Below, piece by piece: positions 1 through 64,000 of a stretch of 64,000 nt of DNA (position 1 is its first letter; the number at the start of each line of letters is the position of its first letter). The stretch is from the NCBI GenBank assembly GCA_963758525.1, contig CAVWVQ010000003.1, positions 3,104,001-3,168,000 of the forward strand, given 5' to 3'. The DNA is from an uncultured Phycisphaerales bacterium. GTDB lineage: Bacteria > Planctomycetota > Phycisphaerae > Tepidisphaerales > Tepidisphaeraceae. The notes below the pieces were generated by a model. It saw nothing but the letters and a program-made list of their open reading frames with translations. It did not search any database and was not told the DNA's origin. Made by a program: the position numbers and the translations under genes.

Positions 1-176
1 GGTTTCCCCACGGAGCGGGGATCGCCGGTGTCGGACGCAATTTCCCAGCCGCCGATTTGCACGCGCAACTGCTTCCGTGAGTCCCCTGGTTGTCAGGTGC
101 CAAAGCGAAACGACGCACACCACCCCCGGCCGAGTCGCGTGGGCAACAGCATCAGCAGCCAACGGTACCTGTTGAC

Positions 177-1133
177 ATGCCCTTTCCAAATTCGCAGCGA
201 CTGATGTGCGTCTTGTCGATCGCGATGGCGTGCGTCGCCGTTTGTCCCGCGCACGCACTGGCGGATTCACAAATCAATTCGACATCGAAGCCCGTTCGCA
301 TCCTGGTCTGGGACGAGCGGCAGCCCAAGCAACAACCGACCTACGAGCATTTTCTTGGAAATGCCATCGCAGATGCGCTCAAGACCAGCGCAGGCCTGGA
401 ACTTCGCTCAGTCGCCCTGGACGATCCTGATCAGGGCATTACCGACGATCTGCTGGACCACACTGACGTGATCATCTGGTGGGGACACGTCCGCAACCGC
501 GATGTGAAGCCAGATGTCGGGAAGCGGATCGTCGATCGCATCGTGGCTGGAAAGCTTTCTCTGATCGCGCTGCATTCGGCGCATTGGTCGCAGCCGTTTG
601 TGCAGGCGATGTGGGAGCGGACCCGCGAAGACGTCATGGCCGCCATTCCCGAGAAGGACCGCGCCGCCGCGAAAATCGAGTATCGCTATCCCATTCTCTA
701 CATCCCCCCGCGCCGCAATGCTCCGATCACGCCCTATGTCTCGCACGAGGCAATCCCGGGCGGTGGAGATTCCATTGTCGTACACATGCCCAACTGCTGC
801 TTTCCCGCGTACCGGGCGGACGGCAAGCCGAGCCATGTAACGACGCTGCGTCCCGATCACCCAATCGCTGCGGGCATACCAAAGGAGTTTGAGATTCCGC
901 AGACGGAGATGTACGACGAACCCTTCCACGTTCCCGCTCCGGACGAGGTCATCTTCGAGGAAAAATGGGACGCCGGCGAGCATTTCCGCAGCGGGTCGCT
1001 CTGGAAAGTCGGCAAAGGGATGGTCTTCTACTTCCGTCCCGGGCATGAAATCTACCCCGTCTATAAACAGGAGATACCGCTCAAGATCCTGGAAAACGCC
1101 GCGCGCTATCTCGCATCGCAACTGCCGGGTTAG
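177..1133 (+). CDS. ThuA-like (trehalose utilization / class I glutamine amidotransferase-like) domain protein, probably secreted
   Basis: Motifs DVIIWWGH, LIALHSAHWS, HPIAAGIP, EMYDEPFHVPAPD, GEHFRSG and YFRPGHE are typical of ThuA. Hydrophobic N-terminus. ATG 177 chosen over TTG 90. Confidence 0.85.
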   Translation: MPFPNSQRLMCVLSIAMACVAVCPAHALADSQINSTSKPVRILVWDERQPKQQPTYEHFLGNAIADALKTSAGLELRSVALDDPDQGITDDLLDHTDVIIWWGHVRNRDVKPDVGKRIVDRIVAGKLSLIALHSAHWSQPFVQAMWERTREDVMAAIPEKDRAAAKIEYRYPILYIPPRRNAPITPYVSHEAIPGGGDSIVVHMPNCCFPAYRADGKPSHVTTLRPDHPIAAGIPKEFEIPQTEMYDEPFHVPAPDEVIFEEKWDAGEHFRSGSLWKVGKGMVFYFRPGHEIYPVYKQEIPLKILENAARYLASQLPG

Positions 1134-1352
1134 GTGTCAAGGCGTAAAGCTTGATCTTCACGAACCGACCATCTACCCTGCTGTCGGCGGTTCTCCGGCG
1201 ATTTTGACGGGGAACCGCGGGGGTATGCAATCCGTGAACAGCGCGGCCTTCCGAGGCTCCCCGCGCGGTTCGCTGGAGTGCGGCTTCTACGATGAATGAA
1301 GAGTAAAGCGGAACTGGGAGATGAAGATTCCCTCGGATCGGGTCACCACGGA

Positions 1353-2651
1353 ATGGCCGAGAAACTGCTGAATTATGAAGTCATTCGCAAGTTAGGCGAA
1401 GGGGCGGCGAGCGTCATTTATGCCGTTCGCGATCCCGCCACAGGCAGGAAATTCGCCCTCAAGCATGTCGAGCGCAAGAAGCCCAAGGATATCCGTTTCG
1501 TCCAGCAGGTGCAGGCGGAGCACGAGATCAGCAGTCAGTTCACCCATCGGAACCTGCGCAGGTCGTACGACCTGAAGATCAGCAAGTCATTGCTGATGAA
1601 GGTCACCGATGCTTTTCTGGTGATGGAACTGGTGGAAGGCAAGCCGCTGGATGCCCGCCCCCCGGCGACGGTGCTCGACACGATCGTCACCTTCATGCAC
1701 GTCGCGATGGGACTGCGGGCAATGCATCAGCTCGGGTACGTTCATTGCGACATCAAGCCGAACAACATCCTCCGCGATGACGCTGGAAGCGTGCGGGTGA
1801 TCGATTTTGGTCAGAGCTGCCGGATCGGCACCACCAAGGAACGCATCCAGGGAACACCAGATTACATTGCTCCCGAGCAGGTCAATCGTGAGCCGGTGAC
1901 GCCCCAGACCGACGTCTACAACCTGGGCGCAACCCTCTACTGGGCGTTGACCGGCACCAACTCTCCGACGCTCTACACAGTCAACCGCAAGGGCGAAAAC
2001 AGCTTCCTGCTCGATGCGACAATCCAAACTCCCTCCGATTTCAACCCGATCGTGACTCCCGCGCTGTCGAAGCTGGTGATGGACTGCATCTCCACCAGGC
2101 GCGAAAAAAGGCCCGCGGATATGGACGCGGTACTCAACCGGCTCGAGCTCTCCCGCCATGGAATGCAGAAGCGCCAAGTGGATGTGCCGGATCCGATGGA
2201 TTCGAGCATCATGAATGCGCCCGCGCCGGCCGCCGACAAGTCGCCGAGTCGAACTCCAGAAAAGGCGCCCGCGGTCGTTGAAAAGCCACCGGCGCCGGTC
2301 GCGGAACCAGCCCCGGCATCCGTCACAGAGAAGGCCCCCGATTCCGTCGCGGAAAAAGTGCAGGCGCCCCTCGCGGAGAAACCGCCGGCGCCGATCGCGG
2401 AGAGGGCGCCAGCGCCTGTCGCGGAGAAAAGTCTGCCCATCCCGGAAAAATCGCCGGCGCCGGTTGTGGAGAGGGTGCCCGTGCCTGTGCCCGACAAGAG
2501 CCCGCCGCCCGTCGCGGAAAAACCGCCGGCGCCGGTCGCCGCGAAAGCCGCAACACCGCCCGGCGAGAAAGCGCCAATTCAAGTCGCGGAAAAGGCTCCG
2601 CCAGCGGCTGACGACCTTCCCCTCAAGCCCATCCCACCGGAAGCTAAATGA
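1353..2651 (+). CDS. Hanks-type Ser/Thr protein kinase with a Pro/Ala/Glu/Lys-rich repeat tail
   Basis: GEGAASVIY, FALK, HCDIKPNN, DFG and GTPDYIAPE are intact. C-terminal EKxPAPVA repeats. Confidence 0.93.
   Translation: MAEKLLNYEVIRKLGEGAASVIYAVRDPATGRKFALKHVERKKPKDIRFVQQVQAEHEISSQFTHRNLRRSYDLKISKSLLMKVTDAFLVMELVEGKPLDARPPATVLDTIVTFMHVAMGLRAMHQLGYVHCDIKPNNILRDDAGSVRVIDFGQSCRIGTTKERIQGTPDYIAPEQVNREPVTPQTDVYNLGATLYWALTGTNSPTLYTVNRKGENSFLLDATIQTPSDFNPIVTPALSKLVMDCISTRREKRPADMDAVLNRLELSRHGMQKRQVDVPDPMDSSIMNAPAPAADKSPSRTPEKAPAVVEKPPAPVAEPAPASVTEKAPDSVAEKVQAPLAEKPPAPIAERAPAPVAEKSLPIPEKSPAPVVERVPVPVPDKSPPPVAEKPPAPVAAKAATPPGEKAPIQVAEKAPPAADDLPLKPIPPEAK
2230..2612 (+). repeat. Intragenic tandem repeat of about 16 degenerate 8-aa (24-bp) units, consensus EKxPAPVA
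   Basis: Translation reads EKPPAPVA EPAPASVT EKAPDSVA EKVQAPLA EKPPAPIA ERAPAPVA and so on. Confidence 0.85.
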
Positions 2652-2868
2652 ACGTGCCATAGATCGACCGAGCATGTCGAGCTTTGAATACCGTCGAAGA
2701 TCTTGATGAAGCCAGTGCTCGGATCCCGCTGGTGTCCAGTTGGAAAAGATCTGCTCATCCCTGGTTTGCGAATTGCGAATACGCCGGTCACTCAATACTC
2801 ATCGTGACTTTGCAATATCGTAATGGACTCTCGGGAGAGACCTCAAACTCAGAGCGGTGGATGACCAA

Positions 2869-4248
2869 ATGAAAAGAGCACTCGTAGCAGCGGTGGTGGC
2901 AATCGGAACGACCATCGTGCTGTCCGGCGCGCCCGCGTTCGCAATCGAGCCCGACCGGATCGTTGTAATGATCAGCGTAGACGGCTTGGCCGGGTACTAC
3001 CTGGACGATCCCAAGGCGGAAATGCCCGCCATTCGGGCGCTGGTGGCGGCGGGGCGCGGGCCGAATCGATGAAAGCCTCGACGCCGACCGTCACTTGGCC
3101 GAATCACACGACGCTCGTCACCGGCGACACGCCGGCCCGGCACGGGGTGGTCGGGAATAATTATTTTGACCGTGCCACTACCAAGCCAGTCGCGCTGATC
3201 TCCGATCCCCTCTTCGACAAAGACCAGATCGTCAAGGTGCCGACCATTTATGATCTGGCGAAAGACGCCGGCTTGCGGACGGCGTCAATCCGCTGGCCGG
3301 CCACGCGCAACGCCCACAAGCTGGATTGGACCTTTCCCGACGTTGCCTCCAACGATCTGTTGCACCAGTACACCACCCCCGCGCTGCTGGCCGAATGCGA
3401 AAGGGCCGGAATCTGGTCCGATGGCGTGGCTCAGCAAGCCGCATCGAGCGAGGTGCGGATTGTCACGGATGACATGTGCACCGGCGTGTTCGATTTCGTC
3501 CTCCGCAACCACCGTCCGAACCTGGCGCTGCTGCATCTGATCAACGTCGATCACACCGAGCATGTAGCTGGGCCGCGTTCTCCAGAAGCATACGCCGCGA
3601 TCAAGGCCGCCGATCGGCAGGTGCGCGAGGTGTGGAACGAACTGCAGAGCGATTTCCCCGGCAAGGCAACGCTGCTGGTCGTTTCCGACCACGGCTTCTC
3701 GCCGATCGAGCACGTGCTGATGCCAAACGTCGTGCTGAAACAGGCCGGGCTGATCGAAGTGAAAGGCGCCCGCGTCGTCGGCGGCCCCGTCCGCGTCGTC
3801 ACTCAGGGCGGAGCGGCCCTCGTATATGTGCTGGACAAAGCCAACCGCGTCTCACTCGTCGAGCAGATCACCAAAGCGTTCACGGGATTGCCGGGCGTCG
3901 AGAAGGTGGTCGCCGCAGGCGATTTCAAGAGCTACGGGGTCGCGAACCCAGACGATGATCCGCATGCGCCGGATGTGATTCTGTTTGCCAACGAAGGATG
4001 GACTCTGGGGGACACTTCCGCCGGCGTCCTGCCGGTTTTTGAGAAGCCCGAGCGCAAGGGAACGCACGGGCACGATCCCGATCTTCCCGACCTGCACGCG
4101 ACATTTGTCGCCTGGGGAGTCGGCATCAAGCCCGATGCCCGGCTCGGCGAGATTCAGAACATCGATGTGGCGCCGACGCTCGCCAAACTGCTCGGCATTC
4201 CGATGCCCAACGTCGATGGCAAGCCGCTTGCCGGCGCTGGCGGATTGA
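2869..4248 (+). CDS. Alkaline phosphatase superfamily nucleotide pyrophosphatase/phosphodiesterase (apparent frameshifts near 3058 and 4235)
   Basis: Signal peptide and MISVDGL are in ORF 2857-3072. PTVTWPNHTTLVTG, DHTEH, VVSDHGF, GTHGH and DVAPT are in ORF 3069+. A natural end (ALAD*) is at 4248 in a third frame. Confidence 0.88.
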
Positions 4249-4333
4249 GCTTCGCAGCACCAGGCGACTTCGATAGGGACAGAGGCGACGCTACGAGAAC
4301 ATGCGCTGTCTCTCTCCCAGGTCCCGCGCGAAT

Positions 4334-4456
4334 CCGTGAAAAGGAAACACGAATCTGCACGAATTGCCTGCGAATCCACACGAATAAACGCGAAGACAAT
4401 TTACTTCGTGAAGATTCGTGGGCAACTCGTGTCGATCCGTGTTCCGGATTTCACGG
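4334..4456. repeat. Imperfect inverted repeat built from CACGAAT-like units, between convergent genes
   Basis: ccgtgaaaaggaaacacgaatctgcacgaattgcc...cacgaa pairs with ttcgtgaagattcgtgggcaactcgtgtcgatccgtgttccggatttcacgg. Confidence 0.7.
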
Positions 4457-4491
4457 TCACTGCGGACCCGGCCGGGATCGCGCACATCCAT

Positions 4492-5289
4492 TCAGCGTTT
4501 GGATCTTGCGTGCGATTTCGCATGAGGCTTGGCGTGAGCAGCGCCGTCGCCGGCTTCGCGCTCGCCGGTGGATTCGTCCTTGAATTCCTTGAATGCGGGG
4601 GCATCGACCCGCTCCCAGTCGCCGCCGGAGTTCCATGGCGCTTCGGTATCCATTTCGCCGCCGTCTCCCTGGCCCGTAGAGTCATTGAAGAACTGATTGA
4701 CCAGGCCCGGCGTGGGAGGGATCGTCCCGATGGAGAAGGCCGGCTTGCCCATGGATTCCAGGGCGATGGTAAATGCCTTCATATGGGTAATCTCGCGGGT
4801 CATCAGAAACTGCAAGGCTTCCTTGGTGCCCGGATCGTCGCAGAAGTTCATCAGCCGTTCGTAGACAATTTTTGCCCTGGCTTCAGCGGCGATGTTGCTG
4901 CGCAGATCGACATCCAGCTCGCCAGTGATCTTCAGGTAGTCCGCCGTCCAACTGTTTCCCTCCGAGTTGCAGAGACTCACCCCGCCGCCGCCGCAGATGG
5001 AAATCAGCGGGTCATGCTCGGCGGCGTTTCGGTCCGTCTTGGACGGCTTTAAGTGCATCCGCGCGAGAGTTCCGATTACTTCCAGATGGCTCAGTTCCTC
5101 GGTCCCGATATCCATCAGAAGGTCCTTGCGTTCTGGATCATCGCAATTCAGTCCCTGGATTGAGTATTGCATTGCCGCCGCAAGCTCCCCGTTCGCCCCG
5201 CCGAACTGTTCAAGAAGCATATTTCCAAAGCGCGGGTCCGGCGTGCCCACGTTGACCGTATACATAAGCTTCTTAATGTGATGATACAT
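4492..5289 (-). CDS. Manganese catalase family protein
   Basis: LLEQFGGANGELAAAMQY, DIGTEELSHLE, DLRSNIAAEARA and FLMTREITH. Confidence 0.95.
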   Translation of the reverse strand: MYHHIKKLMYTVNVGTPDPRFGNMLLEQFGGANGELAAAMQYSIQGLNCDDPERKDLLMDIGTEELSHLEVIGTLARMHLKPSKTDRNAAEHDPLISICGGGGVSLCNSEGNSWTADYLKITGELDVDLRSNIAAEARAKIVYERLMNFCDDPGTKEALQFLMTREITHMKAFTIALESMGKPAFSIGTIPPTPGLVNQFFNDSTGQGDGGEMDTEAPWNSGGDWERVDAPAFKEFKDESTGEREAGDGAAHAKPHAKSHARSKR

Positions 5290-5656
5290 TTGACTCCTCC
5301 AAGTTCTGGTGCTGCCGAGTTGAAAAAGTACGCCATTCGCAGGATGGGCTCACGCCGCCTGCAACGATCGCCGGACCTTAATCGCTCCACGCCTCCGGGA
5401 GATACTCCAGAATTTCCTTAGACGAATTATTGCATACAGCTGAGATCGTCATCCGGGGGCTCATCGGCCCGCCACTTTCCCGGCGGCGCGGCGCTCGGCT
5501 GTGTTGCGGCCGGTGGTGTTGCGGCGGAAGGGATCGCGGCCGCCGGCGATGATGGCGCCATTTGTTGAAAATGATGCGGAAAATCCCAGACATGCCAAGG
5601 CGAGTACAAGCGACAGACGCTTGAGGGGGTTGGACGACCGTCCCGCGCCCTACCTA

Positions 5657-5702
5657 CCCCCTCTCCCGGTATTCCGGGAGAGGGTTGGGGTGAGGGTGAT
5701 TT
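5657..5702. repeat. Palindromic repeat family CCCTCACCCCAACCCTCTCCCGG-N-CCGGGAGAGGG, copy 1
   Basis: Near-identical reverse-complement copy at 25320-25365 and related copies at 19735-19775 and 19813-19852. Confidence 0.85.
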
Positions 5703-5704
5703 CG

Positions 5705-5815
5705 AACGTAGAGCGTGGAGATGATGGCGTGATGATGGTCGTGCTGCAGATCGGTCAGCACCGCCTGAACCTGCGGACGATGATGGTCATACACGAGCGT
5801 GTCGGTCCCCGCGAT
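5705..5815 (-). pseudogene. nikR: Fragment of the nickel-responsive regulator NikR (part of the metal-binding domain)
   Basis: IAGTDTLVYDHHRPQVQAVLTDLQHDHHHAIISTLYV matches the NikR pattern GxxxxVYDHH...LTxxQHxHHxxIISTLHVH. No N-terminal RHH domain. Cut by a palindromic repeat. Divergent from a NiCoT gene. Confidence 0.75.
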
Positions 5816-5852
5816 TCTTGTAACACTGGCGCCTGATCGCAACAATGAAAAA

Positions 5853-6941
5853 ATGCGAGCATCGGGAGATACAGCAAACTATCGCAGACTTATTTTGGTC
5901 GCTCTCCTGCTGCTGGGAATCAACCTCGTCATCTGGGGCGCAGCGCTGCTGGTTTTTCACCACTATCCGCTGCTGCTCGGATTCGCCGCCGAGGCCTTTA
6001 CCCTCGGCCTGGCGCACGCGCTCGACGCCGACCACATCTCGGCGATCGACAACGTCACGCGAAAGCTCATGCAGGAGGGGAAGCGGCCGATGCTGGTCGG
6101 CTTCTTCTTTTCCGTCGGGCATTCGACCATCGTCATTCTTCTGTCCGTTGCCATCGCGCTGTCGGCCGCCCGGATTCAGTCACGCTTCCAGGGGCTGGAG
6201 CGGCTCGGCAACGTGTTGGGAACCGCCATCTCCGCGCTGTTCCTCTTTGGCATCGCATCGATCAACCTTCTGGTGCTGCGGGGCGTCGTGCACTCCTTCC
6301 GGCTCGTCAAGCGCGGCGAGCCGTACGTCGATCAGGATCTCGATGGAATGCTCTCCCGGATGGGCGCCATCGGACGCATGGTCCGCCCAATGATCCGACT
6401 GGTGGACAGCAGTTGGAAGATGTATTTCGTCGGGTTTTTATTCGGGCTGGGATTCGACACCGCCACGCAGGTGGGATTGCTCGGTATTGCCGCCGCCGCG
6501 GGCACGCAGGGAGTGCCGATCTGGTCGATTCTGCTCTTCCCGCTGCTTTTCACGGCGGGCATGTGTGTCGTCGATACCGCCGACGGCATCCTGATGCTGG
6601 GAGCTTACGGCTGGGCGTTCGTTCACCCGGTGCGAAAGCTTTATTACAACATGACGATCACCGCCGTGTCGGTGTTAATCGCTGTCGTGGTGGGAGGCAT
6701 CGAAGTGCTGTCCTTGGTGAGCGACCGATTGGGTCTTCACGGATCGTTCTGGGATCGCATCAATGGCCTGGATTTTTTCTGGGTAGGCGTGCTGATCATC
6801 GCCATTTTCGTTTTCAGTTGGATTGGATCCATCGTTGCCTATCGTTTATTGGGATACAGCGAGCTTGAAGGAGCGGTGGCAGAAGGCCTTGCGCCCGGGA
6901 ACGCGCGCACGTCCTCCGGTCCGGGCATGCCCGGAATTTAG
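5853..6941 (+). CDS. HoxN/HupN/NixA (NiCoT) family nickel/cobalt transporter
   Basis: HALDADHISAIDN signature, FFSVGHSTIV, GFLFGLGFDTAT and RKLYYN. Multiple TM helices. Confidence 0.95.
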   Translation: MRASGDTANYRRLILVALLLLGINLVIWGAALLVFHHYPLLLGFAAEAFTLGLAHALDADHISAIDNVTRKLMQEGKRPMLVGFFFSVGHSTIVILLSVAIALSAARIQSRFQGLERLGNVLGTAISALFLFGIASINLLVLRGVVHSFRLVKRGEPYVDQDLDGMLSRMGAIGRMVRPMIRLVDSSWKMYFVGFLFGLGFDTATQVGLLGIAAAAGTQGVPIWSILLFPLLFTAGMCVVDTADGILMLGAYGWAFVHPVRKLYYNMTITAVSVLIAVVVGGIEVLSLVSDRLGLHGSFWDRINGLDFFWVGVLIIAIFVFSWIGSIVAYRLLGYSELEGAVAEGLAPGNARTSSGPGMPGI

Positions 6942-7115
6942 GGAAGCAGTATTTCCCTCCCCTCCCCGGCAGAATCCGGGGCGGCGCGAGTACGCTCTGC
7001 CCCGCGCGCGCGGGCATACACATCAACCCACCAATCACGCCGGGACAAAGCGTACTCGCGCCGTCCCGGATTCTGCTAGGGGAGGGGAAAGCGCTTCCTC
7101 CCTAAATTCCGGGCA
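6928..7115. repeat. Long imperfect inverted repeat (about 75-bp arms), MITE-like, containing the NiCoT stop codon
   Basis: tgcccggaatttaggga...gcagaatccggggcggcgcgagtacgct pairs with agcgtactcgcgccgtcccggattctgc...tccctaaattccgggca. Confidence 0.8.
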
Positions 7116-7145
7116 CACCTCCGGTCGTCGGAACGCTTTGGATCA

Positions 7146-7174
7146 TTGACGCCGGCAGTCACCGGAGATATCAA
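7146..7174 (+). promoter_or_regulatory. Putative sigma-70 promoter of the leader/beta-barrel unit
   Basis: TTGACG-17 nt-TATCAA, about 22 nt upstream of ATG 7197. Confidence 0.5.
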
Positions 7175-7196
7175 AGCAGTGGGGTGGGATAAGACC

Positions 7197-7591
7197 ATGT
7201 GGCGAGGGTCGCATAAATTCAGCCGGCTGCGCGGATCAAAGGTGATCTGCGCGTTCCTCCTGGGGTTCCAATTCTTCTTCCTCAATGTCGTTTTGCCGGG
7301 GCACACCCGCGGCGCAGTCACGCTCTCGGGAAAATCTTCGATCGAATCCCTCGGCGATCTCGGTTGTCCATTTTGCGCCCAACCCCATGACCCAAAGAAA
7401 TCGCCGACGCGCCAGGATCAGTCCGACTGCGCGATCTGTCATCTGGCCCTCCGCATCGCGAGCGAAGCCCCGTTCGATTTTCGTCTCACTGATCTGGGCC
7501 TGCTGCGCACGCTCGCGCCGACTGGGCCGGAGTGCGTTCAAGTCGCCGAACCCTTCAGCGGTCTCTTTTGCGCGGCCCGCCGGTGCTCTGA
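7197..7591 (+). CDS. DUF2946-like leader protein (TM segment, CPFC and CAICH, C-terminal RGPP; probably one T missing near 7568)
   Basis: Hydrophobic N-terminal helix and two CxxC motifs. Restoring one T in the T-run gives ...LFLRGPPVL* with TGA at 7589-7591. Confidence 0.7.
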
Positions 7592-7684
7592 ACTCCCATC
7601 AAGACGTGAGCTTTGGCTTTGTTCGCGCTGCCGGCTGTGCGGATGCGGCGGCGCGGTCCTGCATTTTCCCTTGAAGGATTAGTC

Positions 7685-8695
7685 ATGAAACAACTTACAT
7701 ATCTCGCCGTGCTTCTCGCTGCGCTTCTGTTTGCTCGACTTCCTGCCGCGACAGCTCAAACCATCACTTCCGACCAGCCTTCGAGTGCCTATTCGCCTCC
7801 GTCGCTTTCGCTGGAACACAACTCGGGCGAAGACCCGATCTATGCCTGCGCGTGCGGCTGCGCGGTATTCGACGTCGGCACCGGCACCATGCTTCCGCAG
7901 GGAAAGGGAGGCACCGTCTGGTTTGAATGGGATTACTTGAATCAGACAGAAAACTGGCACGGAACGTCCGCCGCGCCCGCCAACGACAATGACGATAAGG
8001 CGATTCGCACCAACTTTTACAAAGTGGGCATGCAATACTTCTTCAACCGCAGTTGGGGGGTGCAGTTGGAGGTGCCGCTGACCGACCGGTATTTCAAGAC
8101 CGCCGACGGCGGCGAACTGTCATCCACCCGGTGGACCGCCCTGGGGGATATCCGCGTCAAAGGCCTTTACACCGGATTCTTCGAGGACATGTCGCTCGGA
8201 ATCGATTTTGGATTGAAGCTGCCCACCGGCGATTACACCCATCCCGGCGCCGATCGTGATACCGACGTGGGAAGCGGAAGCACCGACGCCCTGATCGGCG
8301 GCTATTACCGCCACGATCTGAGTGCCACGGGCAACTGGACGGGTTTTCTCCAGGTCGAGGCGCAAATTCCGTTTCTCACGCGTGATGAGTACCGGCCCGG
8401 CATCGAGCTGAACGGCGCGGCCGGCGTTTATTACGAGGGCTTCTCTCTCCGCGGGATCAAGATCGTGCCGCTCGCGCAACTGATTGTTTCCGCCCGCACC
8501 AGCGATGGCGGCGACAACTCCGCGCACCCGGTCGCCTCGGGATATCAGCGGCTGCTGCTCTCCCCGGGCCTCGAGTTTGATTTTCACCCCTTCATGGTCT
8601 ACGCCGATGCGGAAATTCCCGTCTGGCAATATTTCCGCGGCGATCAGCTCGTCTCGGCGGCGATGTTTAAGGTCATTCTCAGCTACAGCTTTTAG
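7685..8695 (+). CDS. Outer-membrane beta-barrel protein with an N-terminal CACGC motif
   Basis: Signal peptide, ACACGCAVFDV, amphipathic strands, LGD...GLKLPTG and a C-terminal aromatic end (LSYSF). SD GAAGGA upstream. Confidence 0.75.
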   Translation: MKQLTYLAVLLAALLFARLPAATAQTITSDQPSSAYSPPSLSLEHNSGEDPIYACACGCAVFDVGTGTMLPQGKGGTVWFEWDYLNQTENWHGTSAAPANDNDDKAIRTNFYKVGMQYFFNRSWGVQLEVPLTDRYFKTADGGELSSTRWTALGDIRVKGLYTGFFEDMSLGIDFGLKLPTGDYTHPGADRDTDVGSGSTDALIGGYYRHDLSATGNWTGFLQVEAQIPFLTRDEYRPGIELNGAAGVYYEGFSLRGIKIVPLAQLIVSARTSDGGDNSAHPVASGYQRLLLSPGLEFDFHPFMVYADAEIPVWQYFRGDQLVSAAMFKVILSYSF

Positions 8696-8712
8696 TCGCT
8701 GAAAACTGAAAA

Positions 8713-9390
8713 CTATTTTCGACCATGGTCGAAATACGTCACCGCAAACTGCGCCAGCGCCGTCGCGTTCGGCACGCCCACTTTCCGCTTAATACGGCTG
8801 CGGTACGTCTCAACCGTTTTAATGCTCCGGTGCAGCGCCCCGGCAATCTCCCGGTTGGACATGCCCTTCGCGATGAACGTGAGGACGCCCAATTCGCTTT
8901 CGCTGAGCCGCTCCACCGGCGATCGCTCCGCAGCGGGTTCGCCATGACTCAGCCGGGAGAGCAGGGCGGTTGAATGCTCCTCGCTGAGATAGATCCGGCC
9001 GCGAAGAATCTGCGAGATCGCTTGCACAAAGTTGCGGACAGGCTCGTTCATCCCGACATATCCGCGGGCGCCCGCGCGAAGGCATCGCTCTGGAAAATCG
9101 GGCATCTCAACGTCACAATAAATCAGCACCTGCAGTTTTGGGGAATGCTTTTTCAGGTCTCGAAGGACGTCAAAGCCGGTGTGGTCCGGGTACTTCATTC
9201 CCAGGACCACCAGGTCGGGCCGAGTGGAGTCGATCAGGCGAAGTCCCTCGTCGGGATCGTCGGTTTCAGCGACGACGCGAAAGATGTCCGCAGCCTCCCC
9301 CGTCGAATGGATGCCCAGCCGGATCATGGGGTAACGGTGAATTACCATAATACCGGTTCGTGGCGCTTTGCCAGTGCTTGTGTCAGTCAT
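8713..9390 (-). CDS. NarL/LuxR-family response regulator with an atypical receiver domain
   Basis: C-terminal LuxR HTH (LSESELGVL...GMSNREIA...SIKTVETYRSRIKRK). The receiver lacks the DD pair, phospho-Asp and Lys. Confidence 0.88.
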   Translation of the reverse strand: MTDTSTGKAPRTGIMVIHRYPMIRLGIHSTGEAADIFRVVAETDDPDEGLRLIDSTRPDLVVLGMKYPDHTGFDVLRDLKKHSPKLQVLIYCDVEMPDFPERCLRAGARGYVGMNEPVRNFVQAISQILRGRIYLSEEHSTALLSRLSHGEPAAERSPVERLSESELGVLTFIAKGMSNREIAGALHRSIKTVETYRSRIKRKVGVPNATALAQFAVTYFDHGRK

Positions 9391-9553
9391 CGCAATGCTC
9401 CTGTCTTGCCCGTAGCCTGCGTGAATCAGCGATGATCTGCACTGGCAGAGCGTTTCACCCAAACGGGGAGATCATCTGCATAAGCGACTACCTAAAGCGG
9501 TGACTGGGCGACTTCCTGCTTGCAACTCGAAACAAAAGAAGTATCCGAAAGAA

Positions 9554-9602
9554 TGTGACGCAAGTCACAGAGTGGTGTCATCCGTGTGTGATTTAAATCA
9601 CG
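9554..9602. promoter_or_regulatory. Two CRP/FNR-family-like sites
   Basis: TGTGA-cgcaag-TCACA (9554-9569) and TGTGA-tttaaa-TCACG (9587-9602) in a divergent intergenic region. Confidence 0.55.
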
Positions 9603-9698
9603 AACGGAGAACTCTTCAGTGCGGCTCACGGCGTGCTGATAGAACTGACGGAGGATCGCGCGACTGCCGCAAAGATCCAACATTCCCGGGCATCGGAC

Positions 9699-10094
9699 AT
9701 GGGCAACTCAAACCCATCTTCACTCAATGATTCCAGCATCGAATCGCAACGCGGCGATGCCGGGGTGCAGTTCGGACTGGCTTTGATCACCATTGTCACG
9801 CCCGCGAAAGCCACGCCATCGGTGAGTCATGCGAAAAGCACCTCGCTCAGCGTGCTCGGGGATGATGTCGTGGGTGAGTCGCTGTTGCGCTACACCTGGG
9901 CGGTCGTCGCAGGGCCGTCCTCGGCAGAAGTCCATTTTCCCCAAAACGGCTGCAACGCTGCAAAGAACATCACCGTCACCTTCTCCCAGCCAGGCCGATA
10001 CACCTTCGCCTGTACAATCTCGAACGGGCTGATCGGCATCGTCAGCAGCGTTGAGGTTCTCGTGGAAGAGCAGATCGCACAGTTGGCCGCCTGA
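9699..10094 (+). CDS. Hypothetical protein with a single PKD/Ig-like domain
   Basis: LSVLGDD...LRYTW...NGCNAAKNITVTFSQPGRYTFACTISNG resembles a PKD-like module of large planctomycete surface proteins. Confidence 0.6.
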   Translation: MGNSNPSSLNDSSIESQRGDAGVQFGLALITIVTPAKATPSVSHAKSTSLSVLGDDVVGESLLRYTWAVVAGPSSAEVHFPQNGCNAAKNITVTFSQPGRYTFACTISNGLIGIVSSVEVLVEEQIAQLAA

Positions 10095-10154
10095 GGGGAC
10101 CGCGCGAATAACTTGCTCAAACTGCTGTCGAAGCAAGCAAAGGGCGATTCCCCT

Positions 10155-10209
10155 GTAGCACAGCCGTCTCGGCTGTGATTTGGGGCCACAGCCGAGACAA
10201 CTGTCCTAC
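10155..10209. repeat. GTAG-type REP doublet
   Basis: GTAGcacagccgtctcggctgtg ... cacagccgagacaactgtcCTAC, between convergent genes. Confidence 0.75.
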
Positions 10210-10275
10210 GTAATTGCGGCACTTAATCGGTTCGAAATTGATCAAGTTATTCGTGCGCGAGCATTGAGCGCCCTC

Positions 10276-10773
10276 TCACTTCGTTAACGCGGCAATTTGC
10301 ACGTCCGGCAACAGAGCGCGCACCCACCCCAGCTCCTGCCCGATCACCTGGCGTCGATACCCAAAGATTGCCAAAAGCTGCCGGCGAACGCTCAGCGCGT
10401 GTGCGACCCGATCCAACGGCCAAAAGGGCAGGGCATACATCACGCGATCGGAGCACTCGGTTCCCTCTTCGACTTCGGCAAATGTGTGATGATGATGCCA
10501 CAGCCGGTATGGCCCGCGAATCTGCAGATCGATGAATTGCGTCGGCGGCTGCCAGTGGATGATGCGGGTGCGCCAACGGATCGGCAGGAAATTCCAGCGG
10601 ATCGTGTAATCGATCAGCGAGTCGTTTTGCAAATGGATCGGCTGGGGCGTTTGCACCGAGAATTTCAGCCAGGGAGGCGTGATGCGCGGCAGGTTTTCCG
10701 CCGACGAAAAAAACGACCACGTGTGCGCCAGATCGGCCGAGACAATGAATCGATCCGTCAGTTCGTAATACAT
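10276..10773 (-). CDS. SRPBCC (START/polyketide cyclase-like) family protein
   Basis: WSFFSSAENLPRITPPWL, WRTRI, FIDLQIRGPYRLWHHHHTF and IFGYR. Confidence 0.9.
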   Translation of the reverse strand: MYYELTDRFIVSADLAHTWSFFSSAENLPRITPPWLKFSVQTPQPIHLQNDSLIDYTIRWNFLPIRWRTRIIHWQPPTQFIDLQIRGPYRLWHHHHTFAEVEEGTECSDRVMYALPFWPLDRVAHALSVRRQLLAIFGYRRQVIGQELGWVRALLPDVQIAALTK

Positions 10774-10841
10774 GCTCTTTACTTTTAGGAGGGCTGGCTT
10801 AATGTCCTGCTGCTTTCAGTGGATTTGAACGGAGTTTCACC

Positions 10842-12062
10842 ATGCAGCAGCAGCAACAGCCGCCGAAAAAAATCGTCCTCGCCTACAGCGGCGGGCTCGA
10901 CACCAGCGTCATTCTCCCCTGGCTCAAGGACCGGTATCCGGGCGTGAAGCTCGTCGCGTTTGCCGCGGAACTCGGGCAGGGGGACGAGCTGAAGGGCATC
11001 GAAGACAAAGCTCGCAAGAGCGGCGCGGATGAAGTGGTCATCAAAGATCTGCGCGGCGAGTTCGCCGATGATTTCTGCCTGCCAATGCTTCGCGCTCACG
11101 CGATTTACGAAAATGACTATCTGCTGGGGACGAGCATCGCGCGCCCGATCATCGCCAAGCATCAGGTGGAAGTCGCCCGCGCTACCAACGCCGATGCGGT
11201 TGGACACGGCGCAACGTCGAAGGGGAACGATCAGGTGCGCTTCGAGCTGACGTACATGTCATTGGCCCCGGAACTGAAGATCATTGCGCCCTGGAAAGAT
11301 CCCAGTTTCGAGCTGCGCGACCGCGAAAGCGCGATCGACTACGCCAACAAAAAGGGTGTTCCCGTCGAGCAGTCAAAAAAGAAGATTTACTCGCGCGACC
11401 GCAATCTCTGGCACATCAGCCACGAGGGCGCGGATCTGGAGTCGCCGGCGAATGAGCCGAAGGACGACCTCTGGCTGATCTCCGTTCCCGTCTCACAGGC
11501 GCCCGATGCGCCCGAATACGTCTCAATCGATTTCCGCGGCGGAAATCCCATCGCGCTCAACGGCAGGGAAATGCCCGCCGCCGAGCTGATTGCGGCGTTA
11601 AACACGATCGGCGGGAAACACGCCGTGGGGCAAACCCAGCTCGCCGAAAATCGCCTGGTCGGCATGAAGTCGCGCGGCGCCTACGAGACGCCCGGCGGAA
11701 CGATCCTCTACGAAGCCCACAAGGCGTTGGAGCAGATCACGATCGAGCGTGACACGTTTCATTACAAGCAGCAGGTGGCCCTTCGCTACGCTGAGATGGT
11801 CTACAACGGCCAGTGGTTTCACCCCTTGCGAGAAGCGCTGCAGGCATTTGTCGACCACACCCAGGCCGCCGTGACCGGGCAGGTGAAAGTGAAGCTCTTC
11901 AAAGGCCGCGCGACCGCCGCCGGTGTCACCAGTCCGCATTCGCTCTACGATCCGCAGTTGGCGAGTTTCAGCATGGAAGGGTACGACGTGACCGCCGCCC
12001 GCGGCTTCATCGATTTGTACGGCCTGCCGATGAAAGTCGCCTCGCAAGTTCGCAAGTGGTGA
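10842..12062 (+). CDS. argG: Argininosuccinate synthase
   Basis: KIVLAYSGGLDTS, YLLGTSIARP, HGATSKGNDQVRFE, YSRDRNLWHISHEG and ENRLVGMKSRGAYETPGG. Confidence 0.98.
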   Translation: MQQQQQPPKKIVLAYSGGLDTSVILPWLKDRYPGVKLVAFAAELGQGDELKGIEDKARKSGADEVVIKDLRGEFADDFCLPMLRAHAIYENDYLLGTSIARPIIAKHQVEVARATNADAVGHGATSKGNDQVRFELTYMSLAPELKIIAPWKDPSFELRDRESAIDYANKKGVPVEQSKKKIYSRDRNLWHISHEGADLESPANEPKDDLWLISVPVSQAPDAPEYVSIDFRGGNPIALNGREMPAAELIAALNTIGGKHAVGQTQLAENRLVGMKSRGAYETPGGTILYEAHKALEQITIERDTFHYKQQVALRYAEMVYNGQWFHPLREALQAFVDHTQAAVTGQVKVKLFKGRATAAGVTSPHSLYDPQLASFSMEGYDVTAARGFIDLYGLPMKVASQVRKW

Positions 12063-12072
12063 ACGATTGAAT

Positions 12073-12172
12073 TGTGGTGCACGCTTCCAAGCTGCACCAA
12101 CGTAGGGTCCGCTCGGCGGGCACCGAGTGATCATTCATCTGGAAACAAGCGCGGTCGCCCGCCGTGCGGACC
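12073..12172. repeat. REP-like palindromes (a GTGG unit followed by a GTAG doublet)
   Basis: gtggtgcacgcttccaagctgcac, with a similar unit near 37166. GTAGggtccgctcggcgggcaccg pairs with cggtcgcccgccgtgcggacc. Confidence 0.6.
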
Positions 12173-12218
12173 ATCCTCGGAGTTCGCGGGAATTCCCCGT
12201 CTCACGTATGAATCACTG

Positions 12219-13070
12219 ATGCAAATTGCCATTCGCGACGCCTGCGTTCCGCTTGCTCCCGGCCGACATCTTCTCGACGTGCTCGCCGAGCTTGGCATCG
12301 CGTCGGTCGAGTTGCTGCTCGATTCCGAGCTGAGCGTTCCTTCGCTCCAGCTTTCCCTCAGGGACGCCGTCGCCGTACACTCCCTTCGGGAACAGCTTGC
12401 CATCCGCGGTATAAACGTTTGTGCATTGCTGCTGGGAACCGATTTTTCCGGGCCCGCTTCCGAAGCGCACGTTCAGTGGGCGATCGGGGCTGCGCATCTT
12501 GCCCGGGAACTCGGCGCCCCCGTCATCCGCATCGACGCACACACTCCCGACAGGTCGCTGCCATCGCAGACCGTTCGCGACAACATGATCCGCTGCGCCA
12601 GCAGGATTCTGGCTGAAACCGCCGGTACCGGCATCGATCTCGGGTTGGAAAATCACGCATTCTTCTCCAACGATCCGGAGTTTCTCGACGCGGTCTTCGA
12701 TTCCGTCGACGATCCACGCCTCGGCCTCACTCTCGACACGGGCAACTTCTACTGGTTCGGCTGCCCGCTCGATGAGCTCTACGCGCTGTTCGAGAAATAC
12801 GCGGCCCGCGTGAAACACACCCACATCAAAAGCATTCATTTCCCTCCGGAGATGGCCCGCCAGCGCCGCCCGATTGGCTGGGAGTATGGTCAATTTCGCT
12901 GCCCGCTGGACGAGGGAGACATCGATCTGTCGCGCGTCGTGGGCATTCTCCGGAACGCGGGCTATTCCCGCACGCTCTGCATCGAAAACGAAGCGCTCAG
13001 CAAATTCAACGAAGCCGAGCGGTTGGACGTGATTCGCCGCGACGTGCAAGCGCTTCGCCGAGCGATGTGA
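12219..13070 (+). CDS. Sugar phosphate isomerase/epimerase (xylose isomerase-like TIM barrel)
   Basis: LGLENH, LTLDTGNF, HTHIK, GDID and LCIENE. Confidence 0.88.
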   Translation: MQIAIRDACVPLAPGRHLLDVLAELGIASVELLLDSELSVPSLQLSLRDAVAVHSLREQLAIRGINVCALLLGTDFSGPASEAHVQWAIGAAHLARELGAPVIRIDAHTPDRSLPSQTVRDNMIRCASRILAETAGTGIDLGLENHAFFSNDPEFLDAVFDSVDDPRLGLTLDTGNFYWFGCPLDELYALFEKYAARVKHTHIKSIHFPPEMARQRRPIGWEYGQFRCPLDEGDIDLSRVVGILRNAGYSRTLCIENEALSKFNEAERLDVIRRDVQALRRAM

Positions 13071-13185
13071 AGCGTCCCCGCAGCGGCCTGCCGGCCCGGC
13101 TGGTTTACCCGTGCGAAATCACGTTAAGCCCAGGTATTTCTGCGCAATCCTTGGCGTTGTGTGTGAGAAGCGTGGCGCCGTGACG

Positions 13186-14393
13186 TCACTTGGGCGCGGC
13201 GGGCAACGTGAGATCCGCCGTCACGGTGATCGATGCGTCATCCCGAAAAATCTTGATCGGCGTCTTGCCGTCGCAGGCGGCCATCGCCGCGGCCAGCGAA
13301 CTGACATCCGAGACAGGTTCCCCATGGAACGACTCAAATAGATCGCCGGACTTGATGCCGGCCTTCTCGGCAGGGGAATCTGGAAGCACTCTTTCGACGC
13401 ATACCGCGCGGTGTTGATTGCGTCCGGCGTCGGCGAGGATCACTTCGCGGATCACCACGCCCAGCGTCGGGCGGCGGACCGCGCCGTGTTGTGCGATTTC
13501 ATTGGCAATCAGACGGCAGGCGGAGCCGCTGAGCATTTCGCCGGCGCGCGCGACGCCGGCCAAATGACCGTCGGTCGCCAAGACGTATCCCCAGTCGTGC
13601 TCGCCGCCTGTCCAGACACCCAGCCGCGCGGCTCCATCGATCGGTGAAACAAACAGACAGACCGAGCCCACGTCAATGCGATCTCCCAGCGGCATCGGCT
13701 TGCCGGGGGCGCCGTCGACCTGCACTATTGTGACGTTCGTCTGCCGGTCCGATCCGACATATTTCGCTTCGAGAATCTTGCCGTTCCCGTCGGCAAGCCT
13801 GATCGGCTGCGCCGCGCAGGTCTCGCGTTCGACATATATCGGCACCAGCACGTGCCCTTTGTCGTCGAGCACCAGCCCGACATGAGTCGCCGCAAAATCC
13901 GAGGGGGGCGCGGCATTCATATGCAACGGTCCGCCCGGCGCGCCCGGCGGCGGCGCCTCCTGCTGCTGCGGCGGTTGAACGACGATGATTGTGCCGGGCT
14001 GCGTCGTCGAGGGTTGCGTGTCGGGGTTGGCGCCGGCGGGTGGCTGCGCTTGGATCACGTAGCTGCCGTTCGGATAGAAACGGATCGTGGCCTGACTATT
14101 TGAGGAGAAGGAGTTTTGCCGCTGCTGCTCGGCAATGCGCTGCTTCACCGCCGGATCGAGCTGCTGATATTTATTGATGGGGGCAAGGGTGTAATCATTG
14201 ACCCATTGCGGCGCAGGCAACTGAACGTGCAGCATGCTGCTCTGCGCCTGCTGATAGAGCGAGTGAACCTCGCGGTCCAGTTCCTCCAGCGCGGGCGCGT
14301 CGCGGGCGCGTCGTCAGCGCGAACTTGCAGCGCTGCCATGCAAAAAGACGCCGCCGCGGCCAGGCAGATTCGGGTTGTTCGGGCGAAGTGCAT
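13186..14393 (-). CDS. Secreted HtrA/DegP-like protein (degenerate trypsin-like fold plus PDZ; frameshift near 14292)
   Basis: Signal peptide in ORF 14145-14396 joins ORF 13186-14235 via ALEELDREVHSL. PDZ motifs RPTLGV and SPAEKAGIKSGD. Confidence 0.8.
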
Positions 14394-14404
14394 CAATCTG
14401 TTCT

Positions 14405-15013
14405 TTAGAAATGGTCGGACACCAGCGTCACGTGCCCGTTCTCCACATCCTGTTGCCGTTCCACGACCTTCCCGAGGTCCTGCGCGAAGTGCTGGGCCTC
14501 TTCCAGCTTGTTGAACTTCTGCACCGCGAGCACTTTTCCGCTGTCGTCAGTCAGTTCCACCTGATAGGCGCCGGCAGGCAGATCGCTTGCCGGCTGGCTG
14601 ACAAACTGAATCTGCCGTTGCGGAGCGGGGGCCAGCGTGCTGACCGCGACGGGCGTTTGGCCAGGTTGTGCGCCGGGAGCGCGCCCCCACATGTACCAAC
14701 CGCCGCCAAGCCCGACGAGGATGCACGCCGCCGCTGCGCCGCCGACGCGGGTGAACCACGACACGCTCGACATCAGCCGCTGCCGGCGGCAGTTGCGGAC
14801 GACTTTCGCGGCGAACGCGCTGGCTTCGGTTTCGCCCGGCTCCAGCGACTCCCAAACCGCCATGCGGGCGCGGCGTTGCTTCCGCAGGGAGTCCAGGGCC
14901 GCGGTCAACGCCGGGTCGTCGGTCAACCGCCTGCTGATGCGCTCCACCTCGTCGGACGAAAGGGCGTCGTCGAGATACGCTTCCAGAAGTTCTTCGTCTT
15001 GCTCACTGAACAT
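14405..15013 (-). CDS. Membrane-anchored anti-sigma factor
   Basis: N-terminal LLEAYLDDALS anti-sigma-like helix, one TM helix (AAAACILVGLGGGWYMW), downstream of an ECF sigma gene. Confidence 0.75.
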   Translation of the reverse strand: MFSEQDEELLEAYLDDALSSDEVERISRRLTDDPALTAALDSLRKQRRARMAVWESLEPGETEASAFAAKVVRNCRRQRLMSSVSWFTRVGGAAAACILVGLGGGWYMWGRAPGAQPGQTPVAVSTLAPAPQRQIQFVSQPASDLPAGAYQVELTDDSGKVLAVQKFNKLEEAQHFAQDLGKVVERQQDVENGHVTLVSDHF

Positions 15014-15123
15014 GATGACTCAGCCGATCTGTACAAGTGCACCGGCGCGAGCGCTGGTGCGGGTAAAACGCCGCCCTTTGGGCGGCCGCTAAACAGTGGT
15101 GGACCTTGCATCGCGCAAGATGT

Positions 15124-15659
15124 CTATTCCTTTCCTATCTTGTGCTTCACATTGTTGTCCTTTTCGCCGCCGAGCATCTGCGCCAGTTGCCGCCGGGCGC
15201 GGTGAATCCAGGTTTTCACCTGCGGAATGCTCGCCCCCAATTCTTCGGCGATCTGCGTATACGGCATATTCTCGTACTCACACAAAACCAGCGCCGCACG
15301 GAAGTTTTCCGGGAGCCGATCGATTGCGGCCCGCACCTCTGAGACCGTTTCGCGATCGATCATCGCTCCCAGAGGTGAATCGGAGCGGCCCGGCTGCTCG
15401 TCGCCGACGGTCCCCATGCGGGGACGACGCAGGATGCGCAACGCTTCGTTGACCACCGACCGTCGCAGAAGTCCCCCCGGGTCGCGCCAATCGTAGCGCG
15501 ACCGGTGCTCGTACAGGTTCGTCAGCGCCTGCTGCACCACGTCTTCAGGCGACGTTCGCGTGCCGACAATCCCGCGCCAACGGCCAAAAGCCGGCGGGAG
15601 TGCGTTTGCACCGCCCGCTCGAACAGTTTGTCGACCTCCGCGCTCTCAGCCAGTGACAC
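15124..15659 (-). CDS. ECF sigma-70 factor (frameshift near 15578)
   Basis: Region 2 (FERAV...RLLA, PEDVVQQA) and region 4 (LPENFRAALVL...YTQIAEELG...VKTWIHRAR). Start GTG about 15659. Confidence 0.88.
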
Positions 15660-15934
15660 GCGCCAGCTCCGTTGAAGTTTCAGCCCGACGCAGGGTGTAC
15701 CGCGTCCGATAGAAACATGGGTGTAAGCCCGTCAGTGCATCTTATTCCGGTTTCACGGCGTATGTAACGGGCTGATCTGCTGAGAACGGTATCGCGGATT
15801 TGGAAAGAAAGCGCGGTTATGAAACCGTTCTTGCGCGTTTTGATGGCGGCGGTCGAATTGGGTGTGCTTCCCGACCCCCACCGCCGTGGCTTGCCCTTCG
15901 CGGACTGCTATTAGTGTCGGCTACACTTGCAGGC

Positions 15935-17058
15935 ATGAGCAAAATCCTTGTCTGCTCCGCTGCGGTCGGCGCAGGGCACATGCGGGCGGCCCAGGCGGTC
16001 GAACTGGCGCTGCGGGAGCTGGCGCCGCGGGCCGACGTTCAAAACGTCGACGTTCTGTCGCTGACGAACGCCGCCTTTCGGCGAGTGTACGGGAAGACCT
16101 ATCTCGATCTGGTGAACCGGGCGCCGCACGTGCTAGGCTACTTCTACGATATGATGGACCGACCGCGCCCGGCCGACTCCAAACGCGACAAGGTTCGACT
16201 CCTCCTCGAGAAGGCCAACGTCAAACGGCTCACCGAAATGCTGCTCGACGGCGCGTGGGACGTGATCGTCAATACCCACTTTCTCCCCGCGGAGTTGATC
16301 GCGAGTCTGCGGCGCGGCAAAAAAACCCGCGTCCCGCAGGTGATCGTGACCACGGATTTTGAAACCCATCGGCTCTGGGTAAACGAGCCTTGCGAAATGT
16401 ACACGACGGCCACCGACGAGGGCTCGGCCTATCTGCACCACTGGGGCGTGAGCGAAGACCGCCTCGCCGTCACCGGAATTCCGATCCATCCCGTGTTCAG
16501 CCAGAAGAAGGACCGCGGCAAATGTCTTGCCGCCCACGGACTGACCGGCGATCGGCCGATCGTACTGCAAGTGGCGGGGGGATTCGGCGTTGGGCCGATC
16601 GAAAAGCTTTACCGCGGAATACTGGAGGTCGAGCAGCCATTGGAAGTGGTGGTCGTCGCGGGGCGCAATGAAAAAGCGCAACGCAGCTCGACCAGGTCAA
16701 GCCTCCGGCGCGTCATCGCGTGAAGGTGCTGGGCTTTACGACGCAGATCGACGAACTCATGGCGGTCGCGGATGTGGTGATGAGCAAGCCAGGCGGGCTG
16801 ACCACTTCAGAAGTGCTCGCTCGCGGCGCGGCCATGGTGATCGTCAATCCGATCCCCGGGCAGGAGAGCCGCAACAGCGATTTTCTGCTGGAGAATGGCG
16901 CCGCGATCAAGATCAACAATCTGGGAACGATGAAGATGAAGTTGGAGGCGCTGCTCTCAGATGCCTCGCGGCTGCGAACGATGAAAGCGAATGCGCTGAA
17001 GCTGGCGAAGCCGCAAGCGGCGTTCGAAGTGGCGCGGATTGCGCTGCGATACGTGTAA
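15935..17058 (+). CDS. MGDG synthase / UgtP-like diacylglycerol glycosyltransferase (GT28; frameshift near 16680)
   Basis: GAGHMRAAQA, NTHFLP, VTTDF, VTGIPI, GRN, then GFT, SKPGGLTTSE and PIPGQE in the next frame. Confidence 0.9.
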
Positions 17059-17069
17059 GCCGCAACCCA

Positions 17070-17480
17070 CTACGCTTCAGGCAGCGGATGATCTTTCAGG
17101 AATTGAAACAGGCGCATGATGCGAATACCCCGCCACGGATCCAGTACAAGCAGATCCTGGTCTTCGGTTAAGACGATGTCCACCGAACCTGCCAGCGCTA
17201 GCGCCAGCACATAGTTATCGTCAGGATCGCGGCAATCTCCGGCGGCATCCAAGTTCGACGTCACCGCATGGCCATATCGCTGCATGCGATCCACAAGCTC
17301 TTCCACTGCCTCCGGCGCAATCTCCAGTCTGGGTCGCGCAGCTACGTCGCGAAGTTCGAGAAACTGCTCTTGGTGATACATGAGCAGATGCGTGAGCGGC
17401 GCAAGCTTGAAGAATTGCCGTGCAGGCCCCGGCGAGCGCAGGGCGCGAATCATCAGATTCGTGTCAACCACCAACCGCAC
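17070..17480 (-). CDS. PIN-domain toxin (putative TA system)
   Basis: MRLVVDTN, CRDPDDNYVLALA and LTEDQDLL. Confidence 0.9.
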   Translation of the reverse strand: MRLVVDTNLMIRALRSPGPARQFFKLAPLTHLLMYHQEQFLELRDVAARPRLEIAPEAVEELVDRMQRYGHAVTSNLDAAGDCRDPDDNYVLALALAGSVDIVLTEDQDLLVLDPWRGIRIMRLFQFLKDHPLPEA

Positions 17481-17706
17481 GCTGACGGTCCTCCCGCCGC
17501 TGCCGGCGAACTGCGTCCACTTCCGCCTGGATTTGCTCGTCCGTCAGCTCCCCCGGCGATCCACGTCTCCGGTCAGAATCGGAGAGCGCTGCCTCGAACC
17601 TTTCGGCAAGGAGACCATCCAACAACGATCGGCGCTCCTCCGGCGAAAGCTGTCGAGCCAAGTCCCGGAGTTGATCGACCGTAATGGAAATTGTCAAACT
17701 GGCCAT
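17464..17706 (-). CDS. Putative antitoxin of the PIN toxin
   Basis: 80-aa ORF overlapping the toxin start, ending LTDEQIQAEVDAVRR. Confidence 0.75.
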   Translation of the reverse strand: MASLTISITVDQLRDLARQLSPEERRSLLDGLLAERFEAALSDSDRRRGSPGELTDEQIQAEVDAVRRQRREDRQRAVGG

Positions 17707-17740
17707 AACATCCGAAGCGTAGCGTCGGGGGTGAAAGCGA

Positions 17741-17908
17741 TCAAACGTGCCGCTGCGATGAGAGTCGCCGGGGATCAGACCCCAACTGCTCAACTGCCTC
17801 CCGGCCACTCGTGTCAAAACGACTGCTTTTACGAGACCGCCACAGGAGCAAGACGGCGTCGTAGTCGGCTTCGGCCTTTTGCACCCACTGTTGGGTCTGA
17901 GCGGTCAT
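17741..17908 (-). pseudogene. Truncated HEPN-domain protein
   Basis: MTAQTQQWVQKAEADY is a HEPN-like N-terminus overlapping the MNT gene. Similarity is lost after about 30 aa. Confidence 0.65.
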
Positions 17909-18245
17909 GCAGGATGATTCCTTTCTCCAAGACCTCCACGACAAACCACTCGCGTTCGCTTATTGACCTGCGAAGCTCGGCGGCCGAGCGAACCAGCAGA
18001 TCCATGGGGAAAGTGACCGTGACCGCGAGTCGAATCCGCGTGGCCGTCCGATGACCCGGCCCGCGGTGCGGCATCACGATCAGAATATCCACGTCGGAGT
18101 CGGAAGTGGGTTCGCCATATGCATACGAGCCGAAAAGAATAATCTTCTCGGGCTTGAACAGGCGAACCACATCGTCCGCGAATCGCACAATGACACTCGC
18201 GTCGATCGAACGGTCGCGATGTAAGGTGCTTGCGGCGTTGTGCAT
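17829..18245 (-). CDS. Minimal nucleotidyltransferase (MNT) domain protein
   Basis: PEKIILFGSYAYG...DSDVDILIV and PMDLLV. Confidence 0.9.
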   Translation of the reverse strand: MHNAASTLHRDRSIDASVIVRFADDVVRLFKPEKIILFGSYAYGEPTSDSDVDILIVMPHRGPGHRTATRIRLAVTVTFPMDLLVRSAAELRRSISEREWFVVEVLEKGIILHDRSDPTVGAKGRSRLRRRLAPVAVS

Positions 18246-18266
18246 TTTGATTCGGAGTCTGTCGCG

Positions 18267-19622
18267 TCACTCCGCGGTCCCCGACCATGCGGGGTATTTC
18301 TGCATCACCATCTCCAACGCAACTTGCATCATGTCGGGATTGAGCCGGATGGCGGCTTTCTTTTCCAGCTCCTCGCGCACCTGCTCGCGCAAGGTATTGA
18401 ACTGCTGGCGGCGAAGTGTTTCATAAATCTTTTCCTGCACGTCCTGATCCGCGAATGCCTGCACCTTGCCGCCTTTGCGCTGCTCCAGCTTGGCCAGGTA
18501 CAGGAAGTTGCCGTCCTTGATGATCCCGGTCATCTCGCCCGGCTGCAGCTTCCAGATTGCCTCGTCCACAGACGATGCAACGAATGCGCCGCGGCTCATC
18601 CATTCGCCTGATTGCGGATCGCCCTTGCTGGACAGGAGCAATGCATCATCGTTGACCTCGCCAGCGACCTGCGCGAAGTCCGCGCCGTTGTTGATGCGAT
18701 CGCGCGCTTGCGTGATCTTCGCGACGGCTTCGTCGGGAGTGGTGTATTTATCGATGTCGATCCGGATGACGCGGAAGCGCACCAGGGCCGGTTGCGTAAA
18801 TTCCTTGTCCCGATTGGCCTCGTAGTAGTCGCGGATGTCCGAGGCGGAAATCTGAATTTGCGGAACGACGCGTCGCTGATAGTAGAGCTGCGTCATGATC
18901 AGCCGGTAGTGCTGGCGGGCGAGTTCATCGAGCGTGGTCCCGTCCTCGATTGCCCGTCGCTTGGCCAGCTCGACGGAGCCGCCGGCGTGCGCGATCTGCT
19001 CCGCGCGCGAATGAATGGTTTCCTGCGTGGCGAGCTGTTCGTCTTTGGATTCGAGGTTGCGTTTGGCGGCGGTGAACTCCACGTCCGCGTGAATGAACTC
19101 CATGACCTGCCGTTGAATCAAATCAGCCGCCACGTCGCGAAACCGGGTCGCGTCATACTTCTTGGCCTCGGCGGCCAGCGGACGATCCAGCACCGCCAAC
19201 ACCTTGTCGGCATAAATCGGCTCGCTGTCGACGTCGCCCAGCACGCTCCCGATGACTTGATCGACGCCGGTGGTATTGCCGCCGAACGCGCGCGTTGTTG
19301 GAGCGGTGGCAGGCGGCGCGGGATTTTCATTAGCCGCGATCTCCGGAGAAACCACGGCTTCGCGGACGGTCTTTGAGATAGAGCGGTTAGCCGGGTCTGT
19401 TCGCGCGTCGGGCACAGGGGTGACCCGCGCGGTGTTGTAGAGGGGCGGCCAGGTCTTATCGACCGGCCCTTCGGACGGCGCATCCGGCGGGCGCACCAGA
19501 AACGACTCGGGATTCAGCGGATGGGCCGGCGAAATCACATCCGCGCATCCGCCGAGCAGCGTCGCAAGCAACGCGCCCGCGATCGAGCCAGCAGTTAGAA
19601 GCGTGCGGCGAAAATCCATCAC
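18267..19622 (-). CDS. SurA/PrsA-like PpiC-type peptidyl-prolyl isomerase, lipoprotein
   Basis: Lipobox LLGGC, IRDYYEAN, GADFAQVA, KGD and IWKLQPGEMTGII. Confidence 0.82.
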   Translation of the reverse strand: MMDFRRTLLTAGSIAGALLATLLGGCADVISPAHPLNPESFLVRPPDAPSEGPVDKTWPPLYNTARVTPVPDARTDPANRSISKTVREAVVSPEIAANENPAPPATAPTTRAFGGNTTGVDQVIGSVLGDVDSEPIYADKVLAVLDRPLAAEAKKYDATRFRDVAADLIQRQVMEFIHADVEFTAAKRNLESKDEQLATQETIHSRAEQIAHAGGSVELAKRRAIEDGTTLDELARQHYRLIMTQLYYQRRVVPQIQISASDIRDYYEANRDKEFTQPALVRFRVIRIDIDKYTTPDEAVAKITQARDRINNGADFAQVAGEVNDDALLLSSKGDPQSGEWMSRGAFVASSVDEAIWKLQPGEMTGIIKDGNFLYLAKLEQRKGGKVQAFADQDVQEKIYETLRRQQFNTLREQVREELEKKAAIRLNPDMMQVALEMVMQKYPAWSGTAE

Positions 19623-19734
19623 GATCTCTCCTCAAGCTGACAATGTTAGCGTCGGTGTCGTGATTATTCATCTGGCAAGATATCACGGGGCGTGGAACGG
19701 ACGTGCGCGAATTTGCGAGGCGGGTGTCTTCCTG

Positions 19735-19852
19735 CCTCCTCCCCTCGTGCCCAGGGGGAGGATTGAGGTGGGGGGAAATCGTGAAACTAACGTGGCCCGC
19801 CGGATGGACGGACCCCCACCCCAACCCTCCCCCGGAGTACCAGGGGAGGGGG
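19735..19852. repeat. Inverted doublet of the CCCTCTCCC...GGGAGAGGG palindromic family
   Basis: ctcccctcgtgcccagggggaggattgaggtgggg and ccccaccccaaccctcccccggagtaccaggggagggg. Confidence 0.75.
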
Positions 19853-20031
19853 CCGGGGCGGATACGGCCTTGAATGAACTTGCCCTGGAAAGTCGCGCGC
19901 CCATACCCATACGAGCCGCCAGACCCACCCGCTTGCTCGAAAGACGACCGGTGGGCGAGTACACCCACCCTGCATTTTCAGTCTCCCGCGAGCGAGCGGA
20001 GAGTCATGGAAAAACTCCGTGAGTTTTAAAC

Positions 20032-22333
20032 CTATTGATCCGCAAGCTGCGATGGAACGACCGGCATGCCTCCGTGTCTCCGTGCCTCCGTGGTGAACTC
20101 TTCCTGGAGCGCAAGTTTCGGTTGTTCCCGCTCGGCCGATCGCAGCAGCAGCGCATTTCCAATCACCGTGACGTCGGACAACGCCATTGCCGCGGCGGCA
20201 ATCAGGGGCGTCAGCAGGCCCAGCGCGGCCAGCGGGATGGCCAGCACATTGTAGAGAAACGCGAAGAACAGATTCTGGCGGATCTTGGACATGGTCGCCC
20301 GGCTGAGCCGAATCGCGGCAGCGACGCCGTGCAGGCTGCCGGAAATGAGCACGATGTCGCCGGTCTCTTTGGCGATGTCCGAGCCGCTGCCGATGGCGAT
20401 CCCCAGATCGGCCAACGCCAGTGCCGGAGCGTCGTTGATTCCGTCGCCGACCATGGCGACGACATGACCCGCCGCCTGCAGGGAGGCAATCACTTCCGCC
20501 TTTTGCGCGGGCTTCACCTTGCGCGGACGTCTTGGATTCCTACAGCGCGCACGACTTCGTTGGCAACCGCCGCCGTGTCTCCGGTGAGCAGCACGGTTGT
20601 CAGGCCCATCGCCTGCAATTCCGCGATCGCGGCGGCGGAGTCGGGCTTGATCGCATCGGAAATCGCGATCGAGCCGATCAGCTCTACGCCGTGTTTGGTC
20701 CGCAGCGCGACGTGAACCAGCGTTTGCGCCAGAGGCGCTCCGTCGAGATTGGGGACCGGTCCGTGCTGTTCGAGCAGTTCGAGATTGCCGACGAGAATGG
20801 TGCGGCCGTCAATCTCAGCGACGATTCCCATCCCCGGCTCGGTGTTGAACGATGTCGGCTGGGCATAGCTGAGCTTTCGCTCCCGCGCCGCCGCGATGAT
20901 GGCGCCGGCGAGGGGGTGCTGGCTGAACTGTTCCGCGGCGGCCGCGAGCCGGAGTATCTCACTTTCGTCATTTCCATCAACGGGGATCACCCGCGTAACA
21001 GTCGGCTTGCCCGCGGTGATCGTCCCGGTTTTGTCGAGGACGACGGTATCGATTCTGCGGGCACTCTGCAGAGCGTCGATGTTGCGAATGAGAATTCCGC
21101 GTTTGGCGCCGCGGCCGGTTCCGACCATCAATGCGGCGGGAACTGCCAGGCCCAGGGCGCAGGGGCACGCAATAATCAGCACGCTGCAAACGGCGTTCGC
21201 GGTGCGGGCGCAGGTCGCCGTCAAAGGCAACCCGTGGGCGGCGCCCCAGGCGTACCATCCGGCCGCGGTGATGGCGGCGATGAACAACACTGCGGGGACG
21301 AAGACGGCCGCCACCTGATCCGCGATGCGCTGCACCGGCGGCTTGCTTGACTGCGCCGTCTCGACCATGTGCACGATCTGCGCCAGCGCCGTCTGGCTTC
21401 CGGTTGCGGAAATCTTCGCCTGCAGCGCGCCGGTCTGATTGATCGTTCCGCCGATGATCTGATCGCCCGGTCCCCGAGGCACGGGCAGCGACTCTCCGGT
21501 GAGCATCGATTCATCGATCGACGATCTCCCGGCAAAGACCACCGCATCCGCCGGCACACGCTCGCCCGGGCGAATCAGCACGCGATCGCCAACAACGAGC
21601 TCTGAAACCGGCACATCCTGCGTCTGCAGATTGACCAATTGATGGGCGATCGCCGGCGTGAGGTTCAACAGCTCGTGAATGGCCGACCCGGCGGATTGCC
21701 GGGCGCGAGCTTCAAGATAATGGCCCAGGCTGATCAGCGCGAGCAACCCGCTGGCCTCCATGAAGTACAGTTGCGGCTCGCGCGCCCACCAATGCAGCAG
21801 ATATCCCGCGAACGCGATGAGGCTGTAGAAGTAAGCGACCGAAGCGCCCATCGAAATGAGCGTGTCCATGTTGCTGGTGCGCTGCGCAACGCCGCAAAGG
21901 CGCTCGCGTAAAACGCCCGGCCGACGTAGACGATCGCGATCGTGCTCGCGATCAGCGACGGCCAGTCGAGATTCAGCATGTGCCCTGCCAGGTGCGAAAT
22001 CCAGTGCAGCAATTCGATCGGCAGCCAGAGAATCACGCCGGCAACGGCGCGATTCAGCCAGGAGCGGGCATGGAGCGCCTGGGCGGCGAGGCGTTGCGCT
22101 TCGCCGGTTTCAGCATTGGATTCCGGATGAGACGGATAGCCGACATTGGTGATCGCCGTTGCGATCTGATCTGACGAGACCTTCTTTGGATCAAATTGAA
22201 CCACCGCGCGACCGCGAGCGAGGTTGACCCGCGCATCTTCCACGCCCGGCAGGGCGCGTGCCGCCTTCTCCACGTGTGCGACGCAACTCGCGCAGTCCAT
22301 TCCCCCGACGTCAAATGCCGCTTCCGTGGTCAT
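20032..22333 (-). CDS. copA: P1B-type heavy-metal (Cu+-like) translocating ATPase (frameshifts near 21882 and 20520)
   Basis: GMDCASC, TGES, CPCALGLA, DKTGT, HPLA, GDGINDAPALA and YN, spread over three consecutive ORFs. Confidence 0.9.
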
Positions 22334-22361
22334 CTGTCCGAATCATAGGCGATTTCCCCAT

Positions 22362-23252
22362 TCAAGCAGTACGGGACGCCCATTTCGCGGGGAGGGATTT
22401 TGCGGCGAAGACGATGCCGAAGAGCAGGCACAGCATCCCGACGACGCAGGCGCCGCTGGAGATGTCTCCCAGTTGCAGGCTCAGCAGAATTCCCGCAAGC
22501 GTTCCGCAAAGTCCCGTCAGCCAGGACAGGAGCAGGGCGGGGCCAAGGCGTTTGCTGACGAGCAGGGCGGTTGCGCCGGGAATGACGAGCATCGCCGAGA
22601 CGAGTACGAAGCCGGCCAGGCGGATGGTCAGGACAATGGTGACAGCCAGCGCGAGCAGCAGCAGGTAATGTACCAGCGTGGTGCGAACGCCGTAGACCCG
22701 GCTCACTTCTTCGTCGAAGCAGAAGAAGACGATTTCCTTGAAGAACAGCGCCAGCACCGCCAGCAGCACTGCGGTCACGACGACGGCCAGGATCATGTCG
22801 GACCGTCCGATGGAGACCAGTGATCCAAAGAGGAGGTCTTCAAGGTTAGGCGGGGCTTGAGGGCGTCCGAGCCAGTGAACATACCAGGCGGCGCCCTGCA
22901 CGTTTCGACGGAGATCGCTCATGAAGATGCCCCACGCCATCGCGGCCACGAGGACGATGCCGATCGCGCTGTCCGGCTCCAGTTGCCGCCGGCGGGTGAG
23001 CACCCCGATCCCGGCGGCCATCGCGAGGCAGAACGCCAGCACCAGCAGATACTGGTTGAATCCGACCATGCCAAGGAAGACCGCCGTTCCAATGCCCCCA
23101 AAGCCGGCATGACTCAGCCCTTCGCCGATAAATGCCATGCGCTTCAGCACGACGACGACCGAGAGGAGCGAGCAGAGCGTGGCGATCGCCGCGCCGGCGA
23201 TCATTGCGTGGCGGGCGAACTCGTGTTCGATGATCCAGTGGAAGGCTTGCAT
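22362..23252 (-). CDS. znuB: Zn/Mn ABC transporter permease
   Basis: VVLKRMAFIGEGLSHAGFGG, DSAIG, LFGSL and LVSAMLVIPGATA. Confidence 0.9.
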   Translation of the reverse strand: MQAFHWIIEHEFARHAMIAGAAIATLCSLLSVVVVLKRMAFIGEGLSHAGFGGIGTAVFLGMVGFNQYLLVLAFCLAMAAGIGVLTRRRQLEPDSAIGIVLVAAMAWGIFMSDLRRNVQGAAWYVHWLGRPQAPPNLEDLLFGSLVSIGRSDMILAVVVTAVLLAVLALFFKEIVFFCFDEEVSRVYGVRTTLVHYLLLLALAVTIVLTIRLAGFVLVSAMLVIPGATALLVSKRLGPALLLSWLTGLCGTLAGILLSLQLGDISSGACVVGMLCLLFGIVFAAKSLPAKWASRTA

Positions 23253-23256
23253 GTTA

Positions 23257-23365
23257 GGGGAAGGCACGAAGGCACGAAGGCACGGAGGCACGAAGGGAAG
23301 GAAGGGGAAGCTCGGGGAAGGCACGAAGGCACGAAGGCACGGAGGCACGAAGGGAAGGAAGGGGA
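23257..23365. repeat. GGCACGAA octamer array duplicated with a 57-bp period
   Basis: ggggaaggcacgaaggcacgaaggcacggaggcacgaagggaaggaagggga at 23257 and 23314. Related units at 20067-20095. Confidence 0.9.
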
Positions 23366-23510
23366 GGTGGCGTTGGAAACGAGGGTCTTCCGTCGGTTCG
23401 CAATTGGTGATTTGCGGGATTATTTGCAGTCTGCAATTCGCTGTCGCGAATTGGCGTGCCGCCGGGTGTCGAGGGGGACCGATCTAGCAGTATTGCGGCG
23501 TTGGCAATAT

Positions 23511-24377
23511 TCATTTCCGGTCCCCGCTGGCGGGCTCGGAGCCCAGCACGGCGTCGTATCCATGTTGGAAGACGGCTCTCAATACTTGCGGCGTGAGACC
23601 CTGCGGCGCGTCGTGATAGTGTATGGTTTTGCGGAGACACGCGATGCGCGTGCAGCCGGCGGCGAGGGCTTCGATGTCGTGACTGACGACGATGACTGTG
23701 AGCTTGAGCGATTGATGCAATTCTCGGATCAGCGAACCGATTTCGCGCTGGCCGGGGGCGTCGATCCCGGACATGGGCTCATCGAGGATGACGATTTGCG
23801 GCCGGGCGACCAGCGCGCGAGCGATGAAGATCCGCTGCTGCTGACCGCCGGAGAGCTCGCCGATGGGCGCATCGGCGAGATGCGCGACTCCAACGCGTTG
23901 CATCATCATTTCCGCGTACTGGAGGTCCGCCGGGGCGTGGCGTCGAAAAAGGCCGGTTTTTCCGACGAGGCCGAGGCGGACGACTTGTCTTGCCGTCAGG
24001 GGGAATCGCCATTCGGCACTGTTGCGTTGGGGAACATAGCCGACGATATCGCCGCGCCGGCACGCTTGCGCCGGGGAGAGGCCCGCGACAGTGACGGTTC
24101 CGCTGTAGCCGTTGAGGAGGCCGAGCATGATCCGAAGCAGCGTTGTCTTTCCCGCCCCGTTGGGACCGATGATGCCCAGATTCATGCCCGACTCGACATT
24201 GAGGCTCACATCTTCCAAAACATTGATCGATTTCCCCGCGCCAGCGCCGCGGCCGCGATAACTGAAGCCAACGTGCTCGACGCGGATCGCGTCGTTGGCG
24301 GAGCGCAGCGGTTCGGCCGCGCCGCAATGGTCGTGATCCGCGTGGCCGCAGGAGGTTGTTGCGACAGCGTCATTCAT
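23511..24377 (-). CDS. znuC: Zn/Mn ABC transporter ATP-binding protein with a His/Cys-rich N-terminus
   Basis: CGHADHDHC, GPNGAGKTT, GYVPQ, LSGGQQQR, LDEP and VSHD. Confidence 0.9.
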   Translation of the reverse strand: MNDAVATTSCGHADHDHCGAAEPLRSANDAIRVEHVGFSYRGRGAGAGKSINVLEDVSLNVESGMNLGIIGPNGAGKTTLLRIMLGLLNGYSGTVTVAGLSPAQACRRGDIVGYVPQRNSAEWRFPLTARQVVRLGLVGKTGLFRRHAPADLQYAEMMMQRVGVAHLADAPIGELSGGQQQRIFIARALVARPQIVILDEPMSGIDAPGQREIGSLIRELHQSLKLTVIVVSHDIEALAAGCTRIACLRKTIHYHDAPQGLTPQVLRAVFQHGYDAVLGSEPASGDRK

Positions 24378-25263
24378 GGCTTGGGCGATTGCCCTTCCGC
24401 CAGCACATTTACATCCGATTTGAGCATCGCCTGATAGCTGTCGTAGCCGGGAATCGACGGGCCGCCAAGGTCGTCCAGCGACAGCACGCGCACCCCCGAC
24501 TCCTCGCGCAGCATATCGGTGGCGCGCGGCGGATATTGCGGCTCGGCATAGATCACGCGCAGGTGGTACCGCCGGATCGCGTCCAGCGCCTCGACAAGGT
24601 CTTTGGGCGAGACTTCGCCGCCCGGCGCAAGCTCGATTTCCGTCAGATGCGCCACCGCGCCAGGCCGTATCGCGTTGCCAGCGGGTCATACGCGTTGTGA
24701 TACGAGACAAACTCCTTCACGGGAACGGCCGTGAGCTGCCGGCGGAACGCTTCGTCCATTTTATCAAGATCATGCTGGAGCGTTTGCGCCCGTGCCGCAA
24801 TGTCGGCCGAATGGGCCGGGTACTGCTGCGCCAGCGCCTCGGCCAGCACTCCGACAAAATCCTTCGTGTATGCCGGGTCCATCCACAGATGCGGATTGCG
24901 GCCCATGGCTCGCGTCACTTCCGCCGGCGTCGAGCCGGCCATGCGGATGACCCGCAGGTCTTTGCGCGCCACCTGCTGCGCCGCGCGATCCGCCCAGCCG
25001 TCGAGATTCAGGCCGACTTCGACCAGCAGATCGGCCCTGCTCAGGGGCTCCATCTGCGCCGGCTGCGGTTCAAAATCGTGAGGACTGCTGCCGGGCGGCA
25101 TCAGTAATTCGACGTTGGCCCAGTCGCCCGTCAGTTGGCCGACGATGCTCTGCAGCGGAAAGATCGTCGCCACGATGACGGGGCGTGTGTCGGATTTGGC
25201 TACCGTGTCGCGCCCGCAGCCCGCCAAAAGACCTGGGGCGAAGATAAAGAAAAAGAACACCAT
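24374..25263 (-). CDS. znuA: Zn/Mn ABC transporter substrate-binding lipoprotein (frameshift near 24652; start uncertain)
   Basis: LLAGC lipobox, SPHDFEP, NPHLWMDP, YHNAY and IYAEPQ. The frame is open upstream to an ATG at 25548. Confidence 0.88.
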
Positions 25264-25319
25264 CGACGCGAATTTGCGCAGTCTCGCGATCCGGAACCGC
25301 GCGCCGAGAAGCCGCAACC

Positions 25320-25535
25320 AAATCACCCTCACCCCAACCCTCTCCCGGCGTACCGGGAGAGGGGGCCGGACGCTGGCGAATGATAGGGGTGCGTCAGGAT
25401 TCTTCCCGTCGTTGTCTCGCAATCGCGGGAACCGCGGCGGGATGAATTCCGCCCTACGTGAGATCAACCTGCGGCTCAGCGTACGGCCCACTCGTGCGAT
25501 CCCATTCCTGAACCCTGAACCCTGTACCTTGAACC
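25320..25535. repeat. Cluster of three repeat types: palindrome 25320-25365, GTAG REP about 25436-25458, CCTGAAC heptamers 25507-25536
   Basis: Matches to 5657-5702 and 49429-49486, plus the visible tandem cctgaaccctgaaccctgtaccttgaaccct. Confidence 0.8.
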
Positions 25536-25547
25536 CTCCTTCCGGCA

Positions 25548-25985
25548 TCACGCGCACCTCGGACACAATCCGTGCAGCAGCACTTCGGGAAATTTCACGT
25601 GATAATCCCGGCGGACGTGCAGCGACTTCACGAACGAGTCGGGAATCGGCGCGTCCTCCAGGCACTCGACCGTGCCGCATTCGTCGCAGACAAAATGCGG
25701 ATGACGATGTGCCGCGCGCGGCTGCGGCGCGCCCAGGGCATAGCTCCAGGAGCGGTCCTTGGCGCGGATGCGGTGGATCAACTGCAACTCAGTGAAGGTG
25801 TTCAGCGTGCGATAGACGGTGACGGTGTCTGTCGCATCGGGGAGAAGCTGGAGCATTTGCGGCGCAGTCAGCGGCTGGGTGCTTTGCTCCAGCAGCTTCA
25901 GCAGCGCCAGCCGCACCGGCGTCCGCCGCAGCTTTGCACTTTGCAGCAACTGATCGATCGAGGGTTTGGAGTGAGCTGAATCCAT
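25548..25985 (-). CDS. zur: Fur-family transcriptional regulator, probably Zur
   Basis: LRRTPVR, TVTVYRTL, HRHPHFVCDECG and CPRC. Directly upstream of znuACB. Confidence 0.8.
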   Translation of the reverse strand: MDSAHSKPSIDQLLQSAKLRRTPVRLALLKLLEQSTQPLTAPQMLQLLPDATDTVTVYRTLNTFTELQLIHRIRAKDRSWSYALGAPQPRAAHRHPHFVCDECGTVECLEDAPIPDSFVKSLHVRRDYHVKFPEVLLHGLCPRCA

Positions 25986-26001
25986 GGGTTGTTCCAAAGC
26001 A

Positions 26002-27369
26002 TCAGCCGGTGACCAGATTCGTCGCGACCGGTGTGCGGTAGGCTTTGAGGGCCGGCACGAGCCCGGCGATCAGCGCGACGACAATTACGGCGATCAGATA
26101 CACCCATTCGTACTTGTCGACGTGGATCCAGTTGATCCCTTCCCCGATGTACTCATTGAGATAAAACGAGCCGACCCCCGCCAGCAGATGTCCCGCAAGC
26201 AAGCCGAGCAATCCGCCCGCGATGCCGATGATGCTCGACTCCAGGCAGATCAGCAGCAGCACCTTGCCGCGCGTCGCGCCCAGGGCGCGGAGAATCGCGA
26301 TTTCGCGCAGCCGCGCGGAGACCGAGTTGTAGATGCTCACAAGAATTCCCACCGCCGCGACCACCGTCACCAGCAGTGCGATGATCAGAAGGACCAGCGT
26401 CGGTCCCTGCAGGAACGTGCTGAAGAATTCGCGCATCACGCTGGCGGGGTTGACCGCCATCGCTTCATTCCCGTTGTTGATGGTGTACATCAACTGTTCG
26501 GCGGTGAATCCGCTGCGCGCTTTGATGAGAATCGCGGACACCTCCCACATTTCCTGCGGGACCAGCAGCTTGAACGTTTTGTCGGGATTCATGACATAGA
26601 CCGGAATCTCATCCGCGTCGATGTTCTGCGGCGGGGGCGGCAAATGGTTCTGGATATACCATTGCGATTTGAGCCCCACCGCGTGCTCCGCGATCGTGTA
26701 GAGGCTCTTGAACGGAATGAAGACGACGCGATCGTTGGCGGTATGGGTCGGCTTGAGGATGCCGACAACCGTCCACACCTCGGGGTGAATATCAGGCGTC
26801 TCGCCCGGACGGGGCATCCCGTGCGTCGCCTGAAACGTCGATCCGATGTGCAGGCTGGTGAGCTTTGCGAGCTCGGACCCGATGACGGCTTCGAATTTCT
26901 CCGGACCAAAAACGTGGCCGTCCTGCAGTTCATAACGCCTGCCCGGGCGGTATTCCATCACTTTGTCCGCTTCCAGCGGGTTGCCATCGTCGTCGACTCC
27001 GAACAACTTTGTCGACGTTCCCACGATGCGAAACTTCCCCTGATAGGTGTCTCCGACCACATATGGAATCGCGATTCGCACATCGGCGTGATACTTGCGA
27101 AGCATGTCTCCGTACAACGAATACGGAATGTTCCCCGGGCTCTTGTCCATGTGATAGACGGTATTGAGGACGAGTTGTGTCCCCGAACCCTGCTTTCCGA
27201 CGATCACTTCGTAGCCGTAATCAGTCTGCCCGAAGAGCGCGCCGGCCTGGCCGCGGAGGATGATGATAGATGTTGCCAGGGCCACGCCGAGCGTGACGGA
27301 CAGGAGCGTGAGCCAGGTGGAGAGGGCTCGCTGCCGCATGTTTTTCAGGACGAGTTGGAAGGGGTTCAT
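26002..27369 (-). CDS. FtsX/MacB-like ABC permease (ZrgC/PA4065-like)
   Basis: N-terminal TM, GSGTQLVLNTVYH, large periplasmic domain with HG motif, REIAILRALGA and PALKAY. Confidence 0.88.
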   Translation of the reverse strand: MNPFQLVLKNMRQRALSTWLTLLSVTLGVALATSIIILRGQAGALFGQTDYGYEVIVGKQGSGTQLVLNTVYHMDKSPGNIPYSLYGDMLRKYHADVRIAIPYVVGDTYQGKFRIVGTSTKLFGVDDDGNPLEADKVMEYRPGRRYELQDGHVFGPEKFEAVIGSELAKLTSLHIGSTFQATHGMPRPGETPDIHPEVWTVVGILKPTHTANDRVVFIPFKSLYTIAEHAVGLKSQWYIQNHLPPPPQNIDADEIPVYVMNPDKTFKLLVPQEMWEVSAILIKARSGFTAEQLMYTINNGNEAMAVNPASVMREFFSTFLQGPTLVLLIIALLVTVVAAVGILVSIYNSVSARLREIAILRALGATRGKVLLLICLESSIIGIAGGLLGLLAGHLLAGVGSFYLNEYIGEGINWIHVDKYEWVYLIAVIVVALIAGLVPALKAYRTPVATNLVTG

Positions 27370-27452
27370 ACGGGAATCTCAAATCTCAAATTTCAAATCT
27401 CAAATTTCAAATACGGGAATCTCAAATCTCAAATTTCAAATGTCAAATGTCA
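27368..27452. repeat. AAATCTC/AAATTTC heptamer tandem array with a 43-bp duplication
   Basis: atacgggaatctcaaatctcaaatttcaaat at 27368 and 27411. An AT-rich patch in GC-rich DNA. Confidence 0.9.
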
Positions 27453-27470
27453 TATATCGCAGATTCCGCC

Positions 27471-28232
27471 TCATGGAGTCGACTGCACCGTGGCCTCGAC
27501 CGGGCCGGCGGCACGGTTGATTTCCGAAAGCGTCAGCGTGCGCTGAAGCTGTCTGGCGATGTTCAGATCGTGCGTCACCAGCAGAAGCGTCGCCTTGATT
27601 TCCGTGCAGAGCCTGCGAATCAGATCGAGAACCTGCTGGGCGTTGCGGGAATCCAGTGCGCCGGTCGGCTCATCCGCCAGCACCAGCCCGGGTCGATTGG
27701 CCAGGGCCCGCGCGACTGCCACCCGCTGCTGCTGGCCGACGGAAAGCTTTTGCGGCCGATAATGCAGCCGATCTGCAAGACCCACTTCGCCCAGCAGATG
27801 CCGGGCCCATTGCGGGTCGTGCGCCCTGCCCGTGAAGCTCATTCCCAGCAGCACATTTTCCAGTGCCGTGAATCCCGGCAGAAGGTGATGCGTCTGAAAG
27901 ATGTAGCCGATGTAGCTGCCGCGAAACACATCGCGCTTTGCCTCGGGGAGGTCCGAGAGGTTCACGCGCGAATCCCCGCCGGAGGAGTAGCTCAAGTGGC
28001 GGTTGCTCGCGGCGCCGGGGGCTGTTTCAGAGCCGAATAAAATCTGCCCGCTGTCGGCGGCAAGAATTCCCGCGATCAAGTGCAACAGAGTCGTCTTGCC
28101 CGAGCCGCTGGTGCCGATCAGGGCCACTTGTTCCCCGTCGCCGAGGGAGAGATGGGGGATATCGATCACGGGAACGACCGTGCCGTCGGGCCCGACGTAG
28201 TTTTTGATCAGTTTGAGAATCTCAATCGCCAT
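27471..28232 (-). CDS. LolD/MacB-like ABC ATP-binding protein (ZrgB-like)
   Basis: [39 protein letters not shown] and VTHD. Confidence 0.92.
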
Positions 28233-28263
28233 TTCAGGATGCTCCCGCCCCCGCCGATGCCGG

Positions 28264-28303
28264 ATGATAGGTTTGAAAGAATGGGAATGCAAGCGAGTTG
28301 CAT
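28264..28303 (-). promoter_or_regulatory. Sigma-70 promoter overlapped by a palindromic operator ATGCAA-N5-TTGCAT (28287-28303)
   Basis: Minus strand reads TTGCAT-17 nt-TATCAT. The palindrome covers the -35. Confidence 0.7.
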
Positions 28304-28482
28304 GTGGCAGCAAAATTGGAGCGTGCAGACTTCCGGCCGCGTGTTGTCGCGCGGGCTTCGTGAAAGCGCGGTTTGCTGATTCTTGGCCAAAAAATTCGCG
28401 CGTACCCCTAAAATTTCCCGCCCGTCGCTGGAATTGCCGATCAGTTCACGAGGAGAGCGAACAGAGAGAGAGCAAAGGAAGC

Positions 28483-28584
28483 ATGGGACGCATACTCATC
28501 GGATTGGCGCTGATCGCGGCAGTCGCTTTGTTGGTCTATCGGATCATGCACCATGGCTCCGGCGCCTTGGGAAGCAATTGGTAG
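28483..28584 (+). CDS. Small single-TM protein (33 aa)
   Basis: AAGGAAG upstream, MGRILIGLALIAAVALLVYRIMHHGSGALGSNW. Confidence 0.45.
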   Translation: MGRILIGLALIAAVALLVYRIMHHGSGALGSNW

Positions 28585-28789
28585 ACGCACGCGCGCAAAG
28601 GATTTGGAGCGCTGCGTGCATATCAAGGGCGCCGCCCCCGAAACCCCCAGTCCCATTGCCATTTTTCAAACGGAATTCGGAAAAGGTCAGTTGCCGAAGC
28701 AATAAAATGTTGATCTCGCAGTAAGAGAGGGATAGAGAGGCAAGCGTGTGGCTTGGGGGCTGTGGAATTGCCGCTTAGCAGGAGACGAC

Positions 28790-29137
28790 ATGCAGTTTTG
28801 GTCAAAATTCCTCGTGGCAACGGTATTTCTGGGGTTGGTTGGGGGAACCCAGGTGCAGGCGTCCCGCGCCAAGCATCTGCACGCAACCGGTCTGAAGGGA
28901 AAGATCGTGTCCGTCGCCGCTGACGGCTCCAGCATCGTCATCGCTCGTTCCAAAAAAAAGGGCGGTCAGGAAACCATACAGATCGCCGCGAATCCGAGCG
29001 TCACGATTGACGGAATCGGAGGAAAGCACGTCAGCGACTTGCAGGCAGGCGAGATGGTCGTCCTGAATCCCACCAGCGGATCGGCAACAACGATCATTGC
29101 CAAACATCCGCACCAGAAAAAGACAAAGGCAACTTGA
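28790..29137 (+). CDS. Small secreted basic protein, OB-fold/DUF5666-like
   Basis: AGGAG SD, signal peptide, KGKIVSVAADGSSIVI...VTIDG...DLQAGEMV. Confidence 0.7.
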   Translation: MQFWSKFLVATVFLGLVGGTQVQASRAKHLHATGLKGKIVSVAADGSSIVIARSKKKGGQETIQIAANPSVTIDGIGGKHVSDLQAGEMVVLNPTSGSATTIIAKHPHQKKTKAT

Positions 29138-29300
29138 CGACGCTTGCACCCGCTCGGGCACGTTCCGTCGTTTGATTCCGTCAAATTCGCTTCCCCCGCG
29201 TAGCCGCCGAGCTGGCTCGCGAGCACTTGCCTTTCCTTGAAAACCGCGAGCAAGCTTGGTGGCTACACACCGAGAGCGCCAGCCGCCTCAGCAAAGCGAC

Positions 29301-31799
29301 TCAAGCCAGCGCCGCGGCGATCAGATCGACACTGCCGCCGGTTCCATTGATGTTGGCGCTCTTGGTGTAGGTGATGGTCAGCTTCTGCCCCGCAGAAGCG
29401 GCCTTGTAGGTGATGGTATAGAGGTTTGTATAGATGGCATTGCCGGACGCGGTGAGTACAACGTCGGCGGCCGAGCCGTCGGAGAGGTGGGCGGTGAGGG
29501 TGCCGCCGCTGGAATTGCCGCCGGCGTAGATGTAGAGGGTGCGGCTGGTCGTGTCGGCGGGCGCGGTGAACGAATATCCGGCGCCGATCGCGTTGTTGGC
29601 CCAGATGTAGGCGTGATCTGCCGAGTCACTCGCAGTTGGCGTGCCGTCGGTCCAGGAGACGGAACGACTCGGGTCGTAATAGGATCCCACGCTGCCTGAG
29701 CCGAGCACGGTCACATTGCTGATCTGCGAAGATCCGGCGGCCTTGTAGTCGAAGTTTCCGTACACATTTCCACGGCCCCAATGGGTCCAGTCGCGGGTTC
29801 CGAGCGTGGTGAGGTTATAGGCGGAAGCCGCAACCGCTTGAGATCCGGTTAGCGATCCGGCCCCGGGAGCCTGGATCATTATCTGGAAGTTTCCCAGTGT
29901 TGCGGAAGATGCAAAGTTGTTGCTGGTATCGCTGACGGAGTTGGCTGCCAGCGCCACCGAATAAGTTCCGTTGGCGGCCATTGTCCATCCGCCCGCAGGC
30001 GGCATTACCGAGTATGTGGCAGTGATCGTGGCGCTGTTGCCCGAGGGTGACGCACTGACAAAGGCGGCGGTCTGACTTGAAGGACCGCTTAATACGAGGT
30101 TCCCGGTCACCAGGCTTGCAGCTCTCACCGCGACGTTGTCAGTATAAGTCACGGTTAGCGTCGCCGCCGCGGCGGACGATGTGACCGTGGGAACCGTCTG
30201 CAACGTGGCATGGGGGGGAACGGTATCCGCCACGGGCGCGCCCGCCAGATACGCCGCGATCAGATCCACGCTGCCGCCGGCTCCATTGATATTGGTGTTT
30301 TTGACGTAGCTGATCGTCAGCTTTTGCCCGGCGGAGGCCGCCTTGTAGGTGATGGTGTAGAGCTGGGAGTAAATTCCCGTGCCCGATGCCGAGGCCGCGT
30401 AATCGGCGGCCGATCCGTCGGAGAGATGGGCGGTGAGCGTGGCGCCGCTGGAATAGCCGCCGGCATAAACATACAGCGTGCGCGTGGTGGTATCGGCGGG
30501 CGCGGTGAATGAGTAGCCGGCGCCCAGCGCGTTGTTGGCCCAGATATATCCATCGTCGCCGGAGTCGGTCGCGGTGGGCGAGCCGCCGGTCCAATTGACT
30601 GACCGAGAGGCATCGGTGTAACCCCCGAAGCCGGCGCCGCCGGGGTTAATGTTTGTGACGTTGCTGATCTGCGAACCGCCGGTGGCGTCGTGGTCGAAGT
30701 TGCCATACGTGCCGCCGCGTCCCCAGTGCGCCCAATCGGCGGTGCCGAGGCTCGTGAGGTTGTAATGTGACGCGGCAGCGGCCTGCGATGCGACGAGCGA
30801 ACCGCCGCCCGGCGCGGTTGTTTTCCCGTTGGCGGCGGCATCGGCTACTGCGGCCAGCGTGGTCCAGTCGGAACTGCTCAACCCAAGGTTGGAAAGGATG
30901 CCACTGACATTCGCAACGGGAATGCCGGATACGTTTGCGTGGTAGATCGTGTCGAAATTCACCATCGCGTTGAGCAGGATGCCCAGGGTGCTCGGATGAT
31001 ATTGAATGCCGTCGCCGGAGATCGTGGAGTACAGGCTGGTTTCCCAGTTGAGCGCGCGCCAGGCTTCCCCGACCGGCGACACTCCCGTTGAGCCCGCGCC
31101 GTCGGCGGCGTTAATGTTGCCCGCGGCGAGGTTGTAGTTGGTTTGCAGTTGGTTCTGCATGTCGGTGGGACCGGTGAAATAAGTGGGGTAATAGCTGTTC
31201 GTCGCTCCACGCGCCCAGGTTTCATACAGCATGCCATGCACGGAAGGGCTGTTGGCCCGCACGTCATTGAACAGTTGCAGCGCGTCTGATTCGAACAGCG
31301 GCACATTCCCCTCGAGCGCGGTCGCGTTGGTGGGGCGGGTGCTGTATTCCTGGAGGACGACATCGTTCCAATGCTGCCCCGCCGGCAGCGAACTGACGAT
31401 GATGTTGCCGCTCCCGTCGCTGGCGATTTTGTTCAGATGATCCGCCAGCGTCTCTCCCAGCAGAATCTGCTCGTAAACATTCGGCGACGCAAGGCCGTCG
31501 GCCACCGCGATTGACTTGATCGTCGCCGGCATGTCGTAGGCGGCGCCGTCTGTCGAGTTATTCGTAAAGCTGTTGCCGAAGAAGAGCAGGTTCAGAGCCG
31601 GCGCGGCGGAGAGAAGCTGTCGAGCTTCCAAGAGTTCAATCAAAGCCTCTCCGCCCATACCGATACGCCCTTTGGCCCCCTGCAGGGCCGCGGTAAACAA
31701 TCCGTGGGTCTCCGCTGCCCCCTGCGCTGTTGCACAGAAGCAACGATTGCTGTTCGGATGAAAGAGCGGGTTCATTCGATGCTGCTTTGTATTTGCCAT
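29301..31799 (-). CDS. Large extracellular protein: LEPR-XLL-like motif, SGNH-like hydrolase domain, two copies of a beta-rich domain and an Ig-like domain (start uncertain)
   Basis: LEARQLLS, FFGNSFT, VVLQEYS, YETWAR, PVGEAW and DGIQYHP. YNLTxLGTxDWxHWGRG occurs twice. Confidence 0.75.
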   Translation of the reverse strand: MANTKQHRMNPLFHPNSNRCFCATAQGAAETHGLFTAALQGAKGRIGMGGEALIELLEARQLLSAAPALNLLFFGNSFTNNSTDGAAYDMPATIKSIAVADGLASPNVYEQILLGETLADHLNKIASDGSGNIIVSSLPAGQHWNDVVLQEYSTRPTNATALEGNVPLFESDALQLFNDVRANSPSVHGMLYETWARGATNSYYPTYFTGPTDMQNQLQTNYNLAAGNINAADGAGSTGVSPVGEAWRALNWETSLYSTISGDGIQYHPSTLGILLNAMVNFDTIYHANVSGIPVANVSGILSNLGLSSSDWTTLAAVADAAANGKTTAPGGGSLVASQAAAASHYNLTSLGTADWAHWGRGGTYGNFDHDATGGSQISNVTNINPGGAGFGGYTDASRSVNWTGGSPTATDSGDDGYIWANNALGAGYSFTAPADTTTRTLYVYAGGYSSGATLTAHLSDGSAADYAASASGTGIYSQLYTITYKAASAGQKLTISYVKNTNINGAGGSVDLIAAYLAGAPVADTVPPHATLQTVPTVTSSAAAATLTVTYTDNVAVRAASLVTGNLVLSGPSSQTAAFVSASPSGNSATITATYSVMPPAGGWTMAANGTYSVALAANSVSDTSNNFASSATLGNFQIMIQAPGAGSLTGSQAVAASAYNLTTLGTRDWTHWGRGNVYGNFDYKAAGSSQISNVTVLGSGSVGSYYDPSRSVSWTDGTPTASDSADHAYIWANNAIGAGYSFTAPADTTSRTLYIYAGGNSSGGTLTAHLSDGSAADVVLTASGNAIYTNLYTITYKAASAGQKLTITYTKSANINGTGGSVDLIAAALA

Positions 31800-31830
31800 T
31801 TTCATCACCTTCCTGTCAACAGGAACCTGC

Positions 31831-34056
31831 TTACCGAATATTGCTTCCGAGCAACGCCATGCTGGGAGCCAGCGGAGCTTCAGCCTTAGGCTCCGTCGCG
31901 GGGGGCGTGCCTGCGTCGGGCTGCGCGACGATGCAATCGAGACCGAAGTAGAAATGGTCTTTGCCCGGCGTTTTGGAACCAACAACCTCCGCGCGCAAAA
32001 CAAACTTTCCGTTGTAAGGCTTGCATAATCCGAGTTCAATCGGCCCGCTGGCGACCGGATCGACGTTATAGAGATTAACCGGCGTAAAAACTTTCGGCCC
32101 AGGGGGCACCGGCGCCAATGCCCCATTCACAGTCAGTTGCACGATCCCGAAGTCGTAGCTTTTGGTGGCATAAAGCGTGAGCTTCCGGGGGCGATTGTCA
32201 CCGACGGGGATTTCCAACTCGATAAAGTCGCCGATTTTCTTCGCGCGGACAAGCAGTTGCTTGCCGCCGCTCCACCGGCCGCTCTTCAATCCGCCGGACT
32301 GCACTTCTGTCTGGACGCCTGCGGATTTTCTGATGATCGTCATCTTCTCGCATTCGATCGCTCCGGGGATCGACGCCGCTGCGGGGTCGGCGGGCGTCTC
32401 TTTGATTGGCGGGGTGGTCTCTTCGGGTTGCGGCACGCGATTATGCTTCGCGCCGGCCCGCGCGTACCAGAATACGCCGACGGCATAATCCACCTGTGTA
32501 TCAGCCCAGTTCCAGATCTCCATGTCGTGCTTCAAACTTTTCGTGAACGGAATGCCATCCAGCAACCGCAGGCGGGAGTCTGTCGTATAGCCGCGCCAAC
32601 TGTCGCGGGTGCGAACGTCACGCATGGGTGTCGAGATAAACGGCGAATTGAAGAATGTCGCCATGCCCCATGCGTACCCGAAATAATCTTCCGTGCCGGT
32701 CCCGATGTGCGACGCCACCTTCTCGCCGTCGATGTATATCCGCTCGTCTCCTTCGCCATACCAGGGGGATACTGGTGTAAACACGGTCAGTGTGTCGCCA
32801 ACGTAAACGCCCTGGCCGTCCACCTGAATATAGTTCCAGTCCGACATCGGGCGCGTGTTGATGCCATGCTGCGAATGCCAGTTCGCGTGGAAATACAGCG
32901 AGCGGTCGTCCCATTGAAAGGAGCTGGTCGCAGCTGCGATCTTCAACACCAGCGGCTTGCTTCCGGTGTTCCTGAGAGCGAGCCGGGCGGAACGCTGATA
33001 GGGCATTGTCCATCGCGCATTCATCGCTCCGTCGGCAGATACCGTGCGCTGCCAATCGACCACCGGATGGAGCCGCGCGCCCACGCCGAAAAATTCACCG
33101 ACGGGACACCAGATCGTCTGCTCATCATCGAACGTTCCTTCCAGAACCGCGGATCGAAGCACTTGCGGCGCATCTTTCGGATCTACCCACACCGACAGAT
33201 TTCGCACGGCGTTATTACCGCCGGGCAGATCGAGCTTGATCTCCGCCCCAGGGGCGACCGTTGTCGGCTTGTCGGTAGTTGGTTCAGGTATCGCGGGAGC
33301 CGCCAGCAGAACTTTGCTGACTTCGTCCAGCGCCGGCTGCGCCGCTTTCAGATCGTCCATGCTGAACGTCCGCACGATCGTGCCAGCCTCATAGATGCGG
33401 TAGTTGATCCCGTAATAAAAAGGAACCGAATCCAGCGTAATTTTGCATCCTTTGGCGAATGGGATCGGCAGATATAGATCCGCGCCGACGCCGCGCTGGG
33501 CCTTGTAGTCCGGCTTCAATTGATCTGCCAGGTCAAGATCGTTCCACGAGACGAAGGCAAAGGGGGGCCGGACGAACGCCTTGCCGCTGAGCAGATCGTT
33601 GAAGTTGGCGGTGATCGCGGGGGCAGCAGCGCCGTCGAAATAAAAGCGGACTACCTGCTGGTCCTTTGCTTCCCGCAACGGCGTCCAGAAACGTGTGATC
33701 GCGCCCGGACCGGTGTCATCCATGACCACCCATTCATGTCGGCCCTGGTTTTCCTCAGTTCGAATGAACTTTTCGTGATCGTCGTTGGTGTGCCAGGTGG
33801 CGGCATTCGCGGGGTTGGTCTTGCGACGATCGTAGCTGCTCGCTTGGCGCAGGCTGTACGCCGGGGCGGGCCACTGCGCCATCGCATCGCGATCGATCAT
33901 CTCCTTCAGCAACGACTGCGTTGTCACCGCCTCAGCAGTCCCACCAGCCGAGATGCCCGATGCGCCTGCCAACGTCAGCAGACCGACCACGCCAAAAACA
34001 GGAACCAGACGAATCGCAGGCCTGCGGCGCGCTCGCCCCGAAGATGAATGTTGCAT
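31831..34056 (-). CDS. DUF2961 / glycoside hydrolase family 172-like protein, secreted
   Basis: QASSYDR, GPGAITRFW, PVGEFFG, WYGEGDERIYIDGE and GTGTEDYFGYAWG. Confidence 0.85.
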   Translation of the reverse strand: MQHSSSGRARRRPAIRLVPVFGVVGLLTLAGASGISAGGTAEAVTTQSLLKEMIDRDAMAQWPAPAYSLRQASSYDRRKTNPANAATWHTNDDHEKFIRTEENQGRHEWVVMDDTGPGAITRFWTPLREAKDQQVVRFYFDGAAAPAITANFNDLLSGKAFVRPPFAFVSWNDLDLADQLKPDYKAQRGVGADLYLPIPFAKGCKITLDSVPFYYGINYRIYEAGTIVRTFSMDDLKAAQPALDEVSKVLLAAPAIPEPTTDKPTTVAPGAEIKLDLPGGNNAVRNLSVWVDPKDAPQVLRSAVLEGTFDDEQTIWCPVGEFFGVGARLHPVVDWQRTVSADGAMNARWTMPYQRSARLALRNTGSKPLVLKIAAATSSFQWDDRSLYFHANWHSQHGINTRPMSDWNYIQVDGQGVYVGDTLTVFTPVSPWYGEGDERIYIDGEKVASHIGTGTEDYFGYAWGMATFFNSPFISTPMRDVRTRDSWRGYTTDSRLRLLDGIPFTKSLKHDMEIWNWADTQVDYAVGVFWYARAGAKHNRVPQPEETTPPIKETPADPAAASIPGAIECEKMTIIRKSAGVQTEVQSGGLKSGRWSGGKQLLVRAKKIGDFIELEIPVGDNRPRKLTLYATKSYDFGIVQLTVNGALAPVPPGPKVFTPVNLYNVDPVASGPIELGLCKPYNGKFVLRAEVVGSKTPGKDHFYFGLDCIVAQPDAGTPPATEPKAEAPLAPSMALLGSNIR

Positions 34057-34246
34057 GTCTGAAGTATGGCTCCTCTGCCAGGATTGTTGAAGTGGTGGGA
34101 TGGTAACAACAAGCCAAATCCCGATGCGTCGTGTCTTTCATCGAACCCTTGAGCATTTGGTTTGGGCCACGCCTCCCGATGCTTCGGCGTTGCGACCCTG
34201 TTATGATCGCGGATGATCCCGATCACATGGGAGTACTTCTCTTCGC

Positions 34247-35788
34247 GTGAACCAACAACCGGCAAGCATTTCTGCGACCCCCCCGACGGCTGCGCCGATG
34301 CCGCTCGTCATCGCCCGCAATATCGAAAAGCATTTTGACGGCGTCTATGCCCTGCGCGGAGCGAGCCTGGAAATTCTTCCCGGCGAAGTCCATGTGCTCA
34401 TGGGAGAAAACGGCGCCGGCAAAAGCACGCTTGCGAAGGTGCTGGCGGGGGTCGTAAAGCCCGATGACGGCCAGATCGTCTTCCGCGGAGAGCGGGTTCA
34501 ATTTCGAAATCCGCTGGAGGCGCAGCGGCTTGGAGTCGGCATTGTTTTTCAGGAACTGGATCTGTTCCCCAACCTCAGCATCGCGGAAAATGTCATTATC
34601 GGGAATGCCAACGTCGAACGGGGCGCGTTTGTGAGCTTCAGCGCGATGGAAGAATTCTGCCGGCCGTTTCTAAAGCAGGTCGGCTTGGCGCTGCCGCCGG
34701 CGACGAGGGTGGTCGAGCTTTCCGTCGGGCAGATGCAACTGGTCGCCATTGCCCGCGCTCTGAGCATGGACGCGCAGCTGATCTTCATGGACGAGCCCAC
34801 GAGCGCGCTGGGAGACGAAGATGTCGAGCGCCTCTTTGGGTTGATTCGAAACCTCACGAGCCGAGGCGTGTCGATCGTGTACGTGTCGCACAAAATGCAG
34901 GAGATATTTCAAATTGCGGACCGCATCACCGTGATGCGCGACGGTTGCCATATTGCCACCCGAGCGGTTTCGGAAACGAACGTGGGGGAAATCATCACGA
35001 TGATGGTCGGCCGCGAACTGGCCGATGCGCAGCCGCGCCAGAGTCGGCAGACCGACACCCGGCTGATGTCAGTCCAAAATCTGACCACGTCGCACCTCAA
35101 GGGCGTGTCATTTGAATTGTTTGCCGGCGAAGTGCTCGGACTTGCGGGGCTGGTTGGCGCAGGCCGAAGCGAAGTGGGCGCGGCGTTGTTCGGGCTCGAT
35201 CGAATCACCGGCGGCGCGATTGAGCTTCTCGGCGAGCCCTATCGGCCGACCGGCGTGCGCGACGCGATTCGTCGCGGGCTTGGACTCTTGCCGGAGGACC
35301 GCAAGGGCCAGGGCCTGATGATGCAGATGAGCGTGGAGGAGAACTGCACAATGTCGGTGCTGCCGCGTCTGTCATCCGGCGGATTCGTCAACAGCTCTCA
35401 GGAACGCCGCGGAGCGCGGGAAGTGTTGGAACGCACTCGTATCAAGACCGCGTCGTACGATGCGCCCGTGAGCTCGCTCAGCGGCGGGAATCAGCAGAAG
35501 GTGCTTCTGGGCCGCTGGCTGCAGGTCGATCCGGCAGTAATATTCCTTGATGACCCGACGCGCGGAATCGACGTTCGCGCCAAGCGCGACATTTATGCAA
35601 TTATCGCGGAATTGGCCGGCCGTGGAAAAGGAGTTCTGCTGGTCAGCTCCGAGCTTCCGGAGCTGCTGTTCAATTGTGATCGAATCCTGGTGCTGCACGA
35701 TGGCTTCCTCACCGGCATCGTCAACGCGCGAACAACAACACAGGAAGAGGTCATGGCTCTGGCGACCCATACAAACCGCATGGCATAA
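34247..35788 (+). CDS. Monosaccharide ABC transporter ATP-binding protein (RbsA-like)
   Basis: GENGAGKST, MDEPTSAL, GLVGAGRSE, PEDRK, LSGGNQQK and DPTRGIDV. Confidence 0.93.
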   Translation: MNQQPASISATPPTAAPMPLVIARNIEKHFDGVYALRGASLEILPGEVHVLMGENGAGKSTLAKVLAGVVKPDDGQIVFRGERVQFRNPLEAQRLGVGIVFQELDLFPNLSIAENVIIGNANVERGAFVSFSAMEEFCRPFLKQVGLALPPATRVVELSVGQMQLVAIARALSMDAQLIFMDEPTSALGDEDVERLFGLIRNLTSRGVSIVYVSHKMQEIFQIADRITVMRDGCHIATRAVSETNVGEIITMMVGRELADAQPRQSRQTDTRLMSVQNLTTSHLKGVSFELFAGEVLGLAGLVGAGRSEVGAALFGLDRITGGAIELLGEPYRPTGVRDAIRRGLGLLPEDRKGQGLMMQMSVEENCTMSVLPRLSSGGFVNSSQERRGAREVLERTRIKTASYDAPVSSLSGGNQQKVLLGRWLQVDPAVIFLDDPTRGIDVRAKRDIYAIIAELAGRGKGVLLVSSELPELLFNCDRILVLHDGFLTGIVNARTTTQEEVMALATHTNRMA

Positions 35789-35813
35789 ACAGCCTTTCGC
35801 GCTCAGATGCTTT

Positions 35814-35978
35814 AGAGGCGGTTTCAGAACCTGTTTAGCCGCGCCGCGCAGCGAAGCGCGTCCAAGAGCGCGTATTGACAGATTGCGTCAAACCGGCGGA
35901 AAACGCCGTTGGACGCGCTTCGCTGCGCGGCGCGGCTAAGCAGGTGACGGAACGCCTTCGGGTTCTGAAACGGGCTCT
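35814..35978. repeat. Nested inverted repeat (37-bp inner arms at 35829-35865 and 35909-35945)
   Basis: acctgtttagccgcgccgcgcagcgaagcgcgtccaa pairs with ttggacgcgcttcgctgcgcggcgcggctaagcaggt. Outer arms gtttcagaacc/ggttctgaaac. Confidence 0.85.
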
Positions 35979-36051
35979 TAGCCGTTGCCCGATGGGCGGC
36001 ATCGCTGCAGCACTTCGGCTCAGTCGCCTCATGTTCGTCAGGAATAGCAAC

Positions 36052-37107
36052 ATGACCGAAACCCCAATCGCAACGCCGCCACAAACGCCGCTCCCGATCG
36101 CTTCTCGCCAAGCGGCAGGGCGTTCTCCGCTTGCGAGTCTGCTCGCCAAGTTTCGCAGATTCCAGAGCGTCGTCGGACTAATCGCCATCACTCTGGTCGC
36201 GATCCTGGTCAGCCCGCACGATCGCCATGGGACAATCATCTTTCTGGAGCCGGGGAATCTGACTGACATCGTCCGGCAGGTCTCGGAGATCGGGGTGATC
36301 GCGCTGGCAATGACGTTTGTCATCCTCACGGCAGGCATCGATTTGTCCGTCGGCAGTACGCTGGCAATCGGCGCTTCGATCACCGCGATCATGCTCACGC
36401 GCGTGTCGATTCCCGGCGGATATGTGCTGCACATCGCCGTCGCGATCGGGACTGCGCTGGCTGCCGCGGGAGCTGCGGGATTGCTCAACGGAATCGTGAT
36501 ATCCCGCCTCGCGATTCAGCCGTTCATTGTCACGCTCGCGACGATGATGGGACTGCGCGGCCTCGCCCGCTGGCTCACCAGCAACACGAATATCGACTTC
36601 GGCTTCGGAAATGATGTCTCGGCAATCTTTGCCGACGCGCTCTCGCAAAAGGGCGTGGTCATCGGGACTTTCGTCGTGCTGGCCATCGTGTTTGCAGTGC
36701 TTTTGAAGCGGACAGTCTTCGGCCGCTACGTCCGAGCCATCGGCGACAATGAAAAGGCGGCGATCTATGCCGGCATTCCGATCGTTCGCACCAAGGTCTG
36801 GGTCTACTTCATCAGCGGTTTGATGTGCGGCCTGGCGGGCGTTCTCCACGCCGCCCAGGTGCGGCAGGGAAATCCCAATGATGGCGTCGCCTACGAGCTT
36901 GACGCAATTGCCGCCGTGGTCATCGGCGGCACCAGCCTCGCGGGCGGCCGCGGCACCATCACCGGCACCATTGTCGGTACGCTGATCATGGGGATTCTGA
37001 CCAACATCCTGCAACTGAAGCAGATCGACAACAATGTTCAGCTCATGGTGAAGGCCGTGATCATCGTCCTGGCAGTCTGGGCGCAGTCACGCAAACAACC
37101 GGTATAG
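36052..37107 (+). CDS. Monosaccharide ABC transporter permease (RbsC-like)
   Basis: GIDLSVGS, PFIVTLATM, FGRYVRAIGDN and YELDAIAAVVIGGTSL. Confidence 0.93.
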   Translation: MTETPIATPPQTPLPIASRQAAGRSPLASLLAKFRRFQSVVGLIAITLVAILVSPHDRHGTIIFLEPGNLTDIVRQVSEIGVIALAMTFVILTAGIDLSVGSTLAIGASITAIMLTRVSIPGGYVLHIAVAIGTALAAAGAAGLLNGIVISRLAIQPFIVTLATMMGLRGLARWLTSNTNIDFGFGNDVSAIFADALSQKGVVIGTFVVLAIVFAVLLKRTVFGRYVRAIGDNEKAAIYAGIPIVRTKVWVYFISGLMCGLAGVLHAAQVRQGNPNDGVAYELDAIAAVVIGGTSLAGGRGTITGTIVGTLIMGILTNILQLKQIDNNVQLMVKAVIIVLAVWAQSRKQPV

Positions 37108-37211
37108 GAGGCGTTGTTCCAACACCTTGAGTAATCCGGAAGACGCTGCGACGAGCGTTTTAATTGTGGTGCGGGCTTCCAGCCTGCCATTGAACTCAGG
37201 AATCAAACAAG

Positions 37212-40200
37212 ATGAATGACTCAGCGAATCCGAAGTGCAACGACGAGGCGTGCGGATGCCGCATGCCGCGCCGCGATTTCCTGCAACTCACTGGGCTCGG
37301 CGCGGTAGCGCTGCTGGCACGCAACATGCCCGCGATGGCCGGGCCGTTTGAATCCGCGGACTTCGACCACGTGGTGCCGGCTGACAAAAAACTGTCTCCG
37401 GAGTGGATCAAATCGCTGTTCGACCGCGGCGACGCCAAGAATTCACCGCGGAGCCGAGCTCAGATTCATCGGAATGCCCGCGGGCGGCATCACCACGGGC
37501 CAACTCTATCTCGGCGGCGACGGAAAACTCTGGCACTGGGACATCTTCAATCACATCGCTCCGACCGGTGCCGATCATTACGCGCATCCCATGGATCCGC
37601 AATCGCCATTGCAACAGGGCTTTTCCCTGACGATTTTGTCTCCGCAACCGCAGCCCCCTCGAACGCTCGACGCCAAGGGATTTTCCGACGTTTCGTTCAT
37701 GGGACAGTACCCGATCGGCACCGTCGAGTATCGCGATCAGAACTGCCCGCTGGCCGTGACTCTCGAAGCGTTCTCGCCGTTCATCCCGCTCAACGTCGAC
37801 GATTCGAGCATTCCCGCAACCGTCCTCCGCTTCACGCTGAAGAATGCCGGCAACAACGCCGTCGAGGCGGAACTCGACGGCCATCTGGAGAATGCGGTTG
37901 CGATCGAAAGTAGCATCGGCCGAGCAGGCGCTCGCAAAAACAGTGTCAGCCGCGACGGCCAACGCATCTTGCTGCTGCACTGCTCCGCAGAAGCTGCGCC
38001 GGCCTCCGCGCCCCACGCGCAGCCGCGCGACGCGATTGTTTATGAAGACTTCGAAGGTGCGGACTTCGGCAAGTGGATCGTGGAGGGCGAAGCCTTCGGC
38101 AAAGCCCCCGCGCAGGGCGCTCCTGCTCCCGAGCAACTGCTCCGCGGTTTCCTTGGCAAAGGCCTGGCCAACTCCTGGCCCAAGTCGGATCAGCCACAGG
38201 GAAAACTCACTTCGCCCTCATTTACGATCGAGCGGGATTTCATCAACTTTCTGATCGGCGGCGGTAGTCATCCCGGCAAAACCTGCATCAATCTTCTGGT
38301 GGATGGCCGCGCCGTCCGGACGGAAACGGGCAACAACTCCGACGAAATGAAATGGGCGTCATGGAGCGTGCGCGAGTTGCTGGGCAAAGCCGCCCGGATT
38401 GAGATCGTCGATCGCGCCAGCGGCGGCTGGGGTCATATCGAAATCGATCAGATCGAGTTCGCGGATGTCCCGCGCAAAGAAAGGGTTGGGCTGACCAAAG
38501 CCGCGGACTTCGGAACGATGGCGCTGGCGCTGCTCGAACCCGCGGACGCCGATCGCGGGCTGACGTCGGTATCAATTGCTAATGGCACGATGACCGAGGA
38601 GCAGGGTGATTCCAAGCCCTTCGGAGAGATGCTCATCGGCGCATTAGTGCGAAAAATTTCACTCCAGCCCGGCGAGTCAGCCAGCGCCACCTTTGTGCTT
38701 GCGTGGAATTTTCCGAATCTGGAACTGCGCGGAATCAAAGCGAAGGTCGGACGTCATTACGCCACGCGATTCAAAACCGCCGCAGACGTGGCGGGGTACG
38801 TTGCAGACAATTTCAAGCGCCTTTTCTCGCAAACGCGACTGTGGCGCGACACCTGGTACGACTCAACCCTTCCACATTGGTTTCTCGACCGTACGCATCT
38901 GAACGTCTCCACCCTCGCCACTTCGACCGCGTATCGGTTCACCGACGGCCGCTTCTATGGCTGGGAAGGCGTGGGATGTTGCGAGGGCACCTGCACGCAC
39001 GTCTGGCATTACGAGCATGCGATGGGCCGTCTCTTCCCTGAGTTGGATGTACTCCTTCGGGAGCGCGCCGATTTCAATCCCGAGATTGGCATGAATCCCG
39101 ACGGCATGATCGACCATCGCGGGGAGTTCCACGTCGGTCAAGCCGTCGATGGGCAGGCTGGGATTATTCTCCGCGCCTATCGCGATCACCAGATGTCGAT
39201 CGACGGCGCGTTTCTGAAGCGCAATTACGCGTCGATCAAAAAGGCAATGGGCTGGCTCATCGCCCAGGACTCGCTGGACGGCAGCGATGACGGCATTCTG
39301 CAAGGCGCGCAGCACAACACGCTCGACGCCGAGTGGTACGGGCCGGTGGCGTGGCTCAGCGGTTTATATCTCGCGAGCCTGCGTGCCGCTCAGGAGATGG
39401 CGCGCGAAATGGGCGACAGCGACTTCGCCGCCGAATGCGGCCGGATCTTCGCGATCGGCCAGAAGAAATTCGTCGACATGCTTTTTAACGGCGAATATTT
39501 CATCAACAAGCCCGATCCAAAGCATCAGGGAACCATTAATTCGGGCACGGGATGTGAGATCGACCAGGTCTTCGGGCAGAGCTGGGCCTTTCAGGTCGGC
39601 CTCGGGCGCGTTCTGCCCGAGGCCCAGACCCGATCCGCACTGCAATCGTTGTGGAAGTACAACTTCTGCCCGGACGTCGGCGCCTATCGCCGGATCAACA
39701 AGCCCGGGCGGTGGTACGCCATGCAGGGTGAGGCGGGTCTGCTGATGTGTACGTTTCCTCGTGCCGACTGGGGCTACGAGAAAGCCAAGGGTCGCGCTCC
39801 GGAGTGGGCCGCGGGGTATTTTAACGAATGCATGAACGGCTTTGAACATCAGGTCGCCGGCCACATGATCTGGGAAGGAATGGTGCAGCAGGGATTGTCG
39901 ATCGAGCGTGCGCTGCACGACCGCTACGACGCGTCCCGCCGCAATCCATGGAACGAGGTCGAGTGCGGCGATCACTATGCCCGCTCCATGGCCAGCTACG
40001 GCGTCTTCACCGCCGCGTGCGGCTACGAATATCATGGTCCCGCCGGCTATGTCGCCTTCGCTCCCAGACTCACTCCGGAAAACTTCAGGGCCGCGTTCAC
40101 GTCCGCCCAGGGATGGGGCACATTTTCTCAACAATCCGACGGTTTAACGCATCACGCACAGATCGAAATCAAATCCGGCCATCTGCAAATAGCCGCCCTG

Positions 40201-40407
40201 GGACTGACCATGGCAGCTCAGTTTCAGCCAACGAACGTCTCGGCGTCCATCGACGGCAAAGCCGTGGCGGTGAAGCTCCAAATCAAAGACGGGCAAGCGA
40301 AGATCATCTTCGACGCCCCAGCGATAATCGAAACCAATCAGCGACTGGAAGTGAAGCTGTCAGGGATTCCTACGGCTGATAGAAACTCGCCGCGTTGTCA
40401 GGCGTAA
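37212..40407 (+). CDS. Glycoside hydrolase family 116-like protein with a Tat signal (frameshift near 37435)
   Basis: RRDFL Tat motif, GMPAGGI, YGWEGVGCCEGTCTHVWHY, HNTLD, DQVFGQ and NPWNEVECGDHYAR. Confidence 0.88.
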
Positions 40408-41361
40408 TCGGCGAGGAGTCCATGGTGTACTCCTTCTCCGGCTTAAAGCTCGGATCGCGCATGATCTTGTTCCCGATCTCCACGGCTTTATCTACGCACA
40501 GCGGATAGACAAACGTGGCGGCGAGAACGCCGTCCATCACTTTTTTGATTCCGCCCGCTTCCCCGTTCAAACCATCGACGCCGACGAAAAACATCTCCTT
40601 TTCACGGCCCTTCTCTTTGGCGGCAAGATAAGCGCCAATCGCCATCGGATCGTTATGGCCGTAGACACAGTCGATCTCCGGCTGAACGGCCAGCACCTCG
40701 GTCATCCGATCCTTGGCATTGCTTTGCAGCCAGTTGGCAATCGGATCGGCGATGATCTTGATGTCGGGATACTTTGCGAAGACTTCGTCAGCGCCAGCCT
40801 GGCGATTCTGCTCCCCTTCGACGCCTTTGAGGCCGCTGATCTCAACGACGTTCCCTTTCGCAGCGCCGTTGCTTTCCGTCAGCTTCTTCACGATAAACTC
40901 GCCGGCCATCTTTCCGATCGCGTGATTGTCGCAACGAATATAAGTTGTGTAGTTCGGCTCGGCGATATCGCGCTCCAGGCAGATCACCGGAATCCCGGCG
41001 TCCATTGCTTTTTTCATGATCTGGGTGAGCGGCGCTCGTTCGTTGGGAGCGACGATCAACAGATCCGGCTTCTGGCGGATCGCGGTTTCGATTTGCGAGA
41101 TCTGCTTCGAATTGTCCTGCTGCGCGTCGGTGATCTCCAGGTCCACGTCCCCGGAAGCGGCAAACTGCGTCTGCAGGGTCTGATTCTGCGCCGAACGATA
41201 CGGCTCGGCATTGTTGCACTGGCTGAACATCACCAGATACTTTTTCGCCGCCGCCGGCGTCGGAACGTTCGAGCTGGCCGTCTCCGAACGCTTGTCACAA
41301 CCCGCCGCTAAAATCACAACGCTGATGACCGGCACGATTGTTGCGCAAAAACACTCCGCAT
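40370..41361 (-). CDS. Sugar ABC transporter substrate-binding lipoprotein (RbsB-like; start uncertain)
   Basis: LAAGC lipobox, FSQCNNAEPYR, DAQQD, HNDPMAIGA and GVDG. Start is either GTG 41335 or ATG 41361 with a homopolymer slip. Confidence 0.88.
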
Positions 41362-41534
41362 GATTGATGCCCTCATTGGTAGCCGCCTGATCCGCCTTTT
41401 TTTGATGACACCTGCCGTGAGTCGATAGTAGCGGTTTAATTGCTAAATACAGGAGGTTGCGGTCCGCTCGAATTGAAGGGGCTGGATACTATTCCGACTT
41501 GGGGGGCTTGCGTTCCGCTTTGCTCTAACTTCAA

Positions 41535-41608
41535 TGGGCGATACAGGGCTCGAACCTGTGACCCCCAGCGTGTCATGCTGGTGCGCTAGCCAACTGCGCC
41601 AATCGCCC
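41535..41608 (-). tRNA. tRNA-Val (GAC)
   Basis: GGGCGATTGGCGCAGTTGGCTAGCGCACCAGCAT-GAC-ACGCTGGGGGTCACAGGTTCGAGCCCTGTATCGCCCA folds as a cloverleaf. CCA is not encoded. Confidence 0.95.
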
Positions 41609-41816
41609 GTGTCATCTTGATGGTATCTCCACTGGGCGCTATGAGCAAGCCAGTCGATGGTTTTGGCTGACAGAACCTCTGAATCTCCGCCCGGCCTGAA
41701 GCGCCTTGCGCCCGTTCGGATCGTTGTCGAAAAGCCGTCGACGGGACATACTTTCGCGACGACAAGCGGGCGGGAATGCCGCTATAATGAGCGGCACAAG
41801 GCAAGAAAGGTCGCCC

Positions 41817-42095
41817 ATGCAACACGTCCAGCTTACTGATGCGCTGTATAAGGAGGCCGAACGCCGCGCCCGCAAGGCTGGGTTTCACAGCGTCGATGAG
41901 TTCGTTGCCGACCGGCTCGAAACCGATTTCTCCGATGCCAAGGAGGATTTTGACGACCGGTTTACGCCGCAAGTCGTCGCCCGTCTTGACCGGATATCTG
42001 CTGATATGAAAGCGGGCAAGAGCGTCTCGCCGGAAGAAGTCAATCAACATCTTGCGGACGTTCGTGAAGCATGGCTAAAAAATCACGCAAGCTGA
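41817..42095 (+). CDS. Putative antitoxin (ParD-like)
   Basis: 92-aa acidic protein with SD AAAGG and an upstream TATAAT. Overlaps the start of a ParE-like remnant. Confidence 0.7.
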   Translation: MQHVQLTDALYKEAERRARKAGFHSVDEFVADRLETDFSDAKEDFDDRFTPQVVARLDRISADMKAGKSVSPEEVNQHLADVREAWLKNHAS

Positions 42096-42349
42096 TATAG
42101 CGACGCCCACGCCGACGACTTTGTAAACTTTCTCCAAAGGAAAACGAGTGCGCTGGAAACGGAATTCGGCAAAGGCCGGGTCGTTCCCGCTCGACCTAAC
42201 ACCGCCACATCACTCTAAAAAAACGTGCTCGTGGCCACGGCTATGTCGTTGTTTACCAAATTTTGCCGACCGAGGTCTATGTGTTCTGCTACTTTCACAC
42301 CGCACAGGACTGGCTCGGGCAACTGGGCGCAATGCTGCCTCTGGAATGA
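42071..42349 (+). pseudogene. Degenerate RelE/ParE-family toxin
   Basis: Three pieces in shifting frames: MAKKSRKLI*, then YSDAHADDFVNFL...FGKGRVVPARP, then RHITLKKRARGHGYVVVYQILPTEVYVFCYFHTAQDW...*. Confidence 0.7.
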
Positions 42350-42490
42350 AATCCCTCCTGCCGGATTGCACGCTCCCGGATGATGTAAGCCTGCCGAGCA
42401 GCGGCCGGCGAATCGCCGGGCGTGCGCGTTTCTCCCGGAGCGTCTGACTGTGCGTGCTGCCACTGCCGCATGCGGTTACAATCCGGCCCC

Positions 42491-43549
42491 ATGACATCGG
42501 TCGGCATTCAACATATCAGCAAACGATTCGCGGAATCCGTCGCGCTGGACGACATCAATCTTTCCATCGCGGCGGGGGAGCTGTTCTTTCTGCTCGGCCC
42601 CAGCGGCTGCGGGAAAAGCACGCTGCTCCGCATTATCGCGGGGCTGCAGGATGCGACCAGCGGGCAAATTCTCTTCAACGATCGTGACGTGACGCGGCTG
42701 GCGACGGAGAAGCGCAATGCGGTCATGTGCTTTCAGAGTTACGCGCTGTGGCCGCATATGACCGTGCGCGACAACGTGGGGTTCGGCCTGGAGACGCGCG
42801 GGTGGAGCAAGGAGCGTCGCGCGGCGAAAGTGGACGAAGTGCTGCGGCTCGTGCAGCTTGGGGCGCTGGGCGACCGCAAGCCCAACCAATTGTCGGGCGG
42901 GCAGCAGCAGCGGGTGGCGCTGGCGCGTGCGCTGGTGGTGAACCCCGACTGCCTGCTGCTGGATGAGCCATTGTCGAACCTGGACGCGCAGCTTCGCCAG
43001 GAGATGCGCGGGGAAATTCGTCGCATCTGCAAAACCGCCGGATTCACGACGATCTACGTCACGCACGATCAGCGCGAGGCGTTGAGCGTGGCGGATCGGA
43101 TCGCGCTGCTGCGGGGCGGGAAGTTGGCACAGGTCGGAACGCCCGAAGAACTCTATCACCGTCCGAACAGCAGTTTCGTGGCCCAATTTGTCGGACAGAC
43201 CAATCTCATTCCCGCGACAGTCGTCGAACGCAACGGGAGCGTGACCCGCGTGGCGACGCCGATGGGGCCGCTGTCGGCTGCGGCGAATGGGGAGTTGCCG
43301 GAGAAGGTGATCGCCAGCATTCGGCCGGAATGGCTGCGCATAGCGCGGGCGGGCGAGGCGGCGCGGGAGGGAGCCAACCGGTTTGAGGCGAAAGTGCTGG
43401 AGACGACATTTCTGGGCGAATCGAGCGAGCATCTTCTGCTGGCCGGCGAGCAGCGTCTGAAAATTTTCTGCGCTCCGCCGATTTTCGGTCCGCCCGAGTC
43501 GGTGACGGTTGAGGTTGATAGGCAGGACGTGGTTCTTCTGAAGGAATGA
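42491..43549 (+). CDS. Fe(III)/polyamine-type ABC transporter ATP-binding protein (FbpC/PotA-like)
   Basis: GPSGCGKST, FQSYALWPHM, LSGGQQQR and LLDEPLSNLDA, with a TOBE-like C-terminus. Confidence 0.92.
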   Translation: MTSVGIQHISKRFAESVALDDINLSIAAGELFFLLGPSGCGKSTLLRIIAGLQDATSGQILFNDRDVTRLATEKRNAVMCFQSYALWPHMTVRDNVGFGLETRGWSKERRAAKVDEVLRLVQLGALGDRKPNQLSGGQQQRVALARALVVNPDCLLLDEPLSNLDAQLRQEMRGEIRRICKTAGFTTIYVTHDQREALSVADRIALLRGGKLAQVGTPEELYHRPNSSFVAQFVGQTNLIPATVVERNGSVTRVATPMGPLSAAANGELPEKVIASIRPEWLRIARAGEAAREGANRFEAKVLETTFLGESSEHLLLAGEQRLKIFCAPPIFGPPESVTVEVDRQDVVLLKE

Positions 43550-45083
43550 TGTACCGATCCGTTCTGGTCATTCTCTTTTTTGCGATGCTGCTGATGCCGG
43601 TGGTGCTCCGCCGGTTTTTGGTGCACGCGGAGATGTCGGCAACATCAGGCCCGCGGCTGGTGATTATTTCGCCGCACAATCAGGACATCCGCAGGGAATT
43701 CGCGCGCGCGTTCGACCGCTGGCATCGGGAGAAATACGGCACGGGCGTGACGATCGACTTCCGCACGCCCGGTGGAACCAACGACATCGAACGGCAGCTC
43801 AAAAGCACCTACGCCGCCTACCGCGACAAGTCAGGAAGGCTGCCGGACAACGTGCCGGCGGATGTAGATGTTGTACTGGGGGGCGGGGATTTCTTCTTCG
43901 ATCAGTTGAAGAATGAGGGATTGTTGCAGCCGATGCACATTGATCCGGCGCTGCTAAAGGCCGCGTTTCCCTCTGCCGCGCTGGCGGGCGTCAAGTTGTA
44001 CGACAAAAACGTCGACGCGCAGGGCCTGCCGGCGCCGCGATGGGTGGGAGTCTGTCTCAGCGGCTTTGGCATCATCTACAATCCCGAGCTTTACGAAACG
44101 CTGCAGATGCCACCGCCAAAGGGATGGCACGATCTGACCGATCCGCGCCTGAACGGGCTCATAGGGCTTGCCGATCCTTCCCACAGCGCGTCTGTCGGAG
44201 CCGCATTCATGATGGTGCTGCAGCGCGCGATGGCGGATGCGGAGGAGGACCTCTTCGCCAGCGAACCGCGTTATGTGACGATGCCCGCCGCCCAGCGCGC
44301 GACCGACGCGCAATACCAGTCAGCGATTGGCCGCGGATGGAAACGCGGGATGCACGACCTGACGCTGATCGCGGCCAATGCCCGCTATTTCGTTGATTCC
44401 TCGGAGATTGTTCCGACCGACGTTTCGCGTGGAGAAGCGGCCGCGGGAATGGCGATCGACTTTTACGCGCACGTGACCGAGCACGTCGTGGGGCCGGCGC
44501 GGCGCAGTTTGTGTTGCCGGCGCACGCGACGGCAATCACCCCCGACCCGGTGGCGATTTTGCTGGGCGTGAAGGGCGAGCGGCTGGAGCTTGCCAGGCAT
44601 TTTGTCGAATTTCTCCTTTCGAAACAGGGACAGTTGCTCTGGGCGTTGCCGGTGGGGGCGGAGAACGGGCCGACGGTGCGGGCATTGCTGCGCCCGCCGA
44701 TCCGGCAGGATGTCTATGCCGATCGGCAGGGGTGGGAGACTCTGGGAAATCCGTTCACACAGGCGGGGAATTTCAATCAACGGGGGGAATGGATGGCGCT
44801 GTTTACCGACTCGCGGACAATCTGGGCTGCCGCGTGGATCGATAATCGCGACGAGATGAAGAAGGCATACGCCAGCGTGTTGTCCGAGTCGGACGCGAAG
44901 TTGCGGGCAGTGCTGATCGACCGGTTTGCTGATCTGCCGATCGAGATGAGCGACGTGGCGGCGATGACCGCGCTGCGGGCGAAGCTGCCGGCGGAGCAGG
45001 TGGACGTTTGGCGGGCGCGGAGCCGAATCGACTGGGAGGAGAAGTTTCGCGCCCATTACCGCGCGGTGGAGGCACGGGAATGA
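43546..45083 (+). CDS. Fe(III)-type ABC extracellular solute-binding protein (frameshift near 44500)
   Basis: LVIISPH, GGG, GIIYN, LADPSHS, MAIDFY, then PDPVAIL and FVEFLLS. Confidence 0.82.
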
Positions 45084-46800
45084 CCGGCCAAGGCCAACGG
45101 GACCGCGGGATGCACCTGGTGATGGCGGGATTTCTCCTGCTGTTTTTCGCGGTGCTGCTCATCTGGCCGATCCTCCAGGTGGTCGGCAGCGGATTTGCCG
45201 CGCCGGGCGGCGGCTTCACGCTCGCGTACATCGGACTTGTTTTCAGGGATCCGGTGTTGGTGCGCGGGCTGATAAACGCCATATCCATTGCAATTGTTGT
45301 GACGTCGATCACATTGGCGATATCGCTGCCGCTGGCGATTCTGAGCGTGCGGTATCAGTTCCGTGGCCGCGGCGCGCTGTCGAGCCTGCTGCTGGTGCCG
45401 CTGGTGCTCCCGCCGTTCGTGGGTGCGATCGGCATGAGGATGGTGCTGGGGCGGTTCGGGCCGTTGACGCAGCTTGTGGGAGCGCCGCCGCTGGGAATCG
45501 ACTGGATGGGCCGCTTCCGCGTGGCCGGAATCATCATTGTCGAAGTGCTGCATCTGTATCCGATCATGCTGCTCAACCTGCAGGCGTCGCTGTCGAACGT
45601 CGACCCGGCGATGGAACAGGCGGCGGCCAATCTCGGCGCGGGCGCTGGCGGGTCTTCCGGCGGGTGACGCTGCCGCTGCTGCGGCCGGGGTTGTTCGCGG
45701 GATGCACCCTCGTGCTGATCTGGAGCTTCACGGAATTGGGGACGCCGCTGATGTTCGATTTCTACACCATCACTCCCGTCCAGTTATTCCGACAGGTGCT
45801 GGAGGTCTCTTCCAATCCGATGCCGTTCGCGCTGGTAACCGTCATGCTGGCCGCGTCGTCGCTGCTGTACCTGGTGGGGAAAGTGGCGCTTGGAAGATCG
45901 CTGGACGCGACGGTTGGAAAAGCGACCGTCGCCGCCGCTCCGCGCCGCCTGCGCGGGTGGCGGGAGCTGCTGGCGTTTGGCGCGTTCGCGCTGCTCTTCG
46001 CCCTGGCGGTGGTGCCGCACATGGCTGTCATCATCACCAGCCTGACGGCGACCGGGCAGTGGTACAAATCGTTCCTGCCGGCGCAGTTCACCTTCGCGCA
46101 TTTCGGACAGGCGCTGGCCGACAACCTCGCGTTTCCCAGCGTGATGCGCTCGATCGAATATGCCTCGCTCGCGACGCTGCTGGCAGTAGCCGTCGGACTC
46201 TCGGCGGCGATCGTGATCGTCCGCAGCAACCTCCGCATACGCGGGCTGATCGATACCCTCTCGATGCTCCCGCTGGCCGTGCCGGGGCTGGTGCTGTCGT
46301 TCGGATATCTGGCCATCAGCGTCGGCGCGAAGCGGACCCTTGGGACCCATACCCCAGCATTTCTCGACGTGCAGGAATTCCCGCTGGTCGTATTGGTCCT
46401 CGCATATGCCGCGAGAAGACTTCCGTACGTGGTGAGGTCCGCCGTTGCCGGGCTGGAGCAGACCCCAAGAGATCTCGAACTGGCGGCGGCGAATCTCGGA
46501 GCGGGGCGCATTTCCGTGCTCCGGCGGATCACCGCGCCGCTGATCCTGGCAAATCTGATTGCCGGCGCCCTGCTGGCGTTTTCGTTCGCGATGCTGGAAG
46601 TGAGCGACTCGCTGCTGCTGGCGCAGCGGAGCAATTACTATCCGATCACCAAGGCCATCCTCGATCTCTCCCAACGGCTCGGCGACGGAATCTACATTGC
46701 CAGCGCCCTGGGCGTCTGGGCGATGGTGCTGTTGACGCTGACGATTCTGATCGCCAACTCGATGCTCGCGAAAAAGATGGGGGCGATTTTCCGGGTTTAA
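45080..46800 (+). CDS. Fe(III)-type ABC permease with two permease domains (FbpB-like; frameshift near 45643)
   Basis: PLVLPPFVGA, EQAAANLGA, FTELGTPL, PLAVPGLV and ELAAANLGA. Confidence 0.88.
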
Positions 46801-46815
46801 CATGGTGATGAGTTC

Positions 46816-46903
46816 AACGCCGAGCGGTGCTTGCACCCTCGGTTCTTTGGTTTTATCGCGTTCGATGCCGGGGGGAACCGAGGGTGCAAGCACCCTCGGC
46901 GTT
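46816..46903. repeat. REP-like inverted doublet between convergent genes (possible terminator role)
   Basis: aacgccgagcggtgcttgcaccctcggttc pairs with gaaccgagggtgcaagcaccctcggcgtt. Each arm is itself palindromic. Confidence 0.85.
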
Positions 46904-46952
46904 CGAGGCGTCTGAGCTTTTCGCAGACCCCGCGCAGATCCTGTCGGATTGC

Positions 46953-49148
46953 TCACCGCAGAAACGCCTCATGCAATCCGCCGTCCACGGTGATGACCTG
47001 GCCGGTGGTCTTGCTCAGGCGATTACTCACAAGCAGGAAATACGCTTCCGCCTGGTCGGCGGGCGTGATCGGAGACTTCGTCAACGTCCTGTCCGCGTAG
47101 AACTGTGCGAGCTTGGATACCAATGATTCGGTCGCTTCGTCGTCCTTGTAGGGGATCTTGTATTTCGCGAGCGAGCCGATGACGCGATCTCTTGGGAACA
47201 TGGCGCTTCCCTGCACGACGGTGGCTGGCGCTACGCCGTTCACGCGGACGAGGGGGGCGAGTTCCATCGCCAGCTCGCGCACCAGATGATTGGCGGCGGC
47301 TTTGGAGGTGTCGTACGCGAGGCTGCCTTTCTTCGCCACAGCGGCGTTGGCGCTGGTGGTGAGCACCAGGTTTCCGCGCAGGCCCTGTTCCTTCCACATC
47401 TTTGACGCTTCGTCGGCAACGAGGTAGCTGCCGGTGACGTTGATGTTGAAGGTCAGCGCCCACTTGTCGTCGGGGATGTGACCGGTGGTGTCGCTGGGAA
47501 CAAAGATGCCGGCGGTGACGCAGATGTGGTCGAACCCGCCGTAGGCGAGGGTGACCTGATCGAGCATGTTGCGGATGCTGTCGCGTTTGGTGATGTCTGC
47601 CGCGAGTCCGACGGCCGGGCCGCAGCCGCTGATGCCGCTGCCGGCGACACCGATGCCGACGCCGTGCTTCGACTCAATTTCCTTTGCGGTGGCCTCGGCG
47701 GCTTCCTTGTTGAGATCGACGCTGACGATGTGTGCGCCTTCCTTCACCAGGCGATGAGCGGTTTCCTTGCCGATGCCGCTCCCGGCGCCAATAACAACCA
47801 CGATCTGCCGGGCCAGCTCCTTCTCGGCAGGCATGCGTTTGAGCTTGGCTTCCTCGAGAAGCCAGTATTCGATGTCGAAGGCTTCCTGCTGCGGCAATGC
47901 AATATATTCGTCGATCGCCTCGGCGCCGCGCATGACTTCGACGGCGCAGTTGTAAAACTCAGCGGTGACGCGCGATTCGGATTTGTCCTTGCCCCAGGCG
48001 ATCATGCCAAGGCCGGGGATGAGCACGACCGTCGGATTGGGATCGCGCATGGCAGGGGAATTCGGGTGCTTGCAGCGCTCGTAATATTTCGCGTAATCCT
48101 GGCGGTATTTCACCAGCCCGTCGGCCAGCTTCTGTTTCAGCGACGCCACGTCGTCCTTCTGCGGATTCCAATCGACGTAGAGCGGCTTGATCTTGGTGCG
48201 GAGGAAATGATCGGGGCAGCTTGTTCCCAGCTCCGAAAGACGGGGCGCGTCCTTGCTGTTGACGAAGCGAAGAATCTTCTCGTCCTCTTGGACGGTGCCG
48301 ACGAATCGCTTCTGCTGACTGACCTGGCCGCGGAGCCAGGGAAGAATCTGCGCGAGCACCTCATGGCGCTTGTCCTCGGCAAGGCTTTGATACTTCGCGC
48401 CGCCAAATGCCTTGGCGTCGCCGCCCTTGGCCTGATATTTCTCGTCGATGTGCCTGGAGGCTTTCTCGATGAAGCGGAGCGTCTCGTAGTAGCATTTCTT
48501 GTCGTCATCGTCCCAGGAAATGAAGCCGTGCTGGCCCATCATGATGGCGCGCACGCCGGGATTTTTTGCAGCAATGTCCTGCATCGCCAGGCCCAACTCG
48601 AAGCCGGGCCGAATCCACCGGACGTACGCCATTTCGCTGCCGAAGATTTCCTTTGTGAGCTTCTCGCAATTCTTGCTGGCGGCAACGGCAATAATCGCGT
48701 TCGGATGCATGTGATCGACGTGCTTGCCGGTGAGAAAGCTGTGCAAAGGCGTATCGATCGAGCTGGCGCGGGGATTGAGGTTGAAGGTGGTGTGGAAATA
48801 CATCTCCACCATGTCATCCTCCGCCTGCGACTTGATGCCCTTATCAGTGCGGGCGGCATAGACATTGCGGAGATCGAGCAGTTTATTCTGGTAGAGGGAG
48901 GAGAAATTCTCGCGCTTGCTGGTGCGGAGGTCGCCGCCCGACCCCTTCACCCAGAGCACTTCGGTTTTGGCTCCGCTGAGTGGATCCTTCTCCTGGATTT
49001 TTGACGACGTGTTGCCACCGCCGGTGTTGGTGATGCGCTGATCCGAGCCGAGAAGATTGGAGCGGTAGACGAGCCGGGCGACGGGGTCGAGTGTTGCGGC
49101 GTTTACATCATCCCATCGGTCGTTGACGAATTTGAAGTCGGTGCTCAT
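46953..49148 (-). CDS. Bifunctional rhamnulose-1-phosphate aldolase / short-chain dehydrogenase (RhaEW-like)
   Basis: GGGNTSSK, VKGSGGDL, SIDTPLH, HMHP, CPDHFLRTK, FDIEYWLLEEAKL, then SDR motifs GAGSGIG and YDTSK. Confidence 0.93.
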   Translation of the reverse strand: MSTDFKFVNDRWDDVNAATLDPVARLVYRSNLLGSDQRITNTGGGNTSSKIQEKDPLSGAKTEVLWVKGSGGDLRTSKRENFSSLYQNKLLDLRNVYAARTDKGIKSQAEDDMVEMYFHTTFNLNPRASSIDTPLHSFLTGKHVDHMHPNAIIAVAASKNCEKLTKEIFGSEMAYVRWIRPGFELGLAMQDIAAKNPGVRAIMMGQHGFISWDDDDKKCYYETLRFIEKASRHIDEKYQAKGGDAKAFGGAKYQSLAEDKRHEVLAQILPWLRGQVSQQKRFVGTVQEDEKILRFVNSKDAPRLSELGTSCPDHFLRTKIKPLYVDWNPQKDDVASLKQKLADGLVKYRQDYAKYYERCKHPNSPAMRDPNPTVVLIPGLGMIAWGKDKSESRVTAEFYNCAVEVMRGAEAIDEYIALPQQEAFDIEYWLLEEAKLKRMPAEKELARQIVVVIGAGSGIGKETAHRLVKEGAHIVSVDLNKEAAEATAKEIESKHGVGIGVAGSGISGCGPAVGLAADITKRDSIRNMLDQVTLAYGGFDHICVTAGIFVPSDTTGHIPDDKWALTFNINVTGSYLVADEASKMWKEQGLRGNLVLTTSANAAVAKKGSLAYDTSKAAANHLVRELAMELAPLVRVNGVAPATVVQGSAMFPRDRVIGSLAKYKIPYKDDEATESLVSKLAQFYADRTLTKSPITPADQAEAYFLLVSNRLSKTTGQVITVDGGLHEAFLR

Positions 49149-49428
49149 GTTTGCGCCATCCAATCAAAAAAGAGGGCCTCGGTTCCAGGGAAGGAGACAC
49201 GACGGGACAGAATTTGTCGGGATCCGCCTTGAGCCCGCGCTGCCGGACGCGTCCCTTCCTCCGGGCGCATTTTAACGCAAAAGCCGAGTAGCACGCCAGA
49301 CAAGGGCGCCAAAATCATATCGACGCGTGTGTCCCGGCGTGCCCGGCAGCCATTGGGTGTCGTGCCCGACTTATTTTCCCGGTCCAGCCCCCACCCTAGT
49401 GGGTCATTCCCGTCGAGACTGCGGGTCT

Positions 49429-49557
49429 GTGGGGCGGGATTCATCCCGCCGCCTCACGGACTGCGGCGGGATGAATCCCGCCCTGCAGCTGTAGCCGGCG
49501 GCGCTGACGCCGGAGAATCGTGAAGGAGAAATCCCGGGGTCAGCGCCCCGACTACAG
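49429..49557. repeat. Two adjacent GTAG/GTGG REP doublets of different families
   Basis: GTGGggcgggattcatcccgccg / cggcgggatgaatcccgccctgc and GTAGccggcggcgctgacgccgg / ccggggtcagcgccccgaCTAC. Confidence 0.8.
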
Positions 49558-49606
49558 AGTCAAATAGCAATCCCCGGATATTCGCGCACGCCCCCCGTCA
49601 GCATTC

Positions 49607-49649
49607 AAATGCAATTAAATTGCATTTGCTAATGAGTTGCGTATATATT
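49607..49649 (+). promoter_or_regulatory. Palindromic operator AAATGCAATTAAATTGCATTT over a putative -35, plus a degenerate second copy
   Basis: 21-bp near-perfect palindrome at 49607-49627, TGCTA-N5-TTGCG at 49627-49641, and TTGCAT-18 nt-TATATT. Confidence 0.7.
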
Positions 49650-50901
49650 CGCCGCGTTGGCAGAGGCAGGAAGCTGGACATGGCGAATATGTATTACACG
49701 TTCCTGCTGCGATTCAGCCAGTCGGCGCTGGATGCCTCGCTCACGTTGGTCATGGGCGTGATTGTGGCTGGGATCATTCGCCGAATGGTGGGTCCGGTGG
49801 CGACTCGCCGGTTGTTTGGGAGCGGGTGGACCGGCTCACTGCGCGGATGGGGGGCGGGCATGCTTCTGCCGGTTTGCTCGCTGGGTGTGATTCCGGTGGC
49901 TCGCGAATTGAGACGATCGGGCGTCCCGGGCGGAACCGTGCTGGCGTTCGTGCTGACGGGGCCACTCCTCAATCCAATCTCATTCCTCTATGGGCTGACT
50001 CTCGGCGAGCCACGGGTCATCCTCACCTTCGCAGGGATCACCCTGGCAGAGACCGCCGTGGTGGCCTATTTGTGGGATGCATGGTTCGGGGGCTCCGCGG
50101 ACAAGGCGAAAGCAGTGGAACGGGCGCGGATCGCCGACGCCTTGCCGATGCCCGCCGTCGGTGCGAGGCGAATCCTCTCGGTGCTGGTGACCGCATCCCG
50201 TGAATTGTCCGGCGCGACATTTTTTACTACCTGATCGGTCTTCTGGGCAATGCGATCCTGTCGTCGTTCATTCCTTTCGCGGCGCTTCAGAAAACGATGG
50301 GCCATCATGACATGAAGGCGCCGTTGGAAATGGTGTTTCTTTCGATTCCCGCTTACATCTCACCGCTCTCGGGCATGGTGCGGATCGGGTCGATGTTCGA
50401 GCACGGCAATTCCATTGGGGCGGCGTTCGTGTTGCTCGTGCTGGGGATTGGAATGTGCCTGGGCACGCTGTTGTGGATGCTCAATGACTTTGGCCGAAAG
50501 ATTATCCCCTGGTTCGGAATTTACGTTTTGATTGTGCTGGGGCTTGCCTATGCCTGTGAACCACTGCTTTGGGATTCGCGAAAAGTTGAAGTGGACCACA
50601 CGCACAGCTTCGACGATCTCTCCAGCCCGTTCTACAGCAACCGGGATTCAACGCCAGAAAAGATGCGCGCCCTGGTGCGGATCAAGCTTCGCGAGAAGTT
50701 CCAGCCGTCCGAACAATTGGCTCTGACGTGCCTGTTTGCTCTGCTGGCAAGCGGCATCGTGCTGCGAGCCGTCGACCCGGCCGACAAGATCGAAACATGG
50801 CTGACCGCTCGTCCCAAGGCAGGCAGGCGGGGCAGGCGCGACCCGGTCTTGTCGGGAACAGCGCTCGGCGGCGCGGCCATCAGCGGTCTGGTCGCATTTA
50901 G

Positions 50902-52940
50902 CCCAAGTTACGCATCGAATCCCTTGACGATTTAAATTTCCGGGTGGCGACCGTCGCTGTGCGCCGCCGATGCGCTCGGAATGATCCGCACGTAAAATAC
51001 GTGTGTAGTGAAAAAGAGCACTGCTTGAACTCCACCGAAAACGCGGTATTTCTTGTCGCGTCGGCAAAGGAGTCGCCATGTTTCTTCGCAGGATCCGACC
51101 ACGGGGCAAGGGACGCCGCCAGGAGTACTGGGTGCTGCTGGAGAGCTGTCGCACCGCCAGGGGGTCGCGGCACCGGGTGGTTGCTTATCTCGGTAAGCTG
51201 TCGGCCAGGGAAGTCAGTGGATGGCAGAAGCTTGCCGGGCGGGTGGAGGGCAGGGCACTCCCGGGGCCGGGACTGTTTGATCCGCCGATCGACGAGAGCT
51301 TTGACGAGGTTGCCTGCGTCGAATTGAAGAACATCCGCCTGCAGAATGTTCGGGAGTTCGGGCAGGTCTATCTCGCGTGGGTATTGTGGCGGATGCTCGG
51401 GCTGGACCGGCTGCTCCGCGGCCTGATGCCGCGCGGGCTGGAAGAGGTGCCGTGGAGCGTGACGGCGTCGATCCTCTGTATCGCAAGATTCTGTTATCCC
51501 TCCAGCGAGCTGTACATCGAGCGGCACTTTTATCCCAAGTCGGCCTTGGCCGATCTGCTGGACGTGACGGCGGCGCAGGTGCAGACCGACCGGCTCTACC
51601 GGGGACTGGATCATCTGCTCAAGCAGAAGAAGGCGGTCGAGCAACACCTGCGGCAACGCATGGGACAGCTGTTCGATCTCTCGTTCGACATCCTGCTGTA
51701 CGATCTGACCAGCACATACTTCGAGGGTTCTTGTGCCGCCAATCCGATGGCCAGGCGGGGCTACTCGCGTGACAGCCGGCCCGACTGCCCGCAGGTGGTG
51801 ATCGCCCTGATCGTCACGACCGATGGGTATCCGCTGGGCTACGAGGTGTTCGACGGGAACACCGCCGATTCCACCACCGTGCAGCAGGTCGTGGAAAAGG
51901 TCGAGAGCGAGCACGGCAAATCGCAGCGGATCTGGGTGATGGACCGGGGCAACGTCTCGCAGGCCAATCTCTCGTTCATCCGCGAGCGCGGCGGCCAGTA
52001 CATCGTCGGCACGCCCAAGGCGATGCTGCGGCAGGTGCAGGGCGAACTCGGCGCAGAGGGTTGGAAGCAGGTGCGTGAGGGAATCGCGGTGAAGGTCGTG
52101 CGCTGCGAGGATTCAGACAAGGTCGATGCCAGCGAGACGCTGGTGCTCTGCCGCAGCGAAGATCGGGTGAACAAGGAATCAGCGATGCTCGACCGCTTCA
52201 TCAAACGCATGGAAGAAGCACTGACGGCGATGAGCAAGTCGGCTGCCAGCGGCCGGCTCAAGGATGCATCGGCCGCTCACGAGCGACTGGGTCGCCTGCG
52301 GGAAAAGAACTGGCGGGCGGGCGCCTGCTTCGACGTGAAGATCGCCGAGAGCGACGGCAAGCTCTCGATCACCTGGACCCGCGACGAGCAGGCGAAGCGC
52401 GACCTGTGCGGCTGCTATCTGCTCCGCACGAACATGCCGCAAGCCGACCCGGTCCAACTGTGGCAGCAGTACATTCAACTGGTTGATGCCGAGTGGGCGT
52501 TTCGAATTACCAAAGACGAATTGGAACTGCGTCCGATCTGGCATCAACACCAAGAACGCGTGCAGGCCCACATCCTGGTCTGCTTCATCGCCTACGCGAT
52601 GTGGAAGACGCTGGGCGGCTGGATGAAGGCCAGCGGCCTGGGTGATTCGCCGCGCGAACTGTTGGAAGAGATGGCCGCCGTGAAGAGCGGCGACGTGCTG
52701 CTCACGACGCGCACCGCCGACGGCTCGGCCGGACAAAGCCTGTTGATCCGATGCGTCACTCAGCCCGACGAGCACACGGCGGTGCTGCTCAACCGGCTGG
52801 GCATTGAACTGCCGAATCATCTGCGGCGTGAACGGCTTGAACTCCCGGCGTCCGTCGCCGAAGTCTGCGCGATGTAGTGAAAAAAAGTGTTCGAAAACCG
52901 CCGTCGCATTTCAAAAACGCGGTTTACTGCGTAACTTGGG
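50902..52940 (+). mobile_element. IS1634-family insertion sequence (2039 bp)
   Basis: 13-bp perfect terminal IRs CCCAAGTTACGCA / TGCGTAACTTGGG, flanked by TTAG at 50898-50901 and 52941-52944. Confidence 0.92.
51078..52877 (+). CDS. IS1634-family DDE transposase
   Basis: LYDLTSTYFEG, GYSRDSRPDCPQV, FDGNTAD, WVMDRG, AEWAFRITK, LRPIWHQ and RVQAHILVCF. Confidence 0.93.
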   Translation: MFLRRIRPRGKGRRQEYWVLLESCRTARGSRHRVVAYLGKLSAREVSGWQKLAGRVEGRALPGPGLFDPPIDESFDEVACVELKNIRLQNVREFGQVYLAWVLWRMLGLDRLLRGLMPRGLEEVPWSVTASILCIARFCYPSSELYIERHFYPKSALADLLDVTAAQVQTDRLYRGLDHLLKQKKAVEQHLRQRMGQLFDLSFDILLYDLTSTYFEGSCAANPMARRGYSRDSRPDCPQVVIALIVTTDGYPLGYEVFDGNTADSTTVQQVVEKVESEHGKSQRIWVMDRGNVSQANLSFIRERGGQYIVGTPKAMLRQVQGELGAEGWKQVREGIAVKVVRCEDSDKVDASETLVLCRSEDRVNKESAMLDRFIKRMEEALTAMSKSAASGRLKDASAAHERLGRLREKNWRAGACFDVKIAESDGKLSITWTRDEQAKRDLCGCYLLRTNMPQADPVQLWQQYIQLVDAEWAFRITKDELELRPIWHQHQERVQAHILVCFIAYAMWKTLGGWMKASGLGDSPRELLEEMAAVKSGDVLLTTRTADGSAGQSLLIRCVTQPDEHTAVLLNRLGIELPNHLRRERLELPASVAEVCAM

Positions 52941-53304
52941 TTAGCGTCATCGGCGCCTACGTCTATTTTCCCAGGCGAGAATTTTGCCTGGAGCGGATGG
53001 GTTATCTGGCGGCAGACGCAAGAGATTTCGCCCGGCAGGGGGAGGCGGATGAATCGATTAAATGCCTGGAACAGTGGGATCTGGTGGCGCGGCAACTGCA
53101 GGTGGGGGTGTACATCCGCGAGTTTGGGGTCACTGCCGAGCAGGCAAAGCGCGTGGACGACCTGCGCGAGGCGATCGAGGCGGTGCGCGACGACCTGCGG
53201 GCAAGAAAAATAGACGAAGCCAATCGAAGGCTCAATGACGTCATTTTTTTTGGGGAATACAAGGCGTGCAAGGAGTGCTACGCGCAAAAAGCGGGGAAAC
53301 GAAT

Positions 53305-54498
53305 ATGAAGGAAGCAACGAATATAAAGCGAGCACGGCCGGATGGGGCGCGACAGGTTGAAGACGCATCAGCGACCGTGTCGTGGCCGACATCCGCCTGG
53401 TCGATGGCTCGACGCGTTCGCAAGGCGTTGCGAACTCCGTTGGCGGTGCTCATCGCCGCCGGATTCGTGGCAGTGTCGTTCGGGGCCGTCGTGCGACCGG
53501 AAGGGTACGCGGTGGCGGGCGTGATTCTTGCCGCCGTCGTCATTGGTATTGTCGTCCCCGGCCTGACAGTGCGACAGTTGGATGCGACACTGTCTTTTAC
53601 AGTTGAACGGGGCCGGGAAGGGCAGAGAACCGTCGTTCATCTTCATCTGCGCAATCGCGGAATCCTGCCCGCGGCGGGATTGTCACTGGAGGGATTGGAC
53701 TGCTCGCCCGACCGGGCGACGATCCTCTTCGTTGGTCCGTTCGGCAGGAAGTCATATTCCCTGGAATTCATTCCGCCCTGTCGGGGCGTCTACCCAATTG
53801 AGCCGGTCGCGCTGGTCTGTGGAGCGCCGCTGGGGCTGTGGTTCGCACGCAAGACTGTGACGGTTGATCGGAAGGTTCTCGCCTGGCCGGCGCCGACCGC
53901 GGTGGATTCGCGGCTGGCGCGGGATTTGCGCGAGGCAACGTCGCGGAAAGCGTGGATTGCGAGCGACGAAATCGACGGTCTGCGTCCCTATCGGCGCGGC
54001 GACGAATTGCGGATGCTTCATCACCCGCAGTCAGCCCGTCACGATCAGCTCATTGTGAGAGAGAGGGAACGGATCGGTCGTCCGGAGGTGTGCATTGTGC
54101 TGGATACCTGCCTCGACTCTTACCGCGGCAGCGACGCTGGTCCAGGCGGGAACCGCGAAGCTGCCATCCGCGCCGCTGCGGGACTGTGCGATCATTTACT
54201 GCTGGAGCACCCCGCGGTTCGAGTGGTGATCGAAGGGCGGGCGTTCCCGGTCGCGGCGCGCAGTCGGCAACAGATGATGGATGCGCTGGCACGGATATCA
54301 GAAGACCAAAGTCCCGCAATCGATGATGCGCTCATGTCAAATGCGTGCCGCCTAGCGACGCAGTTGATTGTCATCACGCCGCGACCGTTTTCGCGGCGGG
54401 GGCGTATGGCGGCATCAGCGATTCATTTAGTTCCATCGGCACACGCCATCGAGCATCGGGCTCACGAGCGCCGAGGCACCGCCTTGCGAGCATCATGA
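53305..54498 (+). CDS. DUF58 domain protein with two N-terminal TM helices
   Basis: RGVY, PLGL, GLRPYRRGDELRMLH, SAR, LIVRERE and IVLD. ATGA overlap with the permease stop. Confidence 0.85.
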   Translation: MKEATNIKRARPDGARQVEDASATVSWPTSAWSMARRVRKALRTPLAVLIAAGFVAVSFGAVVRPEGYAVAGVILAAVVIGIVVPGLTVRQLDATLSFTVERGREGQRTVVHLHLRNRGILPAAGLSLEGLDCSPDRATILFVGPFGRKSYSLEFIPPCRGVYPIEPVALVCGAPLGLWFARKTVTVDRKVLAWPAPTAVDSRLARDLREATSRKAWIASDEIDGLRPYRRGDELRMLHHPQSARHDQLIVRERERIGRPEVCIVLDTCLDSYRGSDAGPGGNREAAIRAAAGLCDHLLLEHPAVRVVIEGRAFPVAARSRQQMMDALARISEDQSPAIDDALMSNACRLATQLIVITPRPFSRRGRMAASAIHLVPSAHAIEHRAHERRGTALRAS

Positions 54499-56813
54499 AA
54501 GCCGCGATCGGGGACATTCCGTCAGAACTGCCCGACTCGGGCGGTTCGTCGAGCCTGCAGGAGTTGGTGACCTGGGGTCTTGCACTGGTCGCAACGGCGG
54601 CGGTCGCATCCGCGGTGGGGAGTGGTTCTGCAATCGAATGGCCATTGGTCATCGCCCTCGCTCTGCTCATCCGGCTGATCCTCCGGGCGAGGGGCACCTT
54701 GACTTCGTCACGACTCATGATCCCGATCATTCTCATTACCTTTGCATGGCCGTTGTTGAGTGTCTGGTCAAACAGTCGTGTGGCGCGGCCGCTGGATGAT
54801 GGCTTGTTGATTGCATGCTTTCGTGTGCTGTGGATGCAGGCAGCGGTCGCGGCCGGCCGACGGGAACGCGCGCTGGTTGCGGTCACTGCGCTATTTCTGA
54901 CTGTCGCTTCGACCACGCGTGTCGAGACAAGATTCCTCGCGCCAATCATCGCCGCTTTTGCGTTGCTGGGATGTGCATGGCTGGGAGCGACGCACGCTGC
55001 ATCCCACGCGCGAGCGGGTCGCCCGTTGCGGCGCACGCCGATCTCAGCCGTGTTTACCGCGGGCGTATGTTGTCTGATCGGCCTGTATCCTGTGTTTCGT
55101 GACAGAATGACCGCGCTGCGGGGCTGGCTCCCCTCTTCCGGCGGCGCAGAGCGCGCATCTGACCTGGCTGCTTCGGGGATAGGAGACGGGCCGGATCAGG
55201 TGGCGGGATCGACCAACGCCCAATCGGTCGGTTTTGACCAATGCGATGTCTTTATGTATTCGCAACACGGCGGGTTGTATGACGCATTTCTGGAGGTCTA
55301 TGGGGAGCCGGTCAAGAAAGGTGAGTCGGCGAAGATGCAGATGCTTCGCATCGAGGAGTTTGGCCACGCAAGGTCAACCGGGATCGAAGACTATCGGATC
55401 GGACGCGAATTTTCATTACAGCGTCAGCCGCCGCCGCGCGGGCGCGATGCGCTGCCCGACAGCCACAATTCGCAGGCGATGCTCGTCGTAGATGGCTCGC
55501 TCCCCCAGCACATCCGCACGGTGGCTTATGACACATTCGATGGAACGCGATGGACCGCATCGTCGGATGGATGGCCCGGCTGGACGCTCCAGCAAACCGA
55601 ATCGCCCAACTGGTTCAAGCCGCGGCCGGATTCCTACAGCGACCGTTATGGTGCTCCTCCTTTCTCCGGAGAACATGTCGTTACCGTACGCGTCGGCACG
55701 CTTCAGTCGCAAACGCTGCCGATTCCTACTGGATTTGATCGGTTGCACATTGGGCGGGTCACGCGATTGTCTCTGTTTGATTTCAAGCACCCCGATCTCC
55801 TTGAGATGACCGATCGGATCGTGCCCGTGGGTACCGTCATCGATTCCGTTTGCGGGGACTTCGATGCGAAGAAGCTGACGGTGTGGTCGTGGGGAGCCGC
55901 TCAACCGACACGATCGGACGCGTATGCATCAGCGCAATCGGTCCAGCGCCTGGCGCGGAGTTGGACGCACGGACTTGAATTCGGTTGGCCGCAAATCGCT
56001 GCAATCATCGGCCATCTCCAATCGGAATATGAGCTGACCGAAGCGAAGGAGATCCCCACCGCGGGGCAAGCAGATCCGCTGGCAGTCTTTCTCACTCAGT
56101 CGCACCGGGGGCCCGATTACCTCTTCGCATCAGCAACCGCCGCGATGCTGCAGAGCCTCGGATATTCCGCTCGCGTCGCCGGCGGCTTCTACGCCGGCCC
56201 GGGCGATTATGATGCGACGATTAAGCAAACGCCGCTCAATGCGCGACAGATGCATATGTGGGCCGAAGTTGCAGCGGGGGGGCGGTGGCTGGTGGTAGAA
56301 AGCTGTCCTGGATATTTCATCGCCGGCTCGCGGCCTTCGGTGTTGGGGGGATTTGGCAGGAACGTCTGGGCCATCGTGCGAGCCCATTGGCTGGCATCCG
56401 GACTGATCGTTCTGGCACTGATCCGTTGCTTTCAAAAGCGCGTTCTTCTGTATGACACCATCATCACCCTGAGCACGCGCTTGCGTCCCGCGCGAGACTG
56501 GTCTGCCAGGGTGATTCGCACCACTGAGCTCATCGAGCGACGAGCGCACCTGGCCGGAATCCCCAGGCACCCCGCGATGACCCGATCCCGATGGTTGTGC
56601 GCTGCAAATCTGGCGTGCGACGCCAGGCATCGTGGCGCGCTGATACGACTTGCCGCCGCTGTCGAATGGTCCGCGTTCGCCTCGAAAGATCCGTCTGCCT
56701 CGATGGCCGGCGACATCGACGAAGCGTGCGGTGAACTCGAGCGTCACGTCACCGCAGATCAGATGGAGAAGATTCAACGAGCCGCGGGGTTCAGGAGATC
56801 GGAAAGCAAATGA
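54495..56813 (+). CDS. Membrane-bound transglutaminase-like (TgpA-like) protein lacking the canonical Cys
   Basis: About 6 N-terminal TMs, RTVAYDTFDGTRW, FL...RGPDYLFASA...LGYSARVAGGF and HMWAEV. Confidence 0.8.
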   Translation: MKAAIGDIPSELPDSGGSSSLQELVTWGLALVATAAVASAVGSGSAIEWPLVIALALLIRLILRARGTLTSSRLMIPIILITFAWPLLSVWSNSRVARPLDDGLLIACFRVLWMQAAVAAGRRERALVAVTALFLTVASTTRVETRFLAPIIAAFALLGCAWLGATHAASHARAGRPLRRTPISAVFTAGVCCLIGLYPVFRDRMTALRGWLPSSGGAERASDLAASGIGDGPDQVAGSTNAQSVGFDQCDVFMYSQHGGLYDAFLEVYGEPVKKGESAKMQMLRIEEFGHARSTGIEDYRIGREFSLQRQPPPRGRDALPDSHNSQAMLVVDGSLPQHIRTVAYDTFDGTRWTASSDGWPGWTLQQTESPNWFKPRPDSYSDRYGAPPFSGEHVVTVRVGTLQSQTLPIPTGFDRLHIGRVTRLSLFDFKHPDLLEMTDRIVPVGTVIDSVCGDFDAKKLTVWSWGAAQPTRSDAYASAQSVQRLARSWTHGLEFGWPQIAAIIGHLQSEYELTEAKEIPTAGQADPLAVFLTQSHRGPDYLFASATAAMLQSLGYSARVAGGFYAGPGDYDATIKQTPLNARQMHMWAEVAAGGRWLVVESCPGYFIAGSRPSVLGGFGRNVWAIVRAHWLASGLIVLALIRCFQKRVLLYDTIITLSTRLRPARDWSARVIRTTELIERRAHLAGIPRHPAMTRSRWLCAANLACDARHRGALIRLAAAVEWSAFASKDPSASMAGDIDEACGELERHVTADQMEKIQRAAGFRRSESK

Positions 56814-57779
56814 CTCAAACGGCCACGAGTTTTCCGGCGCAGCATGCCGGTCCGAATATGCCCGCAGATCCGTTTCACACGGTCGACCTGATTCGTCAGC
56901 GGCTGAACCGCACGCTTCTGGGGAAGGAGGACGTGGTGGAGATGGTGCTGGCGTGCGTGCTGGCGCGAGGTCATCTGTTGCTGGAGGATGTGCCGGGGTT
57001 GGGGAAGACGACTCTTGCCAAGACGTTGGCGCGAACGGTTGGCGGGCGCTTTGCGCGGGTGCAGTGCACGCCCGACCTGTTGCCCGGCGACATCACCGGA
57101 TTTAACGTTTTTAACCAGAAAACGCGGGAGTTCGATTTTCTGCCGGGGCCGGTGTTCGCTGACGTATTGCTGATTGACGAGGTCAATCGGGCAACCCCCC
57201 GAACTCAAAGCGCACTGCTGGAGGCGATGGCGGAAAGGCAGATCACGGTGGATGGCGTGCCCCATGCACTGTGTTCGACCTTTTTTGTCATCGCCACTCA
57301 GAATCCAATTGAACATCACGGAACTTACGAGCTTCCCGAAGCTCAGTTGGATCGGTTCGCGATGAAGCTGTCGATAGGCTACCCGTCGGCCTCCCATGAG
57401 CTGGCCATGTTGGAGTCGGCAATCGGGCACTGCTGCGATGACGGCGCTGCCGAAGAGGCGGTGGTCAATGGAGGCGAGCTTCATCGCCTCCAGGAGCTGG
57501 TCGTTCGCACGACGGTCCAAAAGAGCGTCCGGGCATACCTGGTGTCGCTGGCCGGTCTCACGCGGATGCATCCGGAAGTCGAGTTGGGCGTCAGCCCGCG
57601 CGGGCTGATGACCTGGCAGCGTGTCGCCCAGGCCCGCGCTTCTGCGCGGCCGGTCATTTGTAACGCCCGATGACGTGCAGGACGTGGCGCCGATGGTGCT
57701 GGGCGTTCGGCTCTGTGTGAGGAGTGGATCGACCGGGGAATTGATCGAGCGTTTGCTCAGTGAGGTCGCGGTTCCATGA
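56810..57779 (+). CDS. MoxR-family AAA+ ATPase (frameshift near 57640)
   Basis: HLLLEDVPGLGKT, RVQCTPDLLPGD, DEVNRATPRTQSALLEAM, ATQNP, LPEAQLDRF, SPRG, then VTPDDV...VAVP* in the shifted frame. Confidence 0.93.
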
Positions 57780-57846
57780 ACATCAGGGGAGGGAGAAGAC
57801 CCCCGCGTAAAGTCTCACGCCCCCCAAGGCTGGCGTGATTTCTACC

Positions 57847-57880
57847 TGCAATTGACTTTCATCTGCGCCCCGCGCATTCT
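57847..57880 (+). promoter_or_regulatory. Degenerate TGCAA-N5-TTTCA operator over a sigma-70 promoter (probably leaderless transcript)
   Basis: TGCAATTGACTTTCA at 57847-57861, TTGACT-17 nt-CATTCT, with ATG 8 nt after the -10. Confidence 0.55.
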
Positions 57881-57888
57881 AGTGCGAA

Positions 57889-58239
57889 ATGTTCCGCCGC
57901 TGTGTTTCCCTTACCTTGCTGCTTTGCTTCCTTGCAATGGGAAGTGGCTTTGCGCTGTACCTGCACGAGCAGGCGCATGCGCGCGAGGACGCCGCCATTG
58001 CTGCCGCCGCCAAGGCGGCGGGGCTGCCGCCGCCGGAACCGTGCGATCACGACGACAACAACTGCCCGATTCACGCCCAGCTTCACATGCTGATGGTGAG
58101 CGGCACCGTCCTTCCGATTCTTCTTCTGCTGGGGCTCGCGGCTGCATTTCTCACCGAACTGCCGCCGCAGGCTCCTACGAGTCACGTTCCGCTGGTGGCT
58201 GACTGCCGCGGGCCGCCTTACGTGACTCTCCCCCACTAA
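57889..58239 (+). CDS. DUF2946-like His-rich leader protein with C-terminal RGPP
   Basis: N-terminal hydrophobic helix, LHEQAH, CDHDDNNCPIHAQLH, hydrophobic/Pro-rich spacer and DCRGPP. Directly upstream of a TBDR. Confidence 0.78.
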   Translation: MFRRCVSLTLLLCFLAMGSGFALYLHEQAHAREDAAIAAAAKAAGLPPPEPCDHDDNNCPIHAQLHMLMVSGTVLPILLLLGLAAAFLTELPPQAPTSHVPLVADCRGPPYVTLPH

Positions 58240-58434
58240 ATGAACGTGCGCGAGTACGCGCCAGTGCGGATCGCTCTCTGCCTTTGAGGCAGCTGCAAAC
58301 GAACATCCGCAGCACGTGATTGCTCACGTCGTTTAGTTGTAATTTCTTGGAAAGACATTTCCCCACTTTGTTTTGTCGTCCGGGACGGCCAGCCGTCAAA
58401 TTCGGCGCCGCCCGGGCACGAATGGAGACCGGTC

Positions 58435-60653
58435 ATGCGGGAAGAGAATCGATTGCGATCGCGCCGTTGTGCGCGAATGGGCTTTATGTTTATTTTTGTG
58501 ACATCCTGGGCGATGGGGCAAACGGGAACGGCCGAGGCGCCGTCCGCGCCGCCGACGCCGACAATCAGTCCTTCTACTCAGCCGTCCGTCTCCGCGGCGC
58601 AGCAGAGCGCCGCGAGCGGCGAAGGAACTGCACCGCGCCAGCTTGGCAAGGTGGTGGTCACATCTGATCTGGATATCGCACGCGAGCAGATCGCTCCGAG
58701 CCTCGGAGCGACGACCTACAACATCACTCCCGCGCAGATTCAGTCCATCCCCGGCGGCGAGAATGCCTCTTTCAAAGAGGTGCTGTTGCGAGCGCCGGGA
58801 GTCGTGGAGGATTCCTTCGGGCAGGAACACGTTCGCGGTGAGCACGCGAATCTGACCTATCGAGTCAATGGGGTGCTGCTTCCCGAGCCGGTCAGCGGAT
58901 TCGGGCAGGAGCTCGACACTCGTCTCATCGACAACCTGACGCTTATCACCGGCGCTCTCCCTGCCCAATTCGGATTTCACACCGCTGGCATCGTGGATGT
59001 CACCACCAAGTCTGGCGACACGCTGAATCACAATGAACTGTCACTCTATGGCGGGAGCAATGACACGATTCAGCCCTCGCTGCAGGTTGGAGGGACCTCG
59101 GGAAGACTCGATTACTTCATCACCACTTCCTACAACCACAATGGAATCGGCATCGAAAACCCGACGGGCACGCATCATCCGAGCCACGACTACACGGATC
59201 AGGAACGCGGCTTCGGTTACTTCTCCTACCGCATCGACGATACAAGCCGGGTGAGTCTGCTGGCCAACGCCTCCTACGCTGATTTTCAGATTCCCACCAG
59301 TGCGGGCGTGGCGCCTGCTTTCAACTTGAACGGCGTTACAACCGCCAATTCCTCGAAGGTAGATGAAAACCAGAATGAGCAGGAATACTACACCGTTGTC
59401 TCATATCAAAAGACCACCGGTGAGGCGTCGCTCCAATTGTCGGCCTTCAGCCGTTATGGACAAATCACGTTCAGCCCGGATCCCACGCGCGACCTTATTT
59501 TTCAAGGCGTCTCCAGCGCGGTCTATAACAATTTCGCAACAACCGGCCTGCAGTTTGACGGCTCGTATATCGTCAATGATCAGCATACGCTGCGAACCGG
59601 ATTCATCACCGACTTCACTGAGGAAAGACTCGACTCGGTAACCGGGGTGTTTCAAGTTGACAACGCCGGCGCGCAGGCGTCGATCGCGCCAACCGATATC
59701 TACGAAAATACGTCAAACCGCGCTTGGGAGTCGGGCATCTACTTGCAGGACGAATGGCGCCTTACGCAAAAACTGACCTTGAATTATGGGCTGCGGTACG
59801 ACCGCTTTGATTCGAATTTTGACACCGAAGACCAGGTCAGCCCGCGCGCGAACCTTGTGTATAAGATTGATGACGCGACGACAGCGCATATCGGCTACTC
59901 GCGTTATTTTGTTCCGCCGCCGATCCAGAATGTTGATATCGCTTCAGTTCAGCGCTTTAACGGAACCACCAACGCGGCGGGCGTCCAGCTCGCCGACCCG
60001 CCCAAGGTCGAGCGGTCCAACTACTTCGATGCTGGAATCTCGCATCAATTCACGCCGGCTTTCCAGATGACGCTCGATGGATTTTACAAGCAGTCGCACA
60101 ACCTGGTGGACCTCGGCCAGTTTGGAGCCGCGATCATCGAAACCCCATTCAACTACCGCACCGGAAAAGTCTATGGCGGCGAGTTGAGCGGCACCTATCG
60201 GCAGGGGGGCTTTTCAGCCTTCGCCAATTTCTCATACGTGGAGACCGCGGCGCACAATATTGATTCGCAGGAATTTCAGATCGATCCGGACGAGTTTGCT
60301 TATATCAAGACGCACGATATTCACCTCGACCATGAAGCCGAATTGTCCGGGGCGTTCGGGGTGGCGTACCAATGGAAGAACGATCGGGTGTATCTGGACT
60401 TGCTGGCTGCAAGCGGCCTGCGCAGCGGTTTTGCCAACACCGAAAGTCTCGGCTCCCACTATCCGGTCAACGTGGGGTACGAGCACATCTTTCGTCCGAA
60501 CGGTCCCAACGGCAACCCGTTGAGGTTCCGTTGCGACATCGTCAACATCTTCGACGAAAAGTACGAATTGCGCGACGGCAGCGGGATCGGTGTCGGCGCC
60601 CCCAATACGGCCCGCGAATCGGCTTTTTCGCCGGGGTGGCTTATGAATTCTGA
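58435..60653 (+). CDS. TonB-dependent receptor (frameshift near 60600; true C-terminus ...GVAYEF)
   Basis: Signal peptide, KVVVT TonB box, APGV and HVRG plug motifs, YLQDEW, NYGLRYD, SPR, NIFD and a terminal Phe in the shifted frame. Confidence 0.93.
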
Positions 60654-60665
60654 TGGAGGTGCATA

Positions 60666-61385
60666 TTGAGCGCGCCATCCATGCAGAGCGATTCCACGGA
60701 AATTGCACTCGTGCCCGTGGGGACGGCTGCGCTATGGATGATGTGCCTTGCGGTGGGAACCATCGGCTTGCTGATTCCCTATCCCCTTCCCCGCGCACCG
60801 TTGAAGGAACTGGCCCCGGTCCAGGCGCAGCTGATGCACGTTCAACTGATGAACGATGCATCGCTGCCGCCGGAGGTCGGGCCGCCAGTTCCGGATGAAC
60901 TGCCGGCGCCACCCCCGCCTCCCGCGGAAAATATCACTGCGCCGGCGGCGCCGCCGTTGGTTGCGGTGGCAGTTCCAAACCCGGCGATTGTCATGGCGCG
61001 ACCGATCCAAGGACCAACAACGATCGTCGAACCCAGGCACGCAACCCCTCCGCACTCGCCGGTTGCGGCAACCGGCCCTTCCATACCGGCAACTCCCAGG
61101 GCGCCTGCCCGTCCGACGCATTTAACCTTCGGCGAGGGTGATGGAAATCAACCAGCGCCTGAGTATCCGCGTGAGGCCAGGTTGGCCAGGCAGCAGGGCA
61201 CCGTGCTCATTCAATTTACAGTCGGTGAAGACGGACGCGTCCAATCCGCCAGGGCAGTCGTCCCCAGCCCGTTCCCGTTGCTGAATCAGGCGGCTCTCCG
61301 AGCCGTTCGCGAAGACTGGCGTTTTTCGGCCGGAGCGGTCCGGACCTTTGAAGTCTCCATTCAATTTGAACTCAAGCAGCATTGA
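60666..61385 (+). CDS. tonB: TonB family energy transducer
   Basis: N-terminal TM, Pro-rich linker, PEYPREAR...QQGTV...FTVGEDGRV. Confidence 0.88.
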
Positions 61386-61402
61386 GTCGGGCCTCGTTGT
61401 CT

Positions 61403-62137
61403 ATGGAACCTATTCTCGCAAACATCGTCGTGGACTATTTTCTGCAGGGCGGGCCGATTATGTGGCCGCTCCTGCTGGCCCTGCTGGCGGCAATCGTCGT
61501 CGTTCTTGAGCGTTCCATCTGGTGGTGGATGCTCCGCCTTCGCACGCGCAGCAATCCCCTGCGTCTCAGTTTCGAGGCGATTGCCGCCGGCGAATTCGAC
61601 GCGGCGCTGGCGCTGACGGACCGGCCGAGCGATCCCTTCCTCACTACCGTTCACCAGGGTTTGCTGCACGCGCACAGCTCGCTCCTGGGAGCCATGCAAA
61701 TGCGGGCGTCGGAGGAACTCGAATGCGGAGAACGACGGCAATGGATCCTGGGAACGCTGATCACGCTTTCCCCATTGCTCGGATTGCTCGGCACCATCAC
61801 AGGAATCATGCGGTCGTTCAGCTTCGTCGGCAACGAACAGCTCGAAGCGACGAAAGTGAGCGGGGGAATTGCCGAAGCGCTGATCGCCACCGCCTGCGGG
61901 CTGGGCATCGCTATTCTGTGTTTGATTCCTTACAACTTCTTCAACCGGAAGCTTACGCAGTTCCGGTCCCGTCTGGAGCGGACGATCAATCACGTGGAGT
62001 TGCTTGCCGCGTCGGCGAAGCATCACGGTCACGATTTGGAGGAGTTTGCGCGGGAGCGCGAAATCGCTGGACGTCAGGTGGATACGGACGACAAGCCGCA
62101 GCGGGTGATTGGTGATGGGAACGTGAAGAAATGGTGA
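61403..62137 (+). CDS. exbB: MotA/TolQ/ExbB proton channel protein
   Basis: [23 protein letters not shown] and [14 protein letters not shown]. Confidence 0.92.
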
Positions 62138-62322
62138 TTGGTGATTGGAACGTGACGGGGAGATGGTGATTGGAACGTGACGGGACGAAAGAACTGAACG
62201 TGAAGACGTGAAACGTGAGAGGAGGGAAAGGGAACGCGCTCGGATCGCTCTGCTCACGTTTGAGGTTCACGTTTCTGTATTGTCACGTTCCAATCACCAA
62301 TCACCCGTTCACCAATCACCCG
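62103..62322. repeat. Inverted arrays of GGTGATT and AACGTGA heptamers between exbB and exbD
   Basis: ggtgattggtgattggaacgtgac (several copies) mirrored by gtcacgttccaatcaccaatcacccg. Confidence 0.85.
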
Positions 62323-62338
62323 TTTCTGAGGTACCCCC

Positions 62339-62776
62339 ATGCCCATCAAACTTGATTCAAAACTTCCCTCGGACAACGCCGAGGCGCGCATCGAGATCGT
62401 GCCGTTGATCGACATCATGTTCTTTTTATTGGCGTCGTTCATGCTCGTCAGCCTGAGCATGGTCAACATGAAGAGCGTCAAAGTGGATCTGCCGACGGCA
62501 ACAACTTCGAGCGTCGATCTGAAGAAGGATTTTGTTGACATCTCCGTCGACAAGAGCGGCGCTGCGTTTCTGGACAAAAAGCCGATGGCGGGCAATGAGC
62601 TGATGGCGGCGCTCGCCCAACTGGCGCGGGAGAATCCGAAGCTGCGCGTCTTCATCAGCGGTGACCGTGACACGCGCAACGGCGACATGATTCACGTGCT
62701 CGACCTGGTGCGGCAGGCGGGGATCGACAAGGTGGCTTTCGAGGTCAAAGCGAGCGATCGCGCCGGTGCACCATGA
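62339..62776 (+). CDS. exbD: ExbD/TolR biopolymer transport protein
   Basis: IEIVPLIDIMFFLLASFM, VDLP and ISGD...VLDLVRQAGI. Confidence 0.93.
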   Translation: MPIKLDSKLPSDNAEARIEIVPLIDIMFFLLASFMLVSLSMVNMKSVKVDLPTATTSSVDLKKDFVDISVDKSGAAFLDKKPMAGNELMAALAQLARENPKLRVFISGDRDTRNGDMIHVLDLVRQAGIDKVAFEVKASDRAGAP

Positions 62777-63231
62777 ATCGCGTCCTCCAATGGTTCAATT
62801 TTGTGGGTGTGCTCGCGCTGACGGGCCTCTGCGTCGTGCAGTGGAAGGTAAACCGCCAGTTGAACCTGGCAGCCGCGCAGTTGGAACGGCTGCACCTGGC
62901 GGACGAAGCGAAGACCGCCAGGGACTCAAAGACGATCAGCGAACAGGCGTCCGATCTGGAGGAATTTCGCGAACGCGTTCGTCTTTGCGAAGTGGCATTG
63001 GCCGATAGCGAGAAGCAGTTGCAAACGGCGCAATCCGAGCGGGATCGACTCAACGCTTCGGTGGATCAGCTCAAGGCATCCCTCGCTCAATGGACGGCGG
63101 CGGTCGCGCAGCGCGACGCGGCCATCAAGCAGGCAGCCGCCCAAATTCAAAAATTGGCGGACGATCGCAACGAGGCGGTGCGGAGATTCAATGATCTGGC
63201 GGAGAAGTACAACGCCCTTGCGAAGAAGTAA
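62773..63231 (+). CDS. Membrane-anchored coiled-coil protein
   Basis: ATGA overlap with exbD, N-terminal TM (FNFVGVLALTGLCVVQW), then heptad-rich helix. Confidence 0.75.
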   Translation: MNRVLQWFNFVGVLALTGLCVVQWKVNRQLNLAAAQLERLHLADEAKTARDSKTISEQASDLEEFRERVRLCEVALADSEKQLQTAQSERDRLNASVDQLKASLAQWTAAVAQRDAAIKQAAAQIQKLADDRNEAVRRFNDLAEKYNALAKK

Positions 63232-63273
63232 GCCGAAAACTGAAAACGCTCCCGCCGCCGCCTATTATTCCTG

Positions 63274-63891
63274 ATGTCGAGTCGAGCGATCCTTACAGGC
63301 CTGTTCATGGCCGTCGCGGTTTTGGTGGTTTGGAAATACATGCTTCCGCCGCAGTTTCGGCCGGCGGTGTTTACGCCCAAAGTGCTGGCAAAGGAGCCTG
63401 GTGTGAAAACGGAGAAGGCGACGTTCGCAGCTGGTTGTTTCTGGGGAGTCGAGGCGACGTTCCGCGATGTGCCGGGGGTCGTGGGCACGCAGGTCGGATA
63501 TGCAGGCGGGACGACGAAGAACCCGACTTATGAAGACGTCTGCACCGACTCCACCGGCCATGCCGAAGCGGTGGAGGTCGAGTACGACCCGAAGAAGGTT
63601 TCGTACGACACGCTGCTGGATATCTTCTGGGCGAACCACGATCCGACGACACCCAACCGCCAAGGCCCCGACGTCGGAACGCAGTATCGCTCGGTGATCT
63701 TCTATCACAGCCCGGAACAGTTGGCCGAGGCTACTGCTTCTCTGAAGAAGGAGCAGGACTCGGGGCGATTCCGTCGGCCGATCGTCACGCAGATTGTTCC
63801 CGAAGCGCCGTTCTACCGCGCGGAGGAATATCACCAGCAGTATCTGGAGAAGCGGGGATTGCGTGAGTGCCATATCCGGACGGACGGCTGA
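63274..63891 (+). CDS. msrA: Peptide-methionine (S)-S-oxide reductase with an N-terminal membrane anchor
   Basis: [38 protein letters not shown] and AEEYHQQY. Confidence 0.96.
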
Positions 63892-64000
63892 ACCCATCAC
63901 TTTTGCGGAATCGGTGATATGATGGTGCGTCAACGGAAAGGGATACATGACGTCACATTCGAACGTGTATTTGAGTTCCAGCTCGTCCTCAAGTGCGGGG

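Follow-up and report, generated by a model that had tools for sequence, protein, structure and literature searches.

A possible zinc-responsive arrest peptide and a predicted long-range anti-SD helix ahead of a TonB-dependent receptor in an uncultured planctomycete

The window, a stretch of 64,000 nucleotides from an uncultured Phycisphaerales bacterium, contains a short reading frame followed by the genes of a TonB-type uptake system. The frame (57889–58239, + strand), taken from the ORF list and characterized by alignment, profile search and structure model, encodes a DUF2946-related leader of 116 residues with two hydrophobic helices. Its RGPP codons (58207–58218, +), 44 residues after a CxxH motif and six residues ahead of the stop, are the predicted arrest site, given that RGPP and RAPP arrest ribosomes (PMC12992588). 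A preliminary description of this DNA had placed the frame, the RGPP codons and the motifs LHEQAH and CDHDDNNCPIHAQLH; all of these coordinates hold. After an intergenic distance of 195 nt come a TonB-dependent receptor, or TBDR (58435–60669, +; family and structure comparisons), TonB (60666–61385, +; PF03544), ExbB (61382–62137, +; PF01618), ExbD (62339–62776, +; PF02472) and a membrane-anchored coiled-coil protein (62773–63231, +) that, from its sequence and the loci of relatives, is conserved at the end of the operon. By gene order the RGPP leader heads a predicted TBDR–tonB–exbB–exbD operon. The TBDR reading frame is broken near its end at a run of C (60599–60603), probably an assembly error.

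What might the receptor carry? It belongs to an unnamed His-rich family with invariant His residues, present in 38 of the 141 genomes of the organism's family and in one of 400 others drawn from the phylum. Solved TBDRs among the matches listed align at no more than 17% identity and none stands out (the question being of kinship with CrtA, OprC or ZnuD); no NCBIfam TBDR model reaches its cut-off with the receptor. The attempt to read the substrate from the receptor structure was dropped, there being no close solved relative.

How well is the leader conserved? Across 35 aligned leaders H26, H30, C59 and the R-x-P-P motif are invariant (35/35). At position 62, 23 of them have C and 12 have H, the 116-residue leader reading CPIH. 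Together with H54 and H66, H26, H30, C59 and H62 make up the predicted metal site (57964–58086, +). The His/Cys cluster described earlier is present, but C52, the first Cys of CDHDDNNC, is not conserved among these leaders. Similarly, of the single membrane helix proposed, the N-terminal helix stands, being hydrophobic by alignment and model and, on that ground, a candidate for a cleavable Sec signal peptide. A second hydrophobic helix, however, lies 18–41 residues before RGPP; it is present in the subtype to which this leader belongs and absent from the CxxC subtype. The structure model has three helices (2–18, 21–43 and 60–89).

A profile search returned 96 leader homologs, of which 92 end in a C-terminal R[AG]PP, and the Cys-to-Arg spacing is 48–50 in all 91 measurable homologs (44–46 intervening residues; 44 in the 116-residue leader). 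The conservation of RGPP, spacing and position agrees with the earlier proposal of a CruR/CutF-like arrest leader. Membership of DUF2946 is less simple. A Pfam search gave no match for the 116-residue leader, to PF11162 or otherwise, and its sole NCBIfam match is LpqS (E 0.04). But 24 of the 35 aligned homologs match DUF2946 at E ≤ 1 (best 1.7e-7), and PF11162 is carried by 16 of the 96 database homologs. Since the leader falls below the Pfam cut-off and lacks CxxC, yet has the motif, the spacing and the position, we place it by sequence in a DUF2946-related branch outside that cut-off. A pattern scan of the 6.47-Mb genome found 102 frames ending in R[AG]PP; only the 116-residue leader passed the Cys/His and hydrophobicity filter. 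Two weak HMM matches, candidates for a second leader in the same genome, were rejected as wrong-frame ORFs. The leader is kept in 34 of the 37 family genomes with readable upstream DNA, a count that includes two frameshifted leaders and one that ends in RAPI, and is absent from three. The ‘leaders’ at loci L025 and L182 proved spurious; L025 was excluded from the tests below and L182 was retained in the proteobacterial pairing test.

If a ribosome stalls at RGPP, what does it cover? The anti-SD arm, CGTGACTCTCC (58221–58231, +; fold and cognate pairing tests), lies in the codons of the leader tail and begins 2 nt past the last Pro codon of RGPP. As originally described, it can pair with the SD (GGAGA) and ATG of the TBDR (58424–58437, +; GGAGA-ccg-GTCATG, ATG at 58435) in a helix of 11 bp with one G-U pair and a 3-nt bulge. 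The predicted fold of the intergenic region (58235–58422, +) joins the two arms through hairpins at 58235–58337, 58349–58362 and 58372–58422; six aligned homologs also conserve an inner hairpin. In the minimum-energy fold of 58190–58460 the anti-SD:SD helix is the closing element (z −3.76; 200 shuffles gave none as good). How probable it is varies with the limits of the fold: with folding begun at 58215, 10 of the 11 pairs have 0.95–1.0; a start at 58190 brings this down to about 0.2, and taking in more of the leader brings it to 0. Among the 1536 synonymous codings of the YVTLPH tail, a stretch picked after the helix was seen, 40 pair equally well. Covariation had been put forward as a check, and in six close homologs the helix is indeed the consensus; but only two of ten pairs varied in both arms, and with a register error in the alignment besides, this is weak evidence. 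As for an intrinsic terminator, the intergenic region has weak sites only, at chance level.

Is the pairing a property of this locus or of the family? For each distinct locus we compared the duplex formed by the RNA at RGPP with its own TBDR start, picked by eye, against duplexes with swapped starts. In a first run of 44 loci the energies were −13.7 versus −11.3 kcal/mol (0/20000 permutations). The L053 start was then moved upon seeing a better SD and pairing, and two loci were added; for the resulting 46 loci cognate duplexes measured −13.7 versus −11.1 kcal/mol for swapped ones (0/5000 permutations, z −7.0). Counted from the last nucleotide of RGPP, the signal is maximal at offsets between −18 and 0 nt (46 loci, z −4.8 to −7.0) and flat farther downstream, with a lesser peak at −90 (z −3). 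It persists when each of the 28 clusters at 60% identity is represented by a single locus (200 draws; z −4.3 to −5.0) and when the 116-residue leader locus and that of G004 are removed (z −6.7). Control target windows, coding or intergenic, gave z −1.1 and −0.9. The anti-SD had been supposed to lie under the footprint of the stalled ribosome, and it is there that the cognate signal peaks.

Singly, 12 of the 46 loci beat their own shuffles. Blocking a 22-nt footprint cuts the cost of opening the RBS by at least 2 kcal/mol in 23 of 45 loci; 12 lose. The median gain is 2.0 kcal/mol, as against a mean of 0.6 for control blocks (45 loci). Blocking was predicted to free the RBS at the 116-residue leader locus, and opening does become cheaper there, but by 2.0 kcal/mol only; the gain is small because the SD re-pairs locally. 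Seven proteobacterial loci, of which two had been seen earlier in the analysis and one was spurious, gave z −2.8 at offset −6 and nothing equally strong at other offsets. We conclude that the anti-SD design belongs to the family as a whole, with a strength that differs from locus to locus, high in some and low in others; only about half of the loci show it singly, and at this one it is moderate.

Upstream of the leader, promoter comparison predicts a promoter (57852–57880, +) with −35 TTGACT (57852–57857), 17 nt, −10 CATTCT (57875–57880) and 8 nt to the ATG. With the predicted −10 so near the ATG, the leader mRNA is probably leaderless. The same geometry, with 4–9 nt to the start codon, occurs in 15 of 39 leader promoters; a stock sigma-70 scan found no site at this one. 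Overlapping the −35 is a predicted Fur-family operator, TGCAATTGACTTTCA (57847–57861, no strand assigned), of the TGCAA-N5-TTGCA type with one mismatch, its assignment based on sequence, genome rank and co-occurrence. Such a box, at no more than one mismatch, stands in 5 of the 39 leader promoters (shuffles: mean 0.25, maximum 2), and only a spacer of 5 is favoured, which rules out a mere −35 look-alike. A genome scan places exact copies at 28288–28302, heading an ABC–fur–znu operon, and at 49610–49624, before an ArsP/SO_0444-type metal permease (neither with a strand assigned). The genome has three exact copies, about the estimated expectation from base composition, so that place and co-occurrence, not count, carry the case. 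Ranked by a matrix, the ArsP-permease promoter comes first in the genome, the ABC–fur–znu promoter second and the leader box third; the matrix was built from 11 sites of other genomes picked by motif likeness, mostly homologous promoters, and favours the rank of the leader box. Exact sites of the 17-nt form number 18 in 12 relatives, versus three for a reversed control. Five of the 18 precede leaders or AztC/MntC-like binding proteins; most others precede unrelated genes, five of these in one genome where the regulator was not found.

What protein would bind the box? The likely binder is a Fur-family regulator (25551–25997, − strand) that sequence and neighbours place within an ABC ATPase–permease–fur–znuA/C/B-like operon (22362–28232). 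Of 11 genomes with the Fur-family gene, 9 have the box upstream of the TBDR, versus 1 of 26 where the gene was not found (Fisher p 4e-6), a comparison in which kin are not independent, genomes are incomplete and G004 is among the 26. In G136 and G052 the gene is next to the TBDR locus; of 23 family loci, most do not conserve its surroundings. Three TBDR orthologs that lack a leader all have an exact Fur-type box. From the promoter counts, the genome rank and this co-occurrence we take the Zur/Fur-like box of the preliminary description to be a real Fur-family operator. The two-tier control also suggested there fits a minority, with box and regulator gene together in 6 of the 34 leader-bearing family genomes, and is not the general state. 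The regulator has a Fur fold and two CxxC motifs and sits beside znuABC-type genes. It keeps the equivalent of His77 of E. coli Zur; at the place aligned with C88, the sensory Cys of that protein (PMC6103462), it has no Cys, and its sensory region is His/Glu-only. It scores below the NCBIfam Zur cut-off, and Nur, whose Ni site is His70/His72/His126, is absent from its 12 PDB matches. The genome's other Fur-family gene has its best score as an iron Fur.

Which metal, then, would the leader sense? A non-copper metal had been argued from CxxH. That argument fails: orthologous TBDRs are preceded by CxxC (23/35) or CxxH (12/35) leaders, which rules out CxxH as a marker of metal choice. Support for a non-copper metal comes instead from the neighbours of the receptor. 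TBDR homologs at 40–44% identity occur on 19 plasmid records, of which seven were examined. In Paraburkholderia sprentiae the homolog follows zinc ABC, ZigA (above cut-off) and Zur-like genes; the Polymorphobacter homolog is followed by two Zur-like genes, DUF3299 and an ABC permease homologous to that of the window; its neighbours in Methylocystis are an AztC-like and a Zur-like gene. In Bradyrhizobium a DUF2946 leader that passes PF11162 precedes the homolog, with the same anti-SD fold. Three of the seven plasmid loci have no metal genes near the homolog. DUF3299 is ZrgE of a Zur-regulated operon (PMC9817125), and in G068 a DUF3299 gene is directly upstream of the leader.

Among 50 proteobacterial loci with upstream DNA (four were dropped as too short), 18 have TGTTA-N5-TAACA at no more than one mismatch, the form of validated Caulobacter Zur sites (PMC4176598), and three are within two mismatches of the znuL site. 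A leader is found in 5–7 of the 50, neither leader nor Zur site in 25–27, and both together in none; the exclusion is weak (p 0.04; 0.15 with a strict leader rule). Zur, a Fur-family repressor and the leader would thus appear to be alternative controls of one TBDR family. From this we infer one common signal, most likely zinc. Receptor neighbours and Zur sites likewise favour zinc as the metal that is probably sensed.

How does this leader compare with those already described? CruR (Bp2923, DUF2946/PF11162) precedes crtA/bfrG in Bordetella pertussis (PMC9426467; CrtA is described in PMC12914433) and, in vitro, arrests the ribosome while Pro-Pro occupies the P and A sites (PMC12992588). Both leaders are the first gene of a TBDR operon, with an N-terminal hydrophobic segment, a long intergenic region and, at the C-terminus, a RAPP-like motif that follows a Cys motif after about 45 residues (44 here, 45 in CruR); in both the importer is expected to be on when the ribosome is stalled. 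Unlike CruR, the 116-residue leader has CxxH, an invariant HxxxH and a second hydrophobic helix, and no PF11162 match. It has a predicted anti-SD helix where CruR has Rho termination, a Fur-type box that the cruR promoter as given in PMC12914433 does not have, a zinc-type context, and tonB–exbBD in place of a PepSY gene. CutF, before cutO in Rhodobacter capsulatus (PMC9973294; bioRxiv 10.1101/2025.02.05.636593), an exported protein, is also a Cys/His leader with a proline-rich tail whose stalling is predicted to open a stem hiding the next SD. It differs in having CxxxC, copper-induced stalling and a detoxifying target, a multicopper oxidase, where the target here is an importer. Moreover, the stem here spans 195 nt, and PMC9973294 expected such unfolding only for short intergenic regions; the same paper suggested non-copper variants for His-only CutF-like clusters. 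By sequence the leader thus combines a CruR-like polarity with a predicted CutF-like RNA mechanism, and is a strict member of neither group.

Fujiwara et al. (PMC12992588) describe RGPP/RAPP uORFs before TonB receptors as universal in Gram-negative bacteria. These too are small, with the motif near the C-terminus and a TBDR downstream, and they are exported, as the present leader may be; the passages concerned name neither mechanism nor metal for the TBDR class, whereas both are proposed here. Proteobacterial TBDR homologs share their type of Zur site with the Zur-repressed ZnuK/L/M of Caulobacter crescentus (PMC4176598), and an ABC permease and DUF3299 as neighbours with ZrgABCDE (PMC9817125). 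Unlike the leader, those systems are controlled at transcription, and the likeness to ZnuL is one of Zur sites. Nur of Streptomyces coelicolor is likewise a Fur-family regulator, with the same type of box, tTGCaa-N5-ttGCAA (PMC2691836); unlike its regulon, the one here looks like zinc uptake.

The following scheme would account for the locus. A ribosome would stall at RGPP with Pro-Pro in the P and A sites. With the footprint usual for a stalled ribosome it would cover roughly 58207–58228, most of the anti-SD, and so free the SD and ATG 195 nt downstream. Metal would bind H26, H30, C59 and H62, at 44 residues' distance from RGPP and just past the mouth of the exit tunnel, and by folding or pulling the nascent chain release the stall. 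Termination would follow, and the helix would close over SD and ATG. A Fur-family repressor at the −35 box may act in this genome as an additional, transcriptional brake. That the leader and TBDR form a stall-operated translational switch we consider likely. That the RGPP leader is an arrest peptide which permits TBDR translation only under scarcity of a divalent metal, probably zinc, we would put at even chances.

The switch might be correct and its signal another metal, be it nickel, cobalt, manganese or copper. In sequence the box is that of the nickel regulator Nur, the sensory region of the regulator (His/Glu-only) lacks the Cys of Zur, binding proteins led by the box score equally as AztC and MntC, and the genome has a NiFe hydrogenase. 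Both characterized relatives, CruR and CutF, sense copper, and CxxC is kept in most aligned homologs. But zinc markers recur around the TBDR family. Among the neighbours in 32 loci, clustered without annotation, no copper chaperone, PepSY or nickel transporter family was recurrent; HupE/UreJ was not found in the genome, and the hydrogenase locus is outside the top 32 box sites. We think another metal unlikely. A different departure concerns the route. As in CruR, with its intergenic region of 162 nt (PMC9426467), release of the stall might act mainly through Rho-dependent transcription termination, pairing being secondary. The genome has rho, which counts against the scheme proposed above, and about half of the loci want a convincing helix. 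Yet cognate-specific pairing is maximal exactly under the footprint and the intergenic RNA is strongly folded, and we regard the Rho route as quite improbable.

Might the peptide report on something other than metal? SecM and MifM are leaders that monitor export or membrane insertion. The 116-residue leader could do the same, or follow thiol oxidation, given the two hydrophobic helices of its subtype, the second close before RGPP; RAPP-like motifs also head sec genes (PMC12992588). However, H26, H30 and C59 are invariant, yet the second helix is missing from the CxxC subtype; the genes downstream are for metal uptake, and orthologs lacking a leader use the Fur-type box. Such a role seems to us more doubtful still. 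Finally, the leader could be an ordinary small membrane metal-binding protein and the pairing due to chance: pyrimidine-rich stretches pair with any SD, and the pair probability at this locus varies with the fold limits. Chance would not account for the cognate-versus-swapped difference or for its positional peak, and proteomes avoid RGPP except in such leaders (PMC12992588). We hold this to be very improbable.

We return to the zinc-responsive switch. In its fullest form, a zinc-sensing arrest peptide would do the job of Zur at translation, by means of a long-range anti-SD helix, and be interchangeable across genomes with Zur or Zur-like repressors before one family of zinc-scavenging TonB receptors. 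We advance this reading tentatively, at somewhat less than even chances. In the literature searched, with most subscription papers outside it, neither a zinc-sensing arrest peptide nor this leader's family is reported. The predicted anti-SD control of a TBDR is new, as is a leader that appears to take the place of a metal repressor. In the literature found, metal-sensing arrest peptides have been shown only for copper, and PMC12992588, in the passages concerned, leaves open by what means the many RGPP leaders before TonB receptors control their targets. For these the present family offers something concrete on both counts: as mechanism an anti-SD covered by the stalled ribosome, and as signal a metal other than copper. 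The same leader–TBDR layout exists in a cultured Bradyrhizobium locus. In Planctomycetota the analysis also defines an operator and a small regulon for an unnamed Fur-family subfamily.

How should the five frameshifts in the window be read? They fall at the end of the TonB-dependent receptor (TBDR) gene (60599–60603), in the MoxR ATPase (about 57650), ZnuA-like (about 24650) and P1B ATPase (about 21870) genes and in that of the ArsP permease (about 50230). Since broken TBDRs, in our comparison of homologs, are confined to genomes of 10 contigs or fewer, all five are probably assembly errors. The ArsP-type permease gene has a DDE transposase (51078–52877) inserted at its end. Downstream (3') of exbD, 62773–63231 encodes an unnamed membrane-anchored coiled-coil protein, kept in most full-length homologous operons. 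The Caulobacteraceae-centred search returned one TBDR, at locus L153 (genome G627), with 60% identity to that of the window, all others reaching 51% or less; it may represent transfer or a mis-binned contig.

Cognate pairing with the TBDR start, scored across the 46 homologous loci, has a weaker second peak (z about −3) some 90 nt before RGPP ends, possibly a chance result among 33 overlapping windows. One leader (L059, genome G058) has two motifs in tandem in its tail, RGPP and, 8 residues on, RDPP; the alignment took the second motif, the pairing test the first.

In the window (57852–57891) and its homologs, the −35/−10 elements of 15 of 39 promoters stop 4–9 nt ahead of the leader start codon, in many cases TTG or GTG. 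Judged from this spacing, the transcripts are probably leaderless mRNAs.

What, then, surrounds the unnamed Fur-family gene? The top three TGCAA-N5-TTGCA sites of the whole 6.47-Mb genome all lie in the window, within 30 kb of one another. A third exact dyad of this genome (G000:C3:4436010), located where a cyclophilin-like gene begins, is ranked low by the matrix. Three tandem DUF3299-like genes of this genome (L152:6202–8089; G000 C3, about 2.557 Mb) stand apart from the ABC operon and carry no box. The box is identical to that of Streptomyces Nur, as given in PMC2691836. The regions that they mark, 22362–28302 (−), 49610–50935 (+) and the one at 57847, are grouped around the Fur-family gene, which was detected in 31 of 61 family genomes. 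The three best-scoring boxes and this gene probably define a small regulon.
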